A stretch of DNA of 64,000 nucleotides from an uncultured Candidatus Micrarchaeota archaeon (GCA_903835385.1 CAILMQ010000032.1:5976-69975), one strand, 5' to 3'; positions 1 through 64,000 are shown, counted from the stretch's first letter. Numbers and translations are program-made. The notes: generated by a model not told the origin, from the sequence alone.

Positions 1-81
1 TACGCACTTACCTCGCCCGGGAGGGGGCTCAGGCGACGCGACCTGGTGTGGGATTCAGTGCGCCACGGAAAGGAAAGGAGG

Positions 82-1131
82 ATGTATTATTATTGCAAGA
101 AGGCGCGCAAGGGCATGGGCGCCTATTATGCGGTGGTCGGCACCCGCAGCTGGTACAACAAGTACGGGCTTCGCGTCCTGAATCCCGACCCCAGGCCATG
201 GCATGAAACAGCGAAACGGGCCCTCGCGCCTGAAAACAATATGGTTGGGCGCGCGCACCCGGCGATATTCTCCACTGTAATCGGCATGACACACGAATCC
301 CGTATGGGCTGCCCGCAGGAAATGCCCCGTGCGTACATTGCATCCGAATCCACGGGCAGGATAACAAATGGCACGGAGCGCGAAATCCGCGGCCAGATGC
401 ATGGGGGCATGGCAGCAGGCCATTTCAGCTCATTGGTCCCGGCTTTGCTGCACTTCGCGGAATCCGTAGCGCGCGCAGACGAAGCCGGCCGAAGAATCCC
501 CGCTACGGGCAGTGACGTGCCAGCTAATTCGGCAATCGTGTCCGGCGTACTCCGCACCGTGCCCCAGGCTCTGGCCGCCGGGCTCAGGGCCATCAGTTTC
601 CTGCTGCAGGCCGCTGCAAGCAACGGCGCGTCAAAACCGGCCGGGAATGGGATTGCAGCGCGCGCAGCCGGAGCGGCGGCGGAGCGCACGGAACTCCCGT
701 CAAATCCGCAATCACAGCCAGGATACCCAAAAGACAATGCCCCACAGCGACTGCAGCGCGGGATGGGACAAAGCGCACGGGATGTGGCGCAGGAAATTCG
801 CGGTGATGGAGCAACGGCAGGGCCCGCCGTGGATATGAGTGGCACCGCGGCGGACCGCGGGCCCGGTCCGTTGGACGCCGTGCCCGTACCGGCCATTGCG
901 GCTGCGAAAATCAGCACCAGTCGGACCGGATACGTTGCGTTTGTTAGGCCAGAAGGCAGCGTACAAAGCGCGCAAACCGAAACCTCCGTGGCGGCAAGCT
1001 GCCGGATGCCGGAAATGCAGAGTTTGAAGGCCGCGGTAGCGCGCCCTGCTTCCAGTGTTTACATCCCACCCAGAATCCGCGGGAAGGCGTTCCGGCAGAT
1101 GGTTGTCGGTGCCGAGGCATTGCCCGAGTAA
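82..1131 (+). CDS. hypothetical protein, Ala/Gly/Pro-rich, no recognisable domain
   Basis: Long ORF (track 46..1131). The ATG at 82 is preceded by an SD-like GGAAAGGAGG. The antisense ORF 126..917 looks like a high-GC shadow ORF. Confidence 0.4.
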   Translation: MYYYCKKARKGMGAYYAVVGTRSWYNKYGLRVLNPDPRPWHETAKRALAPENNMVGRAHPAIFSTVIGMTHESRMGCPQEMPRAYIASESTGRITNGTEREIRGQMHGGMAAGHFSSLVPALLHFAESVARADEAGRRIPATGSDVPANSAIVSGVLRTVPQALAAGLRAISFLLQAAASNGASKPAGNGIAARAAGAAAERTELPSNPQSQPGYPKDNAPQRLQRGMGQSARDVAQEIRGDGATAGPAVDMSGTAADRGPGPLDAVPVPAIAAAKISTSRTGYVAFVRPEGSVQSAQTETSVAASCRMPEMQSLKAAVARPASSVYIPPRIRGKAFRQMVVGAEALPE

Positions 1132-1136
1132 TTACT

Positions 1137-1745
1137 CTACTTATCAGAAGTCAGGCTGCTCAGTATCTCGTACGCCCTCGCGGTGTCCGCCTCCTTGACC
1201 ACCAGCAGCGTGTCGGTGTAGCATGAGACGAATTCCGCGACGTTTATGCCCTCCTCGGCCAGGGCGTCCAGGATGTGGGCGAGCACGCCCGGCGTGTCCT
1301 CCAGCGAGGGCGGGCTGTGGACGGTTATGAGGTTGAGGTTTGACTCCAGGCGCACCACGGATTTGGAGCGCCCGGCCTTTTCCGCCTCATGCAGGGTGGC
1401 GACATAGGTTATCATGCCGCCGCTCTCGGCATAGGACAGGTATTTTATCCTCTCAAGCTCGCGGGAGCATATTATCACCGCGACCTTGCTCCTTATGGAA
1501 AGCGAGCTGCCGCGCAAAACCGAGAGTATCCTGCCTTCCAGGTCCTCCTCCCTTTCCCGTATCCTGCCCACCATGCGCACCAGGGCCATCTTCACCGCAT
1601 TCGAGCGCCGCTCGTTGCCGAAGGCGTCCCTGGATATCCTCCTGGCGAGGGAGGAGTAGTTGGCTATGCGCTCGCGCAGCATCTCCTTGAGGAAGGGGCG
1701 TTTCTTGACGTAGAGCCACACCAGCTCGGATATGCTTTCCTGCAT
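1137..1745 (-). CDS. ACT-domain protein with helical N-terminal region
   Basis: 202-aa ORF. The C-terminal half (NLITVHSPPSLEDTPGVLAHILDALAEEGINVAEFVSCYTDTLLVV) looks like an ACT fold. Confidence 0.6.
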   Translation of the reverse strand: MQESISELVWLYVKKRPFLKEMLRERIANYSSLARRISRDAFGNERRSNAVKMALVRMVGRIREREEDLEGRILSVLRGSSLSIRSKVAVIICSRELERIKYLSYAESGGMITYVATLHEAEKAGRSKSVVRLESNLNLITVHSPPSLEDTPGVLAHILDALAEEGINVAEFVSCYTDTLLVVKEADTARAYEILSSLTSDK

Positions 1746-1827
1746 GTGTTACATTTGGAACAGAATACAATATAAATGTAACGCAGGTTACGAAATGCTT
1801 AAATAGCGGGTCCGGCGCAATGAAATC

Positions 1828-2430
1828 ATGATTGCAACAGTGCCACGGGGCAACATGGGAAGCCATTCAACACGGCGCGCAAGCGGGCCTGATTCATGCC
1901 TGGTGCGCGCGATGCCGCTAGCGGACATGGTGCCGCGCATCGCAGGGGGCCATGAGTTCGCATGCGAACCGAGCCTGAAATGCTTTACGCCATCCGACCT
2001 GGCACGGATAAAATCCCTGCTGGAGCGCAGCTTCGGGAAAATGCTCGTGGAAGGCTATCTGGACAGCGATGATTTCCGGGGAGTGATTGTGGAAAAGGGG
2101 CCGTCCGGCCCGAAGGGCGTCGCCCTGGTGAGGGAAATACCCGGCATACCGTATTCCTACCTTTGCAAATTCGCGACAGACCCGGAGTGCCGGCGTAACG
2201 GGGTCGCGGGCGGGCTATGGACGGTTCTGACATCTGAATACAAGCCTCTTGTATGGCGGGTCGCCCAGGGCAATACATGTGCAAACGAATGGTATGTAAA
2301 AAGAGGGGCGCAGGGGCCGGTGCAGGTGGGAAAGTGGAACGTGTATTGGCTCGACGTGAGAGACACGGAAGCCGCCAACCTCGCACCCGTAGTGGCGGGA
2401 ATACCGGAAACGTTCGTCGCAGCGAAGTGA
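1828..2430 (+). CDS. acetyltransferase resembling the N-acetylglutamate synthase NAT domain (DUF619-like)
   Basis: LCKFATDPECRRNGVAGGLWTVL and KPLVWRV...NEWYVKR resemble the NAGS acetyltransferase domain. It lies directly upstream of argB. The start is uncertain (1828, 1855 or 1912). Confidence 0.5.
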   Translation: MIATVPRGNMGSHSTRRASGPDSCLVRAMPLADMVPRIAGGHEFACEPSLKCFTPSDLARIKSLLERSFGKMLVEGYLDSDDFRGVIVEKGPSGPKGVALVREIPGIPYSYLCKFATDPECRRNGVAGGLWTVLTSEYKPLVWRVAQGNTCANEWYVKRGAQGPVQVGKWNVYWLDVRDTEAANLAPVVAGIPETFVAAK

Positions 2431-2434
2431 GAAC

Positions 2435-3295
2435 ATGGCACAGGCGACTCACCTGCAACTTCTTAGAGAGGGCCGCCTCCAGCCCCCGGCCAACAAGCAA
2501 CGGCAGCCGGAGGCCGGCAAGCTGCTTTCCAACCTGGTGGTCGTGAAGCTCAGCGGCAAAATCCTGGATGATGGGGGGAGGCTCGCTGCGCTCGCAGCCG
2601 ACATAAAGGATGCTGTCCGCAAGGGGAGCAAGTTCATAATAGTCCACGGAGGCGGGAAGCAGATAGACGCGGCGCTTTCCCAAGCCGGCATCAAAACGGA
2701 AAAAAAGGACGGGATACGGGTCACCACCCCCAAGGCCATGCACGTCATCACAAGCGTGCTTGAAGGCATAAACCACGAAATAGCCCGTGCGGTCAGGGAG
2801 TACGGCATGGAGGTCCGGCAGGTGGGCATCGCCGGCGGAGCGCCGGTGGTGTTCGGCAAGCCGATAGGCGACAGCTGCAGCGGCAACGTGGACAAAGTGG
2901 ACCTTGCGGTGCTCAAGCACGTGCTGGGGAAAAGCGACGTGGTGGTGATGTCCTCCATGGGGCTCCAGGGCAGCGGCGACGATTACCGGTTCCTGAACAT
3001 AAATGCCGACGAGGTGGCCGCTTGCGTGGCAGCCGGGGCAGGCGCAGGAAAGCTCATCATGCTCTCGGACAAGGCCGTGCTCGGAAGAGACGGCTCGAGG
3101 CTGGCGGTGCTGGACCAGGGAGCAGCCGCGCTGCTCATGGAGCAGGGCGTGATAACCGACGGCATGGCAGTCAAGGCCAGAAGCCTGGCCATAGCCGCCG
3201 GGCATGTGGAGTGCGTTGTCGTCGCAGGGAGCGAGGAGCGCCTGGCCGGAATCCTGGAAGGCGGTTACGGCGGAGCCACGAGGTTCGTCCTTTAA
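2435..3295 (+). CDS. argB: acetylglutamate kinase (amino acid kinase family)
   Basis: VVVKLSGKILDD...FIIVHGGGKQID...GIRVTT motifs are typical of ArgB/LysZ. Confidence 0.85.
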   Translation: MAQATHLQLLREGRLQPPANKQRQPEAGKLLSNLVVVKLSGKILDDGGRLAALAADIKDAVRKGSKFIIVHGGGKQIDAALSQAGIKTEKKDGIRVTTPKAMHVITSVLEGINHEIARAVREYGMEVRQVGIAGGAPVVFGKPIGDSCSGNVDKVDLAVLKHVLGKSDVVVMSSMGLQGSGDDYRFLNINADEVAACVAAGAGAGKLIMLSDKAVLGRDGSRLAVLDQGAAALLMEQGVITDGMAVKARSLAIAAGHVECVVVAGSEERLAGILEGGYGGATRFVL

Positions 3296-3524
3296 ATATT
3301 ATACATCAGCTCGCATAAACTGACACCGATAAGGGGAAGATTTATAAAGATGAATAAATTTAACCAGTAATTGACTTACGCTCTTTTTGAGTGCATGGGA
3401 GGATAACTGGTCGCCTTGCCAGCGGGTCAAACCGCTGGCCTAATTTTTGAAACGCCCAGTGCCAGATGTTTTTTTTATACGGTGCGCTTATTATTCATAT
3501 AGATGGCTTGGGCGAGTGGTTCCT

Positions 3525-4496
3525 ATGATTAATATAGACGGTTCTCATGGAGAGGGAGGAGGACAAGTAATAAGGACCGCTCTCGCCCTCGCCGCAATCA
3601 CCAAAAAAGAGGTATCCATAGACAACATCAGGGCCGGGCGGCCGAACCCCGGGCTCCAGCCCCAGCACCTGGCCGCGGCGAAGGCCGTGCGCAACGTGTG
3701 CAGGGGAACGCTCGAAGGCGCGGAGTTGGGCAGCAAAAGCCTGGTCTTCCGCCCTGGAGAGATTGTCGGCGGAAAGTACGATTTCGACATCGGCACTGCC
3801 GGTTCTGTCACGCTCGTTGCCCAGGCGCTGATTCCCATACTTCTCACGGCATCCAAAGAAAGCGAAGTGAAGATAACCGGCGGCACCCATGTGATGAAGT
3901 CGCCGGGGTATGACTATTTCGAGAAGGTCTTCCTTCCTGCGATACGACTCATGGGAGCGAATGTGGAAAGCAGGATTGTCAGGCCCGGTTTCTATCCCGC
4001 AGGAGGCGGAAGGATTGAGATGAAAATAAGGCCCTCCAGGCTCGTTGGCAACGAAATCTGGCCAAAGGAGGAACACGTGAAGGTGCTCATCCGCCTGTCC
4101 CGGCTTCCCGTGCTGGTCGCCATACGCGAGAAAAAGATATTCGTCCAGAACGGCATCGAGGACGTCCGGGTGTTCGAGGACGAGGTAAGCTGCCCGGGGA
4201 ACTGCGTCACCGCCTGGGCCGGGTTGCTGGGCGCTTATGCGCTCGGGGAGAAGGGGAAGAAGTCCGAGGCCGTGGCCCGGGAGGCCTACGATGCCCTGAT
4301 GAAGGAGAGGAAAAACGATTCGGACGTGGACATGCATCTTGCTGACCAGCTGCTCGTCTATGCGGCGCTTGCTGAGGGCAAAACCTCGTTCAAAACATCA
4401 GAAATAAGCGGGCACCTGATGACCAATAAGGGAATAATCGGAAAATTCGCTGAAAAGAGGATAACGGTGGAAGGGAACAGGCTGGTTATTGGGTAG
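3525..4496 (+). CDS. rtcA: RNA 3'-terminal phosphate cyclase
   Basis: INIDGSHGEGGGQVIRTALALAAIT...IRAGRPNPGLQPQHL...GTAGSVTLV are RtcA signatures. The start was moved to the ATG at 3525, inside track ORF 3447..4496. Confidence 0.9.
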   Translation: MINIDGSHGEGGGQVIRTALALAAITKKEVSIDNIRAGRPNPGLQPQHLAAAKAVRNVCRGTLEGAELGSKSLVFRPGEIVGGKYDFDIGTAGSVTLVAQALIPILLTASKESEVKITGGTHVMKSPGYDYFEKVFLPAIRLMGANVESRIVRPGFYPAGGGRIEMKIRPSRLVGNEIWPKEEHVKVLIRLSRLPVLVAIREKKIFVQNGIEDVRVFEDEVSCPGNCVTAWAGLLGAYALGEKGKKSEAVAREAYDALMKERKNDSDVDMHLADQLLVYAALAEGKTSFKTSEISGHLMTNKGIIGKFAEKRITVEGNRLVIG

Positions 4497-5085
4497 CGGC
4501 TGCTTCCTTTTCCGTCTTCGTCACATTCAGCACTTCGCCGCTCTTGCCAAGCGAAACCGAGTAGTAGTCCGGAGAGCTGGCCGAATCCCATTTCACGAGC
4601 CATTCGCTTCCCAAATCCCGGACGGCAGGGGTTGCGGACCAGGCGCTTATGAACGAGGCGACGCCTTCCGTCCCTGGGAACGTGTGCGACGCTATTATCG
4701 CCTCTTCCGGGAAGCTGAGTATGCAGGTGCCCTCGGTGCAGACCTCGCAGCCCCGGGTTATCACGTCAGGCGGCTGGGGGACGAAATTCTGCACCGGGTA
4801 ATCATAGTATATGTGCTCCCTCTCCGGGCACGGCGTGTATAATCCCTCCGTGACCCTGGCCTTCACTTCGAAATACTTCTCGCCCTGGCTGTTGAGCATC
4901 GGCTTCGTGTCAAGTATGGAGATGTCGGCATTCGGGTACTTCACTGCCAGGTCCTCCAGCACGAACTTCGCCGCGTCCGCGGATTCCACGTTGGGCTTGA
5001 AGAACCCGACCGCGCTGGCGAGAAGGGCGATGACCAGGAGCAGCATGATGATGAGAAGCAATTCCCTTCTGAGTCCCATGGGCAT
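4486..5085 (-). CDS. membrane-anchored extracellular hypothetical protein
   Basis: N-terminal TM helix (LLLIIMLLLVIALLASAV) followed by a Cys-containing soluble domain. Confidence 0.6.
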   Translation of the reverse strand: MPMGLRRELLLIIMLLLVIALLASAVGFFKPNVESADAAKFVLEDLAVKYPNADISILDTKPMLNSQGEKYFEVKARVTEGLYTPCPEREHIYYDYPVQNFVPQPPDVITRGCEVCTEGTCILSFPEEAIIASHTFPGTEGVASFISAWSATPAVRDLGSEWLVKWDSASSPDYYSVSLGKSGEVLNVTKTEKEAAATQ

Positions 5086-5143
5086 CGTTTCAGCTATTGG
5101 GATGATAGATTTTTTATAACTAGCGGGGGATATGCCCGGCCGG

Positions 5144-5476
5144 TCATTTGCCTTCCTTGAGCTTCATGATGGCTTCGGCGATGTCCCCGTTGCACGATTC
5201 GAGCGCGGCCCTTGCGTCCTGTTCCGAGGCTCCGGCCTGCTCGGCAACCATTTTCACGTCTTCGGCGCTTACGGAGGACTCGCTGCGCACAGTGCCGGAT
5301 ATCTGGAATGACACCTGGCCCTGGGCAATGATTTTCACGACCTGCGGGTTCTCGACAATCAGCTTGCCTTCCCCGGTCTCTATGACTACGCTCCTGGCAT
5401 CAACCTCCTCCGAGTTGATGCCCATCTGCTTCATAAGCTGCTGCATGCGCTTCGGGTCCATGCCCGGAGGCATCAT
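5144..5476 (-). CDS. nac: nascent polypeptide-associated complex protein (archaeal NAC)
   Basis: NAC domain (VVIETGEGKLIVENPQVVKI) plus a C-terminal UBA-like tail (SEQDARAALESCNGDIAEAIMKL). Confidence 0.9.
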   Translation of the reverse strand: MMPPGMDPKRMQQLMKQMGINSEEVDARSVVIETGEGKLIVENPQVVKIIAQGQVSFQISGTVRSESSVSAEDVKMVAEQAGASEQDARAALESCNGDIAEAIMKLKEGK

Positions 5477-6072
5477 GCGAATACCTCTTTGAGCTCCGAC
5501 TTGCGGATTTCGACGCGCCTTATCCTGGTGATTTTCTTCAGCACGCCGTAGAGATTGGCAGTGAACTTTCCGTAGAGCACGTCCTGCATGAGCTGGTCGA
5601 AGTTCACCGCCGAGGCGGATGCGAGGATTTCCTTCACCGTGCTGGCCCGCAGGTTCCTCATGGTATTCTCGCTCACCCGCGCGCCCGTTACCACGATGGC
5701 CTTGAGCCGGATATGGACCCCGTCCTTGCTCTTTATATCCACCACCTGGTGGATGAGCGAGCGGCCCCTCCTTGCGAACGTCTTCACGAAGGAAGGCGCT
5801 ATCTCATGGCCTATGAGCTTCGTGTTTGCCGTGGTTCCCTTCACGTCGGTTATCCTGAACCGCAGCGATGTGAACATGCCCACCTGGCCAGCGCCCGTGA
5901 CGCCGATGTCGGCGAGCGTTGTCCTGATTATCCTGTTCGTAAGCTGGGCGTCCTCCGTCGCGACCACTTCGCATATCTGCCTGGAGTCGAAAATCGCCGG
6001 GGCTGAGACCGCGTACCACTTCTTCTGCTTCCATTTGTCCACTACCTTGGTTTTCTTGGCAGCCATTGGCAT
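5473..6072 (-). CDS. rps3ae: 30S ribosomal protein S3Ae (eS1)
   Basis: KKTKVVDKWKQKKWY... is the typical eS1 N-terminus. The ATG at 6072 overlaps the S15 TGA stop as TGATG. The ATG at 6066 is an alternative start. Confidence 0.9.
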   Translation of the reverse strand: MPMAAKKTKVVDKWKQKKWYAVSAPAIFDSRQICEVVATEDAQLTNRIIRTTLADIGVTGAGQVGMFTSLRFRITDVKGTTANTKLIGHEIAPSFVKTFARRGRSLIHQVVDIKSKDGVHIRLKAIVVTGARVSENTMRNLRASTVKEILASASAVNFDQLMQDVLYGKFTANLYGVLKKITRIRRVEIRKSELKEVFA

Positions 6073-6524
6073 CACTTCACGAGGAGCGCGACCTTCTCCG
6101 CATCATATTTCCAGCCGGCGGGTATCCTTTTCTTGGCGGCGTAGTACTTCACCAGCCTGCCTATCTTGGATTCCACATGCCTGAGCTTCACATGGTTGTG
6201 GATGTCCCTTCTCGTCTTGAGGTGCTCCTGCATCCGCACCGCTTTCTTGATGAGGTTCATCAGGTCGTCCGGAAAGTCCGGCAGCGCCTTCTCCTGCCTG
6301 AGGAACGAGACCACACCCATGCCCAGCACCGCCCTGGCGTTGGGTATGGCGTGCTGGTCGCGCAGCGTGAGGCCTATCCTGGTCGGAGGCACGCCCTCCT
6401 TGGCCATTTTCAGGATCATTTCCTTCACTTCGGCCTTCTTGGCGCCGGACCATTCCGGAGCTACCGTTGATTTCGGCCTTTTCGTGCCCGCCTTCCCCTT
6501 CCGTTTCGAATGTAATCTTGCTAT
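6072..6524 (-). CDS. rps15: 30S ribosomal protein S15 (uS15/S13e) with apparent ATA start
   Basis: The track ORF starts at GTG 6428, but the conserved N-terminus (ARLHSKRKGKAGTKRPKSTVAPEW) continues in frame upstream to ATA at 6524. That ATA lies 4 nt after GGTGA and 9 nt after an in-frame TGA. No ATG, GTG or TTG is available in between. Confidence 0.8.
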   Translation of the reverse strand: MARLHSKRKGKAGTKRPKSTVAPEWSGAKKAEVKEMILKMAKEGVPPTRIGLTLRDQHAIPNARAVLGMGVVSFLRQEKALPDFPDDLMNLIKKAVRMQEHLKTRRDIHNHVKLRHVESKIGRLVKYYAAKKRIPAGWKYDAEKVALLVK

Positions 6525-6533
6525 GTACTCACC

Positions 6534-7106
6534 TCAGATTTTAGTGGAGCCCTTCTGATATCCTTGGAGATACCTGGAAAACTCTGAAAGAGATTTGTAT
6601 CTATGCGATAGTTTGTTTTTTAATTGTATGTTTTGCGCGAACGTCTGAGAATGGCCTTCGGGCACGAATATGGGGTCGTAGCCGAAACCCGCCTTCCCTT
6701 CCGGCTTTTTGGGGATTGCCCCCCTGCATGCGCCCACGAACGTCCTGACGTCCCTGCCGTCCGCGGTGAACGCTATGGCAGCCCGGAATTCCGCGAACCT
6801 GTCCGGCACGCCCTCGAGCAACCTGAGTATTCCGGTGTTCCCGATTTTCTTCTGCACCCAGGCGGAGTAGGTTCCGGGAAATCCGTCGAGCACGTGGATG
6901 AAAAGCCCGGCGTCTTCCACGAATACGGGCTTTTGCACCTGGGCATAGGCGGCGCGGACGGCTTCGGTAGCGACCTCCTCGAGGCTGTCCGAACGTATTT
7001 CGTTGTGCACGAAAGGAAAGTGCCTGACATCCATGCCTTCCTTCCCGAGAATCTCCTTCGCCTCGCGGAATTTGCCGGCGTTGGATGTGGCGAAATGAAC
7101 CTCCAT
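6534..7106 (-). CDS. non-canonical purine NTP pyrophosphatase (HAM1/RdgB family)
   Basis: FATSNAGKFREA...FVEDAGLFI..L.GFPG.YSA...GFGYDPIF motifs. A TATA-like CTATAAATAT lies about 27 nt upstream of the ATG at 7106, suggesting a leaderless mRNA. Confidence 0.85.
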   Translation of the reverse strand: MEVHFATSNAGKFREAKEILGKEGMDVRHFPFVHNEIRSDSLEEVATEAVRAAYAQVQKPVFVEDAGLFIHVLDGFPGTYSAWVQKKIGNTGILRLLEGVPDRFAEFRAAIAFTADGRDVRTFVGACRGAIPKKPEGKAGFGYDPIFVPEGHSQTFAQNIQLKNKLSHRYKSLSEFSRYLQGYQKGSTKI

Positions 7107-7140
7107 GAAGAACACATGTTAATATAGATATTTATAGATA

Positions 7141-7275
7141 TCCGGCTGCTGTTGAAAATTAAGGGTTGAACTTATTACGGTTATTCATCGCTTCTCTCCT
7201 GCGAACCCATCATCGCTTCTGCGATTTCGCAAGGCAGTACGGGAAATGCCAACTATTTTAATTTACATCAGGCTA
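7141..7275 (-). repeat. promoter-proximal repeat, copy 1 (inverted relative to copy 2)
   Basis: The reverse complement aligns with 24871..25019. A 33-nt core TAGCCTGATGYAAATTAAAATAGTTGGCATTTC is identical at 32 of 33 positions. Confidence 0.65.
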
Positions 7276-7325
7276 ATCCGGTTCAGATGAAAAGGAGAAC
7301 GGGGAATGGAAAATAAAAGGGTGAT

Positions 7326-8021
7326 ATGGTGGCACTCAGGAAGTCGGGGAAGAAGGGCGGAAAGGCGACAGGCCCTCTGCTGAAGGAAATAGAGAAGGCG
7401 ATGCGCAGCGTGAAGCTTTATCCCGTGGCAGTGAACGCGGCTGCGAAGGACGCGGCAGTGGAGGCCCTGCGGAAGGCCTATTCCAAGGGCGGCGACTCCG
7501 TGCGGCAGCACGTGCTTTTCCTGATAAACGAGATGGTCGCCCAGGCATCTGACCTGCGGGTGATGAAAACCTACGAGCATTTCAGGCAAAAATCCCCGAA
7601 ACAGGCGCCGGGCAGCCTTCGGATGAGCGTTTATCGGGAGATGTTCGATTATACCTCTTCGGTTGAAGGGCTTGCGGAGCTGGTGCTCCTGCTGGGCGAG
7701 CTGGAGGGGGACGAGCCCGCGAAGCTGCTCTCGCACTTTTTCTCCAGCCTCTGCGCCTCGGACAGCGAACTCAACCGCATGCTGCGGAACGCATCAATAG
7801 AGGCCCTGGGCTCCTCGGACTCGCCATACGCGCTGAAGGCGCTGATGGACTACGCGCGGCTAACGGACAGCGACAAGCTTTTCGGCCGCATGGTGGGCGC
7901 GCTCTCGGAATGGGCGGGCAAGATTGACACCCTGGAACTGCCTGCGGCGGACAAGGGGGAAATGAAGGAGGATCTCAAGGACCTGATGGCCAAGGAGGAG
8001 AAGCCGACGCAGTACGGATAG
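7326..8021 (+). CDS. hypothetical all-helical (HEAT/ARM-like) protein
   Basis: 231-aa ORF with repeated helical segments ending in IEALGSSDSPYALKALMDY. No enzymatic motif. Confidence 0.55.
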   Translation: MVALRKSGKKGGKATGPLLKEIEKAMRSVKLYPVAVNAAAKDAAVEALRKAYSKGGDSVRQHVLFLINEMVAQASDLRVMKTYEHFRQKSPKQAPGSLRMSVYREMFDYTSSVEGLAELVLLLGELEGDEPAKLLSHFFSSLCASDSELNRMLRNASIEALGSSDSPYALKALMDYARLTDSDKLFGRMVGALSEWAGKIDTLELPAADKGEMKEDLKDLMAKEEKPTQYG

Positions 8022-8157
8022 GCGTGTCCTGTGTCGTGTGTCCTGTGTTCGGGGTTTTGCGATATGGCAAAGGCTGGAGCTGGGATTCCAAAAAGAATCA
8101 AGGCGACCGAAGAGACCCCGCCGCAAGCGGTGGGGTGTACCTCATTCGGTCGCCAAC

Positions 8158-8208
8158 TTCCCAAATTGGGTCGCTGCAAGCAGCGGGGTACGAACCCCAA
8201 TTTGGGAA
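8158..8208. repeat. perfect 13-bp inverted repeat enclosing a second hairpin
   Basis: TTCCCAAATTGGG t CGCTGC aa GCAGCG gggtacgaac CCCAATTTGGGAA. Confidence 0.7.
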
Positions 8209-8210
8209 TC

Positions 8211-8732
8211 GTGCTGAAAGACGGCCGGATCGCAACCGTTTCCTTTCTCAGCCGGAAAGACAGCGCGCTCGAGCTGCGACGATACATAAATTCGCTGATT
8301 GCCGAGAACGTCTACCTCGTGCATGACAAAAAATACTCGCTGAAAGAGCAAAAAGAATGGAAGAGAAATTCGCTTCACGCGATGGGAAAGGGCGGGTATT
8401 ACCATATCGTCGCGCGCGTGGACGGGAAGATCGCCGGGACCACGGACGCGAGGCGCGGCAGGCTCAAGGAAAGAAACAACGTCTCGCTCGGGCTCGCGAT
8501 TGCGAAGCCGTATCGCGGGGTTGGTTTGGGCGAAGCGATGCTAAGGCTGGATATAGAAACGGCCCGCAAATTACTTAAGCCGAAAAACATATGGCTGTCA
8601 GTGTTCGCCCCGAACAAGCCGGCGCGGGCGCTCTACAAAAAGCTCGGCTTCAGGGAGTTCGCCGTGTTCCCGAAATGGATGCTGCACAAGGGGAAATACG
8701 TGGATAGCGTGTGCCTGATACTGAAACGCTGA
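8211..8732 (+). CDS. GNAT family N-acetyltransferase
   Basis: The C-terminal AIAKPYRGVGLGEAML...ALYKKLGFREF is the GNAT acetyl-CoA motif. The track ORF begins at 8031, but 8158..8208 is a perfect hairpin, so the start may be GTG 8211 or TTG 8202. This remains uncertain. Confidence 0.7.
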   Translation: MLKDGRIATVSFLSRKDSALELRRYINSLIAENVYLVHDKKYSLKEQKEWKRNSLHAMGKGGYYHIVARVDGKIAGTTDARRGRLKERNNVSLGLAIAKPYRGVGLGEAMLRLDIETARKLLKPKNIWLSVFAPNKPARALYKKLGFREFAVFPKWMLHKGKYVDSVCLILKR

Positions 8733-8748
8733 ATCAGGGGCTCCGGCC

Positions 8749-9747
8749 TCATTTCACGTAGGAGTAGTTCATCAGCGTGCTGCACTGGGCGTCCTCATGG
8801 AAATAGAGCGATATCACGAGCTTGTAGTAGCCAAGGAAGGGAATCCGGGATATCACCTTGCCCCGCACGTTCTTCGCAGGAATAGGAGGGTTGCCCGTAT
8901 GGAAATCCTTGTAGTCGAAGACCTGGTTGTCCATTATGGGGTTGTTGTCGCCCTTGGTCAGGTAATATTTGTCCCCGTTGACGTCTATGGTGAAGACCGC
9001 CCTGTGCACTATGTCGCCTATCAGGCTGTAGTAGCTGCCCGGGTCGGACTTGTACACTATGACGCTGTGGGAAAGGTTCATCGGGTATTCCCGGCCTGAG
9101 AACGTGACGGATTCCAGGCACGGCCCGTAGATGGTGTAGCTCTCGTTCGTGTATTCTATGCTGCAGGTGGAATAGTGGTAGGTGAGCGGGCCCGACACCT
9201 CGGCCACGCTCGCCGGGTCGGATATGAACGCCTTGCAGAGCGGCGCATAGGAGTTCGGATTGGAAGGATTGCAATAGGCATAAGCCGAACCGTTGACTTT
9301 CAGCCGGGTGTTGTTCCAGAAAAGCGTGGGTGTGCCCTTGGAGAATTCCGCGAACTCATCCCTTGCCATGGATATGTCATATGAGTCTGGCGCCGCGCCC
9401 TGGAGCACCACGAAGTCGCCCCTGTAGAGGTTGGGCAGCATGGAACATGAGACCACTGCGGATACCGGCGAGCTGGTGTTGAGTATGAACGATGCTGAGA
9501 GCCATATGGCGCCGGCGACCGCCAGGGCCAGGACGGTGTCCAGAAGCTCGTGCTTCCAGCCGGCTTCCCTGGCGCCCTGCCTGATTTCCAGCGCGACCAT
9601 TGCGAGTATCTCTATGAAAATCAATGCGAGGAGCAACTCGCCGAGCAGCGGGCTGAACCCCTTCAAAAGCAGATAGAGCAGCAGCGTGCCGATGAGGATG
9701 GCGAATTGCACGTACGCCTTTCGCAGGCTTCCGGCTAAATCAGCCAT
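8749..9747 (-). CDS. signal peptidase I (archaeal S26/Sec11 type) with multi-TM N-terminus
   Basis: VVSCSMLPNLYRGDFVVL (catalytic Ser box) and YLTKGDNNPIMD (GDNN box). Several N-terminal TM helices. Confidence 0.8.
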   Translation of the reverse strand: MADLAGSLRKAYVQFAILIGTLLLYLLLKGFSPLLGELLLALIFIEILAMVALEIRQGAREAGWKHELLDTVLALAVAGAIWLSASFILNTSSPVSAVVSCSMLPNLYRGDFVVLQGAAPDSYDISMARDEFAEFSKGTPTLFWNNTRLKVNGSAYAYCNPSNPNSYAPLCKAFISDPASVAEVSGPLTYHYSTCSIEYTNESYTIYGPCLESVTFSGREYPMNLSHSVIVYKSDPGSYYSLIGDIVHRAVFTIDVNGDKYYLTKGDNNPIMDNQVFDYKDFHTGNPPIPAKNVRGKVISRIPFLGYYKLVISLYFHEDAQCSTLMNYSYVK

Positions 9748-9751
9748 AGGA

Positions 9752-10027
9752 CTACCCTACGAGGTCTGAGAATTTCTTCCTGAAGCTGCCGAGCTCTTCG
9801 GCAAGCTCCTTGAGCGCCTTGACAACCGCGTCCGAAGGCTTGCCCTTTGCAGTGCGCACAAAGACTATAGGGTTCGCGACCAGCGGATGGCTGACCTTGC
9901 AGGCGGCGAAATCCACGGACTTGTCCGCGTTGAGCTTCTCTACGAGCAGCTGGGGGAAAGACTGGTCCGCCCCCACAAGCTCGAATGAAAGCTCGCCCTT
10001 CTCTTCTTTCAGTATCTTGACTTCCAT
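9752..10027 (-). CDS. rpoL: DNA-directed RNA polymerase subunit L (Rpo11)
   Basis: MEVKILKEEKGELSFELVGADQSFPQLLVEKL...SHPLV is the RpoL family pattern. The ATG at 10027 lies 4 nt after GTGAT. Confidence 0.85.
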   Translation of the reverse strand: MEVKILKEEKGELSFELVGADQSFPQLLVEKLNADKSVDFAACKVSHPLVANPIVFVRTAKGKPSDAVVKALKELAEELGSFRKKFSDLVG

Positions 10028-10032
10028 AAAAA

Positions 10033-10602
10033 TCACGCTGAGGCGGACGGGTACTCAGAAGACATTTTCCTGCTTTCCTTCCTTCCGCAATTACTACAGA
10101 TAAGGCTGCCATTTTTTAAATCCATTCCGGCCCTGCAGGCGCTGCAGTATGCCTTCATCACGCCGCAGTCGGGCGCGTTCACGGACACGTCCACGCCCGA
10201 GCGCTCTATCTTGGCTATCCTCGCCTTTATCACGTCACCGGTGCGCACCTCGTCCCTCATGTCGCGCACGTAGCTGTTCCTTATGGCGGTGACAGGCAGG
10301 ACTGCCGATACCTCGATGGCGGAGCCGCTCTTGTCCGCGTCGGCAACGGGCGTGCAGTCCAGGAACGCCTTGGTGGAGCTGACCTTGCGCACCATGCAGT
10401 AGAGCTCCAGGCCCACCTTTACCTGGGCTATGTGCCTGGTCTTGTCCCATCCCACCTCGACCCTGCGCTCCCGCTCCCGGACCTCCCCGAACGCGGACGA
10501 GTACACCTCGTCGTTCTCGGAGTATGTGTTCTCGCCCGGAACCACTTCTTCAGCGCCGGCTATGTATTCGCCTGGCAGCACTATTTTTTTTGTTTCTCCC
10601 AT
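10033..10602 (-). CDS. csl4: exosome complex RNA-binding protein Csl4
   Basis: N-terminal domain VLPGEYIAGAEE, an S1 domain, and a C-terminal zinc ribbon CSACRAGMDLKNGSLICSNCG. Confidence 0.85.
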   Translation of the reverse strand: MGETKKIVLPGEYIAGAEEVVPGENTYSENDEVYSSAFGEVRERERRVEVGWDKTRHIAQVKVGLELYCMVRKVSSTKAFLDCTPVADADKSGSAIEVSAVLPVTAIRNSYVRDMRDEVRTGDVIKARIAKIERSGVDVSVNAPDCGVMKAYCSACRAGMDLKNGSLICSNCGRKESRKMSSEYPSASA

Positions 10603-10837
10603 GGGGATGGATTTGCTAGGGAAGAATTTAAAGCTGTTCTTACAGCCGTATTCCCATTAGTCCGGCGATTCGTCGTGCTCTTACTGTATTCTTAGAATTC
10701 GTCATCTTCGGTTCTTCTCGTGCTCCGAAAGTCACTTGGTGTTTGACTCCTGCCACGAAAGCCTCTCACCGTTTGACTAATGCTCAGCGAGCAGGAGGGT
10801 GTATTCTTAAATAATATTCATCAGACAGTATAGCTGT

Positions 10838-12079
10838 ATGAAAAGGCCCATCTTAGTCCTGTGCGTGGACCGCGACAACGACCTTTACGAGAAGGCGAAG
10901 GTCAGCGGGCCCCTCATAGGCAGGGAGAAAAACGTGGACGGGGCCACGCGGCTGGCGCTCGCAGACCCGGAGGACCCGGACAGCAACGCAATATTCTACG
11001 CCATCAAAATCTGCGACCAGATGCGCAAGGAGGGCAATGAGGCGGAAGTCGTCACGCTCACGGGCAACAAGCTCATGGGCTACAGCGCGGACCGGGAAAT
11101 CTCGGCGCAGCTGGACAAGATAATACGGGAGCTCAACCCGGCCTCATGCCTGCTGATTTCGGACGGCGCCTCCGACGAGGAAATCGTGCCCATAGTGAAC
11201 TCAAGGCTCAAGATAGACTCGACCAAGATAATATTCATAAAGCAGGCGAAGGAGCTGGAGAAGACCTATTTCGTGCTCCTGGAGAAGCTGCGGGACCCGC
11301 ACTACGCCCGCCTCTTCATAGGCATACCGGCATTGCTCATACTCCTGTTCTCGGTGTCGAGCGCGCTGGGGCTTGGCTGGCAGCCTGCAGGCATCGTTGT
11401 CGGGCTGTTCCTGATACTCAAGGGGTTCGGCATAGACGAGGCGCTCACGGGCATCATGAAGGATTTCAGGTTCTCAATAGAGAAGATGAGCTGGATAGCA
11501 TACATATGCGGCTATGCACTGCTGCTCGTGGGGGGGCTCATCGGCTACCAGACCTTTCTCGACGGCCTCAAGCTGGGCCTCACCAACGAGAAGATGATAG
11601 CCTACGTGGTCGGTTCCGTCGCATGGATAGCCCTCATTGCCGCCCTGGTGCTTATCGCGGGCAAGACCGTGGACGCGCTCAGCGAGAGGAGGAAGTATGC
11701 GGTGACCACCTATGCGCTCTACGTCGTTGGGTTCACGCTGGCCATGACCGTGCTCAAGATAGGCAGCGAATGGGTGCTCAACATCAAGCCGCCCTATGTG
11801 AGCTTCGGGGACTTCCTGCTCACCCTCGCGGCCTCGCTGGCAATAGGCTACTGCAGCACCAGGATAATTACGGCCATAAGGAAGGACATGCTGCTCAACA
11901 TGAAGCTTGAGGGCAAGGAGGCTGTCAACGAGCACGGCACCTACCTCGGCAAGATAGTCGGAGTGGACGGCAACAAGGGCAACCTCGTGATACAGACCGT
12001 TTTCGAGAAGAAGTACTACATGCCCTTCACTGCAATAAGCGCCATAAGCGAGAACGTGGTGCTAAAGGCTGGGGAATAA
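10838..12079 (+). CDS. DUF373-family integral membrane protein
   Basis: ILVLCVDRDNDL...LADPEDPDSNAIFYAI N-terminal domain followed by multiple TM helices. Confidence 0.75.
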   Translation: MKRPILVLCVDRDNDLYEKAKVSGPLIGREKNVDGATRLALADPEDPDSNAIFYAIKICDQMRKEGNEAEVVTLTGNKLMGYSADREISAQLDKIIRELNPASCLLISDGASDEEIVPIVNSRLKIDSTKIIFIKQAKELEKTYFVLLEKLRDPHYARLFIGIPALLILLFSVSSALGLGWQPAGIVVGLFLILKGFGIDEALTGIMKDFRFSIEKMSWIAYICGYALLLVGGLIGYQTFLDGLKLGLTNEKMIAYVVGSVAWIALIAALVLIAGKTVDALSERRKYAVTTYALYVVGFTLAMTVLKIGSEWVLNIKPPYVSFGDFLLTLAASLAIGYCSTRIITAIRKDMLLNMKLEGKEAVNEHGTYLGKIVGVDGNKGNLVIQTVFEKKYYMPFTAISAISENVVLKAGE

Positions 12080-12091
12080 AAATAAAAAAGA

Positions 12092-14086
12092 CTATTTCCT
12101 GAACTGCTTCGACATCTGCCTGATCAGCTTGTCCTTTTCTTTGCAGTCCTTCAGCGAGTGCTGCAGGACTTCCACGATGTTGTCAACCGGTACGATTTCT
12201 ATCAGGTTCTTCCGGTCCCCGGGCAGGTAGACGTCCTCCATGTTGGATTTCGGTATCAGCACCTTCTTGAGCCCGGTGTCTATGGCCGCGTCTATCTTGG
12301 AGGTCACGCCCCCCACAGGCAGCACGCCGCCGCGGACATCAAGCGAGCCGGTCATTGCAACCGACTGCTCCACGGGTATTCCTGCCATGGCCGAAATCAC
12401 GGCCACAGCGGTTGAAATCGAGGCGCTGTCCCCCTCGAGCCCCTCGTAGGTCTGGAGGAACTGGATGTGGATGTCCGTCCTGGAGATGTCCGTGCCGATG
12501 TGCTTCTTGATGATGGCAGACACGTTCTCCACGGCCTCCTTGGCTATCTGGCCGAGCTTGCCCGTGGCTATGACCTTGCCCTCGCTCCTGGACGCGGCCG
12601 GGGTCATGTCCGCCACGATGGGGAGCACGAGGCCGGCCGCGGAATTGCCGAGCACCGCGAGCCCGTTCACCCTGCCTACCGAAGCGCCGGACACCAGCAC
12701 GGTCTGGTACTCTTTTTTCTGCTCTATGAGCTTGCTGCTGAGCTGCGACTCGATGGACTTGAATATCTTTTTCGCCTTGAGCACGTGCTGGGCGTCCACA
12801 TAAAGGGCCTTTTCCTCCCTGGCCACGTCCCCTGCCGCGCGCACCAGGCCCCCGAGTTCGCGCAGGTTGAGCGTGAACTTCCTCTTGCGGCCGGCATAGC
12901 GCCTGGCTTCCTCGATGACCTCATGGACCGCGGCATAGGTGAAGTGAGGTATCTTGCCGTCCTTCCTTACCTCCTGGGCCACGAACTGGATGAGCTTGTC
13001 CTCGTTCTCCGGAGTGTCCGCCATGGTGTCTTCCACATAAACCTCATATCCGCCGCCCCGGATACGGGAGCGCAGCGCTGGATGAATCTGCTGCATGTCC
13101 GGCAGGTTGCCGGCCGCCACTAGCACGAAATCCGTGGGCACCGGCTCGGTTTTCACCAGCGCGCCGGAGCTCATCTCGCTCTGCCCGGTTATGGGGTATT
13201 TCCTCTCCTGCATGGCTGTCAGCAGCTCCTGCTGCCAGTTGAGCTTCAGCGACGCGATTTCGTCTATGAAGAGCACGCCCTTGTTGGCCCTTTGGATGGC
13301 TCCCGCCTCGACACGGAGGTGCGGCGGCGTGCCGAGGCCTCCGCTCTGAAGCGGGTCGTGCTTTATGTCGCCGAGCAGCGCGCCGGAGCGGGTTCCCGTG
13401 GCGTCAACGAACGGGGCGGTGGATTTCTCGGTGTTGTCCACTATGAGCTTGGGCCTGCCCGCCTCCTGGGGGCTCAGGCCGCGCTTGAGGCCTGAGAACG
13501 CGTTGGAGAACGCGTAGAGCACTCCCATGAACAGCAGCATGCCGGCTATGAAGAGCTTGGTGTTGTCCGGCAGGCTGGTGAAGAACCATATGGCGAGCGA
13601 TATCATTGCAAGGAACCCGAACACGAGCGCGGGCGACACCTGGTGCTGGGCGTCCACAACCCGGTTTATGGTGGTTATGCGCCGCCCTAACCCGATGCGG
13701 AGCAATGACGCGCGGGAACTGCCGTTGCCTTTTTTCGCTGCGTCCCGCAGCGCGGCGACCTCCTGGGGGGTGTAGTAGTCCCTGAATTCCTTGTGCTTGC
13801 CCAGGTAGTCCATGTCCGGGTAGGTCTTCACCACCTCTATGCGGGGCTGGTTCTCGTTGTTCTCGTTGGGGATGGCGAGCACGTCGGCCAGTTCCTCCAG
13901 CGGAAGCAGCTCGGCCATGGCCTGGGCGAGCATGGACTTGCCGGTCCCTGGCGGGCCGATGAGCAGCACGTTCCTCTTCTGGGCGGCGGCCTTCTTTATT
14001 ATCTGCACCGCGGCATCCTGGCCCACCACCTGGTCTATGGTTTTCTTCGGGACTTCAATCTCTTCCGTGGTCTTGAACTGCTTCAG
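12092..14086 (-). CDS. lon: archaeal membrane-bound Lon protease (LonB) with apparent CTG start
   Basis: Walker [13 protein letters not shown], a TM insertion, and a C-terminal Lon protease domain. The conserved [20 protein letters not shown] lies upstream of the first GTG (14029). The CTG at 14086 lies 4 nt after GGTGA and overlaps the pmbA TGA. Confidence 0.85.
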
Positions 14087-15342
14087 GATATCACCTGCAC
14101 GCCCTTGAAGGCGATGCGCGGGGCTATCATGTCGCCCATCGTCTCCCTCCTCTTCTCTAGATATAATTTGCCATTAAGTAGTTTAAATATGTTGCCGCTG
14201 ATGAGGAACCCGCGCACCGGCACCGGAGCGGCTTTGCCCGCAGTGTGGAACGCCACGTTGACCTCCAGCCCGAAATCGCCGGTGGTGGTGTTCGCGGTGT
14301 GGGCGCCGTGGAGCGCGTGCACCACCACGCAACTGCCCAGCTCCTGCTCCAAATCCCCATAATCGCCCGCGGCTATACTGATGTTCGAGCGGCCCGCTCC
14401 GGGAGGCGAATTGAAGTTCGGCCTGGAGCAGAAACCCGAGGCGTCCACGCCTTCGAGCGCCGCGGTCTCGCGGTCATAGATGAAATTCCCCAGGACCCCT
14501 TTCTCTATGAGCGGTATGCGCCTGGACGCCGTGCCCTCGTCGTCAAACGGCCGCTCGCCGCTGGCAGGGGCAAGCGGGTCGTCGTGGATGCTCAATGCCG
14601 GGTTGAACACCTGCTGCCCGAGCTTTTCTGCGAGCAGCGACGTGCGCTTCCGCTTCCACTCGCCAGAAAGGGACGGGAAAAGGACGCTGAGCACGTCCTC
14701 CAGCGCCGTGAGCTCGAAAATTACTTCGTAGAAGCCGGGCCCGAGCTTTTTGGCATTTTTCATTGCCTTTGCCATGGCTCCTGCCTTTTCCCCGAGGCCG
14801 GCCAGGTCCGTGGGAAGCGAGAGGCCTTCGAAATATGAGAATCCGTATCCGTTCCCGTCCGTTGCCTCCACGAAGGCGGAGAAGGCGGACGTGCCGTAGG
14901 AACCGGAGAAGCCTTCACTGTTCTCCAGGGCGATGGTTTGCCTGCCTGCGGAAAGCATGATGCGCGGCTTCGGCGCGTGCTTTTGCGCGCCTTCGCGTAT
15001 CTGGCCCAGCATGGCCTTCATCTCCGAGGCGCCCAGGCCGCTTATTTTCCGGTCAGGGGGCCGGGGCGTTGGACAAGCCGCCTTTGGGGCGAACGAAAAG
15101 CCGGTTTTCGGCGAGTACGCCGACAACGAAGCCGCCAGCTCCCCTGCTTTTCCGATGCCTGCTTCGCTCTCGCAGTAGGCGAATCCGAGCCTGCCGCCCT
15201 TTAGCACGCGGATGCCATAGCCCTTTTCGCCGCTCTGTTCCTTGGATTTCATCTCTCCGGACGAGAACGTGAGTGAGATGGAGGACTCTTCGGAGCAGAA
15301 TATCTCATGGCCGCTGACAGCCTTGCCAAACTCCCGAACCAT
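14083..15342 (-). CDS. PmbA/TldD-family metalloprotease
   Basis: [16 protein letters not shown]...[17 protein letters not shown] are family-typical segments. Confidence 0.8.
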
Positions 15343-15378
15343 ACGGTTTTATTACCCGGCGGCATTTAAAAAAGGCTC

Positions 15379-15927
15379 ATGGGTGGAGACGAAACCAGAT
15401 TGTTTGTTTCCGTGGAGGTTCCTCTGGGACTGCGGGAAAGGATAGCAAAACTCGCGCAGGAACTGCCCCCGGATGCAATAACCCCGGTCAGGCCGGACAA
15501 CATGCACCTCACGCTCAGGTTCATGGGCGAGGTTCCGGAACGCATGGCGGGCGACATAGGGCACAGGCTGCAGGGGGTGGAGTTTGCGAAGTTCGCGGTT
15601 TTGCTCAAAGGAGCGGGCGTTTTCCCAAGCGAGAGCTATGCCCGCGTCGTGTGGGCCGGGGCGGAGAGCCTGGAACTGGACGCGCTCGCAAAAAAAGTCA
15701 TTGAGGCGCTGCGCGGAATAGGAAAGGAGGAGGAACGCGGCTTCTCCGCTCACCTGACAGTCGCGCGCGTGAAGAGAAAAATAGGCGTGAAAGAATTTTT
15801 GCAGAGGCATGCAAACGAAGAGTTCGGCGCTTTCGTTGTGGAGCGGTTCTGCCTCATGCGCTCGGAACTCAGGCCGGGAACGCCGCCCAAATACACGATA
15901 GTCGAGGCGTTCGGCGCGAAGGGATGA
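15379..15927 (+). CDS. thpR: RNA 2',3'-cyclic phosphodiesterase (2H family, ThpR/LigT)
   Basis: Two H-x-T-x motifs (HLTLRF and HLTVARV) with RLFVSVEV at the N-terminus. Confidence 0.85.
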   Translation: MGGDETRLFVSVEVPLGLRERIAKLAQELPPDAITPVRPDNMHLTLRFMGEVPERMAGDIGHRLQGVEFAKFAVLLKGAGVFPSESYARVVWAGAESLELDALAKKVIEALRGIGKEEERGFSAHLTVARVKRKIGVKEFLQRHANEEFGAFVVERFCLMRSELRPGTPPKYTIVEAFGAKG

Positions 15928-16034
15928 CGCGCGCATTAGGAATAAAACTGCCTGAACTACGACGCTTTATCTGCAAAGCCCCACCAATCCAGTTAGCTTT
16001 AAAATGAGAACATGGAAAAGCAGTTGGGAGATGC

Positions 16035-19000
16035 ATGGTTCCTAAGGCAGATATCAGTTTTACTGAGAAGGTTCTCCGTGCGTTCAAGAGAATAAGCTCA
16101 GAGATAACGATAGAAAGCCTCGAACACGACTTCAGCCCGCGCCTCGGCAGATTTTTCTGTGAGGAAGTCCTAGGATTTGACAGCAATCTTATCCGCTATG
16201 AACGAAGCCGCACCGATTTGACTATGCTGGATGAGAACGGCGCCCGTGTCGTTCTTATTGAAACCAAGCGCCCAAAGGAAAGCTTGGACGCTGAGAAATG
16301 GCGCGAGCAGGCAGGCAAATACGCAGACGCCTCCACTCGTTTCATTGGGCTGACTAATGGCTATCGTTTCCTTCTCTGGGAAGCTACAAAACAGGGCAGG
16401 ATTCTTCGGGTGGACCTGGATTTCAAGGCACTGGTTGACGCAAAGAGAGCATCTGAAGACAAAATATCCACCAGGGAAGCGGAGCAGATTCTTTACCTTG
16501 GCAATATAACCAAAGAGCAGGTTTGGAGCGAGGCAAAATACGGAAAGTTTGATGAATATTATGCCACGGTAGACGTTGCGGAAGAGAAAGGGTTTGAAAG
16601 GCTCATCGAACAGCTTAACTACATTTCAAATGACCTTATGAAGCAGTACACTTACGCAGCTTTTGACGAGTATTATGCAGGCTATGCGCAGTACAAACAG
16701 ACGAAGGGCGAACTCGATGAGATAAAGAAGGCGAATGGCAATAACAAAAAACATGCTGCTGACATAGCCCGCTACGAGCTGAAAACCGAGGGCAAATACA
16801 AGAAGTACTCCGACTTTTCTGGTTATTTCATCTGGAAAGCACTCTCCAACCGCCCGGATGACAAGGAAGAGGAGAACAAGCAGGTATTCTGCAAGGAATC
16901 AATCTACCTGCTCATAAACAGGCTGCTTTTCATCAGGATTTGCGAGGATAGGGGTTTGCTTGGCAAGAAAATATCCAACGGCGGCATTGAAAGGCTGCGC
17001 GAGCAGCTTGCCGAGCCCATTCTTGGGGAAACCGGCGTATTCAAACAGATAGTCCAGTTTTCCTATGGCGGGGCAAAGAACATCTACGGGCACTTCTACG
17101 AAAAGGACAATCCGCTTGACTGGTACGAAAGCGGCGATGGGGAGCTCGACAGGGCGCTTAACCGTGTGCTTTGGATTCTCAACCAGTTCAATTTCGCCAA
17201 AGTGGACAGGGACATTCTCGGCAAGCTTTACGAGAAATACCTGCCCAAGGACGAAAGGAAGAGGCTTGGCGAGTTTTACACCCCCGAGGAAGTCATTGAC
17301 TACATACTTGACGCTGTGGATTATGTTCCATCCAAGGCGATTGAGAATAAGGACCTGATAGACCCTGCCTGCGGTTCAGGCGGCTTCCTTGTCCGCGCCG
17401 CCAGGCGCCTGATTGCGCGGCAGGCGGTTAAATTCGGCAAGGCAACGCCGGCGGAGGCACTGAGCAACAAGCACTGGCCCGAAGTGTACGCGCGCCTGTC
17501 CCCGAAGGAGTGCGAGGAGATTGTGGACTCGGTTGCAATGCACATCCACGGCTTTGACATAAACCCGTTTGCGGTGAACATAAGCGAGATGAACCTGCTT
17601 TTCCAAGTCATTGACCTTTACTCAAAAGCCGTCAAGGAGAACAGAAGCTTCAAGATTTCGCGCTTCAAGGTATATGAAACCGACTCGCTTGAGATGCCCA
17701 CTGACCAAACCAACCTCGCGCACTTTTCAGGCGCGACAGGGAAAAGCCTTGCCAAGGATAAAGACGTAAGCGACGAGATGAAAAAGAAAAAGTACGATTT
17801 TGTGGTCGGGAATCCGCCTTGGCTAGGAATATTGAAAATGCAGAAGCAGACGATGGCTGCGTATATGAATTATCTTTCTGCTAAAGGAAAGTTCGACATT
17901 TACGTTCTTTTCATTGAACTTGGAACGAAAATGCTTAACAAAAATGGGAAGTTAGGGTATATCACTCAAAATCGTTTTCTTAAAGTCGGTTATGCTGAAG
18001 CTCTACGGGACTATCTTCAAAAGAATGTGGCACTCAGGCAGATTACTGACTTTGGAGACATAAAAATATTCTCAGATGCGACAAATTACCCCTGCATAAT
18101 TATCTTTGAAAATGACGTGCCAAGTTCATTCATTTACATCGAATTTAAATCCAAGGCCGAAGAAATAGCCTCAGAAGAACTGCTGTCTATTGTTCGGAAA
18201 CAGTGGTCTGAAACAAAATATAACGACGAGTATTTCAAACTCAGCACCATAAAACAGGAAACGCTGAATAGCTCAGGATGGAATATGAGTTCGGTCGGAA
18301 AAGGCTTCCTGATAAATCGGCTTAAAGAACTTGAAACCCTTGCGAATTATACGGAGAAGATAATGCAGGGCATTACTTGTGGTGGAGAGGGTTCAGATGA
18401 TATTTATTATGTGCTCAGACAGAATATCGAATCTTATAAAATCGAAGAACGTATTTTGAAGAGGGTTATGAGGGGAAAGAATATCCGAAAGTACTCGGCT
18501 TCATTTTGTAACGAAGACTTGTTGTTCCCTTATGAAACGAACGCGACACCGGTTGACTTGCGCCTCTATCCTGGTGCTGCGAGATACCTCGCTCAATTTA
18601 AGGACAAGCTAAGTGGCAGAGTATTGGATGGAAAGGGGATCATGCAGTGGAACAAGGAATGGTTTGAACTCTGGAGAGCAAGAGAACCGGATTTTTTTGA
18701 AAAGCAAAAAATAGTCTGTCCACGGATAGCTGAAAAGAACAGATTTGCTCTTGATGACACTGGCGCTTATTTGTCAGACTCGGCAATAGCCATTATCCCG
18801 AAAAAAATCAATATATATCTTCTTTTGGGGTTGCTGAACTCAAAACTTCTCGGTGCGTACATCACTGCGATATCACCGTTTGTTCAAGGCAAGTATTACA
18901 ATTATAGCAAAGGCTACGTTGAAAAATTACCAATTAAACTTCCCTCCAACAAAACCGAAGAAATAATTTCTGAAAAGATAACTTCAACGGTCAAAGAACT

Positions 19001-19133
19001 GATTAAACTCAAAAAGAAAGATGCAAACGCAGATACTAAGAAACTTGAGGACGGGATTGACGACCTCGTTTTTGACCTTTACGGCATAACGCCCGAAGAG
19101 CGCAAGATCATTGAAAAAGCGGTTAATGGATGA
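16035..19133 (+). CDS. type IIG restriction-modification enzyme: fused PD-(D/E)xK nuclease, N6-adenine methyltransferase and target-recognition region
   Basis: N-terminal TDLTMLD...VVLIETKRP nuclease-like motif. SAM motif DPACGSGGFLV. Catalytic motif VVGNPPW. Long C-terminal region, 1032 aa in one ORF. Confidence 0.8.
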   Translation: MVPKADISFTEKVLRAFKRISSEITIESLEHDFSPRLGRFFCEEVLGFDSNLIRYERSRTDLTMLDENGARVVLIETKRPKESLDAEKWREQAGKYADASTRFIGLTNGYRFLLWEATKQGRILRVDLDFKALVDAKRASEDKISTREAEQILYLGNITKEQVWSEAKYGKFDEYYATVDVAEEKGFERLIEQLNYISNDLMKQYTYAAFDEYYAGYAQYKQTKGELDEIKKANGNNKKHAADIARYELKTEGKYKKYSDFSGYFIWKALSNRPDDKEEENKQVFCKESIYLLINRLLFIRICEDRGLLGKKISNGGIERLREQLAEPILGETGVFKQIVQFSYGGAKNIYGHFYEKDNPLDWYESGDGELDRALNRVLWILNQFNFAKVDRDILGKLYEKYLPKDERKRLGEFYTPEEVIDYILDAVDYVPSKAIENKDLIDPACGSGGFLVRAARRLIARQAVKFGKATPAEALSNKHWPEVYARLSPKECEEIVDSVAMHIHGFDINPFAVNISEMNLLFQVIDLYSKAVKENRSFKISRFKVYETDSLEMPTDQTNLAHFSGATGKSLAKDKDVSDEMKKKKYDFVVGNPPWLGILKMQKQTMAAYMNYLSAKGKFDIYVLFIELGTKMLNKNGKLGYITQNRFLKVGYAEALRDYLQKNVALRQITDFGDIKIFSDATNYPCIIIFENDVPSSFIYIEFKSKAEEIASEELLSIVRKQWSETKYNDEYFKLSTIKQETLNSSGWNMSSVGKGFLINRLKELETLANYTEKIMQGITCGGEGSDDIYYVLRQNIESYKIEERILKRVMRGKNIRKYSASFCNEDLLFPYETNATPVDLRLYPGAARYLAQFKDKLSGRVLDGKGIMQWNKEWFELWRAREPDFFEKQKIVCPRIAEKNRFALDDTGAYLSDSAIAIIPKKINIYLLLGLLNSKLLGAYITAISPFVQGKYYNYSKGYVEKLPIKLPSNKTEEIISEKITSTVKELIKLKKKDANADTKKLEDGIDDLVFDLYGITPEERKIIEKAVNG

Positions 19134-19295
19134 AAAATAGTGAACACCGCCTGAAAGCAATTGGCGGAATGCACGAACTCGGAATAAATCCTATTTCTGC
19201 ACCCAAAGTCGCATGAACGACGACGTTTGGAAGCGAAGGGCGCCAGTACGCTGCGGAAATCGTTCTTTTTAAATTGTTCTAATTAAAGTCATTTT

Positions 19296-20051
19296 ATGAC
19301 TACTTTAGAAACACTAAAACAGCATAGGGACAAACCGAGCCCGGGTTACACCAGCCCGGAGAGGTTCAAATTCAGCTATCGCTACCCGCTTCTTTCAAGA
19401 ATAGAGAAAAAATTGAACAGGGTTGCCATAGGCGTGGCGCTTTTTTCGGCAATAGCAATAGGAGGCGCGAACCTGGGCACCTATTTTGATTACATTCGGA
19501 ACAATTTTGACTACGGGAAGTTCGGGAACAGGACAGCCATAAGCCTGAGGAACGCCCCGCAGAACGATGCGCTTTTGGAGGAGACGCTCAGGACCGCGAA
19601 ACTGGCGGTGGTCGGCCATGCCGCGCCACAGGAAGCGTCTCTTGAGCTGGAACTGGACAGGATGGGCGGTACCCTTTCAGCGCATTACCAGATGGTCTGG
19701 AACACGAACAAGGGAATGAAAAAAAGGGACGTCGAGGACATCACCATCACGTGGAAGCTTGATGCGCAGGGAAGGTTCGTGCCGCAGAAGGCGGTTACCC
19801 GCTATCATTACAAGACGGTCTGCTTCGACCTGCCGCAGTACAGGAAACCCGTGATAGTAATACAGAATCCCGCGCACACGCCGGGCATACCTGGCACGGT
19901 GCCCCACTACGCGAACAACGATTATGGCGTGGCGGACGTCTTCACGGATTTCAGCGCGGGAAAGTGGGCGGGCTCGTGCCTTTCAACCGGACTGCCACAG
20001 GAATTCAGGGCGCTCGGCGTTGACTTCCGGACGGAAATAAAAATAAAGTAG
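19296..20051 (+). CDS. membrane-anchored hypothetical protein
   Basis: 251-aa ORF with one TM helix (VAIGVALFSAIAIGGANLG). No known motif. Confidence 0.5.
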   Translation: MTTLETLKQHRDKPSPGYTSPERFKFSYRYPLLSRIEKKLNRVAIGVALFSAIAIGGANLGTYFDYIRNNFDYGKFGNRTAISLRNAPQNDALLEETLRTAKLAVVGHAAPQEASLELELDRMGGTLSAHYQMVWNTNKGMKKRDVEDITITWKLDAQGRFVPQKAVTRYHYKTVCFDLPQYRKPVIVIQNPAHTPGIPGTVPHYANNDYGVADVFTDFSAGKWAGSCLSTGLPQEFRALGVDFRTEIKIK

Positions 20052-20129
20052 CTGCCGGCCGGGCAGGCATCCGGATTGGCAGGTTCCCGCCCCAGTATTT
20101 TTTTAACCTTGCGTGTCCAATGTCCCCCC

Positions 20130-20543
20130 ATGCATTCAATGGTCCCACACGAAACCATCGAGCGCGAGGGCTGGGACTACGTCGCCAGGACGCTCATCGC
20201 GTTTCCCATAGACATCCCCATGGGCATGGAGCCGGAAAACGCGAAGCTCGTGCGCCTGCGCAAGGAGCTCCAGGTGATGAAGCACGCCCTCTACGGGCAG
20301 CTCATGGCGTTCAACGGAAGCGGCGCCATAGACGCGTCCTTCCTCATAGGCACCATGAAGGCGGTCGCGCGCATCGAAGCAGGGCTTGAGGCGCAGGGCA
20401 TTAAAAACCTGGGTTTCGTATTGCTGCTGAAGCTGCTGCTCCGGCGCATGAGGAAACAGAGGCTATTGGTGAAAAAGCCCATGGAGACGAGGGGCGAATT
20501 CGGAAGGATGAAACGGGTTGTTGAGCATGCAAATTCTTTATGA
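20130..20543 (+). CDS. hypothetical protein
   Basis: Track ORF 20076..20543. An internal ATG at 20130 was chosen as the start. No motif. Confidence 0.4.
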   Translation: MHSMVPHETIEREGWDYVARTLIAFPIDIPMGMEPENAKLVRLRKELQVMKHALYGQLMAFNGSGAIDASFLIGTMKAVARIEAGLEAQGIKNLGFVLLLKLLLRRMRKQRLLVKKPMETRGEFGRMKRVVEHANSL

Positions 20544-21252
20544 GAAGCCCCTGAAGGTGGAACTGACAGAAAATCAGGTTTTCGTGGATGGCAGGCCGCA
20601 CAAGAGGGACGCCCGGAAGCTTTCGGAGCTCAAGGACGTGCTCAGGGGAAGGGTTCTGCCGGATTTCGAGGGCGACCCTGACATATATTACATGTTCAGG
20701 CAGGTCTACAAAAAGAACGGCATGCGCTTCGATATCACCGTGATACCCGCAAGGGCGATACTGGACGAGTGCGCCAAGACTTATGGCCACAGCCATCCTG
20801 CGGCGGAAGAGGGGCTCGGCTATCCGGAGGTCTACCAGGTCCTCAGCGGCACCGCAATCTTCCTTCTCCAGCGCACCAACCACGACCGCTCTGTGGACGT
20901 GAGCCTCATAAGGGCGGACGCCGGGCAGGTGCTGCTCATACCCCCGAACCACGCCCATGTCACCATAAACCCCGCGGAAACCACGCTCGTTCTCGCGAAC
21001 CTGGTGGCAGACGGCTTTGATTCCGATTACTCCGAGTTCAAGGAGAACAGGGGCGCGGCGTTCTACTACCTGTCGGACGGCAACATCGAGCAGAACGCGG
21101 CTTATGTGGTGAAAAACATGGTCCGGCCGACTGTTGCGCAGTTCAACAAAAAATTCGCTTTCGCATGCAAGGACATACTTTCAGAGTTCGACTCCCAACC
21201 CGAGAAGTTCGAGTTTTTGAAAAAACCGAGCCTGCTGCGTTTGAGCAAATAA
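20527..21252 (+). CDS. pgiA: cupin-type glucose-6-phosphate isomerase
   Basis: TYGHSHP...EVYQVLSGTAIFLLQ...LLIPPNHAHVTIN matches the metal-binding cupin PGI pattern of Thermococcales-type enzymes. Confidence 0.7.
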   Translation: MQILYEKPLKVELTENQVFVDGRPHKRDARKLSELKDVLRGRVLPDFEGDPDIYYMFRQVYKKNGMRFDITVIPARAILDECAKTYGHSHPAAEEGLGYPEVYQVLSGTAIFLLQRTNHDRSVDVSLIRADAGQVLLIPPNHAHVTINPAETTLVLANLVADGFDSDYSEFKENRGAAFYYLSDGNIEQNAAYVVKNMVRPTVAQFNKKFAFACKDILSEFDSQPEKFEFLKKPSLLRLSK

Positions 21253-21474
21253 GTCTCCCGTTATCAGAGAACCGTTGTTTTCTTTCTGCGTACCAGGGAG
21301 ACGTCCACAATGTCCGACGATTCGGACATTGGGACCCGCCCTATTGTCCGACGCATCGGACAATGGGGCACCATGTTGCCCGGCAACATGATTGTGCCCG
21401 CGTTTGTGCGGGCACGTGGTCGTCTTCAGTAATTCGCATGCTCCGTCAGCCGTGGGCGGCTTCTCTTGTCAGAC

Positions 21475-24219
21475 TCAGAGATGTATCGCCGCGACTTTTG
21501 CCACTTTTCCCTGTGCTATGCGGTCCGACCCGCCTCCTGTGCCGCCCAGCTGCTTTAACGCTTCCGCGAGCAGTTCCTTTGCCTTGAATTTGGAGTTCTT
21601 CCCAGCCGCGCAGATTATGTTCCCTTCCTTGTTCATGACGCATGCCGCTGAGCAGTCGCTCTCGGCTATGAGCTGGCCCAGCTGCCTGAGCATGGCGGCA
21701 TCCAGCTCTAGCGTCCTCACCTGGGGCTTGTCCGCACCGTGGCTCATTATTTCCTTCGCCTCAAACCCCACCATCTGGCTGCCGAGTTTTTCCAGCGCCT
21801 TGCGCTGCTCCTTCCATTCCCTGAAGAAACGCTCCACGGTCTGCACCAGCTCGGAATCGCTCACGCCCAGGACGTCGGAGGCCGAGCGCAGCAGCTCCTC
21901 CTTTTCCTGCATGTGGCTGATGGCAGCGGCGCCCGCCTTGTACACTATGCGCTCCACCCCGTCCTGCACGGATTCGCGCTTCACTATCTTGAACGCGCCT
22001 ATCTGGCCCGTGGAGGAGAGCATCTGGTGCGTGCCTCCGCATGCCTCGTGGTCTATGTCCCCGACGGACACCACGCGCAGCTCCTTGCCCGGCACAGCAC
22101 CGCCCTGGTAGAGCCTGAACCCGAATTTTTTCTCAGCCTCGTTCCTGGGCAGGACATTTGTCACTATCGGCATGTCCCGCATTATGTACTCGTTCACCTT
22201 CAGCTCTATCTTCCTCAGCTCGGCCGGGGTTATCCTCCGATAATGCGTGACGTCCAGGTGGCCCTTCTCGTCGTCCTTGTGCGAGCCCGCCTGCCAGATG
22301 TGCGCTCCGAGCACCTCGCGGCATGCGGCGTTCACCAGGTGCGCGGAGGTGTGGTGCCTGGCTATGGCGGTCCGCTTCGCGATGTCCACGATGCCGCTTA
22401 CCTCCTGGCCTTTTTTCAGCACGGCCGCGTTCTCCACCTCGTGCAGCACGACGCCGGCATTCTTTTGCACATTCAGGACCCGGTACACCGTACCCGCGGC
22501 CTCCAACGCCCCGGTGTCAGCCACCTGGCCCCCGCCTTCCGGATAGAATCCGGTCTGGTCGAGCACCACGTATTTTCCATTGAGCACTCCGAGTATTTTC
22601 GCCCTGAACATCCGCTCCTTCGTATAATAAAGGTCTTTCGTCCTGGGGAAATCCACGACATCCGCGGCGAGAAGCTTCACTCCCTGCTCCCCGCGCTTCC
22701 CTTCGGCGTCCCCCTCGCCTTCGCGCACGCTTGAATAGAAGTTGCCCGGCAGTTGCACTTCAACGCCGTTCTCTTTCGCGATGCCAACCACGTATTCCGG
22801 CGCGATTCCGTTGGAGCGGTAGAGCGTGGAAAGCTCGGCGCCGGTTATGCTGCCGCTGCTCTCGCGTTCCTTGTTCGGAACGCCCTGCTTCGCGGCCTTG
22901 GCCCTCTTCACGATGCTTATCACCATGAGCCGCGCCTTTTCCTTGGTCGCGTCGTAGCGCTTCCTCTCCTCGGCCATGACGTCTATCACCGTTGGCACGC
23001 CGTCTTTCAGGTGCGGGAACATATAGGCCACGTGCCTTGCATGGGCCTCCACGATTTTCGCGTAATCCAGCGTGTAGCCGAACTGCTCGCCGAACCCGAA
23101 CACGCGGCGCAGCAGCATGCGTATGTTGTAGCCGCCCCCCGAGTTGGACGGGAGCATGCCGTCGGTTATGGAAAACAGCGATGTCTTGAGGTGGTCGGCG
23201 GACGCGTAGAGCGCCTGGAGCGGCAGGACGGTGTCGAAGAGCTCCTTCTTCCCTATGCCGAGCAGCGCGGCCACGCGCTCCTTCTCCTTCTCCATGTCCG
23301 CGACCTCGTCCTCGTTGAGCGAGCCGGCGAGCTTGGCGTATTTTTCAAAAAGCGCTTCAGGGACCGAGACCCCGGCCTCCTTCTTCATCTCCGCGATGAC
23401 CGGGCCGAAGACCGTCTCATAGCTCGTGAGGTCGCCGCTGGTTATCCAGGAGAGCCGCTCGAGCCCGGCGCCCATGTCGATTACTTTGGTTTTCAGTTCC
23501 CGGTTCCCAGTGGGGGTGGACTCGTACTGCATGAAGACGCAGTTCCCCAGCTCGAGGCCGCGCACGAAATATTCTATGCAAGGCCCGTAATTGCCTCCGC
23601 CCGCCCAGACGTCCTCCTGGAATATCAGCTCCTTTTCCGGGATGCCGAGCGCGGTGAGGTAATTGATGTCATGCTCCAATGCCTCGTCCTTCCAGTAGAA
23701 GAGCCCGGTCTTCTTGGTGTTGAACGCGTGCTGGCCGACCATGACGAAGTTGGTGTAGTGCCTCCCCGAAACGCCCACGTTGCTGATGTCCGGGAAGCGG
23801 ATGCATGCCTGCGGCACTATGAGCGGATTATGGGGCGGGTCCAGCTCGCCGTTCACCACATAGGGCTGGAAATCGTTGATGGACGCGATGGTGAAGTAGA
23901 GGTCATCCCTCCACCTGGCGACCGTGGGGTATGGCTTCACGTACCCATGGCCGTGGCTTGTGAAATATTTTTCTATCGCCTTCCAGGTGTCTATGTAGCC
24001 GAGCTTCTTTTTCACGGGCGTGGAACCGATGAACTGGTAGCCGATGCAGGAGGAATCGCCGCAGCGCTCGCGCTCCTCCAGGCTCCAGAAGTTCCTTCCG
24101 CAGGCCTTGCACTTCCTCCTGGCAAAACCCCGTTCCGTGAGGCTTTTGAGCTTGTAATGCGTTTCCCAGTCTTTGGAGAACTGCCTGCGCAGTTCGTTCT
24201 TGTCCACGTCCATAAACAT
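21475..24219 (-). CDS. alaS: alanyl-tRNA synthetase
   Basis: 914 aa with an archaeal AlaRS N-terminus (GFARRKCKACGRNFWS), a class II core and an HxxxH editing region (HHTSAHL). Confidence 0.95.
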   Translation of the reverse strand: MFMDVDKNELRRQFSKDWETHYKLKSLTERGFARRKCKACGRNFWSLEERERCGDSSCIGYQFIGSTPVKKKLGYIDTWKAIEKYFTSHGHGYVKPYPTVARWRDDLYFTIASINDFQPYVVNGELDPPHNPLIVPQACIRFPDISNVGVSGRHYTNFVMVGQHAFNTKKTGLFYWKDEALEHDINYLTALGIPEKELIFQEDVWAGGGNYGPCIEYFVRGLELGNCVFMQYESTPTGNRELKTKVIDMGAGLERLSWITSGDLTSYETVFGPVIAEMKKEAGVSVPEALFEKYAKLAGSLNEDEVADMEKEKERVAALLGIGKKELFDTVLPLQALYASADHLKTSLFSITDGMLPSNSGGGYNIRMLLRRVFGFGEQFGYTLDYAKIVEAHARHVAYMFPHLKDGVPTVIDVMAEERKRYDATKEKARLMVISIVKRAKAAKQGVPNKERESSGSITGAELSTLYRSNGIAPEYVVGIAKENGVEVQLPGNFYSSVREGEGDAEGKRGEQGVKLLAADVVDFPRTKDLYYTKERMFRAKILGVLNGKYVVLDQTGFYPEGGGQVADTGALEAAGTVYRVLNVQKNAGVVLHEVENAAVLKKGQEVSGIVDIAKRTAIARHHTSAHLVNAACREVLGAHIWQAGSHKDDEKGHLDVTHYRRITPAELRKIELKVNEYIMRDMPIVTNVLPRNEAEKKFGFRLYQGGAVPGKELRVVSVGDIDHEACGGTHQMLSSTGQIGAFKIVKRESVQDGVERIVYKAGAAAISHMQEKEELLRSASDVLGVSDSELVQTVERFFREWKEQRKALEKLGSQMVGFEAKEIMSHGADKPQVRTLELDAAMLRQLGQLIAESDCSAACVMNKEGNIICAAGKNSKFKAKELLAEALKQLGGTGGGSDRIAQGKVAKVAAIHL

Positions 24220-24258
24220 GCCCCGAAATGAATGGTAGAATAACGGGATGGATCACAT

Positions 24259-24861
24259 TCAGGATGCTTCCCCGAAAGGTTCCTCTTCGGGCCCTGCCGG
24301 CTGCGCTTCTGTTTCTTCCTCTGCCGGAACTTCCCCCTCTCCGCCCGCTTCTGGTGATTCCTGCCCGCCGCCCTCCTGTTCGCCGGCATCTTCCGCGGCT
24401 TTTTGCCCCTGCACGGATTGGTCAACTATGGCGCTCGTGGCCCCGAAGAACCTGGCTGCGGCCCCTAGCGCCTTCTCCGCGTCCTTCTGGAGCCTCTTGG
24501 CGCCGCCGAACATGCCTGCGAGCCGCCCGATGACACCGATCCTTGAGAGCTGCTCGACCTCCTGCCACTCCTCCACCTTGACCACATCCCCGTATTTCTC
24601 GCGGAGGTAGCGGCAGCTGGTCTCGAGGTCCGGCGCCACCTTGCCATCCAGGAAAAGGACGGCGGATGACGCGATTCTCATGCTGTCCCTTGCGAGCGTG
24701 ATGGTTTCCCCATAGTCGGACTCCGAGTTCTTCCGTTCGGCTGACTCCAGCAGCCCTGCGGCCGCAGAAAGCGCGTACGCTGCGCGTTCCGTGTCCGGCA
24801 TCCGCGTGCTACCGGATTCCTCCGCATTGTCCTGAGTGGAATCCCCCGGCTCGCCCTCCAT
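24259..24861 (-). CDS. hypothetical acidic protein
   Basis: The track ORF extends to 24900, but 24871..24903 belongs to a repeated promoter-like element, so the start is probably MEGEPGD at 24861. Confidence 0.45.
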   Translation of the reverse strand: MEGEPGDSTQDNAEESGSTRMPDTERAAYALSAAAGLLESAERKNSESDYGETITLARDSMRIASSAVLFLDGKVAPDLETSCRYLREKYGDVVKVEEWQEVEQLSRIGVIGRLAGMFGGAKRLQKDAEKALGAAARFFGATSAIVDQSVQGQKAAEDAGEQEGGGQESPEAGGEGEVPAEEETEAQPAGPEEEPFGEAS

Positions 24862-24870
24862 GGCATAATC

Positions 24871-25019
24871 TAGCCTGATGCAAATTAAAATAGTTGGCAT
24901 TTCACCGATGGCTTCGCGAGCAGCAGTTTATAGCGGACGAAGCGATGATAAGAACGCAGGAAGAATGGAAATGACTGACAGAAAAAAGTTCAACCCGTGA
25001 TTTGCAACAGCCTCTCGGA
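24871..25019 (+). repeat. promoter-proximal repeat, copy 2
   Basis: Same element. In both copies the TATTTTAATTT-containing end faces the adjacent gene start (7326 on the plus strand, 24861 on the minus strand). Confidence 0.65.
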
Positions 25020-25068
25020 GTAGTTTTTTATTACTTTCCCAAGAGAATAGGCTACTTTAAGTGATGCT

Positions 25069-26643
25069 ATGGAACTTCATGAAAGGATTTTCGAATTAGC
25101 GCTCACCAGGTCGTTTTTCATGCCGTCCAACGAGCCCTATGGGGCGGTGAGCGGGTTCTACGAATACGGCCCGGTCGGCAAGCTGATGAAAAGCAGGATA
25201 GAGAATCTCTGGAGGCAGATGTTCATAAAGGAGGAGGGCTTCCACGAGGTGGAGACCTCCATAATCACGCCGGAGATAGTCCTCCAGGCATCGGGCCATG
25301 CCGCTAATTTCGCGGACCCGGTCGTGGAATGCAGGGTGTGCAAGACGCGCATGCGGGGCGACACGCTGATGGAGGAGAAACTGAAAGCGAAGGGCGGCGA
25401 GAATCAGGGCGCCAGGTGGGACGGGAAGCTGGACACCATAGACCGCGTGATAAAAGAGAACGGCATCACGTGCCCCAAATGCAAGGGCGAGCTCGCCCCG
25501 GCCGCGATGTTCAACCTCATGTTCAGGACCGGCATAGGCGGCGAGCAGGCGGTGGCCTATGCGCGGCCGGAGACCGCCCAGGGAATATTCACCGCGTTCC
25601 CGCGGCTGTTTCGGAACCACGGCGCGAAGCTCCCCCTCGGCGTGGGGCAGGTGGGCAGGAGCTTCCGCAACGAGATATCACCGCGCAAGGGGCTCGTGCG
25701 CATGCGCGAGTTCACCCAGATGGAGCTGGAGTTCTTCTTCGACCCGGCCGAGCAGGAATACCCTGCCATGGCTTCGGTCGCGGATGAAAAGATGAGGTTC
25801 CAGAGGAACGGGGCGAGCGAAATGAAAAAAACGTCCGAGCTCGTCGCTGCGGGAATCGCCACGAACGGGATAATGGCGTATTTCCTGGCAAGGCAATGGC
25901 AGTTCTACAGGGCGATGGGCATCCGCGAAACAGAGATGTGGCTCAGGGTGCTGCCCAAGGAGGAGGTCCCCCACTACTCCAAGGGCAACGTGGACATGGA
26001 GGTGCAGACCTCCTACGGAAACATAGAGACCATAGGAAACGCCTACAGGACGGATTTCGACCTGGGGGCGCATGCCAAATTCAGCAAGAAGGACTTCTCG
26101 GTCTTCGTTGAGGCGAGGAAGGAGAAGATAATCCCACACGTGTTCGAGGTCTCCATGGGCGTGGACAGGCTTTTCTTCTGCCTTCTGGAGCACTGCTTCA
26201 GGGAAAAGGACGTGAAGGACGAAGCCGGAAACCATGCACCTGCGGGTGCAAGTCCTCCAGCTCAGGAGGGAGCTGTAGGCTGGAAACTGGGGACCGGAAA
26301 GGACTGGGAGTGGTTCGACTTCCCGCCCGTTGTCGCGCCCTACCAGGCCGCCGTGTTCCCTCTCATGAAAAAGGACGGGCTTGCCGAGAAGGCGCAGGCG
26401 CTCGCGGGCCTGCTGAGGAAGGATTTCGACATTTTCCACCAGGAGGGCGGCTCCATAGGGAAGCGCTACGCGCGCGCGGACGAGATAGGATGCCCCTACG
26501 CGCTCACCGTGGACTATGACACGCTTCATGACGACACGGTCACCATAAGGTACAGGAACGACGGAAAGCAGGAAAGGATTAAAATAGCGGACTGCGCAGC
26601 GGTCATAAAAAAGAACATCTCCGAAGCGAGGGTGACTCTATGA
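25069..26643 (+). CDS. glyS: glycyl-tRNA synthetase (alpha2 archaeal/eukaryal type)
   Basis: YGAVSGFYEYGPVG, RPETAQGIF and FRNEISPR class II motifs, with a C-terminal anticodon-binding domain. Confidence 0.9.
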   Translation: MELHERIFELALTRSFFMPSNEPYGAVSGFYEYGPVGKLMKSRIENLWRQMFIKEEGFHEVETSIITPEIVLQASGHAANFADPVVECRVCKTRMRGDTLMEEKLKAKGGENQGARWDGKLDTIDRVIKENGITCPKCKGELAPAAMFNLMFRTGIGGEQAVAYARPETAQGIFTAFPRLFRNHGAKLPLGVGQVGRSFRNEISPRKGLVRMREFTQMELEFFFDPAEQEYPAMASVADEKMRFQRNGASEMKKTSELVAAGIATNGIMAYFLARQWQFYRAMGIRETEMWLRVLPKEEVPHYSKGNVDMEVQTSYGNIETIGNAYRTDFDLGAHAKFSKKDFSVFVEARKEKIIPHVFEVSMGVDRLFFCLLEHCFREKDVKDEAGNHAPAGASPPAQEGAVGWKLGTGKDWEWFDFPPVVAPYQAAVFPLMKKDGLAEKAQALAGLLRKDFDIFHQEGGSIGKRYARADEIGCPYALTVDYDTLHDDTVTIRYRNDGKQERIKIADCAAVIKKNISEARVTL

Positions 26644-27734
26644 CGCTTGTGCGTTCGAGATTGTGCTGGATTTTCGCGTTTCTGGCTTTCGGCCTGCTGC
26701 TTGCAGGCTGCACGAACCCGCCGGTGCCGGGGCAGAATGTCACGCCCGTGATAAATGGCACGAATGGCACCAACGCCACCGCCCCTGCGCAGAACGGAAC
26801 CAATGTCACGATAATCACGGGCCAGCAGCAGAACCAGACCGTCCAGCAGCAGCAGAACTACACGAACCCGGCCCAGCCCGTGGAATCCAAGGAGATAAAC
26901 TACACCTTCCAGCCCAACGACACCCTGGTGATTTATTTCATATACGTGGGCGACCAGGCAGACAAGCTACAGGGCGATGCAATCCTGATAAAGAAGGGCG
27001 ACCTGGACGTGCTCGTGGACGCGGGCGCGGCCCAGGCCGGCGGCAGGGTGGTGGATTTCCTGAGGACCAAGGGCGTGGATGACGTGGATGTGATGCTCTC
27101 CACCAATGCGGACCCGGCTCACTATGGGGGCATGGGCGCAGTTGCCGCCGCCTACAGGGTTGAGGAGTTCTGGTGGACGGGCAAGACGTTCAATGACCAG
27201 GCCTATGCCAGCCTCGGCTCGGACATGTCAGGCATGGTGAAGACCGTGCGCAACGTGAGCCGCGGCTTCAACATGACGCTCGACGGCATCCAATTCTCCG
27301 TGCTCAACCCGGGGCCGAAACCGTTTGGAGACTTTAATAATGACGCCGTGGTGCTCAGGGTGCAGGACAGGAATTTCTCGGCAGTGCTGCTTTCCGGAGT
27401 GCAGTTCGGCGCCCAGAACGAGCTGCTGAACGAGCAGAAGAAAAGCCTGCTCAGATGCGACGTGATGCAGGCACCCTACTACGGCCTTGGAACCGGCACT
27501 TCAGGAATGGCGAATTTCCTCTCGGCCACAAAACCGAAACTGATGGTGATATCCGGCGGGCCCGATGAATCCGCCGCGTCCGGCGGCTCCAGGGACCCGT
27601 TCAGGAGGCTTCTGGACCAGAACGGCATAGCGTACATAGAGAACTATGCGGCTGATGGCGGCACGGTGCGGGTATCCTACGACGGCGTAACCTGCGCATA
27701 CGGCTACCTGGGAGGGGTGTCCCAACCATGCTGA
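26640..27734 (+). CDS. secreted metallo-beta-lactamase-fold protein (ComEC/Rec2-like MBL domain)
   Basis: Lipobox-like LLLAGC, an N-x-S/T-rich linker, then GDAILIKKGDLDVLVDAG...NADPAHYGG. Confidence 0.65.
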   Translation: MTLVRSRLCWIFAFLAFGLLLAGCTNPPVPGQNVTPVINGTNGTNATAPAQNGTNVTIITGQQQNQTVQQQQNYTNPAQPVESKEINYTFQPNDTLVIYFIYVGDQADKLQGDAILIKKGDLDVLVDAGAAQAGGRVVDFLRTKGVDDVDVMLSTNADPAHYGGMGAVAAAYRVEEFWWTGKTFNDQAYASLGSDMSGMVKTVRNVSRGFNMTLDGIQFSVLNPGPKPFGDFNNDAVVLRVQDRNFSAVLLSGVQFGAQNELLNEQKKSLLRCDVMQAPYYGLGTGTSGMANFLSATKPKLMVISGGPDESAASGGSRDPFRRLLDQNGIAYIENYAADGGTVRVSYDGVTCAYGYLGGVSQPC

Positions 27735-28426
27735 GGCCCCTATTGGCACTTGCACTCGTTGCAATGCTTTTCGGCTGCGTGGCACAGCCCTATTCCACGG
27801 GCCAGCAGGGAGCCGGGCCACAGCCGCAGGTTCCGGCAGCGCCTGCAAACGCGTCACAGCAACCTGTCGGGCAGGCACCGCAACAGAATGCCAATGGCTC
27901 GCAACAAAACCAAAACACCACGGCGCCGCTGCCGCATCAGAACGTGACCGCGCCCCCTGCCCCGTTGCAGCCCGGGCCGCAACAGACAAACCTCAGCGCT
28001 GCGGGCCTGCTGGACCAAAAACTCGATGCCCTGCCCCACAAGCGCGGGGGGCCCTGGGTGGAGACGAAATACACGTGGGTGTCCCAGGATTCCGGGAACG
28101 AACCGGGCGCAATCGTGATTTCTAATCCGACCTACTCAGTGCTCTTTGACGGCAATGCCGAGGGGCGGATGGCGGCGTTCGGCTTCAAGACCTACAAGCC
28201 CGCTGCCGGGCCCGCGACCGCGAGCGGCTTCGTGTTGGTGTACGACGGAAGCCTGATGCTGGACAACCGGGCCGCCTCCGGGCTCGCAATGGGCATCTCC
28301 TACACCACGCCCCAAAACGTGGAGATGGCGCTCAATGGCACGGCGATAGTGTCGAAAGACGTCGTTCTTGACGCCTACAACCGCACGCTCGCGGTTTACG
28401 GGTTCGAGGCGGAAGAGGCCGGTTGA
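27728..28426 (+). CDS. secreted hypothetical protein (lipobox LFGC, Q/P/N-rich linker)
   Basis: Signal peptide with Cys, low-complexity linker and a beta-rich C-terminal domain. Confidence 0.55.
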   Translation: MLRPLLALALVAMLFGCVAQPYSTGQQGAGPQPQVPAAPANASQQPVGQAPQQNANGSQQNQNTTAPLPHQNVTAPPAPLQPGPQQTNLSAAGLLDQKLDALPHKRGGPWVETKYTWVSQDSGNEPGAIVISNPTYSVLFDGNAEGRMAAFGFKTYKPAAGPATASGFVLVYDGSLMLDNRAASGLAMGISYTTPQNVEMALNGTAIVSKDVVLDAYNRTLAVYGFEAEEAG

Positions 28427-28492
28427 GTTCACTCGCTGGAAACGGCATAGGCAAATTCTTAATCCTTGAGCCCCCAGTAAAGGCGTGATGCT

Positions 28493-28777
28493 ATGGCCAT
28501 TGACCTGGTAACTGTCGTGAATCTGGTCCTCGCCATGACCATATGCGCAGTAGGCTTTTGGGAATACGGCAAGAGCAGGAACACCGTGGCATTCTACCTG
28601 GGGGCGGCCTTCGCTTTCTTTGGCATGTCCCACGTCATCACCCTCGCAGGCCTCGCAGCGCAGCTGGGGCTTTTGCTCATGGTCGTCCACATCGTCGGCT
28701 ATGTGCTGGTCCTGTTCGCGCTCCTGTACCACATGACCCCCGAAGCCGCTCCAGAGCCGCCGAAGAAGAAAAAATAG
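28493..28777 (+). CDS. small integral membrane protein
   Basis: 94 aa, three predicted TM helices and a lysine tail. Confidence 0.5.
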   Translation: MAIDLVTVVNLVLAMTICAVGFWEYGKSRNTVAFYLGAAFAFFGMSHVITLAGLAAQLGLLLMVVHIVGYVLVLFALLYHMTPEAAPEPPKKKK

Positions 28778-28848
28778 GCGGTGCGGGGGCGAACAGGGGC
28801 GAGTAAATTCTTTTTTAAATTCTTCTTTGGGAAATAGGATGACCTATT

Positions 28849-28942
28849 GGGCCTGTAGCTCAGCTTGGTAGAGGATGAAATATCCACCAAAAGCGACGGA
28901 CTCTTAATCCGTGTGTCGAGAGTTCAAATCTCTCCAGGCCCG
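28849..28942 (+). tRNA. tRNA-Lys(CTT) with a 20-nt BHB intron in the D-arm (between positions 22 and 23)
   Basis: Exons assemble to GGGCCTG TA GCTC AGCTTGGTA GAGC G ACGGA CTCTTAA TCCGT GTGTC GAGAG TTCAAAT CTCTC CAGGCCC G. Intron 28872..28891. BHB: central helix TGGT/ACCA, 5' bulge AGA, 3' bulge AAA, inner helix GGAT/ATCC. Confidence 0.85.
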
Positions 28943-28964
28943 TGAAGACTTGGGAAAGGCATTA

Positions 28965-29009
28965 GGACATGGAGCACATGGTCGGAAGACCATGAATGCT
29001 CCAGGCCCG
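28965..29009 (+). repeat. tRNA-fragment-like hairpin element, copy A
   Basis: GGACATGGAGCACATGGTCGGAAGACCATGAATGCTCCAGGCCCG followed by TTTTT. It repeats the CTCCAGGCCCG 3' end of the adjacent tRNA-Lys. Confidence 0.6.
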
Positions 29010-29103
29010 TTTTTCGATTGTCTCGAATCCCGTGTCTTCAGTTCCCGGCAGGGAACTGGAGAGCTTGCGCTCGCAAGCGCATGGTCCTGAGGTTTCTCTC
29101 AGG

Positions 29104-29149
29104 AAAAACGGGCCGAATTGCCCCGCAGGGCAATCAGAGGCCCGTTTTT
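29104..29149 (+). repeat. A-tract/GGGC-stem/T-tract hairpin (possible bidirectional terminator), family member 1
   Basis: AAAAACGGGCC GAA TTGCCC CGCA GGGCAA TCAGA GGCCCGTTTTT. Confidence 0.6.
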
Positions 29150-29181
29150 ATTTTCTTCGTTGCTTGTTTCGGTTGATAATA

Positions 29182-29424
29182 ATGATTGCCGAACTCGTCG
29201 CCCTCGTGCTCGCAGTGCTCGCCGCAGTCGTGATTTACAAGGTGGTGAAGGGAATCGTTCCGCTCATTCTGCATGCCATTGTGGCGCTCGTCGCGCTCTG
29301 GGTGCTGAACGTGTTCGGGCTCAGTGTGGCTATAAACATCTGGAGCGTGCTGATAGTCACCATAGGCGGCCTGGTTGGGCTGGCCCTGGTGGTGCTGCTC
29401 CATTTGCTTGGAATCGCGTTCTAG
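29182..29424 (+). CDS. small membrane protein (BofA-like, 2-3 TM)
   Basis: Hydrophobic 80-aa ORF starting at ATG 29182. The upstream part of track ORF 28996..29424 is structured non-coding repeat. Confidence 0.5.
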   Translation: MIAELVALVLAVLAAVVIYKVVKGIVPLILHAIVALVALWVLNVFGLSVAINIWSVLIVTIGGLVGLALVVLLHLLGIAF

Positions 29425-29537
29425 CGTTTTGCAGATGCCCGGCGGGCATGCGCTGATGCGCAGGTTTAAATCCCTTATCTGTGTAGCCAAAAATACGACC
29501 TGTGCCGGATTCGACCAGCCGGCAGGAGTTGGTTCCC

Positions 29538-29690
29538 ATGGCAAACGAATGTAAAAGAGGATGTCCCGAATGTTCCATGTCGCACGGATGGAGCTCGCCG
29601 CTCTCGAACGTCGAGGGCCAGTTCCAGTGCAGCGTGAACCCGGCGCACAGATTCAGGGTGGATGAGAGCGGCTTCCTCAAGTCGCTCTGA
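29538..29690 (+). CDS. small Cys-containing (zinc-ribbon-like) protein
   Basis: MANECKRGCPECS...FQCSVNPAHRF. AGGAG lies upstream of the ATG at 29538. Confidence 0.35.
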   Translation: MANECKRGCPECSMSHGWSSPLSNVEGQFQCSVNPAHRFRVDESGFLKSL

Positions 29691-29781
29691 TGATGCGGAG
29701 ACAGGCGAAACAGACCAGCCCCTGACAGGGCCACCCCTGCGCAACGCTATTATTAAAATATCAGGTTTCCATACTCTCTCC

Positions 29782-30456
29782 ATGGAAGGCAGAAAAATAA
29801 AAATCCCGATGCCGTCGGCATTGAGCTCCCGATCGGATAGGAATCCAATCAGGATAGCCGTGCTGGCATCAGGCAGGGGCAGCAATTTCCAGGCTATCAT
29901 AGATTCCATAAAGGCGGGCGCGTGCAGCGCTGACATAGTGGTGCTCATAGCGAACAAGCCGGATGCGAAGGCCATTGGACGGGCGAGGGAGAACAACATC
30001 CCGGTGGAGATAGTCGAGAGAAAGAGCTTCCCGAGCCGCGAGGCGCTGGATGAGCGGATAAAAGAGCTGCTGGACAAATACGGAGTGGAACTGGCGGTGC
30101 TGGCAGGGTACATGCTGCTGCTGAAGGGAAAGAAGCTGCTGGACTCCTACAGGAACAGGATAATCAATATCCATCCCGCGCTGCTGCCGTCCTTCCCGGG
30201 CGTGGACGCGCAGAAGCAGGCGTTCGACTACGGGGCGAGAATCAGCGGCATTACCATACATTTCGTTGATGAGAACCTGGATGCCGGGCCCATAATATAC
30301 CAGGAGGCCGTGGATATCTCGGGCTGCAGGACCGCGGAAGAGGCTGCGCACAAAATCCTTGAAGCCGAGCACCGGGCTTATCCGAAGGTCGTGGACTCTT
30401 TCGCGAAAGGAAAATACGTCCTGGAAGGCAGAAGGGTAAAATACGTAAGGGGGTAA
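29782..30456 (+). CDS. purN: phosphoribosylglycinamide formyltransferase
   Basis: IAVLASGRGSNFQAII...LAGYM...INIHPALLP...G.TIHFV.E.LD.GPII are PurN motifs. Confidence 0.9.
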   Translation: MEGRKIKIPMPSALSSRSDRNPIRIAVLASGRGSNFQAIIDSIKAGACSADIVVLIANKPDAKAIGRARENNIPVEIVERKSFPSREALDERIKELLDKYGVELAVLAGYMLLLKGKKLLDSYRNRIINIHPALLPSFPGVDAQKQAFDYGARISGITIHFVDENLDAGPIIYQEAVDISGCRTAEEAAHKILEAEHRAYPKVVDSFAKGKYVLEGRRVKYVRG

Positions 30457-30465
30457 TGCCTAGTC

Positions 30466-31170
30466 ATGCTGAGTTTCGTCATCCCGACCTATAACGAGGA
30501 AAAAGGCATCGGCCCGCTGCTGGACGCGCTCAATGGGCAGATAACCGATGGCGACGAGATAATAGTGGTGGACAGCTACTCCAGGGACAGGACCGTTGAT
30601 ATCGCCCAGTCAAAGGGGGCCAGGGTGGTACTGCAGCAGAAGATGGGAATCGGCGCTGCGAAAACCGAAGGCGCCAGGGGCGCGGCCAACAGGCTCGTGG
30701 TGATGCTCGATGCCGACTGCGTGCCGTGCGCGGATTTCGTTTCCAGGATCAAGGGAAGATTCCGGGAGCGGCCGGACCTCGTTGCCATTTGCGGGCTGGA
30801 CCTGTACTCGTCGGAGTCGGCGTTCTGGAGAACGGTTTACAACATCTATTCCATCAAGGTCTTCTGGCTAGGGAAAGCGTTCCATTATCTCAGCGGCAAA
30901 TACTGGCTCGCCGCGAACAACTCAGTGATAAGGAAGGATTTGTTTTTCTCGGTGGGCGGATACCGCTCGGTCGTGTGCGAGGACAACGACCTCATGGTGC
31001 GGCTCCCCCGCAACCGCAACGTAGTCTACGACGCGAAAATGGTCGCCACTCTCTCGGACCGCAGGTTCAGGGAAGGCGGCTTCCTCCGCACGGTGCTCAT
31101 GTGGATTGTGGCGGATGCCAGGGCCTGGCTAGGAGCAGGAAAGGACGCGAGCAGATACAGGAAGGCATGA
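30466..31170 (+). CDS. family 2 glycosyltransferase
   Basis: SFVIPTYNEEKGI...IIVVDSYSRDRT...LDADC GT-A motifs. Confidence 0.8.
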   Translation: MLSFVIPTYNEEKGIGPLLDALNGQITDGDEIIVVDSYSRDRTVDIAQSKGARVVLQQKMGIGAAKTEGARGAANRLVVMLDADCVPCADFVSRIKGRFRERPDLVAICGLDLYSSESAFWRTVYNIYSIKVFWLGKAFHYLSGKYWLAANNSVIRKDLFFSVGGYRSVVCEDNDLMVRLPRNRNVVYDAKMVATLSDRRFREGGFLRTVLMWIVADARAWLGAGKDASRYRKA

Positions 31171-31178
31171 AAACGCGG

Positions 31179-31580
31179 TTAGATGTCGAACAGGACCTGT
31201 ATCTCCCAGTTGTTCCCTTTTTTCTCAGCCCGGAACTCGTGGTAGGTCACCGCCTTTATTATGTTCCGGGGCGTCTTCTTCTCGCCGTACACGCGAACCG
31301 AGGCGGAAATCGCTTTTTCATCGAACGCGAGCACTTCGAGTTTTTTCGGCGTGAGCGGGCGTGTTTCGCATTCGGCGATGACCTGGGAAAGGAGCTGCAC
31401 CACCAGCTGCTCGGCGGTGGGCGCGGCGAAACTCAAATCGAACGATTCCTTTTCTTTCGCGTGCTCCGCGCCCATCTGGGTGAGCATGCCGTTGCCAACG
31501 TCCTCCAGCGCCTTCGCGAAGGTCGCATTGGTGCCGAGTATTATTATGTCCGAGCGGTGCTCGAGGAATTTGTATGCCAC
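31179..31580 (-). CDS. archease (RtcB ligase/tRNA methyltransferase chaperone family)
   Basis: YKFLEHRSDIIILG at the N-terminus and VTYHEF...WEIQVLFDI at the C-terminus are archease-typical. Confidence 0.75.
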   Translation of the reverse strand: MAYKFLEHRSDIIILGTNATFAKALEDVGNGMLTQMGAEHAKEKESFDLSFAAPTAEQLVVQLLSQVIAECETRPLTPKKLEVLAFDEKAISASVRVYGEKKTPRNIIKAVTYHEFRAEKKGNNWEIQVLFDI

Positions 31581-33031
31581 TATTTCACCTTGCGCCGCGG
31601 CCCCGCGCCCGACTTCTTATCCTCGAGGCTGATTCCGAGGCCGGACAGCGCCAGCCGGATTTCGTCGGCTTTCTGGTAGTTCTTGCTTTTGCGGCATTCC
31701 TCACGGAGCGAGACGAGGGCGTCGAGCATTTTTTCCGGCTCGTTCTCGGCCACCCCGAATCCGGACGCGAGCTTCTTCAGCGCGTCCTCCCTGCCCGCGA
31801 TGCCGCTTTTTTCCTCCTGGAACCCGAGTATCCAGATTATATCCTCGAGCGATTTGAGGACCTTGTCCAGCTGGCCGTGGTCCACGGCATCCTTTTCCAC
31901 GTGCGTGTTCGTTGACCGCAGGAGCCCGAACAGGGCTGCGAACGCGGCCGGGGTGTCGAAATCGTTCTCCAGTGCGGAGTGGAACCCGGCTATGAACCCG
32001 TCGCTCTCTTTCCTGAAATCCGCGTCCTCCGCGTCCATCCTGTTGGCTTCTATCTCGCGCATGAGGCCCATGGAGTTGAATATCCTTTCCACGGATTCGC
32101 CGGCCGCCTGGAGCGCGTCCTCGTCGTAGTCAAGCGGGCTCCGGTAGTGCGCCTGGAGGTAGAACATCCTCATGGCATTGGGGCTGAATTGCGAAAGGGA
32201 TTGTTTGAGGGTGATGAAGTTGCCCAGCGACTTGGACATCTTCTCGCCCTCCACGGTGAGGAAGCCGGTGTGCATCCAGCAGCGGCAGAATGTTTTTCCG
32301 GTCGCGGCCTCGGACTGCGCGATTTCGTTCTCGTGATGGGGGAATATGAGGTCCCGCGCGCCGCCGTGGATGTCCAGCGTGGTCCCGGCGTATTTGAGCG
32401 ACATGGCGGAGCACTCTATGTGCCAGCCCGGCCTTCCCCTGCCCCAGAATGAGTCGAACTCGATTATCCCGTCTTTGGTCTTTTTCCACAGCGCGAAGTC
32501 GGCCGGGTCGCCCTTGGTCTCGTCCACCTCTTTCCTGCTTCCGGCCTCTATCTCATCCAGGTCCTGGCCCGAGAGAGAGCCGTAGCCCCTGAATTTGGAC
32601 ACGTCGAAATAGACGCCGGTCGCGGTCTCGTAGGCGAACCCCTTTTCCACCAGCGTGCGCACGAGCGCGATTATCTCCGGGATGTGCTCCGTGACCTTTG
32701 GGTAGACGTCCGCCCTGATTATGTTCAGCCTGTCGAAAAGCTCCAGCGCTTCGGAATGGATTTCGGCTGTTAGCCTTTTCGGGTCTGCTCCCGTCTCCTT
32801 GCAGCGCCGTATTATCTTGTCCTCCACGTCTGTTATGTTCTGGATATGGAAAACCCGGAAGCCGCGCCTCGTGAGGAAGCGTTTCACCAGGTCGAATGCC
32901 ACGTAGGTCCGCGCGTGGCCGATGTGCGCGCTGTCGTAGGGCGTGAGGCCGCATACGTACATGAGCACCCTTCCTGCGTCAGCCGGCACGAATTCTCCGG
33001 CCTTTCTGGACAATGAATTGAATATCTGCAT
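31580..33031 (-). CDS. cysS: cysteinyl-tRNA synthetase
   Basis: HIGHARTYV (HIGH) and KMSKSLGN (KMSKS) motifs. The ATG at 33031 follows GGTG. The track start at 33040 is a GTG inside that SD. Confidence 0.9.
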   Translation of the reverse strand: MQIFNSLSRKAGEFVPADAGRVLMYVCGLTPYDSAHIGHARTYVAFDLVKRFLTRRGFRVFHIQNITDVEDKIIRRCKETGADPKRLTAEIHSEALELFDRLNIIRADVYPKVTEHIPEIIALVRTLVEKGFAYETATGVYFDVSKFRGYGSLSGQDLDEIEAGSRKEVDETKGDPADFALWKKTKDGIIEFDSFWGRGRPGWHIECSAMSLKYAGTTLDIHGGARDLIFPHHENEIAQSEAATGKTFCRCWMHTGFLTVEGEKMSKSLGNFITLKQSLSQFSPNAMRMFYLQAHYRSPLDYDEDALQAAGESVERIFNSMGLMREIEANRMDAEDADFRKESDGFIAGFHSALENDFDTPAAFAALFGLLRSTNTHVEKDAVDHGQLDKVLKSLEDIIWILGFQEEKSGIAGREDALKKLASGFGVAENEPEKMLDALVSLREECRKSKNYQKADEIRLALSGLGISLEDKKSGAGPRRKVK

Positions 33032-33151
33032 GAAAAGCACCGTTTCTACTGTGGTTTGGGGTGCGAAACATATTTATAAAGTTATTATGCGATATGGCAG
33101 CAACATGCTCCTGCCGAAACGGCCGGAGTGACTGAATGGAGGTACGATAAT

Positions 33152-33577
33152 ATGGCAGAAGAAAAAACCGCGGGTGCGGCAAAGGCTGCTCCGGCAAAGG
33201 CCGCCGCAGCTGCGAGCGCCGGCGATGACAACCTTATAGGTGCGCTGTGCTATGTGCCGCTGGTATTCCTGAGCATACTTGTGCCGCTTTTCATTCTCCT
33301 GACTGAGAAGAAGCAGAACAAGGCGCTCGCGTTCCACGCGTGGCAGGCACTGATTCTCACCGTAGTGGTGATAGTGGTGTTCGGCGCCCTCGGCGTGGTC
33401 AGTTTCATCCTCAGCATATTGAACGGCACGCTGGGCGCGCTCCTTAGCTGCCCGATGGCAATAGTCGGCTTCGCACTGTTCGTGTTCATGTGCTTCGTCG
33501 CATACAAGACCTACCAGGGCGAAAAGTACATGATACCAGTGGTAGGCGCGTTCGCGGAGAAGCAGGCCAGCAAGTAG
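33152..33577 (+). CDS. DUF4870-like membrane protein
   Basis: LIGALCYVPLVF...KALAFHAWQALILTVV pattern with 3-4 TM helices. Confidence 0.65.
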   Translation: MAEEKTAGAAKAAPAKAAAAASAGDDNLIGALCYVPLVFLSILVPLFILLTEKKQNKALAFHAWQALILTVVVIVVFGALGVVSFILSILNGTLGALLSCPMAIVGFALFVFMCFVAYKTYQGEKYMIPVVGAFAEKQASK

Positions 33578-33642
33578 CGGCCTGTTTTTTTCCATCTTTT
33601 TTTTCCTTTTCACAATCTTGTCTTGTTCGCAAGGTGCACGAA

Positions 33643-34062
33643 ATGGCAAATGGCAGGAAAGACGATACGGCAGCACAGCCCGGGGAGGCGCTGACGGATA
33701 ACGACAAGGCATTCTCGGCCATATCTTATATCCTGGGCATTCTCGTGGCGCTCGTGATTTACCTGGTGAAGAAGGAAAACGGGTTCGTGCGCTTCCATGC
33801 TGTGCAGTCCATTCTCGTGGACATTGTTGTTTTCGTGATAAGCATCATCGCGGTCATCCTGTTCTTCGCGATTTTCGCAATCGGAATGGTGGCGGGAGGC
33901 ATAGGCGTGCTCGTGGCTTTCCCCCTGTTCTACGTGGCAGTTCTGGCCTGGGGGCTCTTGCTGCTGGCTATCCGGCTTTTCCTGGCGTGGAAGGCATACA
34001 ATGGCGGGCGGTTCATGATTCCGCTGCTCGGCGGACTGGCGGAGAGGTTCTCCGCAACGTGA
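33643..34062 (+). CDS. DUF4870-like membrane protein (paralog of 33152..33577)
   Basis: AFSAISYILGIL...VRFHAVQSILVDIVV, same architecture as its neighbour. Confidence 0.65.
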   Translation: MANGRKDDTAAQPGEALTDNDKAFSAISYILGILVALVIYLVKKENGFVRFHAVQSILVDIVVFVISIIAVILFFAIFAIGMVAGGIGVLVAFPLFYVAVLAWGLLLLAIRLFLAWKAYNGGRFMIPLLGGLAERFSAT

Positions 34063-34086
34063 AAAGCCCCGCGCGCAACCAAAAAC

Positions 34087-34095
34087 TATTTATAT
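34087..34095 (+). promoter_or_regulatory. TATA-box-like element for the SRP RNA gene
   Basis: TATTTATAT lies about 22-30 nt upstream of the GGGC start of the SRP RNA. Confidence 0.5.
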
Positions 34096-34116
34096 CGCCG
34101 TATGCATACATTATAC

Positions 34117-34369
34117 GGGCTAGAGTGGGGCCAGGGGTCCCAGCACCGCAAATCCCCTTAGGCGGCTCGAATGCCCGGGGCGTTGCCTGTTTCAGTTGCG
34201 CCTCTTTTCCTGAAGCGTAGACGTTCTGCCCTGTGTGGCGGAATGCCTCGTGAACCGGGTCAGGCCGAAAGGAGCAGCCCTAAGCGTTTCATTCCGTGCT
34301 CGCAGGACACAGAATCGAGCAGATGGACTGGAGCTCCACAGCTGTTTCAGCCGGCAAACCGGGAAGCCC
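34117..34369 (+). ncRNA. ffs: signal recognition particle (7S) RNA
   Basis: Helix-8 core GGGTCAGGCCGAAAGGAGCAGCCC with a GAAA tetraloop. Flanking helix-5 pairings: GGAATG/CATTCC, CTGTGT/ACACAG and GCTCGA/TCGAGC. The 5' GGGCT pairs with the 3' AGCCC. The exact ends are uncertain. Confidence 0.75.
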
Positions 34370-34414
34370 ATATTTCGTTAGTCTCCAGTTTTCAGTCTCG
34401 AGTTTTGCCTCAGG

Positions 34415-34552
34415 AAATATGGGCTGACGTGCACGAGCGAAGCGAGGGCACGCGAAGCCCATTTTGCATTCTTATGCCCTCATTTTTATTCTTGGAGCCT
34501 CAGGCAAAATGGGCTGACTTGGTGCCACAGCACCAAGCGGAAGCCCGTATTT
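34415..34552 (+). repeat. two tandem hairpins of the same family downstream of the SRP RNA
   Basis: ATGGGCT GAC GTGC..GCAC GCGA AGCCCAT (34419-34462) and ATGGGCT GAC TTGGTGC CACA GCACCAA GCGGA AGCCCGT (34509-34547). Each is flanked by A- and T-runs. Confidence 0.6.
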
Positions 34553-34589
34553 CGTTAGTTCCTGGCTTTCGTTTTGGAACCCGCGTTGC

Positions 34590-35843
34590 TCAGGCGCCCA
34601 GTCTCGTGATCAATTCATCGCTTCTTCTCATTCCTTCGGGAATCCTGTCAGCGAAGAATTCCTTTGTCGCCTCAAATTGCTGCTTATAGCCTTCGATGTC
34701 CCCATTGCGTATTATCGATGCCCATTCCATGACGGCGGTATGAAATTCCAGGTCGTCGCCCCTGATGCTCCTATCGCACAGAGCGGTATCCAAAGATTCC
34801 TGGAGAAGAGCGGTGTTTCTGAACAGGTACTCCGTGATGCCCAGCCGCAATCTGAATAAAGGCGTTTGGCATATGAGATGCTCGTATGGATTTATCCCGA
34901 GCTGATGCCAGGCGTCGACCATTGCCAGCAGGCTCAGGTGGGAATTGGGTTTTCTCTGCATCTCACCGCCTAATCTGAATTCGCCCATGACAGCATCGTT
35001 CAGCAACAGCGGGGATCTGCAATTCCCGAATACCGCATCGGATGCCTTGTGCAACCTCTCCGTGAACTTCGTTTTTTCTTCCTGTATCATCAGCTTGAAC
35101 AGCTCTGATTCCGATTTAGCGTATTGCTGCACCTGCCTTTTGGCAAAGGGATTCAGTATCGCAAGGCCGGAATAGACGTGCGCCTTGCCGCCGTATATCC
35201 TCAATGTCATCAATGTCTTTATGTTATCTATCCCGCCGGCATAGGCGGGATTCTCCCATGGGTAGAACCCGGCGTTCTTCCATCCTGTCCCCATGCTTTC
35301 GAATCCCAGATGCGTGACCGCCTGGGTATCCGCTGTGATCCGGTCGTGTTCCTGGTAATCGGGCATTTCTATGAGTTTCGAGCCCAGTTCTCCAAAAGTC
35401 TGCAAAGCTAGTCGATACGCCTCATCGGAGCTTCGATGCCTGATCACAACCAAGGCCTGCCCGACAGGGCTTACAGTCGGCCCGTGTAGGGAGTGGCAGG
35501 TGACTATGTTCGCATCTTTTGGCAGATAGTTGTCAAATGCCATGATTTCCGGGCTTTTTACGGATGTCTGGCCTGCGACTATCGCACCGGGTTTTGTTGA
35601 CGGCCCGTATTGCTTTACGACTTTGTCGATGTTCTCCGTTTCCACCGAATATATGACCAGATCGCTTCTTCTGGAGACTGCAACGCCGTCAGATAGAACA
35701 TCGACATCTGATTTTTGCAATTCCTGCCTTAGACGGCTTGTTTTTTCAGGCAGATCGCATCCGTTTACCGTGTAACCCCGTTTGGCGAATCGCTTCGCGT
35801 ATAATTTGCCCATGTCACCTAGGCCGATGATCCCAATCTCCAT
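34590..35843 (-). CDS. tyrA: prephenate dehydrogenase (long TYR1-like form)
   Basis: IGIIGLGDMGKLYAKRF Rossmann N-terminus and ...VTCHSLHGP. 417 aa. Visibly lower GC than its neighbours. Confidence 0.7.
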   Translation of the reverse strand: MEIGIIGLGDMGKLYAKRFAKRGYTVNGCDLPEKTSRLRQELQKSDVDVLSDGVAVSRRSDLVIYSVETENIDKVVKQYGPSTKPGAIVAGQTSVKSPEIMAFDNYLPKDANIVTCHSLHGPTVSPVGQALVVIRHRSSDEAYRLALQTFGELGSKLIEMPDYQEHDRITADTQAVTHLGFESMGTGWKNAGFYPWENPAYAGGIDNIKTLMTLRIYGGKAHVYSGLAILNPFAKRQVQQYAKSESELFKLMIQEEKTKFTERLHKASDAVFGNCRSPLLLNDAVMGEFRLGGEMQRKPNSHLSLLAMVDAWHQLGINPYEHLICQTPLFRLRLGITEYLFRNTALLQESLDTALCDRSIRGDDLEFHTAVMEWASIIRNGDIEGYKQQFEATKEFFADRIPEGMRRSDELITRLGA

Positions 35844-36099
35844 AACTAGATATATATTACACCATCGTATTAAAAATCAACACTAAGCGCGCTTCGGATG
35901 TGATAAGACGGCGGCTGGGCCTTCGGTTTCCCATCCCGGGTTTTGCACGGGGTAATCCGGACCGTACGAGGACGGGCGGAGCCGTTTGAAACCTTTAATA
36001 ACCTTTCGTAAGTATAGCAAGCACGAAGTTGCACGGGCAACTTTGTGCGCCGTCGTAAATGGGATTTACGACGCAATCAAAATGTTTGAAGGTGGGCCT

Positions 36100-36195
36100 A
36101 TGAAGCCTCTTGGAATACAGGACGAGGAAGACTGGGAAGACGACGACTTCGAGGACGAGGACTGGGAAGGGGAGGAAGAGGAAGAAGAGTCCTGA
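36100..36195 (+). CDS. possible 31-aa hyper-acidic micro-protein
   Basis: The ATG at 36100 lies 4 nt after GGTGG. Sequence MKPLGIQDEEDWEDDDFEDEDWEGEEEEEES. No homology judged. Confidence 0.25.
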   Translation: MKPLGIQDEEDWEDDDFEDEDWEGEEEEEES

Positions 36196-36301
36196 ATCCC
36201 GCCATATTTTTCATTGCGCTCTCGTTTGTTCATTGTCCGGCTGTGCGCCGGGCGCTATTCCTGTTTTTTAATACTTTTCTATTTACTATAAGAAACTTGC
36301 C

Positions 36302-36475
36302 GGGCCCGTGGCGCAGCCAGACACGAGTCTCGTGTTCCGAGTTCCGTGTCCTGCAGTGGATAGCGCAGCAGCCCTCTAAGGCCGATTTGGGCCAAGGACA
36401 GCTGATGGTCACGAGTTCAAAAGTGCGGGGGAACTGGAAACAGGAAACCCTGAACTGGATTTCTCGTCGGGCCCG
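36302..36475 (+). tRNA. tRNA-Arg(TCT) with three BHB introns (D-loop, anticodon loop 37/38, T-loop 59/60)
   Basis: Exons give GGGCCCG TG GCGC AGCCTGGATA GCGC A GCAGC CCTCTAA GCTGA TGGTC ACGAG TTCAAAT CTCGT CGGGCCC G. Introns: 36319..36356 (38 nt), 36379..36399 (21 nt) and 36422..36461 (40 nt). Each has a 4-bp central helix flanked by 3-nt bulges. Confidence 0.85.
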
Positions 36476-36507
36476 TATATCAATAGGCGAGTGCGGAGGG
36501 TGATGTC

Positions 36508-36762
36508 ATGGCTTTGGCGAAACTAGGGCAGATCGCGGACATGCTGGAAGAGCTGATTTCCGACAATTCGATACCGAAGAACATAAGGAAGGCGCTCTCT
36601 GACGCAAAGGACCGGTTGCGTGGAAGCGACGATGACAGCGTGAAGGTCAGCGCCGCCATTTACCTCATAGAATCCGTTTCCGACGATATAAACATGCCTT
36701 CGCACGCCCGCACCCAGATATGGGCCATAATGGGCGAGCTCGAGGCCACAAAGCAGAGATAG
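36508..36762 (+). CDS. UPF0147-family small helical protein
   Basis: ISDNSIPKNIRKALSDAKDRL...SAAIYLIESVSDDINMPSHARTQIW matches the archaeal UPF0147 pattern. Confidence 0.7.
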   Translation: MALAKLGQIADMLEELISDNSIPKNIRKALSDAKDRLRGSDDDSVKVSAAIYLIESVSDDINMPSHARTQIWAIMGELEATKQR

Positions 36763-36764
36763 GC

Positions 36765-38198
36765 ATGGCAAGGGAGCTGGACGAGAAGGGAATAAGGCTT
36801 TCGGTGGAAGCAGAGCAGCTTCTCAGGGATAGCGATGACCCGGAACTCGTCCAGAAAATAATCGCGCTCAACAAACCCCTGGTGGGCAAGGCGGACATGG
36901 AACTCCTGCTCAGCCCGAAAAAGGAGGAGCCGAAGGTGGAAGTGCGGGCCGCGGGCCCCGTTCCCCTCGCCAAGGAGTACGCGGCGGACATAAAGGTCAT
37001 CCACACGAAGGATGTCACCGGCAAGTCCAGGACAAGGGGGGAAGTGGAGAATTTCGTCAACTACTTCAGGAACCGCTACCAGCGGACCTCCCGCATGCTC
37101 CGCAGCATGGGCAAGGAGGCGCTCATGGACCTCAAGGACGCCAAGGGGCGCATCAACGAGCGGGTGCGCGTCCACGTCATGGTGAGCGCGAAACAGGAGA
37201 CCAAGAAGGGCAACCTGCTGCTGGAGATAGAAGACATGACCGGCTCCTTCAAGGCGGTGATATCCGGCCAGCGGGACGAGAAGCTCGCGGAAAAGGCGAA
37301 ATCAATACTTCTGGACGACATCATCGCCCTGTCCGGGAAGGTGCTGGAGCCGTACATGATAGTTGACGACGTGGAATGGCCGGACTTCCCGGTGACGCGC
37401 AAGGAGCTCAAGAGAAGCGAGAACGACCTCGCCGTGGCATACCTTTCGGACACGCACTTCGGCTCCAGGTATTTCCTGGAAAAGGAGTTCAGGGCGTTCG
37501 TGGACTGGATGCACGGCAGGGGCGAGGCGAAGGAGCTTGCGGCCAAGGTGAAATACATCGTGGTGGCAGGGGACCTGGTGGACGGCATTGGCATATATCC
37601 AAACCAGGAGAAGGAACTGGTGGTGAAGGACATCTACCAGCAGTATCGGATGTTCGATGATTTCGTGGAATCCCTGCCGGACTGGGTGGAGGTCATCGTG
37701 TGCCCTGGCAACCACGATGCCGTCAGGCGCGGGGAGCCCATGCCCGCCATAGGCAAGGACCTGCTCAAATCGGACATAACTTCGGTCGGAAACCCGTCCA
37801 CGGTGATCATCGAGGGGCTCAAGCACCTGATGTACCATGCCACGTCCATAGACTCCATGATATCCAACCTGCCCAACGCATCCTACATGCACCCGGAAAA
37901 GGTCATGGTGGAGTACCTAAAGCGCCGGAACCTTTCGCCCATATACGGGGGGAACCTCATCATACCGGAAAACATAGACTACATGGTGATTGACGACGAG
38001 CCGGACGTGCTTCACTGCGGCCACGTGCACAAGAACGGCTATACCCAGTACCGCGGCACGCTGCTGATAAACTCCGGCACTTTCCAGGACCGCACCGAGT
38101 ACCAGGTCAAGCAGGGACATGTGCCCACCCCGGCCATGGTGCCGGTGTATGAAATGAAGAGCAACAGGCTCAGGACCCTGGATTTCAGGAGCGGATAG
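36765..38198 (+). CDS. DNA polymerase II (PolD) small subunit DP1
   Basis: Calcineurin-like phosphoesterase motifs YLSDTHFGS, VVAGDLVDG, PGNHD and HCGHVH, after an OB-like region. Confidence 0.9.
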   Translation: MARELDEKGIRLSVEAEQLLRDSDDPELVQKIIALNKPLVGKADMELLLSPKKEEPKVEVRAAGPVPLAKEYAADIKVIHTKDVTGKSRTRGEVENFVNYFRNRYQRTSRMLRSMGKEALMDLKDAKGRINERVRVHVMVSAKQETKKGNLLLEIEDMTGSFKAVISGQRDEKLAEKAKSILLDDIIALSGKVLEPYMIVDDVEWPDFPVTRKELKRSENDLAVAYLSDTHFGSRYFLEKEFRAFVDWMHGRGEAKELAAKVKYIVVAGDLVDGIGIYPNQEKELVVKDIYQQYRMFDDFVESLPDWVEVIVCPGNHDAVRRGEPMPAIGKDLLKSDITSVGNPSTVIIEGLKHLMYHATSIDSMISNLPNASYMHPEKVMVEYLKRRNLSPIYGGNLIIPENIDYMVIDDEPDVLHCGHVHKNGYTQYRGTLLINSGTFQDRTEYQVKQGHVPTPAMVPVYEMKSNRLRTLDFRSG

Positions 38199-38216
38199 AG
38201 GGCGAGAAATAGCGTG

Positions 38217-38428
38217 ATGAATAATTGCCCGAGTCAAACCCACACTGCCGCCCTCATGTTCGTCGTAACGAACATGGGGCCCTTTGCCCGCTGTGCGGGC
38301 AAATGGGACGTGGCGCAGGTCAAAGTGGCATCCACGTCTCCATTGAAAACAGGAAGAACATGACGATTGGCCGCGCTAATGGGAGAACGTTCAGTCGTAA
38401 CAGCCGGTGCGAAAAGCATGATAGATTT
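38217..38428 (+). repeat. structured intergenic element, copy A (with a 57-nt double-hairpin insertion at 38251..38307)
   Basis: Shares ATGAATAATTG...CACACTGCCG...GACGTGGC.CA.GTCAAA.TGGCATCCACGTCTCC...GAAGAACA..GACGA...ATAGATTT with copy B. Confidence 0.6.
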
Positions 38429-38476
38429 ATAAACTTAAATCCGAATAACCTAATATTGTTAGCATAGGTGAATATT

Positions 38477-38734
38477 ATGGCCAAGTATCTGATTGCAAGG
38501 CAACTCTCAGGAAAGAAGGTTGTGACCAACGAAGGCGAGGATTTCGGAAGGCTTGTGGACCTGAACGTGAACGAGGTTTCGGGCAAGATTGAAACGCTCC
38601 TTGTGGAGCCCAACCCGGACAGCTCGGTGGCGACGAAGATGCCCAAGGAAGACGGAATGGTCAGGCTCCAGTACGAGTCGGTCCTCGCGGTCGGCGATTA
38701 CGTAATCGTCGAGAAGAGGAACATGACCTACTGA
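38477..38734 (+). CDS. PRC-barrel domain protein
   Basis: LSGKKVVTNEGEDFGRLVDLNVNEVSGKIETLLVEP...VGDYVIV. The ATG at 38477 lies 5 nt after GGTGA. Confidence 0.75.
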   Translation: MAKYLIARQLSGKKVVTNEGEDFGRLVDLNVNEVSGKIETLLVEPNPDSSVATKMPKEDGMVRLQYESVLAVGDYVIVEKRNMTY

Positions 38735-38963
38735 TTTTTTTTATGTTTTTCGAATCCGTCTCCCAGCACAAGGAATTTTCCGAAGAAGTCGCAGAACTGA
38801 ATAGGGCTATGGCTAGCCGAAGGCGACAGTAAAAGCATCCGCGAGATAACGATAACGAATAACTGCCATGTGCCCATATTTTTTCAATTAGAGAAACTTA
38901 ATTTGGTCTCGAGGAAAGATTATTATTGGGATAAGGTGCAAACAGAGCATAAGGTGAGGATTT

Positions 38964-39617
38964 GTGAATAGCTATCTGGCTGGCATCGATGAAGCTGGCA
39001 GAGTTTTGTGAAAACAAACTGCAAGCAGCGTCATCGGACCGCTGGTCGTGTGCTCCGCATTTTGCGACCGGAACAACGAAAAGGCGCTCAAGCGCCTGTG
39101 CAGCAAGGACAGCAAGCAGCTCAGCGCCAGGCAGAGGGAGGAGGCGTACTCCGAACTCAAAAAATTCTGCTCTTTCAGGTGGGTGGAAATAAGCGCCGCG
39201 GACCTCAACAGGCTCATGCCTGACATGAGCCTCAACGACATAGAGGCCAAGGCCATGGCAGACCTGTCAAAGCACATCAGGGAAGGCGACCTGATGATAG
39301 ACATGCCGGACCGCTATGCCTGGACATTCAGGAAGCGCATGGAGCGTTTCGGGGCCAACAGGTTCGAGGCCGAGCACAAGGCCGACGAGACCTACCCGAT
39401 AGTGGCGGCCGCCTCCATCTGCGCAAAGCTCACGCGGGACGCGAAAATAGAGCAGATACGGTCCCAGGTGGGCGATTTCGGCTCAGGCTATCCGTCAGAC
39501 CCGAAGACCAGGACCGCGCTCATGGACAAGCCCATGAGGGAGAAGCTGAAGCCTTTCGTAAGGGAGCGCTGGAAGACGCTGGAGAACCTGAAGCAGAGGA
39601 AACTGTTCGAGGAATAG
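38964..39617 (+). CDS. rnhB: ribonuclease HII, interrupted by a 21-nt BHB-type insertion carrying an in-frame TGA
   Basis: GTG 38964 (SD GGTGAGGA) gives MNSYLAGIDEAGR, then VL-stop (TGA 39009..39011). The same frame continues as ...SSVIGPLVVCSAF...DSKQL...HKADETYPIVAAASI.AK..RD...GSGYPSDP. Removing 39004..39024 gives GIDEAGRGSVIGPLVV. Confidence 0.8.
39004..39024 (+). other. candidate BHB intron within the rnhB coding sequence
   Basis: Outer helix 38987-38997/39026-39036 (10 bp, one A.G mismatch). 3' bulge AAG 39023-39025. Central 4-bp helix GCAG/CTGC (38998-39001/39019-39022). 5' bulge AGT 39002-39004. Inner helix TTTG/CAAA. Loop TGAAAA contains the TGA. Confidence 0.65.
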
Positions 39618-39642
39618 GCGCAAGGGCGCGGGCGGGAATGCA

Positions 39643-39918
39643 ATGGCCAAAGTACGCATAAGGAACGAAGGGGTGGAGTTCGAAGTCCCTGACAACGGCC
39701 AGCTCATGCCTTATGCAAAGGAGAAAAGCAACATGCTCTTCGGCTGCGGAAAGGGCGAGTGCGGGACCTGCATCTGTTCGGTCTCAAAGGGCTCTGAGAA
39801 CGTGAATCCCAAGACGCAGCGCGAGGAGCTCACGCTGGCGAAGATGGCCGCCTACCCGACCCAGCGGCTCGCCTGCCAGATTGTAATAAAAAAAGGCGAA
39901 GTGGAGATAGAGTACTAG
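39643..39918 (+). CDS. 2Fe-2S ferredoxin-like protein
   Basis: FGCGKGECGTCIC...LACQ is a plant-type [2Fe-2S] cysteine pattern. Confidence 0.7.
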   Translation: MAKVRIRNEGVEFEVPDNGQLMPYAKEKSNMLFGCGKGECGTCICSVSKGSENVNPKTQREELTLAKMAAYPTQRLACQIVIKKGEVEIEY

Positions 39919-39923
39919 CCGCA

Positions 39924-40652
39924 TCAGCCGCTCTGGTTGCTCTCCACCGTTATCGTGCCCTTCATCATCATGTATGTCAGTGAGAAATAGCCGAACGTGC
40001 CTTCCCTGTTCATCACCGTGACGGCCGATGCGCCGGACGCTATCACCTTCGTGTCGAAGTTGCCGGTGCTTGTCGCGGAGCGCGGGTATGCGCCGGTGTT
40101 CGTCCAGTTTATGCTGTCGCCGACTTTCACGGTAAGGTTGGCCGGGTTGTAGGAAAACGCCTGGATTTCAATGGTGTATGTCTCCGGAAGGTAAACCGGC
40201 GCCTGGTACTTCACCACATCGAACGTCACCGACCTCTTTATGGACGGCGAATAGGGCGTTCCGTCATTATTCACCAGCTCCACATCAACCGTGTGCGTGC
40301 CCAGGGGCACTGCCGAAAGGGTGTAGCTCTTGCTGTAGAAACTGGAATAGTCCAAGCCATCAATGCGCGCCCTGAAGTGGCCCTCGCCAGCATTGTTCTT
40401 CGTGCCGGAAGGCCTTACCTGCAGGTTCGAAGCCGACAGCGTGATGCTCACATCAACCGCGTCGTCGGTTGACGTTATGGAATCCCCCTGAACCGGTTCC
40501 ACGATTGTGAAGGATGGCTTTGGCGCCGGGGGCGGCTGCTGGGACGGCGTTACGTTGGTTTCGTTCTGCTGCGGCGTCCCCCCGCCGAGGCAACCCGACA
40601 GCAATACCGATACTGACAAGATGGCGAATAATACGAAAATCGTCCGGTTCAT
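39924..40652 (-). CDS. secreted cupredoxin-fold-like protein
   Basis: Signal/lipobox (LLSGC), a P/Q linker, and a C-terminal FSYNPANLTVKVGDSINWTNTG...GTFGYFSLTYMMMKGTITV resembling plastocyanin/amicyanin strands. Confidence 0.55.
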   Translation of the reverse strand: MNRTIFVLFAILSVSVLLSGCLGGGTPQQNETNVTPSQQPPPAPKPSFTIVEPVQGDSITSTDDAVDVSITLSASNLQVRPSGTKNNAGEGHFRARIDGLDYSSFYSKSYTLSAVPLGTHTVDVELVNNDGTPYSPSIKRSVTFDVVKYQAPVYLPETYTIEIQAFSYNPANLTVKVGDSINWTNTGAYPRSATSTGNFDTKVIASGASAVTVMNREGTFGYFSLTYMMMKGTITVESNQSG

Positions 40653-40716
40653 GTTCCCTCACCGCTCTTGCATATGCCTGGCACGGATTATAAAACTTCT
40701 TACGACGAATACTACC

Positions 40717-41379
40717 ATGGCGCGTGCGGTAGTGTTCGACTTCGACGGCGTGGTCGTGAAGAGCGAGCCGCTGCACTGCCGGACTTTCAGCGAGACGCTC
40801 GCCCCCCTGGGAATACGCATAGACCGGAGGCGCTGGTACAAGGAGTTCGCAGGCACCGGCTCGCACAGCATAATCGCCCGGCTGCTTGAGGAGAACGGAG
40901 TGAAGGCGGATATCGCTGCGCTCGTGAAATCGCGCAAGGAACGCTTCAGCGCCTGCGTGCGCCGGGGCGGGCTCAGGCCGACCAGGGGGCTTCGCAGGTT
41001 CCTGGCAATGATAAGAAAAAAGGGGATAATGACCGCCATAGCTTCGGGTGGGCACAGGGAGAACATCGAGCTCATATTGGGAAAACTCGGGCTGCTGGGG
41101 CAGTTCGATGCCATTGTCGGCTGCGAAGAGGCGAAGAACAGGAAGCCGCATCCGGAGATTTTCCTGAGAGCCGCGGAGCGGCTAGGGGTGCCTCCCGGCC
41201 AGTGCGTTGCCGTGGAGGACTCCATACCCGGCGCGGAATCGGCGAAAAGGGCGGGCATGGCGCTCGTGTGTTTCGATTCCCCGGCGAGCAAGTTTTTAAA
41301 TAACCCGTGCAGCAGAATGATAAACAGCTTCTCGGAGTTCCCGCTTGAGTTGCTGGATGGTTTCCATGATAAGGCTTGA
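40717..41379 (+). CDS. HAD-superfamily hydrolase (beta-phosphoglucomutase-like subfamily IA)
   Basis: VVFDFDGVVV (motif I), TASGG, K...PE.F and VEDS..G..SA..AGM (motif IV). Confidence 0.8.
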   Translation: MARAVVFDFDGVVVKSEPLHCRTFSETLAPLGIRIDRRRWYKEFAGTGSHSIIARLLEENGVKADIAALVKSRKERFSACVRRGGLRPTRGLRRFLAMIRKKGIMTAIASGGHRENIELILGKLGLLGQFDAIVGCEEAKNRKPHPEIFLRAAERLGVPPGQCVAVEDSIPGAESAKRAGMALVCFDSPASKFLNNPCSRMINSFSEFPLELLDGFHDKA

Positions 41380-42535
41380 GCTGGACCGGAAAAAGCGTTC
41401 CGTGAGCGTAAGGGAGCCGGCCGACGTCTCCTCTCTGCAGAACGGCTTCTACGGCCAGATGAAAAAGGGAGTGATAACGCTTTCGCCCGAGGAATCGCTT
41501 TACATAATGGACATACGGAACGGCAGGTGCTACGACGAAACCGGCAACGCCCTCACTTTCAACGGCCTCGCCTCGCTTTTCCTGAAGCAAAGAAAACTGC
41601 TGGCGCGCTATCTCACCTACAAGGACTGGAGGGACAAGGGGTTGATTGCGCGCGACGCAAGTGAGGCAACCGGCAATTACGGAAGGACGGCTATAAAGAA
41701 GTACACCGGCGGCAAGCTGGAACTGGATGCCTATTCGTTCGAGGGCGTGTTCTTCCCCGACGACCTGCTCACGGTGCTGGACGACGAGGTTGTCGGCAGG
41801 GAGCTATACGAGCGGCACTGGATAGGCCAGTTCGGGACCTACAAGGCCGCCCACAGGGGCAGGATAACCAAGCTCGACATCTACGAGACCGTGTTCCTGA
41901 TGAAGCACGGCGGGCTGCGGCTGGCGAACTCGGACCTCAAAAAGGTGGTTTCCGCGGCCTCCAAGCGCCTAAGGTTTTTCGCTGAGATGTACGAGGTCTA
42001 CGAGGACTGGATGAAGCGCGGCTACGTGGTGAAGAGCGGCTTCAAGTTCGGCACGCACTTCAGGATATATTTCCCCGGCGCCTCGCCCGTGCGGCTGGAG
42101 GCCGACTGGATGCACTCCAAGCACGTGCTCCATGTGTTCCCGCGCCGCGCGAAGATGATAATATCCGAATGGGCGCGCGCCATAAGGGTCGCGCACTCGG
42201 TGAAAAAAACGTTCATACTCGCTATTCCTGGCAAGGCCAGGGCGTCCAAAGCGAAGCGCCCTGTGCTGGACTTCCTCCTCTACCACCGCAAGGACGGCGG
42301 CATCGAGACGCCCAAGGACGGAAGCCCGAAATACCTCATGTACTCTCTTACCGAAGACGAGTACATAGGCGGCGAGGAGCTCGCCGGCGCGCTGGACGAG
42401 TGCAGGAAATTCGGCCTTGAGATGATAATGGCGATATCGGATAGGGAATCGTCGGTCACGCAGTACATGATAAGGCGCATCGCGCTTCCCGGAAGCGATT
42501 ACGAATACTTTGAAATTGAGTGGGTTCAGCCATGA
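41366..42535 (+). CDS. endA: tRNA-splicing endonuclease, long multi-unit form
   Basis: About 390 aa, roughly twice the size of a single EndA unit. Catalytic-unit signature GFKFGTHFRIYFPG...HSKHVLHV...HSVKKTFILA. An N-terminal EndA-like unit (YLTYKDWRDKGLIAR) and an extra C-terminal unit. Start ambiguous (41345, 41357 or 41366). Confidence 0.8.
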   Translation: MIRLELDRKKRSVSVREPADVSSLQNGFYGQMKKGVITLSPEESLYIMDIRNGRCYDETGNALTFNGLASLFLKQRKLLARYLTYKDWRDKGLIARDASEATGNYGRTAIKKYTGGKLELDAYSFEGVFFPDDLLTVLDDEVVGRELYERHWIGQFGTYKAAHRGRITKLDIYETVFLMKHGGLRLANSDLKKVVSAASKRLRFFAEMYEVYEDWMKRGYVVKSGFKFGTHFRIYFPGASPVRLEADWMHSKHVLHVFPRRAKMIISEWARAIRVAHSVKKTFILAIPGKARASKAKRPVLDFLLYHRKDGGIETPKDGSPKYLMYSLTEDEYIGGEELAGALDECRKFGLEMIMAISDRESSVTQYMIRRIALPGSDYEYFEIEWVQP

Positions 42536-42584
42536 ACCCACTGCTCTCGGAAATTGCGATTTCCTCGATAGAATGGGTCCAGCC

Positions 42585-43007
42585 ATGAACAAAAAGAGCG
42601 CGAAACCCGTAGCACAGGAAGACGCCATGGGCTGCGGAATCGCGTGCGTCGCTTTTGTATGCGGCACGAGTTACGGGCGAACCAGGAAGTATTTCGACAA
42701 ACCATGCAATGCCTGGAGCGCCGGTTACTGGTGCAAGGACATCGTGCACGCGTTCGCCAGAGTGGGAAAAATATACGCCTGGCGCCGCCTCAGGCGCAGA
42801 ACTGCGTATCCAGAAGGCTCAATTGTTTTCATAGCGCGCTCGAAGCGCTATCGTATGGGGCATTATCTCGCGAGGGTGGGGCGGGACTGGATGGATCCAT
42901 GGATGAACTTTCCTTCGATAAAAAATGTCCGCGCGGGTTTCCGCAGGCGCTTGCCGGGAAGGACGGTATACCTTATTTACCCGAAGAGCGCAAGCGCGCT
43001 GAAATAG
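42585..43007 (+). CDS. stand-alone peptidase C39-like (papain-fold cysteine peptidase) domain protein
   Basis: QEDAMGCGIACVAFV (Gln/Cys box) and a later GHYLARV (His), with spacing like C39/C39-like domains. Confidence 0.5.
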   Translation: MNKKSAKPVAQEDAMGCGIACVAFVCGTSYGRTRKYFDKPCNAWSAGYWCKDIVHAFARVGKIYAWRRLRRRTAYPEGSIVFIARSKRYRMGHYLARVGRDWMDPWMNFPSIKNVRAGFRRRLPGRTVYLIYPKSASALK

Positions 43008-43057
43008 AAATAGCGTTATAACCCTTGGTCTGCAATATACCAATTGAGGGGAGCATA

Positions 43058-43648
43058 ATGAAAAAACTATTTTTTCAATTGTTCGTGGTTTTCGGCCTTG
43101 CGGCCCTGTGCCACGCGGTGATTATCGAGTCCGGAGACGCGGGCGCGTCATTTGCAACGAACACGTCGCTGGCAAAATGCAGCGAGGCGAACGTGGCGGG
43201 CGTGTACCTGTGCACCGGCAACGTGGTCAAGGCGGTCTCGTCCCTGCCAGGCGCAGGCTCCACGTTCTACAAGCCGGACGGCAGGGTGATAAGCTGCCCG
43301 GTGGTCGCCCCGTCCCAGAGGAGCGGGGAATGCGTGCAGCTCGCCAGCCCCAACATCTGCGGCAATGAAAGCGTATGCAAGGCGCAGCAGGCCCCGCCGG
43401 CGAATGAAACCCAACAGCCTGCGCCGCCGCCTGTGGCGCCGCCTCCGAAGAAGAATGTGACCGCCCAACCAGCCCAGCCCCAGCCAACTGCTCCGGCAGG
43501 CAATTCAACGACCATAGTCACCCAGAAGAAAATAGAAGCTCCGGGCCAGTCGGACATGCTCGTGCTCGGGATACTGGTGGTGGGCATGCTCGGGCTCGCG
43601 GCCCTGCACTACATGTACAGGAAGACGAGGGGCCAGGAGCCGCTGTGA
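43058..43648 (+). CDS. secreted Cys-rich protein with Pro-rich stalk and C-terminal TM anchor
   Basis: Signal peptide MKKLFFQLFVVFGLAALCHA, a domain with several cysteines, a PPxxP linker and a terminal TM helix followed by basic residues. Confidence 0.6.
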   Translation: MKKLFFQLFVVFGLAALCHAVIIESGDAGASFATNTSLAKCSEANVAGVYLCTGNVVKAVSSLPGAGSTFYKPDGRVISCPVVAPSQRSGECVQLASPNICGNESVCKAQQAPPANETQQPAPPPVAPPPKKNVTAQPAQPQPTAPAGNSTTIVTQKKIEAPGQSDMLVLGILVVGMLGLAALHYMYRKTRGQEPL

Positions 43649-43660
43649 TTGCGCTTCTTT

Positions 43661-44386
43661 TCACTTTCTTTTCGCGATGCCCCACACGCTCCTGAAAAAT
43701 TCGCGGTATCTCTGTGCTATCTGCCTGGAATGCATAAGATAGCCGACTTCCCGCCCCGGTTCCCAGGAAAAGAAGGCTATTTTGTCGTTGCATATGCTCG
43801 TGTTCGTGGGGATGGGAAAGTCCGGATACCGTATGTCCAGATACTGCCTCCAAGCGAGCGATTTCCTCAGCTCCTTGGGTGCGAGCCCCCGCACGATTAG
43901 CCCCGCGTCATGCCTTTTGCGGTCGTATTTGGAGAAGAACCGCTGGATTTCCTCGTTCTGCTCCTGCGTCGTCGTAACGAAAAAGAGGAACTCGTCGCCT
44001 TTCTTCACGTCTTCTATCAGCAGGTTCATCAGCGTCTTGAGCCCGTTCATGCCCTCGAAAACTTCCGCCTCCTGCCGCTCCCCTGCGGCCCGCTGCATTT
44101 TCTCAAGTTCGGGCAGCACGGTTTCCAGTTTCGCCTTCTTCTCGTTCACGTAATCCAGCATGTGATGGGGCGAAGCCGCGCGGTAAATTTTCATCTTCCC
44201 CTTCTTTATGTAAGAAACCAGCCCCTTGTCAACCAGGGATTTGAGCGCGTTGTGCACTGCCGAACTCGCGATTCCCGCACGCCCGATTATTTGCCCCACC
44301 TTCGTGTTGCCCAGCTGCATCAGCGCCAGGTAGGTTTTTATTTCTCCGGGACTGAGCCCCAGGTCTTCCAGCACGGACGTATCCAT
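43661..44386 (-). CDS. TrmB-family transcriptional regulator
   Basis: LEDLGLSPGEIKTYLALMQLGNTKVGQIIGRAGIASSAVHNALKSLVDKGLV is a winged-helix TrmB N-domain. Confidence 0.8.
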   Translation of the reverse strand: MDTSVLEDLGLSPGEIKTYLALMQLGNTKVGQIIGRAGIASSAVHNALKSLVDKGLVSYIKKGKMKIYRAASPHHMLDYVNEKKAKLETVLPELEKMQRAAGERQEAEVFEGMNGLKTLMNLLIEDVKKGDEFLFFVTTTQEQNEEIQRFFSKYDRKRHDAGLIVRGLAPKELRKSLAWRQYLDIRYPDFPIPTNTSICNDKIAFFSWEPGREVGYLMHSRQIAQRYREFFRSVWGIAKRK

Positions 44387-44490
44387 GATTGCCCTTATGC
44401 GCCATGTTTTTTAATGCTTCCTGAAACTCTCCAAATTTGGAGAGCGATTATTTTTATATAAGCCACGATAGTTGTATTTAGGTGAGGCAT

Positions 44491-45177
44491 ATGGACGAAA
44501 CAAGGAAAGTTGAAACACGGGCAAAAGCACTGAAACCATTGAGAAAGTTTGGCAAAATGCTTGTTGGCTCTGTTTTGGCTGCGGGCATTATGCTAGCTGC
44601 TTCAAAGCCATCCAGAGCGAGTTCAGTTGAATTGATGGCAGGAAACGAGAGGAGTACGTTGGACCTGAAAGCATCGGCTCCTGTTAATGACAAGCTAGGT
44701 GTTTTCATGAGGGCGAGGCCGTCAGTCGATTACAAGGGCGTAATCAGCTCATATGGCCTTGCAGACCTGGTCTTGAACCTAAGCAACGGGCTGGATGCCA
44801 TCAGTGAGGTCCGGGCTTTTGGCGGAAATGTGGTTCCAAGGGCGGGCATGAGATATTCCGCCAAAACAGAAAACGTCAGCTTGTGCACCGTTGCGACAAT
44901 CGGTTTGGATAGCAAACCTTACTTCGAATCGCTTACTCTTTTGGGTTATTTCCCGACGATCTACAAAACCCTGAAACTTTTTGCACAGGTTGAGAATATA
45001 AGCGATGTCAGTGCAACAGGGCATGATTCCAGCAAGCAGAGAATACGGCTTGGAGTGGAGCAGGGCGGGTGGGGAGCCGGAGCTGCAGTGGATCTCACGG
45101 AAACCGGAAACAGCCCGACGATTGCGAATGGAACCTTTGACTGGAATGCCGGGGGCTATGTTTCCAGGAAATTCTGA
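44491..45177 (+). CDS. secreted beta-rich hypothetical protein ending in Phe
   Basis: The ATG at 44491 follows GGTGAGG. TM/signal segment, then alternating hydrophobic strands and a C-terminal ...GGYVSRKF. Lower-GC region. Confidence 0.5.
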   Translation: MDETRKVETRAKALKPLRKFGKMLVGSVLAAGIMLAASKPSRASSVELMAGNERSTLDLKASAPVNDKLGVFMRARPSVDYKGVISSYGLADLVLNLSNGLDAISEVRAFGGNVVPRAGMRYSAKTENVSLCTVATIGLDSKPYFESLTLLGYFPTIYKTLKLFAQVENISDVSATGHDSSKQRIRLGVEQGGWGAGAAVDLTETGNSPTIANGTFDWNAGGYVSRKF

Positions 45178-45179
45178 TG

Positions 45180-45776
45180 TTATTCTTTTTTATTATCCCT
45201 CTCAAACTCCAGCCTGTCCAGTTGGCGGGCTGATTCCGCCTTTTCCTCAACTCCTGCGGAATGGTAAGCCCTTGCGGCCCGCCAGTACACGCCGCGTGAC
45301 ATGTAAACGTCGCCAAGCTTTTCATCGAAGCCTGCGTTAATGCATATGGTTATGGGCGCGCCCCACCACCCGATGCCCTTCAGCTTCCAGTCTTCGCGGC
45401 GCGTTTTAAAAATCAGATAGCCAAGCGGGTTCTGGATGTCCTGCGCGGTAACGCCCAGCTTCGGCAGATTAAGGCCAAGGTATATGGAATTGCAGTCATC
45501 AACCACTTTTTTGGCTTCTGCGTCCATTCCGGCCTTGAAATAGATTTCGGCTTTTTTAGTGCAGTTATCCGAAACAGTAAGCTGGATTTTTCCCGCTTTT
45601 TCAGTTGCCGCAGCAATGGCTTCTCTTGTCCCTGCGTTCTTGTCGCGCGTCCATTTCGTGCTGCACACATGCGAGAGGAGAGCCGCCCCGAAAACCAATG
45701 GCAGGATCCTTGTGAAAAACCGCCTTTTGGCAGATGGTTTTGCTTTAGTGCCTGAAGATAATTTTTTTAATTCCAT
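45180..45776 (-). CDS. membrane-anchored hypothetical protein
   Basis: 198-aa ORF with an N-terminal TM helix. No known motif. Confidence 0.45.
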   Translation of the reverse strand: MELKKLSSGTKAKPSAKRRFFTRILPLVFGAALLSHVCSTKWTRDKNAGTREAIAAATEKAGKIQLTVSDNCTKKAEIYFKAGMDAEAKKVVDDCNSIYLGLNLPKLGVTAQDIQNPLGYLIFKTRREDWKLKGIGWWGAPITICINAGFDEKLGDVYMSRGVYWRAARAYHSAGVEEKAESARQLDRLEFERDNKKE

Positions 45777-45841
45777 AAAACCCGATAATGTTACACGCCA
45801 AAGGTATTTTATCCCTTGTCACGGCTGAAAAATAAGAAAAT

Positions 45842-45999
45842 CGGGCCCGACGAGAAATTCAGTTCAGGGTTTCCTGTTTCCAGTTCCCCGGGACATTTGA
45901 ACTCGTGACCTTCGCCTTAGGAGAGCGTCGCTCTATCCATTTCAGGCCTTGGCCTGAAAATCTTGGTCAGCAGACCGAGGCTAGCTGAGCTACGGGCCC
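45842..45999 (-). tRNA. tRNA-Arg(CCT) with two BHB introns (D-loop and T-loop 59/60)
   Basis: Reverse complement exons: GGGCCCG TA GCTC AGCTTGGATA GAGC G ACGCT CTCCTAA GGCGA AGGTC ACGAG TTCAAAT CTCGT CGGGCCC G. Introns at 45940..45982 (43 nt, central helix TCAG/CTGA) and 45856..45895 (40 nt, central helix TTCA/TGAA). Confidence 0.85.
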
Positions 46000-46057
46000 G
46001 ATATGATAGGATGTTTGTTTGCTCTCTTTTTTATTGCTTTCTTAATAGACTCAGACC

Positions 46058-46825
46058 ATGATTCCCGAACTCGCAGAACTCCTGCGCAAATCCATCGCCG
46101 AAAGCCTGGAGGAGCGGGTGGCTGTCGCGTTCTCAGGGGGCCTGGATTCCACGCTCATAGCCGCGGTTGCGAAGAAGGACGCGGCCACGGAATTGTTCTG
46201 CTGCGGAACGGAAAAATCGGACGACCTGAGGTATGCCGAAGATGCCGCCAGGCTGCTCAAGCTTCCGCTCCACAAAACCGTCATGACCGAAGACTCTGTG
46301 CTCGAGACCTATGAAAAATGCCAGGGTATAGTGCCAGGTGACCTTCTCAAGGTGGAGCTGCTGGTTCCGGTGTATCAATGCGCCGAGGCAGCGAAAGCCG
46401 CGGGCCACAATGTGCTGCTATTCGGGAGCGCGGCAGAGGAGCTTTTCGTGGGCTACGAAAGGTATTACGCCTATTTCGACGAGGGGAAGGACCTGCAGGC
46501 TCTACTGGCAAGCGAATTCAAAGAGCTCGAACACAGGGAAATCGCCTGGATGGGCAAGGTGTGCAGGAAATTCGGCATAGAGGCGCGGTTTCCGCTCTAC
46601 AAGAAAGAACTGGAGCGGTTCGTGAGGCAGGTTCCGCTGGAGGTTCTCATGGAGGACAAGGCGCTGAAAAAGGGCGTGCTCAGGGAAGCCGGCAAGCTGC
46701 TCGGCGTGCCGGAAATCGTGCTCCTGCGCCGCAAGCGGGCCATGCAGTACGGCTCCGGAATCCACAGCATCATACTGAGGCACGCGAAAGCGCTCAATGC
46801 GAAGGGCGCGGATGCCGGACGCTAA
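46058..46825 (+). CDS. PP-loop ATP pyrophosphatase (asparagine-synthase-like domain only)
   Basis: VAVAFSGGLDSTLIAAV is the SGGxDS PP-loop. 255 aa with no glutaminase domain. Confidence 0.65.
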   Translation: MIPELAELLRKSIAESLEERVAVAFSGGLDSTLIAAVAKKDAATELFCCGTEKSDDLRYAEDAARLLKLPLHKTVMTEDSVLETYEKCQGIVPGDLLKVELLVPVYQCAEAAKAAGHNVLLFGSAAEELFVGYERYYAYFDEGKDLQALLASEFKELEHREIAWMGKVCRKFGIEARFPLYKKELERFVRQVPLEVLMEDKALKKGVLREAGKLLGVPEIVLLRRKRAMQYGSGIHSIILRHAKALNAKGADAGR

Positions 46826-48061
46826 TCAGCCTAGGAGTTCGCCCAGCATGTATATGGAGCCGCAGACCACTATCATGTCTTTTTTCCCTGCTATTGATTT
46901 CGCGTACTCCAGGCTCTGTTTCACGTTTTCTATTTTTACCGCACCTGCGTAGCGGGAAGCCTCCTTGAGCACCTCGTCCGGATCTGCGGCACCCTCATGC
47001 GTCTGCCTGTTCACGATTATGACGTCGGCATGCAGGCCGAGGAGCGCGAGCATGGCTTTCCAGTCCTTGTTCGCCAGCACGCCGAAAACGACTATGAGCC
47101 GCTCAAAATCGAAAAGCGAGAGACTGGAGACAAGGGAGCCGATGCCCGCGGGATTGTGCGCCGCATCCACGAGAATAAGGGGCTTTTCCGATATCGCCTG
47201 GAGCCTGCCCGGGTTCTGCGCATCCAGGAGACCCTTGCGTATGGCCTTTTCACCTATATCCGGGTCAAGCTCCTCCACTGCTGCGATTGCGAGCGCGGCA
47301 TTGTCAGCCTGGTGCCTGCCCAGAAGGCGGGCCCTGAGTTCTGTGTAGGGGTTTTTGCCTATGTAGTTGAACACCGTGCCTTTCCTGCTTATGCCCTTGG
47401 GCTCAACGAAGAAATCCCGCCCCAATGCCGCAACCGAAGCGGCCTTGCTGCGCCTTGCCACGCTCTCGATGGCATCAAGCGCCTCGCCGGAACAGCAGGT
47501 GACGCATTTGGAGCCCTTTTTCAGTATTCCGGCCTTGGTCCTCGCTATTTTTTCTATTGAGTTGCCCAGGTATTCGGTATGCTCGAGGGATATGTTGGTG
47601 ATGGCGCCGACTTCGGGCTTTGCCACAGCGGTCGCATCGAACTCGCCGCCCATGCCGACCTCCATGATTGCGAAATCGACCTTTTCATCCGCGAAATACC
47701 GGTATGCGATTGCCGTGAGCGCCTCGAAAGCGGTCATCTCGACTCCCCTGTTAAAGAGCGATTCGAGAGCGCGCTCGTAGGCCTTGAGTTTTGTTTTGGT
47801 GATTTTTTTCCCATTGAGCAGGAAACGCTCGTCATAACCAATCAGGTGGGGCGAGAAATACGAGCCTGTCCTGTAGCCTGCGGCGGAGAGCATGGACGCG
47901 ATGAACGAGGTTGCGGAACCCTTGCCATTGGTCCCGGTTACGATGATTACGCGCATGCGCTCCTGCGGGTTGTTGAGCTCGGCCATTATCCTGCTTATGC
48001 GCTCAAGCCCTGGCCTGGAGCCGAACCTGGCGAGCTTGCTGTCAATGAAATCCAGTGCCAT
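46826..48061 (-). CDS. folC: folylpolyglutamate synthase/dihydrofolate synthase
   Basis: IIVTGTNGKGS P-loop and Mur-ligase-family layout (...FSPHL...EVGMGG...). Confidence 0.85.
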   Translation of the reverse strand: MALDFIDSKLARFGSRPGLERISRIMAELNNPQERMRVIIVTGTNGKGSATSFIASMLSAAGYRTGSYFSPHLIGYDERFLLNGKKITKTKLKAYERALESLFNRGVEMTAFEALTAIAYRYFADEKVDFAIMEVGMGGEFDATAVAKPEVGAITNISLEHTEYLGNSIEKIARTKAGILKKGSKCVTCCSGEALDAIESVARRSKAASVAALGRDFFVEPKGISRKGTVFNYIGKNPYTELRARLLGRHQADNAALAIAAVEELDPDIGEKAIRKGLLDAQNPGRLQAISEKPLILVDAAHNPAGIGSLVSSLSLFDFERLIVVFGVLANKDWKAMLALLGLHADVIIVNRQTHEGAADPDEVLKEASRYAGAVKIENVKQSLEYAKSIAGKKDMIVVCGSIYMLGELLG

Positions 48062-48062
48062 A

Positions 48063-48899
48063 TCAGGATTTTCCCCGCCTTTCCGCTGCTTTCACCACGT
48101 TGCTCATCAGCATTGCGACCGTGAGCGGGCCGACGCCGCCAGGGACAGGCGAGCAGTCCGCCTTTTTTATCACGTTCTCGAAATCCACGTCGCCGGCTAT
48201 TTTGTCCCCAAGCTTCGTGGTTCCCACGTCCACGATGGATGCGCCCTCCTTCACCATGCCAGCGGTTATGAGGCCCGGCTTTCCCACAGCGGCAACGATG
48301 ATGTCCGCAGTTATTGTGTGCCCCGCGAGGTCCGGCGTCTTGGAGTGGCAAATGGTAACCGTCGCGTTCCTGGAAAGCAGCATGAATGCCATTGGCTTGC
48401 CCACGGTGTTGCTCCTGCCCACCACCACGACGTGCTTTCCCTCGATTGGAACCTTGTAGAAATCCAGCATGCGCATAACGCCCGCAGGAGTGGCAGGCTC
48501 AAAGCAGTCCAGGCCCGAAAATAATCGCCCTGCGGATGTTGAAGTCCAGCCGTCCACGTCCTTTGACGGGTCCACTGCGTCCAGTATCGCCTTCCCGTCC
48601 ATCTGTTTCGGCAGAGGAGTCTGTACTATGAAGCCGTCCACGGACTTGTCCTTGTTGAGCGCTTTGACCAGTGAAAGGAGCTCTTTTTCACTCGCATGCC
48701 CGGGGAGCTTCCTGAGCTCAGCGTCTATGCCCACGGCTGCGGCTTTCTTCAGCTTGCTGTTCACATAAGTCGTGGACGCCGGGTCCTCGCCCACCTGCAC
48801 TATGACGAGTTTCGGGCTCCTGCTGAGCTTCGCCACTCGTGCCTTGATTTCAGAGAGCACGGCTTCTGCCGGCTCCTTGCCTGAAAGCGTCCGGTACAT
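48063..48899 (-). CDS. folD: bifunctional methylenetetrahydrofolate dehydrogenase/methenyl-THF cyclohydrolase
   Basis: PKLVIVQVGEDPASTTYV..K...GRSNTVGKPMA...PVPGGVGPLTVAML. Confidence 0.9.
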   Translation of the reverse strand: MYRTLSGKEPAEAVLSEIKARVAKLSRSPKLVIVQVGEDPASTTYVNSKLKKAAAVGIDAELRKLPGHASEKELLSLVKALNKDKSVDGFIVQTPLPKQMDGKAILDAVDPSKDVDGWTSTSAGRLFSGLDCFEPATPAGVMRMLDFYKVPIEGKHVVVVGRSNTVGKPMAFMLLSRNATVTICHSKTPDLAGHTITADIIVAAVGKPGLITAGMVKEGASIVDVGTTKLGDKIAGDVDFENVIKKADCSPVPGGVGPLTVAMLMSNVVKAAERRGKS

Positions 48900-48929
48900 A
48901 AGAAGGATGATGTTGAGAACTGTTTAAAA

Positions 48930-49373
48930 TCACTCGATTTGCGGGTCCTGCGGTTCAGGCGCAACAAGCAACTCTGGAGGAAGCTTGTGCTGAAGCAATG
49001 CGAATCGTCTCCTGATTGCCTCTTCTGTGAGCACACTGTGATCGAGCGTGCTTTGTGCCACTGGAGGTGCCCCAGTCTTCTCCAACGGAGGCAGTCCGGC
49101 CCATCTTGCCTGTCTTGCCAGACCCTTGAGAATCATGTTTCCGTCGCGAAGCGTGAAACGCCTGGGGGCTGGAGTTTTGCTTTCGGCTGGCGGCGGTTTT
49201 GCCGGTTTCGCCTGAGTGGTGTTTTCGATTGGATACTGCCTGCCCGTCAGGTGGCTGAGGACCTTGTATGCATGGGCGAACGTGGGGCCTGTAGCTGGCT
49301 GCGGTTTTGCCTGCGGCCCTGCCTGTTCCGCGTGAGCGAGAGCGGTGCCTCTGGCTGAATGTAAGTGTTTCAT
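48930..49373 (-). CDS. hypothetical Pro/Ala-rich protein
   Basis: 147-aa ORF with no motif. An overlapping antisense ORF of similar size leaves the coding strand uncertain. Confidence 0.35.
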   Translation of the reverse strand: MKHLHSARGTALAHAEQAGPQAKPQPATGPTFAHAYKVLSHLTGRQYPIENTTQAKPAKPPPAESKTPAPRRFTLRDGNMILKGLARQARWAGLPPLEKTGAPPVAQSTLDHSVLTEEAIRRRFALLQHKLPPELLVAPEPQDPQIE

Positions 49374-49466
49374 AGGTGTATTAGGTTGTAATCAGTTTAT
49401 AAATGTTGCTCTGAAACCGGTTTAGCGACTTTCTTTTAAAACTTACCCACCACATAAACCTTGATT

Positions 49467-49514
49467 GGACCTGTAGCTCAGTTTGGTCGGCGATCCGACC
49501 AAATCGCTCCAGGC
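49467..49514 (+). repeat. tRNA-fragment-like hairpin element, copy B
   Basis: GGACCTGTAGCTCAGTTTGGTCGGCGATCCGACCAAATCGCTCCAGGC. Its first 15 nt copy the 5' end of the adjacent tRNA-Ile with one change. It is alignable to copy A. Confidence 0.6.
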
Positions 49515-49531
49515 ATAGAAAAGTATTCTAC

Positions 49532-49668
49532 GGGCCTGTAGCTCAGCTCGGTTAGAGCGACGGTCTTATATGGCACGTTCTAATACACGGTTATTAGGAC
49601 GAGTCTGGGCTAGCCGTAGAGGGGTCAAGACCCCGCGGAAGTCCGGAGTTCAAATCTCCGCAGGCCCA
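49532..49668 (+). tRNA. tRNA-Ile(TAT) with two BHB introns (anticodon loop 37/38 and variable loop 45/46)
   Basis: Exons: GGGCCTG TA GCTC AGCTCGGTTA GAGC G ACGGT CTTATAA GCCGT AGGTC CGGAG TTCAAAT CTCCG CAGGCCC A. Introns at 49571..49611 (41 nt) and 49620..49640 (21 nt). The BHB-rule splice sites fix the anticodon as TAT. Confidence 0.8.
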
Positions 49669-49714
49669 TTTTTCCATTAGTCTCCAGCTTCGGGTCTTGA
49701 GTCTTGCCGGCTGG

Positions 49715-49815
49715 AAAATTGGGCGAATTGCCCGACCGGAGAATCGGCGAAGCCGATTCGAGGTCCCTTGCTCGAGTCGTCGAGCATCGGCGAGGGCAAT
49801 CAGAGCCCATTTTCA
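49715..49815 (+). repeat. expanded member of the same hairpin family downstream of tRNA-Ile
   Basis: AAAATTGGGC GAA TTGCCC [about 60-nt insert with its own hairpins] GGGCAA TCAGA GCCCATTTT. The stem bases are the same as in the 29104 copy. Confidence 0.6.
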
Positions 49816-49842
49816 TTTTTCCGGATTCGGCAGGACCTACGC

Positions 49843-50883
49843 TTACGTCTTTATCTTTCTCCTGAACTTCAGGTAGGTCGCGTAGTCGATGTATTTCTTC
49901 TTCGCGATATAGTCCTGCGTCTTGGGAGCCCTGTCCCGGACCTCGTCTATGCGGTCCGTGACCGTGATGGCGAAGGAGTCCGAGCCCGCGCCAGAGCCGA
50001 AGGACGTGACAAGTATCTTGTTTCCGGGCTTGGCCTCGTCCAGGACCGCGCTCAATCCAAGCATTGAGGCGCCCGAATAGGTGTTTCCAATTACGGGCAC
50101 GAGCAGCCCGGCCTTCAGCTTCTCCTTCGGGATACCCAGCTTCTCTGCAACGGATAGCGGGAACTTGGCGTTCGGCTGGTGGAAAACCACGTAGTCGAAA
50201 TCATTCACATTCATGCCGGTCTTCTCCAGCAGGCCCTTCGTGGCTCCAACCACGTGCTTGAAATAGGCCGGGGCGCCGGTGAATCTTCCCCCATGGGACG
50301 GGTAGTCCGCGCCCTGGCGCCTCCAGAAATCGGGCGTGTCCGTGGTGAATGAGAACGTGGCATCCAGGGTTGCGACCGATTCACGCTCAGGGCCCACGAT
50401 GAACGCGGCGCCGCCCGATGCCGCGGAGTATTCGAGCGCGTCCCCGGGCCTTCCCTGGGCGGTATCGGCGCCGACGGACATCCCGTAATCAATCATCTTG
50501 GCAGCGCACATGCCCATAATCATCTGGATGCCCGCGGTGCCTGCCTTGCATGCGAACTCCAGGTCCGCAGCGGTGAGGTTGGGCGTGGCTCCCAGGGCTT
50601 CTGCAACCACCGTGGCAGTCGGCTTCACGGCATAGGGGTGCGACTCGCTGCCCACGTAGATTGCGCCTATTTTCTTGGGGTCTATGGCGGCCCGCGCGAG
50701 CGCGTTCCTGGCCGATTCCACGGCGATGGTTGCCGCATCCTCGTCCACGCCTCCTACCGCCTTCTCCATTATGCCCAGGCCCTTCTCTATCCTTTCGGGC
50801 TCTTCGCCCCATACCAGGGCTATCTGGGAGGATTTTATCCTGTATAGGGGGATGTAAGACCCATAACCGACAATGCCTGCCAT
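49843..50883 (-). CDS. hydroxymethylglutaryl-CoA synthase (archaeal type)
   Basis: [17 protein letters not shown]...[17 protein letters not shown]...ACKAGT... is the thiolase-fold archaeal HMGCS pattern. Confidence 0.85.
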
Positions 50884-50985
50884 AAGTATCACAGAATTGT
50901 ATAGGGGATATGGCTGCCCCTGTTTAAAAATGTCATCTCCTGCAGGCGCCGGGGCCGGATTGCGGTTTCTTTCGGACAGTAAATC

Positions 50986-51663
50986 TCAACGCTTGCCCGC
51001 CTTCTTTTTCTTCTTCGTGAAGAAGAAGCTCCCTGCGAATGCCGCAAGCACAAGGACGCCCGCGAGCAGCGTGAGGACGCCCAGGTTCAGCTCCTGCACG
51101 GCCACGGCCATGGGCTTGGAATCCGCCAGCAGCGCGACGAGGTCGTATGTTTCGCTGTGGCCATCGGGCATTACGATGGTGTATGTCTCGTTCATGCCGA
51201 CCGATTTCCAGGCCGCGGCCAGCTGCGCATTGGTTGCCGAGTCCCTCAGGTCCAGCGGCTTTGCCGAGCTCCTGCTGGTGGTAAGGTCAACCGCCACCAA
51301 TGCCCGGTTCAGCGCGGCATCGAACTGGTCGGACGGGATTTTTTCCACCGTAACAGTGGACGTTATGAAAGGCAGGCCGTATTCCGACTTGAATGTGTAA
51401 TAGCCGCTATCCGGAGCCATCTCCAGCCGGAGCGTCATGATGGTGCCGTCAACCGAGCACCCGAGCGCCGGGGTGGCGCTGCATGCATTGCGCAGCCTGT
51501 CCAGCGAGCCGTTGGGATAGGACTGGATGTAACTGGACAGGTCTTTCTTCTCCTCGATAAAAGACTTGCCGGACGAATCGAACGTGTGCACATAAGTCTG
51601 GGTGCTCCCGGTCAGCAGCAAGCATGCTGCCAGCAGCGCCACAAGAAGATATTGCCTCCCCAT
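50986..51663 (-). CDS. secreted hypothetical protein with C-terminal TM anchor and poly-Lys tail
   Basis: Signal peptide LLVALLAACLLLTG, then a terminal TM helix followed by KKKKKAGKR. Confidence 0.55.
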   Translation of the reverse strand: MGRQYLLVALLAACLLLTGSTQTYVHTFDSSGKSFIEEKKDLSSYIQSYPNGSLDRLRNACSATPALGCSVDGTIMTLRLEMAPDSGYYTFKSEYGLPFITSTVTVEKIPSDQFDAALNRALVAVDLTTSRSSAKPLDLRDSATNAQLAAAWKSVGMNETYTIVMPDGHSETYDLVALLADSKPMAVAVQELNLGVLTLLAGVLVLAAFAGSFFFTKKKKKAGKR

Positions 51664-51725
51664 TTAAACACCGCAAATACTTTCACTATGAACTTTATAA
51701 GGCTAGGGGCGGGCTGCAAAAGCAG

Positions 51726-52703
51726 CTATTCTTCCGCCCGAGGAGGCGTTTGGGGCGTTCCGAACGTCCTCATCTGCATCAGCCTGCTTTTGGTGCCCTG
51801 CTCCCCCATGAGCATCACCATCTCCCTTATCCCTTCGGCAAGCGGCCTCGGGCTGAAGCCGAGCTCTTTTTCCGCCCTGGAGCAGTTGAACTGCCTGTCG
51901 CTGGAAAGCACTGCGATGTCCTCCGGCATGAACTTCGGCTTTGTCTTGGACAGCGATGAGCGGATGGACGACAGCTGCGCCATCAGCGCGGCGAGCGGCA
52001 CCGGCACGTGCTTCCTGGGCGGCTCCACGCCGAGCTCCTTTGCGGCGATTTCATAAACCTCGTTCTGGGTAAGGCACTCGCCCACAAGCACGTAGACGCC
52101 CCTGCCATCGGAAATCGCCGCCCTGATTGCTTGGGCCACGTCTTCCGCATGAACGAACGGGACATGGTTGTTTCCGCTGCCGAGCACGCGCATGCTGCCC
52201 TCCTTGAGCATGCGAAGCACCTTGAAGTACTCCTCGAACCCAGGGCCGTACATGGGGCCTATTCTCAGGATGACGTGGTCCGGCTTTGACGCGATGATTT
52301 TCTCGGCCTGGAGCTTGGTTTTCGCATATGGCGTGTCCGGGCGCGTGGCAGTGCCCTCGTCGGCAGGAATTTGCGCGAGCCGCTTGCCGTAAACCGATAT
52401 GGAACTGGCGAAGATTATGCGGGCCGTGGGAGGAATCGCGGTGGCCAGCCTCTGGGTGAGTATGACGTTGCCCTCGCGTGCCTTTTCCATGTCCAGGAAA
52501 TCGCGTGATGCCGCCAGATGTATGACCACGTCGGCATTCCGGAGCATGCGCTCCAGGTCGTGGAAGGAATAGTCGGTGACAATCTCGCCCTTGAGCCCCG
52601 ATGGCTTCCGCACCAGTGGGACGGCTTCAGGAACCTGCTTCAGCACTTCCCTTCCGAGCCTGCCCGAGGCTCCGGTGATGTATATGTTCTTCCCTGCCAT
52701 CAT
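51726..52703 (-). CDS. NAD-dependent epimerase/dehydratase (extended SDR)
   Basis: IYITGASGRLG Rossmann motif and a YAKTK active-site motif (YxxxK). Confidence 0.8.
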   Translation of the reverse strand: MMAGKNIYITGASGRLGREVLKQVPEAVPLVRKPSGLKGEIVTDYSFHDLERMLRNADVVIHLAASRDFLDMEKAREGNVILTQRLATAIPPTARIIFASSISVYGKRLAQIPADEGTATRPDTPYAKTKLQAEKIIASKPDHVILRIGPMYGPGFEEYFKVLRMLKEGSMRVLGSGNNHVPFVHAEDVAQAIRAAISDGRGVYVLVGECLTQNEVYEIAAKELGVEPPRKHVPVPLAALMAQLSSIRSSLSKTKPKFMPEDIAVLSSDRQFNCSRAEKELGFSPRPLAEGIREMVMLMGEQGTKSRLMQMRTFGTPQTPPRAEE

Positions 52704-54292
52704 TTACGCCCCATTTCCATGATTCTTTTGTCCAGCTGCTTCTCGGCCTCGAGCCGCTCGAACTCGTAATCGTTCATGTCCACGAATTTCATGTGCCTGG
52801 CAAGCGAGGGGTGCACGCGCTTGATTTCCCCATACATCCCCTGCGCCACCCTCCGGTAATCGATGTGCCCCTGCCTGGCGGAGCGCAGCTCGCAGAACTG
52901 GAACGCCTCGCGCAGCGAGAGCGCCATCTGCCACCTTATGCGGTAGGCGAGCGGGACCGCGTATTGCGCCTCGTGCGGATATGTTTTTGCCATTGCACCC
53001 CAGGCGTTCTTCGCAGCTTCCATGGCGTTGCGGAACTCGCCTTCATGGCCGGAGTCCACGATTTCTTTCGGAAGCGTGTAGCCGTGCAGGCAGCCCAGCT
53101 GCTGCCTCTGCTGGGTGAGCATCCTGTGCCTGTGGATGTCGCGGTAGCATCCGAAGTTCGCGCAGATGTCGAACGTGTACCTTGCGGATTCGAAGCCCCG
53201 GCCAGGCTTGTGCCTGCGGTTGATCCGGTTGCCACAGTAGGAGGAGATTATTTTATTGCGCTGGTCTTGGGTCATGCGTCTTGAGTCTTGGATAAGCGTT
53301 GCCATGGAACTATGAGTGAATGGGTAAAGGGCGGCTGCGACCACGCGCTCTTCCGCGTCCCGCTCGTAATCCACCAGAACGACGTCTTCCGCATCCGGCT
53401 CGGCCTTGAATCCGGAGCCGATTTTGTCGAGCCTCGTTTCCTTTATGTAATTCTGCATGATTAGCCCGAGCTCGGTGTCGGGCCGCTTCACGAACGACGG
53501 AATCGTGGTCCTGAGTTCCGCCTGCATGGATGCCGCGAGCGCCCTGGTTTCCGGGAGCGGGTCCGCGTACATTTTGGTTATCAGGTATTCGTACGCCCTC
53601 CCGTTCCCGAAGAAGCCCATGTTGGTCTTCGTGGAAGCCGGAAGCAGGCCGCGGATGATGTCGCAGGTCTTGGAGCGCACAATCGCCTCAACCGCCCTTT
53701 CGCTCAGGCCCTTTTTCTCGTCTTCGCCCAGGCGCTCGGAAACGTATTTCGAGATTTTCGGTATGAGCTTGGCGTAGGTTTCGAAAAGCAGGTCGCATGT
53801 CTCCACGTAGCCGCCGAGCGCCTCCAGTTGCGCGTCGCAATAGTATTTCCACTTTCCGTCCGCGCCCTTCTGGTCGAAATAGACGTAGCGCGTGGATTTC
53901 TCAAGAGGCGAGAGGCCGATGCGCGCGTCCTCCAGGACCTTGGTCGCGATTATGGAGATGCCCTCCAGTGCGATGTGCGCGCCGGCCAGCTCTGCCACGG
54001 AATCGTCGCCGTAGCCGAGCAGCACGCGGTCGTAGAACGCCTCGGCTTTCTCGGTTGCCACGAGGCCCTCGAACCCGCCTCCGGACGCGCTCCCCGCGTC
54101 GAAACCGATTTCCTTGTTTTTTATGAACTCGTCCAGCAGCGTGCGCCTGAGGCTCTTGGCTGAGCGCGAATAACGTGAAAATAGCGCGCCCTTCACCACC
54201 TCGGGCAGGTTCCGCAGCACGAACACCGGCCGCTCGAGGTTGGATACGAAGGGGGCGAGGAGCCTTTTCTCCTCCTCAGAGAATTCTTCCAT
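52700..54292 (-). CDS. ThyX-like (Thy1 family) protein, long ~530-aa form
   Basis: The C-terminal half has YRDIHRHRMLTQQRQ, resembling the ThyX RHR motif, but the following Ser/Tyr positions differ. Confidence 0.55.
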   Translation of the reverse strand: MEEFSEEEKRLLAPFVSNLERPVFVLRNLPEVVKGALFSRYSRSAKSLRRTLLDEFIKNKEIGFDAGSASGGGFEGLVATEKAEAFYDRVLLGYGDDSVAELAGAHIALEGISIIATKVLEDARIGLSPLEKSTRYVYFDQKGADGKWKYYCDAQLEALGGYVETCDLLFETYAKLIPKISKYVSERLGEDEKKGLSERAVEAIVRSKTCDIIRGLLPASTKTNMGFFGNGRAYEYLITKMYADPLPETRALAASMQAELRTTIPSFVKRPDTELGLIMQNYIKETRLDKIGSGFKAEPDAEDVVLVDYERDAEERVVAAALYPFTHSSMATLIQDSRRMTQDQRNKIISSYCGNRINRRHKPGRGFESARYTFDICANFGCYRDIHRHRMLTQQRQQLGCLHGYTLPKEIVDSGHEGEFRNAMEAAKNAWGAMAKTYPHEAQYAVPLAYRIRWQMALSLREAFQFCELRSARQGHIDYRRVAQGMYGEIKRVHPSLARHMKFVDMNDYEFERLEAEKQLDKRIMEMGRK

Positions 54293-54399
54293 GGCTCCTC
54301 TTCATGCCGAAAGGGTTTTTATTCTGTTTGCCGGGCCGCGGCTCTAGCTACCCCCCTATTTATAAACTGTTTTAGTTTAACTATATTAGTGGTCGTCCT

Positions 54400-55005
54400 A
54401 TGATAAAACTCCGTCACGCCTCCATGGCGCTTGCCCTTTCCATCGGGATTGGGTGCGCGCCGGCAATTTGCAGGAAACCCATCACTCCTGCACCAGTGCT
54501 TGCAGAACCACCTGCTGGCATAAGAGCCGTAGCGCAAGTCCCTAAAACCGCTGCTCCGCTTTCCAGCCGCTGGAACCAGGGCGATTGCGCTTTCGACCCG
54601 GCGACGAACACTCTCACCTATTCTTCCGGAGACAAACAGATTGGCCTGAAGCTGGATGCACCGGTAAATGAACCCCTTCGCCTGCTTTGCTCGGACGACC
54701 ACACCGTCCTGCTCACAAAGGCCAAGGCGGCCATCAGCCTGGGCGGCACGCAAATCTTGGAGGGGCGCGAATGGATAGGATGGCACGGGAAGAGTTTCAC
54801 CTGGGCCAATTTATACTATATGGACGTAACCGAGCCGACAGCGGAGAGGATAAGGAGCATGGAAATAATCGGTTCCCTGCTGGTAATCAAGACGGAGGCG
54901 GGCAGAAGATGGGTTCTGGACATGGACGCACCCGAGAACTGGAGCGTCAAAGACCCGCCTTCGTTGCCCGCTGGCCCGGAGCTGTTTGGTAAGAAACATT
55001 TATAA
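54400..55005 (+). CDS. putative lipoprotein, hypothetical
   Basis: Signal with lipobox-like SIGIGC. No domain recognised. Confidence 0.5.
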   Translation: MIKLRHASMALALSIGIGCAPAICRKPITPAPVLAEPPAGIRAVAQVPKTAAPLSSRWNQGDCAFDPATNTLTYSSGDKQIGLKLDAPVNEPLRLLCSDDHTVLLTKAKAAISLGGTQILEGREWIGWHGKSFTWANLYYMDVTEPTAERIRSMEIIGSLLVIKTEAGRRWVLDMDAPENWSVKDPPSLPAGPELFGKKHL

Positions 55006-55038
55006 TTTTCACGTTAACTCAAAACACGAGGGATTGGC

Positions 55039-55674
55039 TTGGCTGAAGGGACTCAGATAGCCCGGGATGTTCCGGGGCGTAAGGAAGAAGTTGCGCTATC
55101 AGCGAGCGTCGCGACTCAAAGGGCCCAGCATGCGTTCGATATTGCAGCATCGAGGACTGCGGAGGGGTTTGGGAAAGCGAATGCCCCTCCCCCAAGCGAG
55201 CTGGCCGGGCTGAGCAGTATGATATCTGAGGCGCGCAGGACCGCCGGACCTGGCGGCCGGGCGAATGCCGGCGACATCCTGGACGATTACGTCGCGAAGA
55301 ATCCCGATTCCAGAATAGCCAGGCTCAATGCCCTTGCGGGGGGCTCGACGGAGTGGATAATATCCGGGAGCGGCAAGGCCGTCTTCAGCCAGTGGGCGTT
55401 CACCGCAGCTTTCAAGCAGACCTTGTCCGGTGTCAAATCCGGCGCCGTTAGCTTGATGACGGAGATATCATCGAACCAGGAAAAGGATTCAGGGGAAATT
55501 CCTCTTCCGAAAACCCTGGCGCCGCCGGTCGCGCAGCTCTTTGTGTCCGAACTCGACAGGCAGATCAACGGCAAGGGCGCGAAGGACCCGCTCCCTCTCG
55601 ATGTCAAATACGCTAACGGCGCAATAGAATGCACATCAAGGCTCAAAGGCGGGACCGAGCGGGTCGTGTTCTAG
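55039..55674 (+). CDS. hypothetical protein
   Basis: 211-aa ORF with a non-ATG start in the track and no motif. Confidence 0.4.
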   Translation: MAEGTQIARDVPGRKEEVALSASVATQRAQHAFDIAASRTAEGFGKANAPPPSELAGLSSMISEARRTAGPGGRANAGDILDDYVAKNPDSRIARLNALAGGSTEWIISGSGKAVFSQWAFTAAFKQTLSGVKSGAVSLMTEISSNQEKDSGEIPLPKTLAPPVAQLFVSELDRQINGKGAKDPLPLDVKYANGAIECTSRLKGGTERVVF

Positions 55675-55703
55675 CCTGCTGATTTTTCAGCCTTGGAAGC
55701 GCC

Positions 55704-56921
55704 TCATGAGAGCAGGGCGCCAAGGACCTTGAGGAGCTGAGGCCTGCCTGCCACGACCTTCGCAACAGGAGCTGCGAATTTTCCGTCCATGGTGTCGTTG
55801 AGGTCCTTCTGGGTTATCGTGTTGAAGATGTAGTCCAGGTCGCCGTCGTTGAGCTTCTCCATGACCTTCCTGAGCATGAGCCGCTTCGCCATCTTCTTTC
55901 CGAGCGTGGCCTTCCATTCCGTTTCGTATGGCAGGAGCGCGGACCTTGAGAAGTCCTTCCCCTTGTGCGCGCCTATGGCCGTGCTGGCCGCGAGCGCCGC
56001 CGTTTCCATTGCGATTGCGATGCCGCCACCGTGTATGGGGTCCACCTGCTTCGCCGCCGTGCCTATCACCATGAAGTTGTCCTTCACGAACTCGTCCATG
56101 GGCGCGCCCACGGAAATCACGCCGCCGAAATCAATCAGCGTGCTGGAGTCTTTCAGCTGCGGGTGCGAGGCGATGAACTTTTCCAGATAAACCTTCGGGT
56201 CCGCGCCGTCCACGCCGGACGCGCCCTTTTTGGCGTTCATGTAGTTGCCGCCTATTCCTATGCCGACATTCGCCTTGCGGTCGGACTTGGGGAATATCCA
56301 GACATAGCCGCGGGGCGCTATTTCATTGCCGAAATAAAGCTCTATCAGGTTCTGGTGGTCGTAGGGCTTCATCTCGTACTGGTAGCAGGTGTCTACGTCG
56401 TAGAGCGAGTGCACGGTTTTGAACCCCGCGGCCCTTGCCATGAGGCTTTCCATTCCTTCGGCCGAGACCACGAGCGGCGCGCGCACCTCGTAGGGCTCCT
56501 TCCCCCCATGGGAAAGTTTTACGCCGGCTATTCTGCCGCCTTCCTTCACAAGCTCCGTCGCTCTTGTATAGGTGTGCACCTTCACGCCCTTGTCAACCGC
56601 GAGCTCGCAGAGCCACTTGTCGAACATCTTCCTTTCCAGCACCCAGCCCGTAGTCTGGGTGTCCTTCCACACTATTTCCTTGCCGCTCGGGGCGACGACC
56701 TTGGCTCCGGTTATTTCCGCGGATATGCACCTTTTCGGAAGCTCCAGCCCCTGGGCGAGCACCTCCCTGGTGCCCAGGCCTTCGCCGCAGCGCACCGGAA
56801 TTCCGATTTCCTTCCGCTTGTCTATGATAAGGACGTCCATGCCCGCTGCAGCGCAGTAGCGCGCGAACGTGGAGCCGGACGGGCCGCCGCCTATGACTAT
56901 CGCGTCGTGATCGTATTTCAT
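55704..56921 (-). CDS. geranylgeranyl reductase family flavoprotein
   Basis: YDAIVIGGGPSGSTFARY FAD motif and RCGEGL. The ATG at 56921 overlaps the upstream ferredoxin gene stop by 4 nt. Confidence 0.85.
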   Translation of the reverse strand: MKYDHDAIVIGGGPSGSTFARYCAAAGMDVLIIDKRKEIGIPVRCGEGLGTREVLAQGLELPKRCISAEITGAKVVAPSGKEIVWKDTQTTGWVLERKMFDKWLCELAVDKGVKVHTYTRATELVKEGGRIAGVKLSHGGKEPYEVRAPLVVSAEGMESLMARAAGFKTVHSLYDVDTCYQYEMKPYDHQNLIELYFGNEIAPRGYVWIFPKSDRKANVGIGIGGNYMNAKKGASGVDGADPKVYLEKFIASHPQLKDSSTLIDFGGVISVGAPMDEFVKDNFMVIGTAAKQVDPIHGGGIAIAMETAALAASTAIGAHKGKDFSRSALLPYETEWKATLGKKMAKRLMLRKVMEKLNDGDLDYIFNTITQKDLNDTMDGKFAAPVAKVVAGRPQLLKVLGALLS

Positions 56922-57157
56922 TTTACCGCCCCTTTTGGTGCCGCGTGCCCTTGATGGGCCTTGGCCTGGCACGGGTCCTTCACGCCCTTGTGCAATGTTA
57001 TGACGTTCGCCGGGCAGACCTTTGCGCACAGCCCGCAGTCTATGCACTTTTCAGGATAGTGCTTCATCCTCGTGCCCACGGCCTCTATCGCATTGGCAGG
57101 GCACACTGACGAGCATCCGACGCAGAATATGCAGCCTGCATGCTCTATGGTAATCAT
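56918..57157 (-). CDS. 2x[4Fe-4S] ferredoxin
   Basis: CIFCVGCSSVCP and CIDCGLCAKVCP cluster motifs. Translationally coupled to the reductase gene. Confidence 0.85.
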   Translation of the reverse strand: MITIEHAGCIFCVGCSSVCPANAIEAVGTRMKHYPEKCIDCGLCAKVCPANVITLHKGVKDPCQAKAHQGHAAPKGAVK

Positions 57158-57219
57158 GTTGATGCCTCCTAAGTAGCACTAATTGGAAAGAAAATAACAA
57201 AAAACCTTGCCTTGGGCGC

Positions 57220-57936
57220 TTATTTGGCTTTTTTCGGCTTTACGAGTGGTTCTTCTGCGGTGAACGTCATCGCCCCGTTTAGAAGAGGGATCTCCATCAC
57301 TACCGCATATTTGTTGGGCGAATCCTCAACCACCTTGGCGGTAACGCCAATTTTCGCAGTTGATTTGTTCAAAGCGCCCAGGAAAGCGGCGGCAAATTCC
57401 TGCGCAGTTTTTTTGGGCCCGAGTACCAACTGAAGGGTGGCGCCTCCGTTATAATTGCCTTCCTCCTTGTCCTTCAGGTACGGCTCGTAGGCAAGAACAA
57501 AGGATGCCACATCTATTTTTGCTGGAAGCGTGACGCCGGTCTTTTTCGCAGCTGCGTTGATGGCATCGCCAAGAGGCCCGGATGCGATTGCCTCGCCTGC
57601 TGCAGGCGAGGTTCTTTCACCGGCCGCCTTCTGCGTGAAGACGACGCTGGTTCCGCTGGCCGTGACCTCCATGGTTTTCGCATATTGCTCGTATAGCCCG
57701 GCTTTCTTGAGTTCGGATGTGAACACTGAAACGAATTGCTTTGCTTTTCCTGCGTTGTTGAAATCCTGCTCCACGCTTGCGTTGGGCTTGTTCCTTCCGT
57801 TCGCGAAATCCCTGAGGTCGGAGAATATCTGATGGTCCGGAGGCACCGAGATATTCACCTTTTTCAATGCGGTTTTTGCAGCGGCAATGACAGCCGGTTC
57901 CAGATTCTGCGGCGCATTCATTTGTGCTTGAGCCAT
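57220..57936 (-). CDS. hypothetical protein
   Basis: 238-aa ORF, Ala/Lys-rich, no motif. Confidence 0.45.
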   Translation of the reverse strand: MAQAQMNAPQNLEPAVIAAAKTALKKVNISVPPDHQIFSDLRDFANGRNKPNASVEQDFNNAGKAKQFVSVFTSELKKAGLYEQYAKTMEVTASGTSVVFTQKAAGERTSPAAGEAIASGPLGDAINAAAKKTGVTLPAKIDVASFVLAYEPYLKDKEEGNYNGGATLQLVLGPKKTAQEFAAAFLGALNKSTAKIGVTAKVVEDSPNKYAVVMEIPLLNGAMTFTAEEPLVKPKKAK

Positions 57937-57941
57937 TCATA

Positions 57942-58637
57942 TCACCTTTGTATCATGCATCCGTTTAGCATGCATCCGCGCATGTTTTGGTAGAGCGTCA
58001 ATGTATCTCCTTTCCCGTTTTTAAGCCATTGCTCCACTGCGTCTGCCAGCTTCGGGAAGCCGTGCGACCGTATGGAACCCAAATATGCTTTCGTGTATGG
58101 GTGCTCCGGCTTTTCCTGCCTTCCTTCCAGGGACCAGACCCTCAGGATGGTGCCTGTATGAGTGGATACTGATGCCATCATTATCGCGAGCTGGTCTTTT
58201 GGGGTGAAATCCTCGGCTTCCCTGAATATGCCCAATTCCACGGCAAGCCAGTCCGCCGCCTCTTTTGCCGAGGTTATCCTTGGAGCCAGCGGGTCAAGCT
58301 TTTTGTACCGCTGGATGAGCGAATCATAATCATTGTTGAGCAGCGCCTTCATCACAACAGTACCGGGCAGGACTCTCAGGGATGCAGTTAGCGAAGACGT
58401 GGCCTCTTCCCGTTCCTGCTGCGGGCTCTTCTCAGGCATGAACCTGCCATTATCCCGGGTCGGCCTGGGTTTGCCCTGCTGCGGTTTCGCGGCCGCAAGG
58501 GCGTTTTCGTCCCTCGGCGCCTGGGGGAGCGCGTGCGCTGCGGGCTCGTACGACGGCAAATGCAAGACGAAACCGAGCGCGGCAACGGTTATGGCGTTCC
58601 TGACCGTATGGGGGCAGCTCCGCATTAAACCTCTCAT
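57942..58637 (-). CDS. secreted hypothetical protein
   Basis: N-terminal hydrophobic segment AITVAALGFVLHL. No motif. Confidence 0.45.
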   Translation of the reverse strand: MRGLMRSCPHTVRNAITVAALGFVLHLPSYEPAAHALPQAPRDENALAAAKPQQGKPRPTRDNGRFMPEKSPQQEREEATSSLTASLRVLPGTVVMKALLNNDYDSLIQRYKKLDPLAPRITSAKEAADWLAVELGIFREAEDFTPKDQLAIMMASVSTHTGTILRVWSLEGRQEKPEHPYTKAYLGSIRSHGFPKLADAVEQWLKNGKGDTLTLYQNMRGCMLNGCMIQR

Positions 58638-58710
58638 AACAACATTTGTGTTGCAAACGCTTTAAATACCTGCCGGAAAACCCGGGTTAGGAGCAGATGC
58701 CCACCCGACC

Positions 58711-59232
58711 TCAAACGCCGCCTTTGAGCATCTCCGCGAGCTTTCTCCCGAACTCGCCCGCGGCGTGCGGGCCTGATGCGGTCAGGATTTTGCCGTCCAC
58801 GGTCACATCCTCCGCGGTGTATATCGCGCCTCCGTCCCTGAGCGCCTTCACGCCGTCCGGAGACCTGAACACCGTGGCGCGCCTGCCTGCCAGAACGCCT
58901 GCCCTGGCAAGCGCCACCGGAGCGACGCATATGGCTGCGATTATCTTGTTCTTGCGGAACGCGCCCTGCAGGAGCTTGAGCACGTCGTCGCTCTCCGCCA
59001 GCTTCGCTGCGCCCGGGCCGCCGACAACCACAATCGCGTCAAAGAAATCGGGATTCGCCTCGTGCACCGCGAAATCCGGATTCACCACTGCGCCGAGCGC
59101 GCCGGTTGCCCTGGACCTGGCGAGGCTGGCTATCTTCACTTCGTGCTTCTCGGCTTTGAGCACCTCCTGCGGCACGAGAAGCTCCTCGTCCCTGAACCCG
59201 GATTGTGCGACAACCATGAGGACTTTTGCCAT
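58711..59232 (-). CDS. DJ-1/PfpI family protein
   Basis: KVLMVVAQSGFRDEEL...AAICVAP nucleophile-elbow Cys. The start was moved to MAKV at 59232. Confidence 0.8.
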   Translation of the reverse strand: MAKVLMVVAQSGFRDEELLVPQEVLKAEKHEVKIASLARSRATGALGAVVNPDFAVHEANPDFFDAIVVVGGPGAAKLAESDDVLKLLQGAFRKNKIIAAICVAPVALARAGVLAGRRATVFRSPDGVKALRDGGAIYTAEDVTVDGKILTASGPHAAGEFGRKLAEMLKGGV

Positions 59233-59262
59233 AAAACCACCCCTCAACTGTTTTCTACTGTT

Positions 59263-59425
59263 ATGAATAATTGTCTGGTTCAACCATCACACTGCCGACG
59301 TGGCTCAAGTCAAACTGGCATCCACGTCTCCTTAGAATACCGAAAGAACACAATGACGAACCGCACGATTGAGAATCCATTTGTTCACAGCAAGCGCTTT
59401 CTCGGGCAAGAGTTTAATAGATTTG
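59263..59425 (+). repeat. structured intergenic element, copy B
   Basis: Same ordered blocks as copy A, including a conserved 7-bp stem ACGTGG(C)/CCACGT around an 18-nt loop. Confidence 0.6.
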
Positions 59426-59443
59426 CACGCTAACCATGTGTTC

Positions 59444-60298
59444 ATGCTCATCAGCCCGAATTGCGCGGACCTCATGAAGCCGGATGTGGAGATGAAAACT
59501 TTTCCGGATGGCGACGCGTACATCCGCATCCCTGGCATAGCCGGGCTCGGGGGGAAGGAGGTCCAGGTTCTCCACAGGCTCTACCCTGAGCAGGACAAGT
59601 GCATATTCCAGGCAATGCTCATGCTCGACACGCTCAGGAAAGCCGGCGCAAAGCCGGTTCTCGTCTCTCCCTATCTTCCTTACTCGCGCCAGGACAAGAC
59701 TTTCCTGGACGGCGAGGCGCTGAGCGCAGAGGCGCTATGCAGGATGCTGAAATCCGCGGGTGCGGAGCGCCTGGTGACGCTGGACTGCCATTTCCTGAAA
59801 AAGGAGGGCAGGATGGAATACGGCGGCCTGGCGATAGAGAACGTGTCCATGGGAGAGGCGTTGATTAATCACGCCAAGAAGCTGCTCAAGGGCGAAGAAG
59901 TCGAGGTGATATCCCCGGACGAGGGTGCAAGCTACCTGGTGGAAGGCCATGGCGGCAAGTCCATGCACAAGGTCAGGGGGGAATACGCACAGGGGGAAGG
60001 GAGGGAAACCTATCGCAAGATAGCAAAGCTGGAGCGCGAATTCGACGTGGGCGGCAAGAACGTGCTTATCCTGGACGACATGATATCCACAGGCGGCACC
60101 ATGGTGAGGGCGGTGGAAAACGTGAGGAAAGGGGGCGCGAAGAAGGTTCTTTGCGCTGCCACGCAAGGATTCTTCCTCAAGGACTCGCTTCAGAAGCTCA
60201 AGGCGTCGTGCGACTGGGTGTTCACGACCAATTCCATACCGTCTGGGGTTTCCGAAGTGGATTTCATGAGTGTGTTGAAATCCAAAGGGCTGATTTGA
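59444..60298 (+). CDS. prs: ribose-phosphate pyrophosphokinase
   Basis: FPDGDAYIRI, SPYLPYSRQDK and ILDDMISTGGT PRPP-binding motifs. The start is ATG 59444 or GTG 59438. Confidence 0.85.
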   Translation: MLISPNCADLMKPDVEMKTFPDGDAYIRIPGIAGLGGKEVQVLHRLYPEQDKCIFQAMLMLDTLRKAGAKPVLVSPYLPYSRQDKTFLDGEALSAEALCRMLKSAGAERLVTLDCHFLKKEGRMEYGGLAIENVSMGEALINHAKKLLKGEEVEVISPDEGASYLVEGHGGKSMHKVRGEYAQGEGRETYRKIAKLEREFDVGGKNVLILDDMISTGGTMVRAVENVRKGGAKKVLCAATQGFFLKDSLQKLKASCDWVFTTNSIPSGVSEVDFMSVLKSKGLI

Positions 60299-60382
60299 CA
60301 AACGCTGTAAAGCCGTGGTTTTTTAAACTGTTTGCCTCATTTATACACTTACTATTACCTATAATGGCAGAGGTGTAAGGGG

Positions 60383-61795
60383 ATGGCAGGAAAACCAGGT
60401 GCTTCATTCAGAGATATCCGGGCAGCACTACTCAAGGGAGGCGCTGGCGCAACCGGGCCAACATCGGCAGCAAGGCCGCCGGAAAAAGCAGCTGCGCCGT
60501 TCAAGGCGCAGCCAGACGCGCATGCGCCTGCCCCTGTCCGGCCGAGAGAGATAAGATTCGGGCATCCGCCGGCAGTGACTCCGTCGAAAGCACGGCCAAC
60601 CGTTGCGCCGCAAACGCTTCCACCTGCGCCTGTTCCTGCTGCAGCGCCGGATCCGGCAATGACCACTGCGCGTGATGGCCCTGATGAGGTCATAACAGCG
60701 CAATGGCCAGGAAACGATGCGCCTCCGGCCGCTCCCGCTGCATTGCCTGCAGCTGCTCCGGCTGCCGCAGTTCCACTGCAAGCGCCTCAGCCTGCAACTG
60801 CCCCTGTCCAAGACGGCTGCCGGGCGACAGCAAATGCCCCCAGAAAACCGAGCGAATCTTTTATCGTGCTTTCCGAAATGAGACTGGACGGCTCGGCATT
60901 CGCGGAAATCGCGGTGCGGGGGGACAGTGTGGAAGGCGGCGCGGTCATCAAAATAGGCAAGCTCCCGAGTTCGCATCTCCAGATTGAAGACGAAACGGTT
61001 TCGAGGATGCATGCGACCATAGAACTGTCCCATGGCGAGTGCCGGATAGATGACCTTAATTCCCCCAATGGCACTTTTGTGAATGGAGAAAGAATCGGCA
61101 ATTGTCCGCTTAAGGAAGGCGACACGATAGTAGTCGGGTCCGTGATATTGAAGGTGAGGAAGATAGTGCATTCCACTGCCGAGCCAACTTCAGAGCCGGC
61201 GCCTGAACCTGTTCAAGCGCCAGTTCCAATCGCCAGGCCGCCGCCTGCGGCTCCTCAGGTTCAGGCTCGCGCTGACCCCCCGCTTGCCCATGGGCCAGAA
61301 CCGCCCCAAGCCGAGCGCCCGGCTAAGAAGCCGCTTACCAACAGGGGGTTGGCGGCCAGAGTCGGGCTCCTGATTGTTGGCGGTTTCCTCGTATGCGCGG
61401 GCGGTATTTATGCCCACAACTACCTTAATGGAAAAGACGCAGCCGCGAAGCGGGGCGCACGCATAGCACAGATGACTGATGAATTCCGCTCATGCAGGCC
61501 CGGGAGCGAGCAGAAAAAACGGCTGGCCGTGAAATGCATGAGCGACACGGAAAGAACCGCCCTGCTGGAAAGCGCCGAGGGGTATAAACATAGCGGGCAA
61601 TACAAGCAGGCCGGGCTCATATATGCCGAACTCGGGGAGCTGACGGACGCAGACAGCATGGTCAGGAAGTGCAATGAAGGGGACAGGCTGCCTGGCGGCA
61701 ATGTCAGAAACCAGGACCCCAAAGGCGCCGAGCAAATCACTGAAATGACCAGGATGAGGAGCGAAGCGCTCGAGAAATCAGTGCGGTCCAAATAA
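60383..61795 (+). CDS. membrane protein: conserved N-module, PA-rich linker, one FHA domain, TM helix, conserved Cys-containing C-domain
   Basis: FHA core IKIGKLPSSHLQIEDETVSRMHATIEL...DLNSPNGTFVNGERI. TM helix VGLLIVGGFLVCAGGIY. C-domain FRSCRPGS...KC. Confidence 0.8.
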   Translation: MAGKPGASFRDIRAALLKGGAGATGPTSAARPPEKAAAPFKAQPDAHAPAPVRPREIRFGHPPAVTPSKARPTVAPQTLPPAPVPAAAPDPAMTTARDGPDEVITAQWPGNDAPPAAPAALPAAAPAAAVPLQAPQPATAPVQDGCRATANAPRKPSESFIVLSEMRLDGSAFAEIAVRGDSVEGGAVIKIGKLPSSHLQIEDETVSRMHATIELSHGECRIDDLNSPNGTFVNGERIGNCPLKEGDTIVVGSVILKVRKIVHSTAEPTSEPAPEPVQAPVPIARPPPAAPQVQARADPPLAHGPEPPQAERPAKKPLTNRGLAARVGLLIVGGFLVCAGGIYAHNYLNGKDAAAKRGARIAQMTDEFRSCRPGSEQKKRLAVKCMSDTERTALLESAEGYKHSGQYKQAGLIYAELGELTDADSMVRKCNEGDRLPGGNVRNQDPKGAEQITEMTRMRSEALEKSVRSK

Positions 61796-61806
61796 GGGGA
61801 AGGTGC

Positions 61807-63420
61807 ATGGCGATGGCAGGAGGAAAAGGCGCTGGGTTCTCGGATATCCGGGCAGCGCTCCTCAGAGGGAACGCTGGTGCAACCGGGCCTGCCCAGGCAG
61901 CAAGGCCGCCGGCTAAATCAGCTGCGCCGTTCAAGGCACAGCCAGACGCGCATGCGCCTGTTGCGCCGCCGGTTCCGGTTCAGCAGCCAACCGCCCCTCA
62001 AGCTCAGGCTGGTCCGGCTGTCGCGTCGCCGGCTCCAACCAATGCCCGGGTGACAGTAAACGCTCCCATAAACCCGAACAAATCATTCGTCGTGTTTTCA
62101 GAAATCGGGGCGGACGGCTCGGCATTCGCGGAAATCGAGGTGCATGGGGAAGACTATGCAAGAGGCGACTCCGTCATCAAAATAGGCAAGTTCGCGAGTT
62201 CGCATGTCCACATCGATGACCCGTCAGTTTCCAGGATGCATGCGGTGATAGAACTATCCGAGAATGATTACAAGATAATTGACCTTGGTTCCACCCGAGG
62301 CACTTTTATCAATGGAGAGAGAGTCACCAAAGGGCCGCTTAAGGAAGGCGACACGTTGAAATTCGGGGATGTGGAATTGAAGGTGACGAGGATAGCATAC
62401 GACTCCGGTGAGCGGACTCCGGAGCCTGCACCTGTCCCTGTTCGAGCGCCAGTTCCAATGGCCATACTGCCGCCTCAGGCCCAAGCCCAGCCGCCGGCGG
62501 ATGGTGCGCCGGGTCCAGCCAAAGCGCAATCAGGCCAGCGTGCAGCCGCTCCTCTAAATGCCAACAGAGTCTTGATCGTGCTTTCCGAAGTGGTGCCCGA
62601 GGGTTCGGCAGGCCGGATGTTCGCAGGGTCCAAGGAATTGGATTCACAAGGCCGTGCAGCCATCATGATAGGCACGCTCGAGGGTTCGGATGTCCGCGTT
62701 GATGCCGAAACGGTTTCCAGGAAGCATGCGGTAATAAACGCGTCAGCGGACGGTTGCGAGATAGTTGACCTTGGCGCACAGCACGGCACTTTTGTCAATG
62801 GAGAGAGAATCGCCAAATGCTGGCTTGACGAAGACGACACCATAGCACTCGGGGATGTTAAATTGAAAGTGACGCGGATGATGCGCGCCGCTGCGCCAAT
62901 CGCGAAGCTGGTGCAGACGTCCGCCGAACAGCAGTTACTGCTGCATGCAGCCCTTGACAGGGAGCTTCAGGTGAAATCATCTCTTGACGCCGCGGACAGG
63001 CAGGTGAAGAGAGCACGCACCGCTGTTTTGATAAGTTTCGCTCTTTGCCTTGCAACCGACGTCGCAGGCGGAATCGTCTGCTACAGGATGCATAAAATAA
63101 ACAAGGCCTATGCCGAGCATGATGCCGTGACGGAAAGGTGGGCGGACTACTACTTCAGGCAATGCAGGCCCGGGAGCAAGGTGCCCGGATGCGCAAACGA
63201 GATGATGAGGAACCCGAAATTCGAAAGCGGCGAGGAATACGAGCTTGCCGGAAAATACGCCATCGCAGGGGTGGCGTACGCCCTGCGCGGAAATGTGCTG
63301 GATGCCAACAGGATGAAGAACAAATGCATGGAAAGGCACGACCTTGCAGGCGCGCAAAGAATCGCGGACACGGTCATGGACATTGCCGAAGCGCTCCATA
63401 AGTCCGTGCCGGCCAAATAA
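61807..63420 (+). CDS. paralogous membrane protein: same N-module, two FHA domains, TM helix, same C-domain
   Basis: FHA1 IKIGKFASSHVHIDDPSVSRMHAVIEL...GSTRGTFINGERV. FHA2 IMIGTLEGSDVRVDAETVSRKHAVINA...GAQHGTFVNGERI. C-domain FRQCRPGS...KC. Confidence 0.8.
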   Translation: MAMAGGKGAGFSDIRAALLRGNAGATGPAQAARPPAKSAAPFKAQPDAHAPVAPPVPVQQPTAPQAQAGPAVASPAPTNARVTVNAPINPNKSFVVFSEIGADGSAFAEIEVHGEDYARGDSVIKIGKFASSHVHIDDPSVSRMHAVIELSENDYKIIDLGSTRGTFINGERVTKGPLKEGDTLKFGDVELKVTRIAYDSGERTPEPAPVPVRAPVPMAILPPQAQAQPPADGAPGPAKAQSGQRAAAPLNANRVLIVLSEVVPEGSAGRMFAGSKELDSQGRAAIMIGTLEGSDVRVDAETVSRKHAVINASADGCEIVDLGAQHGTFVNGERIAKCWLDEDDTIALGDVKLKVTRMMRAAAPIAKLVQTSAEQQLLLHAALDRELQVKSSLDAADRQVKRARTAVLISFALCLATDVAGGIVCYRMHKINKAYAEHDAVTERWADYYFRQCRPGSKVPGCANEMMRNPKFESGEEYELAGKYAIAGVAYALRGNVLDANRMKNKCMERHDLAGAQRIADTVMDIAEALHKSVPAK

Positions 63421-63449
63421 AAGCCGTAATTTCTTAACTGGGAAGGGGC

Positions 63450-64000
63450 ATGAAGATGGCAGACGGAAAAGGCACCAGATTTGCGGACATCAGGAAGGCA
63501 CTCCTTAAGGGAGGCACTGGTGCACCAATGCCGGCCCAGGCAGCAAGGCCGCCGGAAAAGGCAGTGGAACCGTTCAAACCACAGCCAGACCCGCATGCTG
63601 CTGCTCTGGTTCAGCCGGCAACCCCAACGAAAAGAGCGGCGCCGGTCGCCAGGCCGCAGGCGCCTAAAGTTGAAATGGTTCAGCCTCCAGCTCAGGAGCC
63701 AACCACTGCTCAGGAAATGACCCAAAAGCTGGAATATGAACTCGATTGTCAACTTCTGAAAGCTTCTGTAGAAAACGACCTCGATGCCGCGATGCGGGCG
63801 CTCGAAAATGGAGCGGATGTTAATGTTAGAAATGTTCATGACCGGACCCCGCTGATGGTGGCTGCTAAGAAGGGTCACACGAAAATTGCAGAGCTGCTGG
63901 TTGCGAAAGGCGCTGATGTCAATGCGAAAGATGAAGATGGCAGGACTGCGCTGGAGCTGGCGAAACGGAGCAATCGAAAAAATCGAAAAGAGATTGTGGC
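63450..64000 (+). CDS. third array member (partial, runs off the window): same N-module fused to ankyrin repeats
   Basis: MKMADGKGTRFADIRKALLKGGTGA...PFKPQPDPHA, then LLKASVENDLDAAMRALENGADVNVRNVHDRTPLMVAAKKGHTKIAELLVAKGADVNAKDEDGRTAL. No stop before the window end. Confidence 0.75.
   Translation, partial: MKMADGKGTRFADIRKALLKGGTGAPMPAQAARPPEKAVEPFKPQPDPHAAALVQPATPTKRAAPVARPQAPKVEMVQPPAQEPTTAQEMTQKLEYELDCQLLKASVENDLDAAMRALENGADVNVRNVHDRTPLMVAAKKGHTKIAELLVAKGADVNAKDEDGRTALELAKRSNRKNRKEIV

Follow-up and report, generated by a model that had tools for sequence, protein, structure and literature searches.

FHA domains favour phosphothreonine, and in mycobacteria the FHA adaptors FhaA (Rv0020c) and FhaB/FipA (Rv0019c) are linked to membrane or envelope machinery and carry long Pro/Ala-rich disordered linkers. 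In archaea, the Sulfolobus archaellum regulator ArnA is a soluble protein with a zinc-ribbon and an FHA domain that acts with known kinases and with ArnB, a vWA protein. A further layout is found in GltG of Myxococcus xanthus, in which two FHA domains, a transmembrane (TM) helix and a C-terminal domain are joined by disordered linkers, and the N-terminal FHA domain is predicted to dock onto a cytoplasmic TPR scaffold (PMC11761067). Here we describe three neighbouring genes, p1, p2 and p3, at the right end of a 64-kb stretch of DNA (the window) from a Micrarchaeota (DPANN) archaeon, a tiny, symbiotic organism. Their products share an N-terminal module (N-module) that belongs, as far as sequence and profile searches reach, to no described family.

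GltG is the top NCBIfam model for the FHA proteins of this array. The signature KIGK(L/F)(A/P)SSH...VSRMHAV...DLGSTRGT is common to them and to GltG/AgmX of Myxococcota, and bacterial FHA proteins annotated with an 'AgmX/PglI C-terminal domain' are 58-62% identical across the FHA domain. In p2 and in gene A of the closest relative (L001, OY970229.1) the GltG layout recurs: FHA, disordered linker, FHA, single TM helix and extracytoplasmic C-domain. However, the array proteins reach only 77-145 bits against the GltG model (NF033760, cutoff 650), over the FHA region and its flank only, and they do not have the TonB-like C-domain of GltG. No MotA/TolQ/ExbB domain of an Agl/Tol-type motor was found in the window genes scanned. 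Moreover, bacterial GltG-like proteins start with FHA from residue ~1, whereas the array proteins, in an archaeal host, begin with the N-module and a linker.

FhaA and FhaB match the array proteins at the level of the FHA domain. The order of parts is different, as the FHA domain is C-terminal in FhaA and the TM helix N-terminal in FhaB; the array proteins score 43-64 bits against the FhaB NCBIfam model (cutoff 125), and the mycobacterial proteins have neither the N-module nor an ankyrin paralogue as a partner. By sequence, the FHA domain of p1 matches GarA/OdhI best in the PDB (E 1.3e-8), and these too begin with a short, conserved peptide that a linker joins to an FHA domain. However, GarA/OdhI are soluble and have one FHA domain, while the N-module is also found on a protein that has none; the array proteins score 39-82 bits against their model (NF041660, cutoff 200), and the ETTS phospho-motif is absent from the array N-termini. 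ArnA is a weak PDB match (5a8i, E 1.4e-4), but its zinc-ribbon, ArnB and its kinases have no counterpart here. The type III secretion proteins YscD/PrgH share the topology of cytoplasmic FHA, TM helix and outer domain, and their family PF16697 matches above cutoff. This match overlaps the FHA match and is explained by general FHA similarity; ring-building periplasmic domains and T3SS genes are absent here.

Layout and domains of the array

All three genes lie on the + strand. p1 (60383-61795, 470 aa) encodes the N-module, a Pro/Ala linker of ~110 aa, one FHA domain, a second linker, a TM helix and a helical C-domain. p2 (61807-63420, 537 aa, or 535 aa if counted from the conserved ATG at 61813) encodes the N-module, two FHA domains, a TM helix and a C-domain. 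p3 starts at 63450 and encodes the N-module, followed by a linker and ankyrin repeats. Its open reading frame crosses the right edge of the window (63450-64000 covers aa 1-183 of 245), the C-terminal tail anchor lies outside, and the full sequence is available as P0123. In all three proteins the linker after the N-module is rich in Pro/Ala and of low complexity. Open reading frames, Pfam and alignment thus agree with an earlier note on this DNA, which had described three same-strand genes with a common N-module joined to FHA, FHA-FHA and ankyrin domains. That note had also expected the array to continue rightwards; two longer contigs from this organism show it ending at the third gene, after which comes a gene for a 309-aa protein with no Pfam match. 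In the closest relative the syntenic gene after the array encodes a Cys-rich secreted protein.

With gaps of 11 nt (p1-p2) and 29 nt (p2-p3), the genes would form a single operon. From direct reading of the sequence we infer that 60320..60359 (+), with a TTTATA box at 60340-60345, acts as an archaeal core promoter of p1-p2-p3; ahead of gene A the relative shares 39/41 nt with this region. Immediately 5' of it, an oligo-T run (60319-60324) probably ends transcription of prs. The AAGGGG run that the earlier note placed before each gene is present before p3, whereas upstream sequences and codon alignment give Shine-Dalgarno-like GAGGTG for p1 (60370..60375, +) and AAGGTG for p2. All three lie 7 nt upstream of a conserved ATG-GCA, which is the start of p1 and the second ATG of both p2 (61813) and p3 (63456). 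The window genes that were scanned contain no protein kinase or PP2C domain, as that note had stated, and a search for the ePK catalytic-loop motif found none.

The FHA domain of p1 (60947..61138, +; aa 189-252; Pfam E 2.4e-17) is of the GltG/AgmX-like subtype (KIGK..SSH..VSRMHA..NGT). Those of p2 lie at 62179..62367 (FHA1, aa 125-187) and 62656..62853 (FHA2, about aa 284-349), both +, with a Pfam E of 5.7e-35 for the two. Against PF00498 (cutoff 20.7), p1 scores 63.5 bits, p2 120 bits with its two domains and gene B of the relative 99.5 bits. Among the residues that canonically bind pThr, S-x-x-H is kept as S-R-x-H in every FHA copy of the window. The Arg of the GR motif, which contacts the phosphate, is replaced by Lys in p1 and FHA1 of p2 and by Thr in FHA2; the third element, the Asn of the NG motif, is retained in p1 and is Arg or His in p2 (His in FHA2). 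The bacterial GltG-like subtype carries the same Arg/Asn substitutions.

Hydropathy and domain predictions make all three proteins membrane-anchored, and the earlier reading of them as modular and membrane-bound was sound. The TM helix of p1 spans 61343..61417 (+; aa 321-345; Kyte-Doolittle 19-residue mean 1.96; AlphaFold2 (AF2) helix 324-370) and that of p2 spans 63019..63084 (+; aa 405-426; by hydropathy). The C-domain follows directly, in p1 at 61418..61792 (+; aa 346-470), where the model is small and helical (pLDDT 81), perhaps TPR-like, and the sequence has 3 Cys, and in p2, by similarity to p1, at 63085..63417 (+). The earlier note had seen TM helix and Cys-containing C-domain as common to p1 and p2, which share 34% identity in this part (E 1e-14). 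The best Pfam TPR match of the C-domain (E 0.007) is under the cutoffs, a profile search of the PDB leads to IFT144, in its TPR region (E 2.4e-5), and Foldseek gives no fold match with E below 0.8.

In p3 the ankyrin repeats occupy 63753..63977 (+; aa 102-176; Pfam E 7e-17) and score 61.5 bits for Ank_4 and 51 bits for Ank_2, above cutoff, as does full-length P0123. The latter has one predicted TM helix, at aa 215-243 of 245 (Kyte-Doolittle 2.71) and so in the last ~30 residues, and lacks a signal peptide at its N-terminus; this is the pattern of a tail-anchored protein. This tail segment is 65% identical to that of gene B in the relative, which carries FHA-FHA where p3 carries ankyrin repeats. 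Since a tail-anchored protein without a signal peptide cannot export its 215-aa N-terminal part, an N-in topology is predicted. N-module, linker and FHA or ankyrin domains would then be cytoplasmic and the C-domains of p1 and p2 would face outward; that of p1 is probably extracellular.

The N-terminal module and its evolution

The N-module comprises aa 1-50 of p1 (60383..60532, +), with an M-A start, a helix F9-G19 (FRDIRAALLKG) and then AARPPEK..PFKxQPDxH. Alignment of the N-termini and codon alignment place it at 61813..61962 in p2 and 63456..63605 in p3, both +. Over the three copies 29 columns are invariant and identity is 65-75%. With tblastn each copy recovers the other two (E 1e-19 to 1e-23), and no further match in the window is as good as E 0.004. 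The identical DNA runs of the earlier note are present: GCAGCAAGGCCGCCGG occurs exactly 3 times, once in each N-module (expected 0), and a 35-mer with one variable base is found in p1 and p2. The identity of the 16-mer in all three copies extends to synonymous sites.

That note had not recognised the module, and there is no match to it in Pfam, NCBIfam, PADLOC or PDB. The first ~55 residues of p1, p2 and p3 and the C-terminal domain are without a Pfam match; for the N-module Pfam gives at E<=1 only a sub-threshold PROL5-SMR match (E 0.1) to p3, of the low-complexity Pro-rich kind. NCBIfam and PADLOC yield nothing for the N-module at E<=0.01, and the best PDB match has an E of only 0.12. An exhaustive hmmsearch (HMMER) of 1.84e9 representative proteins recovered p2 and p3 and, beyond these, nothing but a single spurious repeat protein, and GTDB genomes, JGI metagenomes and IMG/VR contained no copy.

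Among 80 related Micrarchaeota loci or genomes, found through prs, the array is present in one, the closest, at the same site between prs and dus. A further relative (L002) has no array: right next to prs it has the gene for the Cys-rich protein, and dus comes after that. The N-termini of the relative's array are colinear with those of the window and very divergent; their homology is indicated by position and by shuffle tests (p 0.0005-0.03), while reciprocal HMMs gave no cross-match. The N-module is thus confined to the source organism and its closest sequenced relative, and by these comparisons it changes fast between species and stays alike among paralogues. Flanking genes of the two species are 81-95% identical and the array 41-46%. 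N-modules of one genome are 65-77% identical to each other, those of different genomes 38-43% (dN 0.19-0.26 and 0.75-0.80, respectively), whereas FHA1 of p2 is 63% identical to that of gene A. As N-modules group by genome and FHA1 groups across genomes, the pattern points to concerted evolution of the N-modules, although with two genomes lineage-specific replacement would look alike. 'Recent', as the earlier note had called the duplication or gene conversion, is not supported: dS among N-modules is 0.38-0.9, close to the divergence of the species (0.61 for prs).

Is the shared 5' end translated and of use to the protein? It might be a neutral by-product, spread by duplication and gene conversion, functionless or untranslated, with the true starts internal. 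The 16-mer identical even at synonymous sites would fit such an origin, as would the atypical codon usage of the array genes, the absence of the module from FHA membrane proteins elsewhere in Micrarchaeota (L081 and L093) and a gene caller that starts p1 at an internal methionine. However, the Shine-Dalgarno-like motif with ATG-GCA and long open frames are kept in 5/5 array genes of both species, and the p1 frame is open for 165 codons ahead of the alternative start (M166). N-module pairs differ at 7-13 synonymous codons each, mostly at third positions, and dN/dS is 0.3-0.5, with synonymous changes in excess and many of them at conserved residues. The pattern F/L-x-x-I/F-R-A-A-L ... PP.AK ... 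EP(F/H)K.QP survives across species at 47-49% DNA identity, and the full-length form is recorded for gene A (P0125) and on two ENA contigs. We therefore regard a neutral origin as improbable; codon-level evidence indicates that the N-module is translated.

The gene caller concerned, a second one run on a 75.8-kb contig, left out the N-module in p2 as well, which it started from GTG. Relaxed constraint could also account for the atypical codon usage, together with the dN/dS of 0.7-1.0 in the FHA domains.

Possible roles of the N-terminal module

The N-module is real and present in two species; its function we infer from sequence and models. AF2 predicts a helix at residues 9-18 and leaves the remainder and the linker unstructured (low confidence, pLDDT 32-46, 3-sequence alignment). 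The helix has a hydrophobic moment of 0.53 and a mean hydrophobicity of -0.10, which makes lipid binding unlikely. We favour, tentatively and at somewhat less than even odds, the reading that the operon encodes inward-facing (N-in) membrane adaptors whose N-terminal helix and Pro-rich peptide dock all of them to one partner. The N-module would then be no folded domain; it would sit at the end of a flexible tether and serve as a docking peptide, built from a short amphipathic helix (invariant core R-A-A-L) and a Pro-rich stretch after it. As such it might gather the three adaptors at a common partner, or at one another, and each paralogue would add its own reader, FHA for a (phospho)peptide and ankyrin repeats for a protein surface. 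A functional link between FHA and ANK is supported by a related Micrarchaeota contig, on which FHA, ANK, TM and ANK are combined in one protein. The copies would co-vary because all must fit the same fast-evolving partner, either via selection or via tandem gene conversion of the 5' ends.

It might also be possible that the N-terminal helices of the paralogues bind each other in a hetero-oligomeric membrane complex, with co-variation keeping a homotypic interface compatible. The identity within genomes, the amphipathic helix with its RAAL core and the tight spacing of the genes on one strand would all suit such a complex, but the ~10 residues of the predicted helix are few for stable oligomerisation, the AF2 model is not confident and a heptad pattern is absent; self-association thus seems improbable to about the same degree as a neutral origin.

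Rather less probable is an autoinhibitory phospho-switch as in GarA/OdhI, in which a Thr of the N-terminal peptide, once phosphorylated, would occupy the FHA domain of the same protein and so switch partner binding off. The order of parts and the PDB matches described above agree with it, and all three proteins have a Thr, within GAT-GP in p1 and p2 and within GGT-GAP in p3. However, p3 has the module with ankyrin repeats and no FHA domain, and in that stretch the modules of the relative have Ser, not Thr, which FHA domains favour. The missing ETTS-like motif, the lack of a kinase domain in the window genes scanned and the score far under the OdhI cutoff likewise argue against a switch.

On a similarly speculative footing, the N-module might be a fast-co-evolving, clade-specific 'address tag' for swappable FHA, FHA-FHA and ANK readers in a host-contact membrane machine, its DNA serving as a recombination handle. 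The handle is suggested by the exchange of ankyrin repeats in p3 for FHA-FHA in the relative's gene with the same tail.

The earlier note had pointed to a double-glycine-like site in the module. GG follows LLK in p1 and p3, and in neither p2 (LLRGN) nor the relative (2/3 window copies, 0/2 in the relative, 2/5 overall); no C39-peptidase ABC exporter domain occurs in the window genes scanned, and a double-glycine leader was rejected. Ankyrin proteins are frequent effectors of bacterial symbionts, but a leader of that or another export or sorting type, for example one sending FHA/ANK effectors to the host cell of the episymbiont, is very improbable: the extreme N-terminal position in every copy, LLKGG in p1 and p3 and repeat-level NCBIfam matches to Dot/Icm Ank effectors stand against the inconstant GG, the absence of a hydrophobic core, of a twin-arginine motif and of the exporter, and the membrane anchor that each of p1, p2 and p3 has of its own.

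The array would add an FHA-based archaeal system besides ArnA. Since DPANN genomes are small, membrane adaptors that have expanded locally and evolve fast are candidates for a role at the cell-cell interface or in regulating the envelope. The scope is narrow, with two species, and at present the locus is of value as a defined target for interaction screening rather than as a new mechanism. The within- versus between-genome pattern offers a compact natural case of concerted evolution of a short module together with domain swapping.

Domain anatomy and distribution of a shared N-terminal module

The three tandem genes with nearly the same beginning are a real observation, and their common N-terminal peptide of ~50 residues (the N-module) is undescribed. 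The first two genes, p1 (60383-61795) and p2 (61807-63420), are complete open reading frames of 470 and 537 aa, and the third, p3, starts at 63450 and continues past the window edge. The domain layout proposed in an earlier note was borne out by Pfam, which places a single FHA domain at aa 189-252 of p1, finds a pair of them in p2 and recognises ankyrin repeats in p3. It reports nothing significant over the first ~55 residues of the three proteins, nor over the final ~110 of p1 and p2. The same note had seen a common TM helix and C-terminal domain (C-domain) in p1 and p2, which the comparison recovered as well (34% identity, E 1e-14), and the identical DNA runs it quoted were confirmed and are far above chance. 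In our alignment of the three N-termini 29 columns are invariant, and within the 64-kb window the N-module occurs at these three sites only. One 16-mer, GCAGCAAGGCCGCCGG (A-A-R-P-P; 60467-60482, 61897-61912 and 63540-63555), is the same in all three copies, every synonymous site included, while the adjoining codons differ. A short tract of gene conversion might account for this, as might constraint at the nucleotide level.

By codon alignment ATG-GCA is the common start (in p2 and p3 this is the second ATG), and GAGGTG, AAGGTG or AAGGGG is found 7 nt upstream of it in each gene. Differences between the N-module copies cluster at third positions, 7-13 codons per pair show synonymous differences at conserved residues, and dN/dS is 0.3-0.5; judged by these sequence signatures, the N-module is translated. 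In p1 the 165 codons that precede its alternative start are open throughout. Another gene caller, on a 75.8-kb contig, gave shortened forms of both proteins, 305 aa for p1 and 456 aa for p2, probably because of the atypical codon usage of these genes (GC3 of 0.51-0.62 vs 0.75-0.85 in most housekeeping genes, with low coding log-odds).

The N-module was unfamiliar to the earlier reader, and searches of Pfam, NCBIfam, PADLOC and PDB gave no match to it. The proposed profile-HMM check, run as an exhaustive hmmsearch of 1.84 billion cluster representatives, picked up p3, p2 and, beyond these, only one repeat protein (P0124). No copy came to light when GTDB genomes, JGI metagenomes and IMG/VR were scanned for the sequence pattern. 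P0124 (1135 aa) carries nine tandem ~37-aa repeats containing AEPFKGQP(E/D)FE, like the A(A/E)PFK.QPD core of the N-module. As a homologue (nine 'AEPFKGQPEFE' repeats, summed E 2.9e-6) it was rejected because nine weak matches add up artificially, and we judged it a repeat-inflated chance match; the alternative would be that repeats and N-module have one short motif in common. When the aligned N-modules were run through a word-indexed protein search, the output lacked even the window's own proteins and was empty, an uninformative result. With full-length p1 and gene A of the closest relative, which has the array (OY970229.1, L001), as queries, in searches dominated by Pro/Ala-rich words, only the proteins themselves, their paralogues and bacterial FHA-domain proteins were among the matches listed.

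Outside the family, the best matches are bacterial 'AgmX/PglI C-terminal domain-containing' proteins, mostly from Myxococcota, with 58-62% identity over the FHA domain. Metagenome proteins with the same KIGK..SSH..VSRMHAV..DLGSTRGT signature have the FHA domain at residue 1 and a TonB-like C-terminus. The top-ranked NCBIfam model, with a score far under its cutoff, is GltG of Myxococcus xanthus. In GltG, two FHA domains joined by a disordered linker precede a TM helix and a TonB-like domain, and docking of the N-terminal FHA domain onto GltI, a cytoplasmic TPR scaffold, is predicted (PMC11761067). The GltG layout is also that of p2 and L001 gene A, save for the added N-module and a different outer domain. 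The N-module is a clade-restricted peptide extension on recognisable FHA/ankyrin membrane proteins with GltG-like architecture, and for the FHA part we infer a bacterial origin. The canonical phosphate-binding Arg is replaced by Lys or Thr in these FHA domains, so that binding of pThr is not assured; for GltG, FHA domains that act independently of phosphorylation are predicted. PADLOC defence models gave no match to the FHA proteins.

Genomic setting and evolution of the array

Matches to prs, the gene adjoining p1, retrieved 80 loci from GTDB genomes, all of them from Micrarchaeota, which identifies the host as a DPANN archaeon; the window genes besides the array are archaeal housekeeping genes. 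On two longer ENA contigs of the same organism p3 is complete at 245 aa (P0123), with a hydrophobic tail anchor at its C-terminal end. It is followed by a 309-aa protein with no Pfam match, then by dus on the opposite strand and by SIS, YgaP-like TM and PGM genes. The array thus ends with p3 as its last member and does not, as had been supposed, extend further past the right edge.

L001, the only one of these relatives to have the array, is syntenic with the window (prs 86% identical). Its flanking genes are 81-95% identical to those of the window and its array proteins only 41-46%, so that the array stands out as a hypervariable island in conserved surroundings. Three genes lie between prs and dus in L001. 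Gene A encodes 721 aa, in which an N-terminal module and FHA-FHA precede a TM helix and two C-domains; gene B, of 482 aa, has an N-terminal module and FHA-FHA as well and ends in a tail anchor that shares 65% identity with the p3 anchor; the third gene encodes a Cys-rich secreted protein. Domain content differs at equivalent positions: the gene with the p3-type tail anchor bears FHA-FHA in L001, where the window version has ANK. In L002, a more distant Micrarchaeota genome (prs 71% identical), prs is followed by the Cys-rich protein and then dus, with no array between, and in other Micrarchaeota a small soluble ankyrin protein follows prs. Hence the array is a clade-specific insertion or expansion.

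The N-termini in L001 are colinear with the window N-module (M-A start, F/L-x-x-I/F-R-A-A-L-L/V, PP.AK, EP(F/H)K.QP). Reciprocal HMMs gave no cross-match between them, and Smith-Waterman scores lay above composition-preserving shuffles in all six pairs (p = 0.0005-0.03). Position and modest statistics support homology of the two sets, weak as the similarity is. Within a genome the N-modules are 65-77% identical, between genomes 38-43%; the first FHA domain of p2 is closer to that of L001 gene A (63%) than to the FHA domain of p1 (56%). Likewise, N-module dN is 0.19-0.26 within a genome vs 0.75-0.80 between genomes, where dN is 0.26 for the first FHA domain (p2 vs gene A) and 0.07 for prs. These contrasts indicate that the N-modules are homogenised within a genome, or co-evolving, yet diverge fast between species. 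The earlier note had suggested recent duplication or conversion; the within-genome dS of 0.38-0.9 shows that homogenisation was not a very recent event.

Gaps of 11 nt (p1 to p2) and 29 nt (p2 to p3) separate the genes. The region ahead of p1 contains a TTTATA box, and 39 of the 41 nt around it are identical in L001 (putative core promoter region, 60320-60359 in the window and 10866-10905 in L001), whereas the N-module coding DNA is only ~48% identical. This difference argues for a maintained promoter and a single operon.

Topology and possible function

In AF2 models built from three sequences only, the N-module shows, at low confidence, a helix at residues 9-18; the models show no structure in the remainder or in the Pro/Ala linkers, each residue making up ~25% of the latter, again at low confidence. 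The C-domain is modelled confidently as a helical bundle (pLDDT 81-93) and is TPR-like in sequence (IFT144 TPR region, E 2.4e-5). Foldseek found no match with E below 0.8 for the C-domain model, and for the full p1 model weak matches to FHA structures only. Since p3 and L001 gene B are tail-anchored and have no signal peptides, their N-module, linker and FHA/ANK parts would be cytoplasmic, and by extension p1 and p2 would be Nin-Cout with the Cys-containing C-domain outside. A MinD-type lipid-binding amphipathic helix was rejected (mean hydrophobicity -0.10, with an invariant Arg on the hydrophobic face).

With the anatomy, distribution and evolutionary pattern of the N-module established, the best-supported interpretation is a membrane-tethered, cytoplasm-facing set of adaptors with a shared N-terminal docking motif. 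The N-terminal helix and Pro-rich peptide might dock on one common partner or on each other, FHA and ANK might supply different binding specificities, and the C-domain might connect p1 and p2 to the outside. Homotypic assembly through the N-modules is plausible. A GarA-like phospho-switch is weakened, as the N-module is also carried by the ANK-bearing p3 and L001 has no Thr in the relevant stretch. Similarly weakened is a neutral or untranslated extension, against which the coding signatures count. The double-glycine-like site noted earlier is not conserved, so a double-glycine leader or export signal is rejected; Tat and Sec signals were likewise ruled out on sequence.

Related loci and other features of the contig

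An FHA/ANK gene (L081 3058-4617, Ga0326726_10026158) is inserted between AlaRS and GPI, which adjoin in the window, on a Micrarchaeota contig whose AlaRS is 67% identical to the window's. Its single 519-aa protein combines a GltG-type FHA domain, ankyrin repeats, a hydrophobic segment (TM) and further ankyrin repeats; such a fusion speaks for the FHA and ANK paralogues being linked in function. Proteins of 542 to 563 aa on L093 (5323-6951) and L097 (JGI contigs Ga0315273_10000797 and Ga0315275_10000200) begin with a short helix of another kind; ~230 aa of Pro/Ala linker follow, then a GltG-type FHA domain, a TM helix resembling the one in p1 and a tail rich in Lys. Their genes sit in a cluster of large coiled-coil proteins; the contigs are probably from Micrarchaeota, to judge from a HAD-like neighbour with 46% identity to genes of that group. 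The N-termini of the L081 and L093 FHA membrane proteins are without similarity to the N-module (p above 0.1).

The Cys-rich secreted protein (L001 14598-15548; L002 2744-3466) is a conserved neighbour between the array (or prs) and dus, and in L001 it contains an eight-cysteine-cluster domain (TIGR04289, 48 bits vs a cutoff of 50). By comparison with L001, the fourth gene, after p3 on the ENA contigs, would encode the same protein. Two adjacent minus-strand genes (57220-57936 and 57942-58637), one with an N-terminal hydrophobic segment, have no Pfam or NCBIfam match. Among the 80 Micrarchaeota loci the pair is found only in the window and L001 (81-84% identical), a phyletic pattern matching that of the FHA/ANK array two genes off.

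Two tRNA genes (28849-28942, 94 nt; 49532-49668, 137 nt) were detected by Rfam and not by ARAGORN, and so presumably contain introns; a 396-aa tRNA-splicing endonuclease is encoded at 41345-42535 and the SRP RNA at 34115-34371. A low-GC island at 16035-20051 (46-49% vs ~58%) carries a 1032-aa Eco57I/MmeI-type restriction-modification methylase. Another Micrarchaeota MAG has an annotated member of the same 90%-identity cluster, and the island probably is mobile or arrived by horizontal transfer. Finally, a 530-aa ThyX with two Thy1 stretches (52700-54292, minus strand) looks like a duplication or fusion of flavin-dependent thymidylate synthase.
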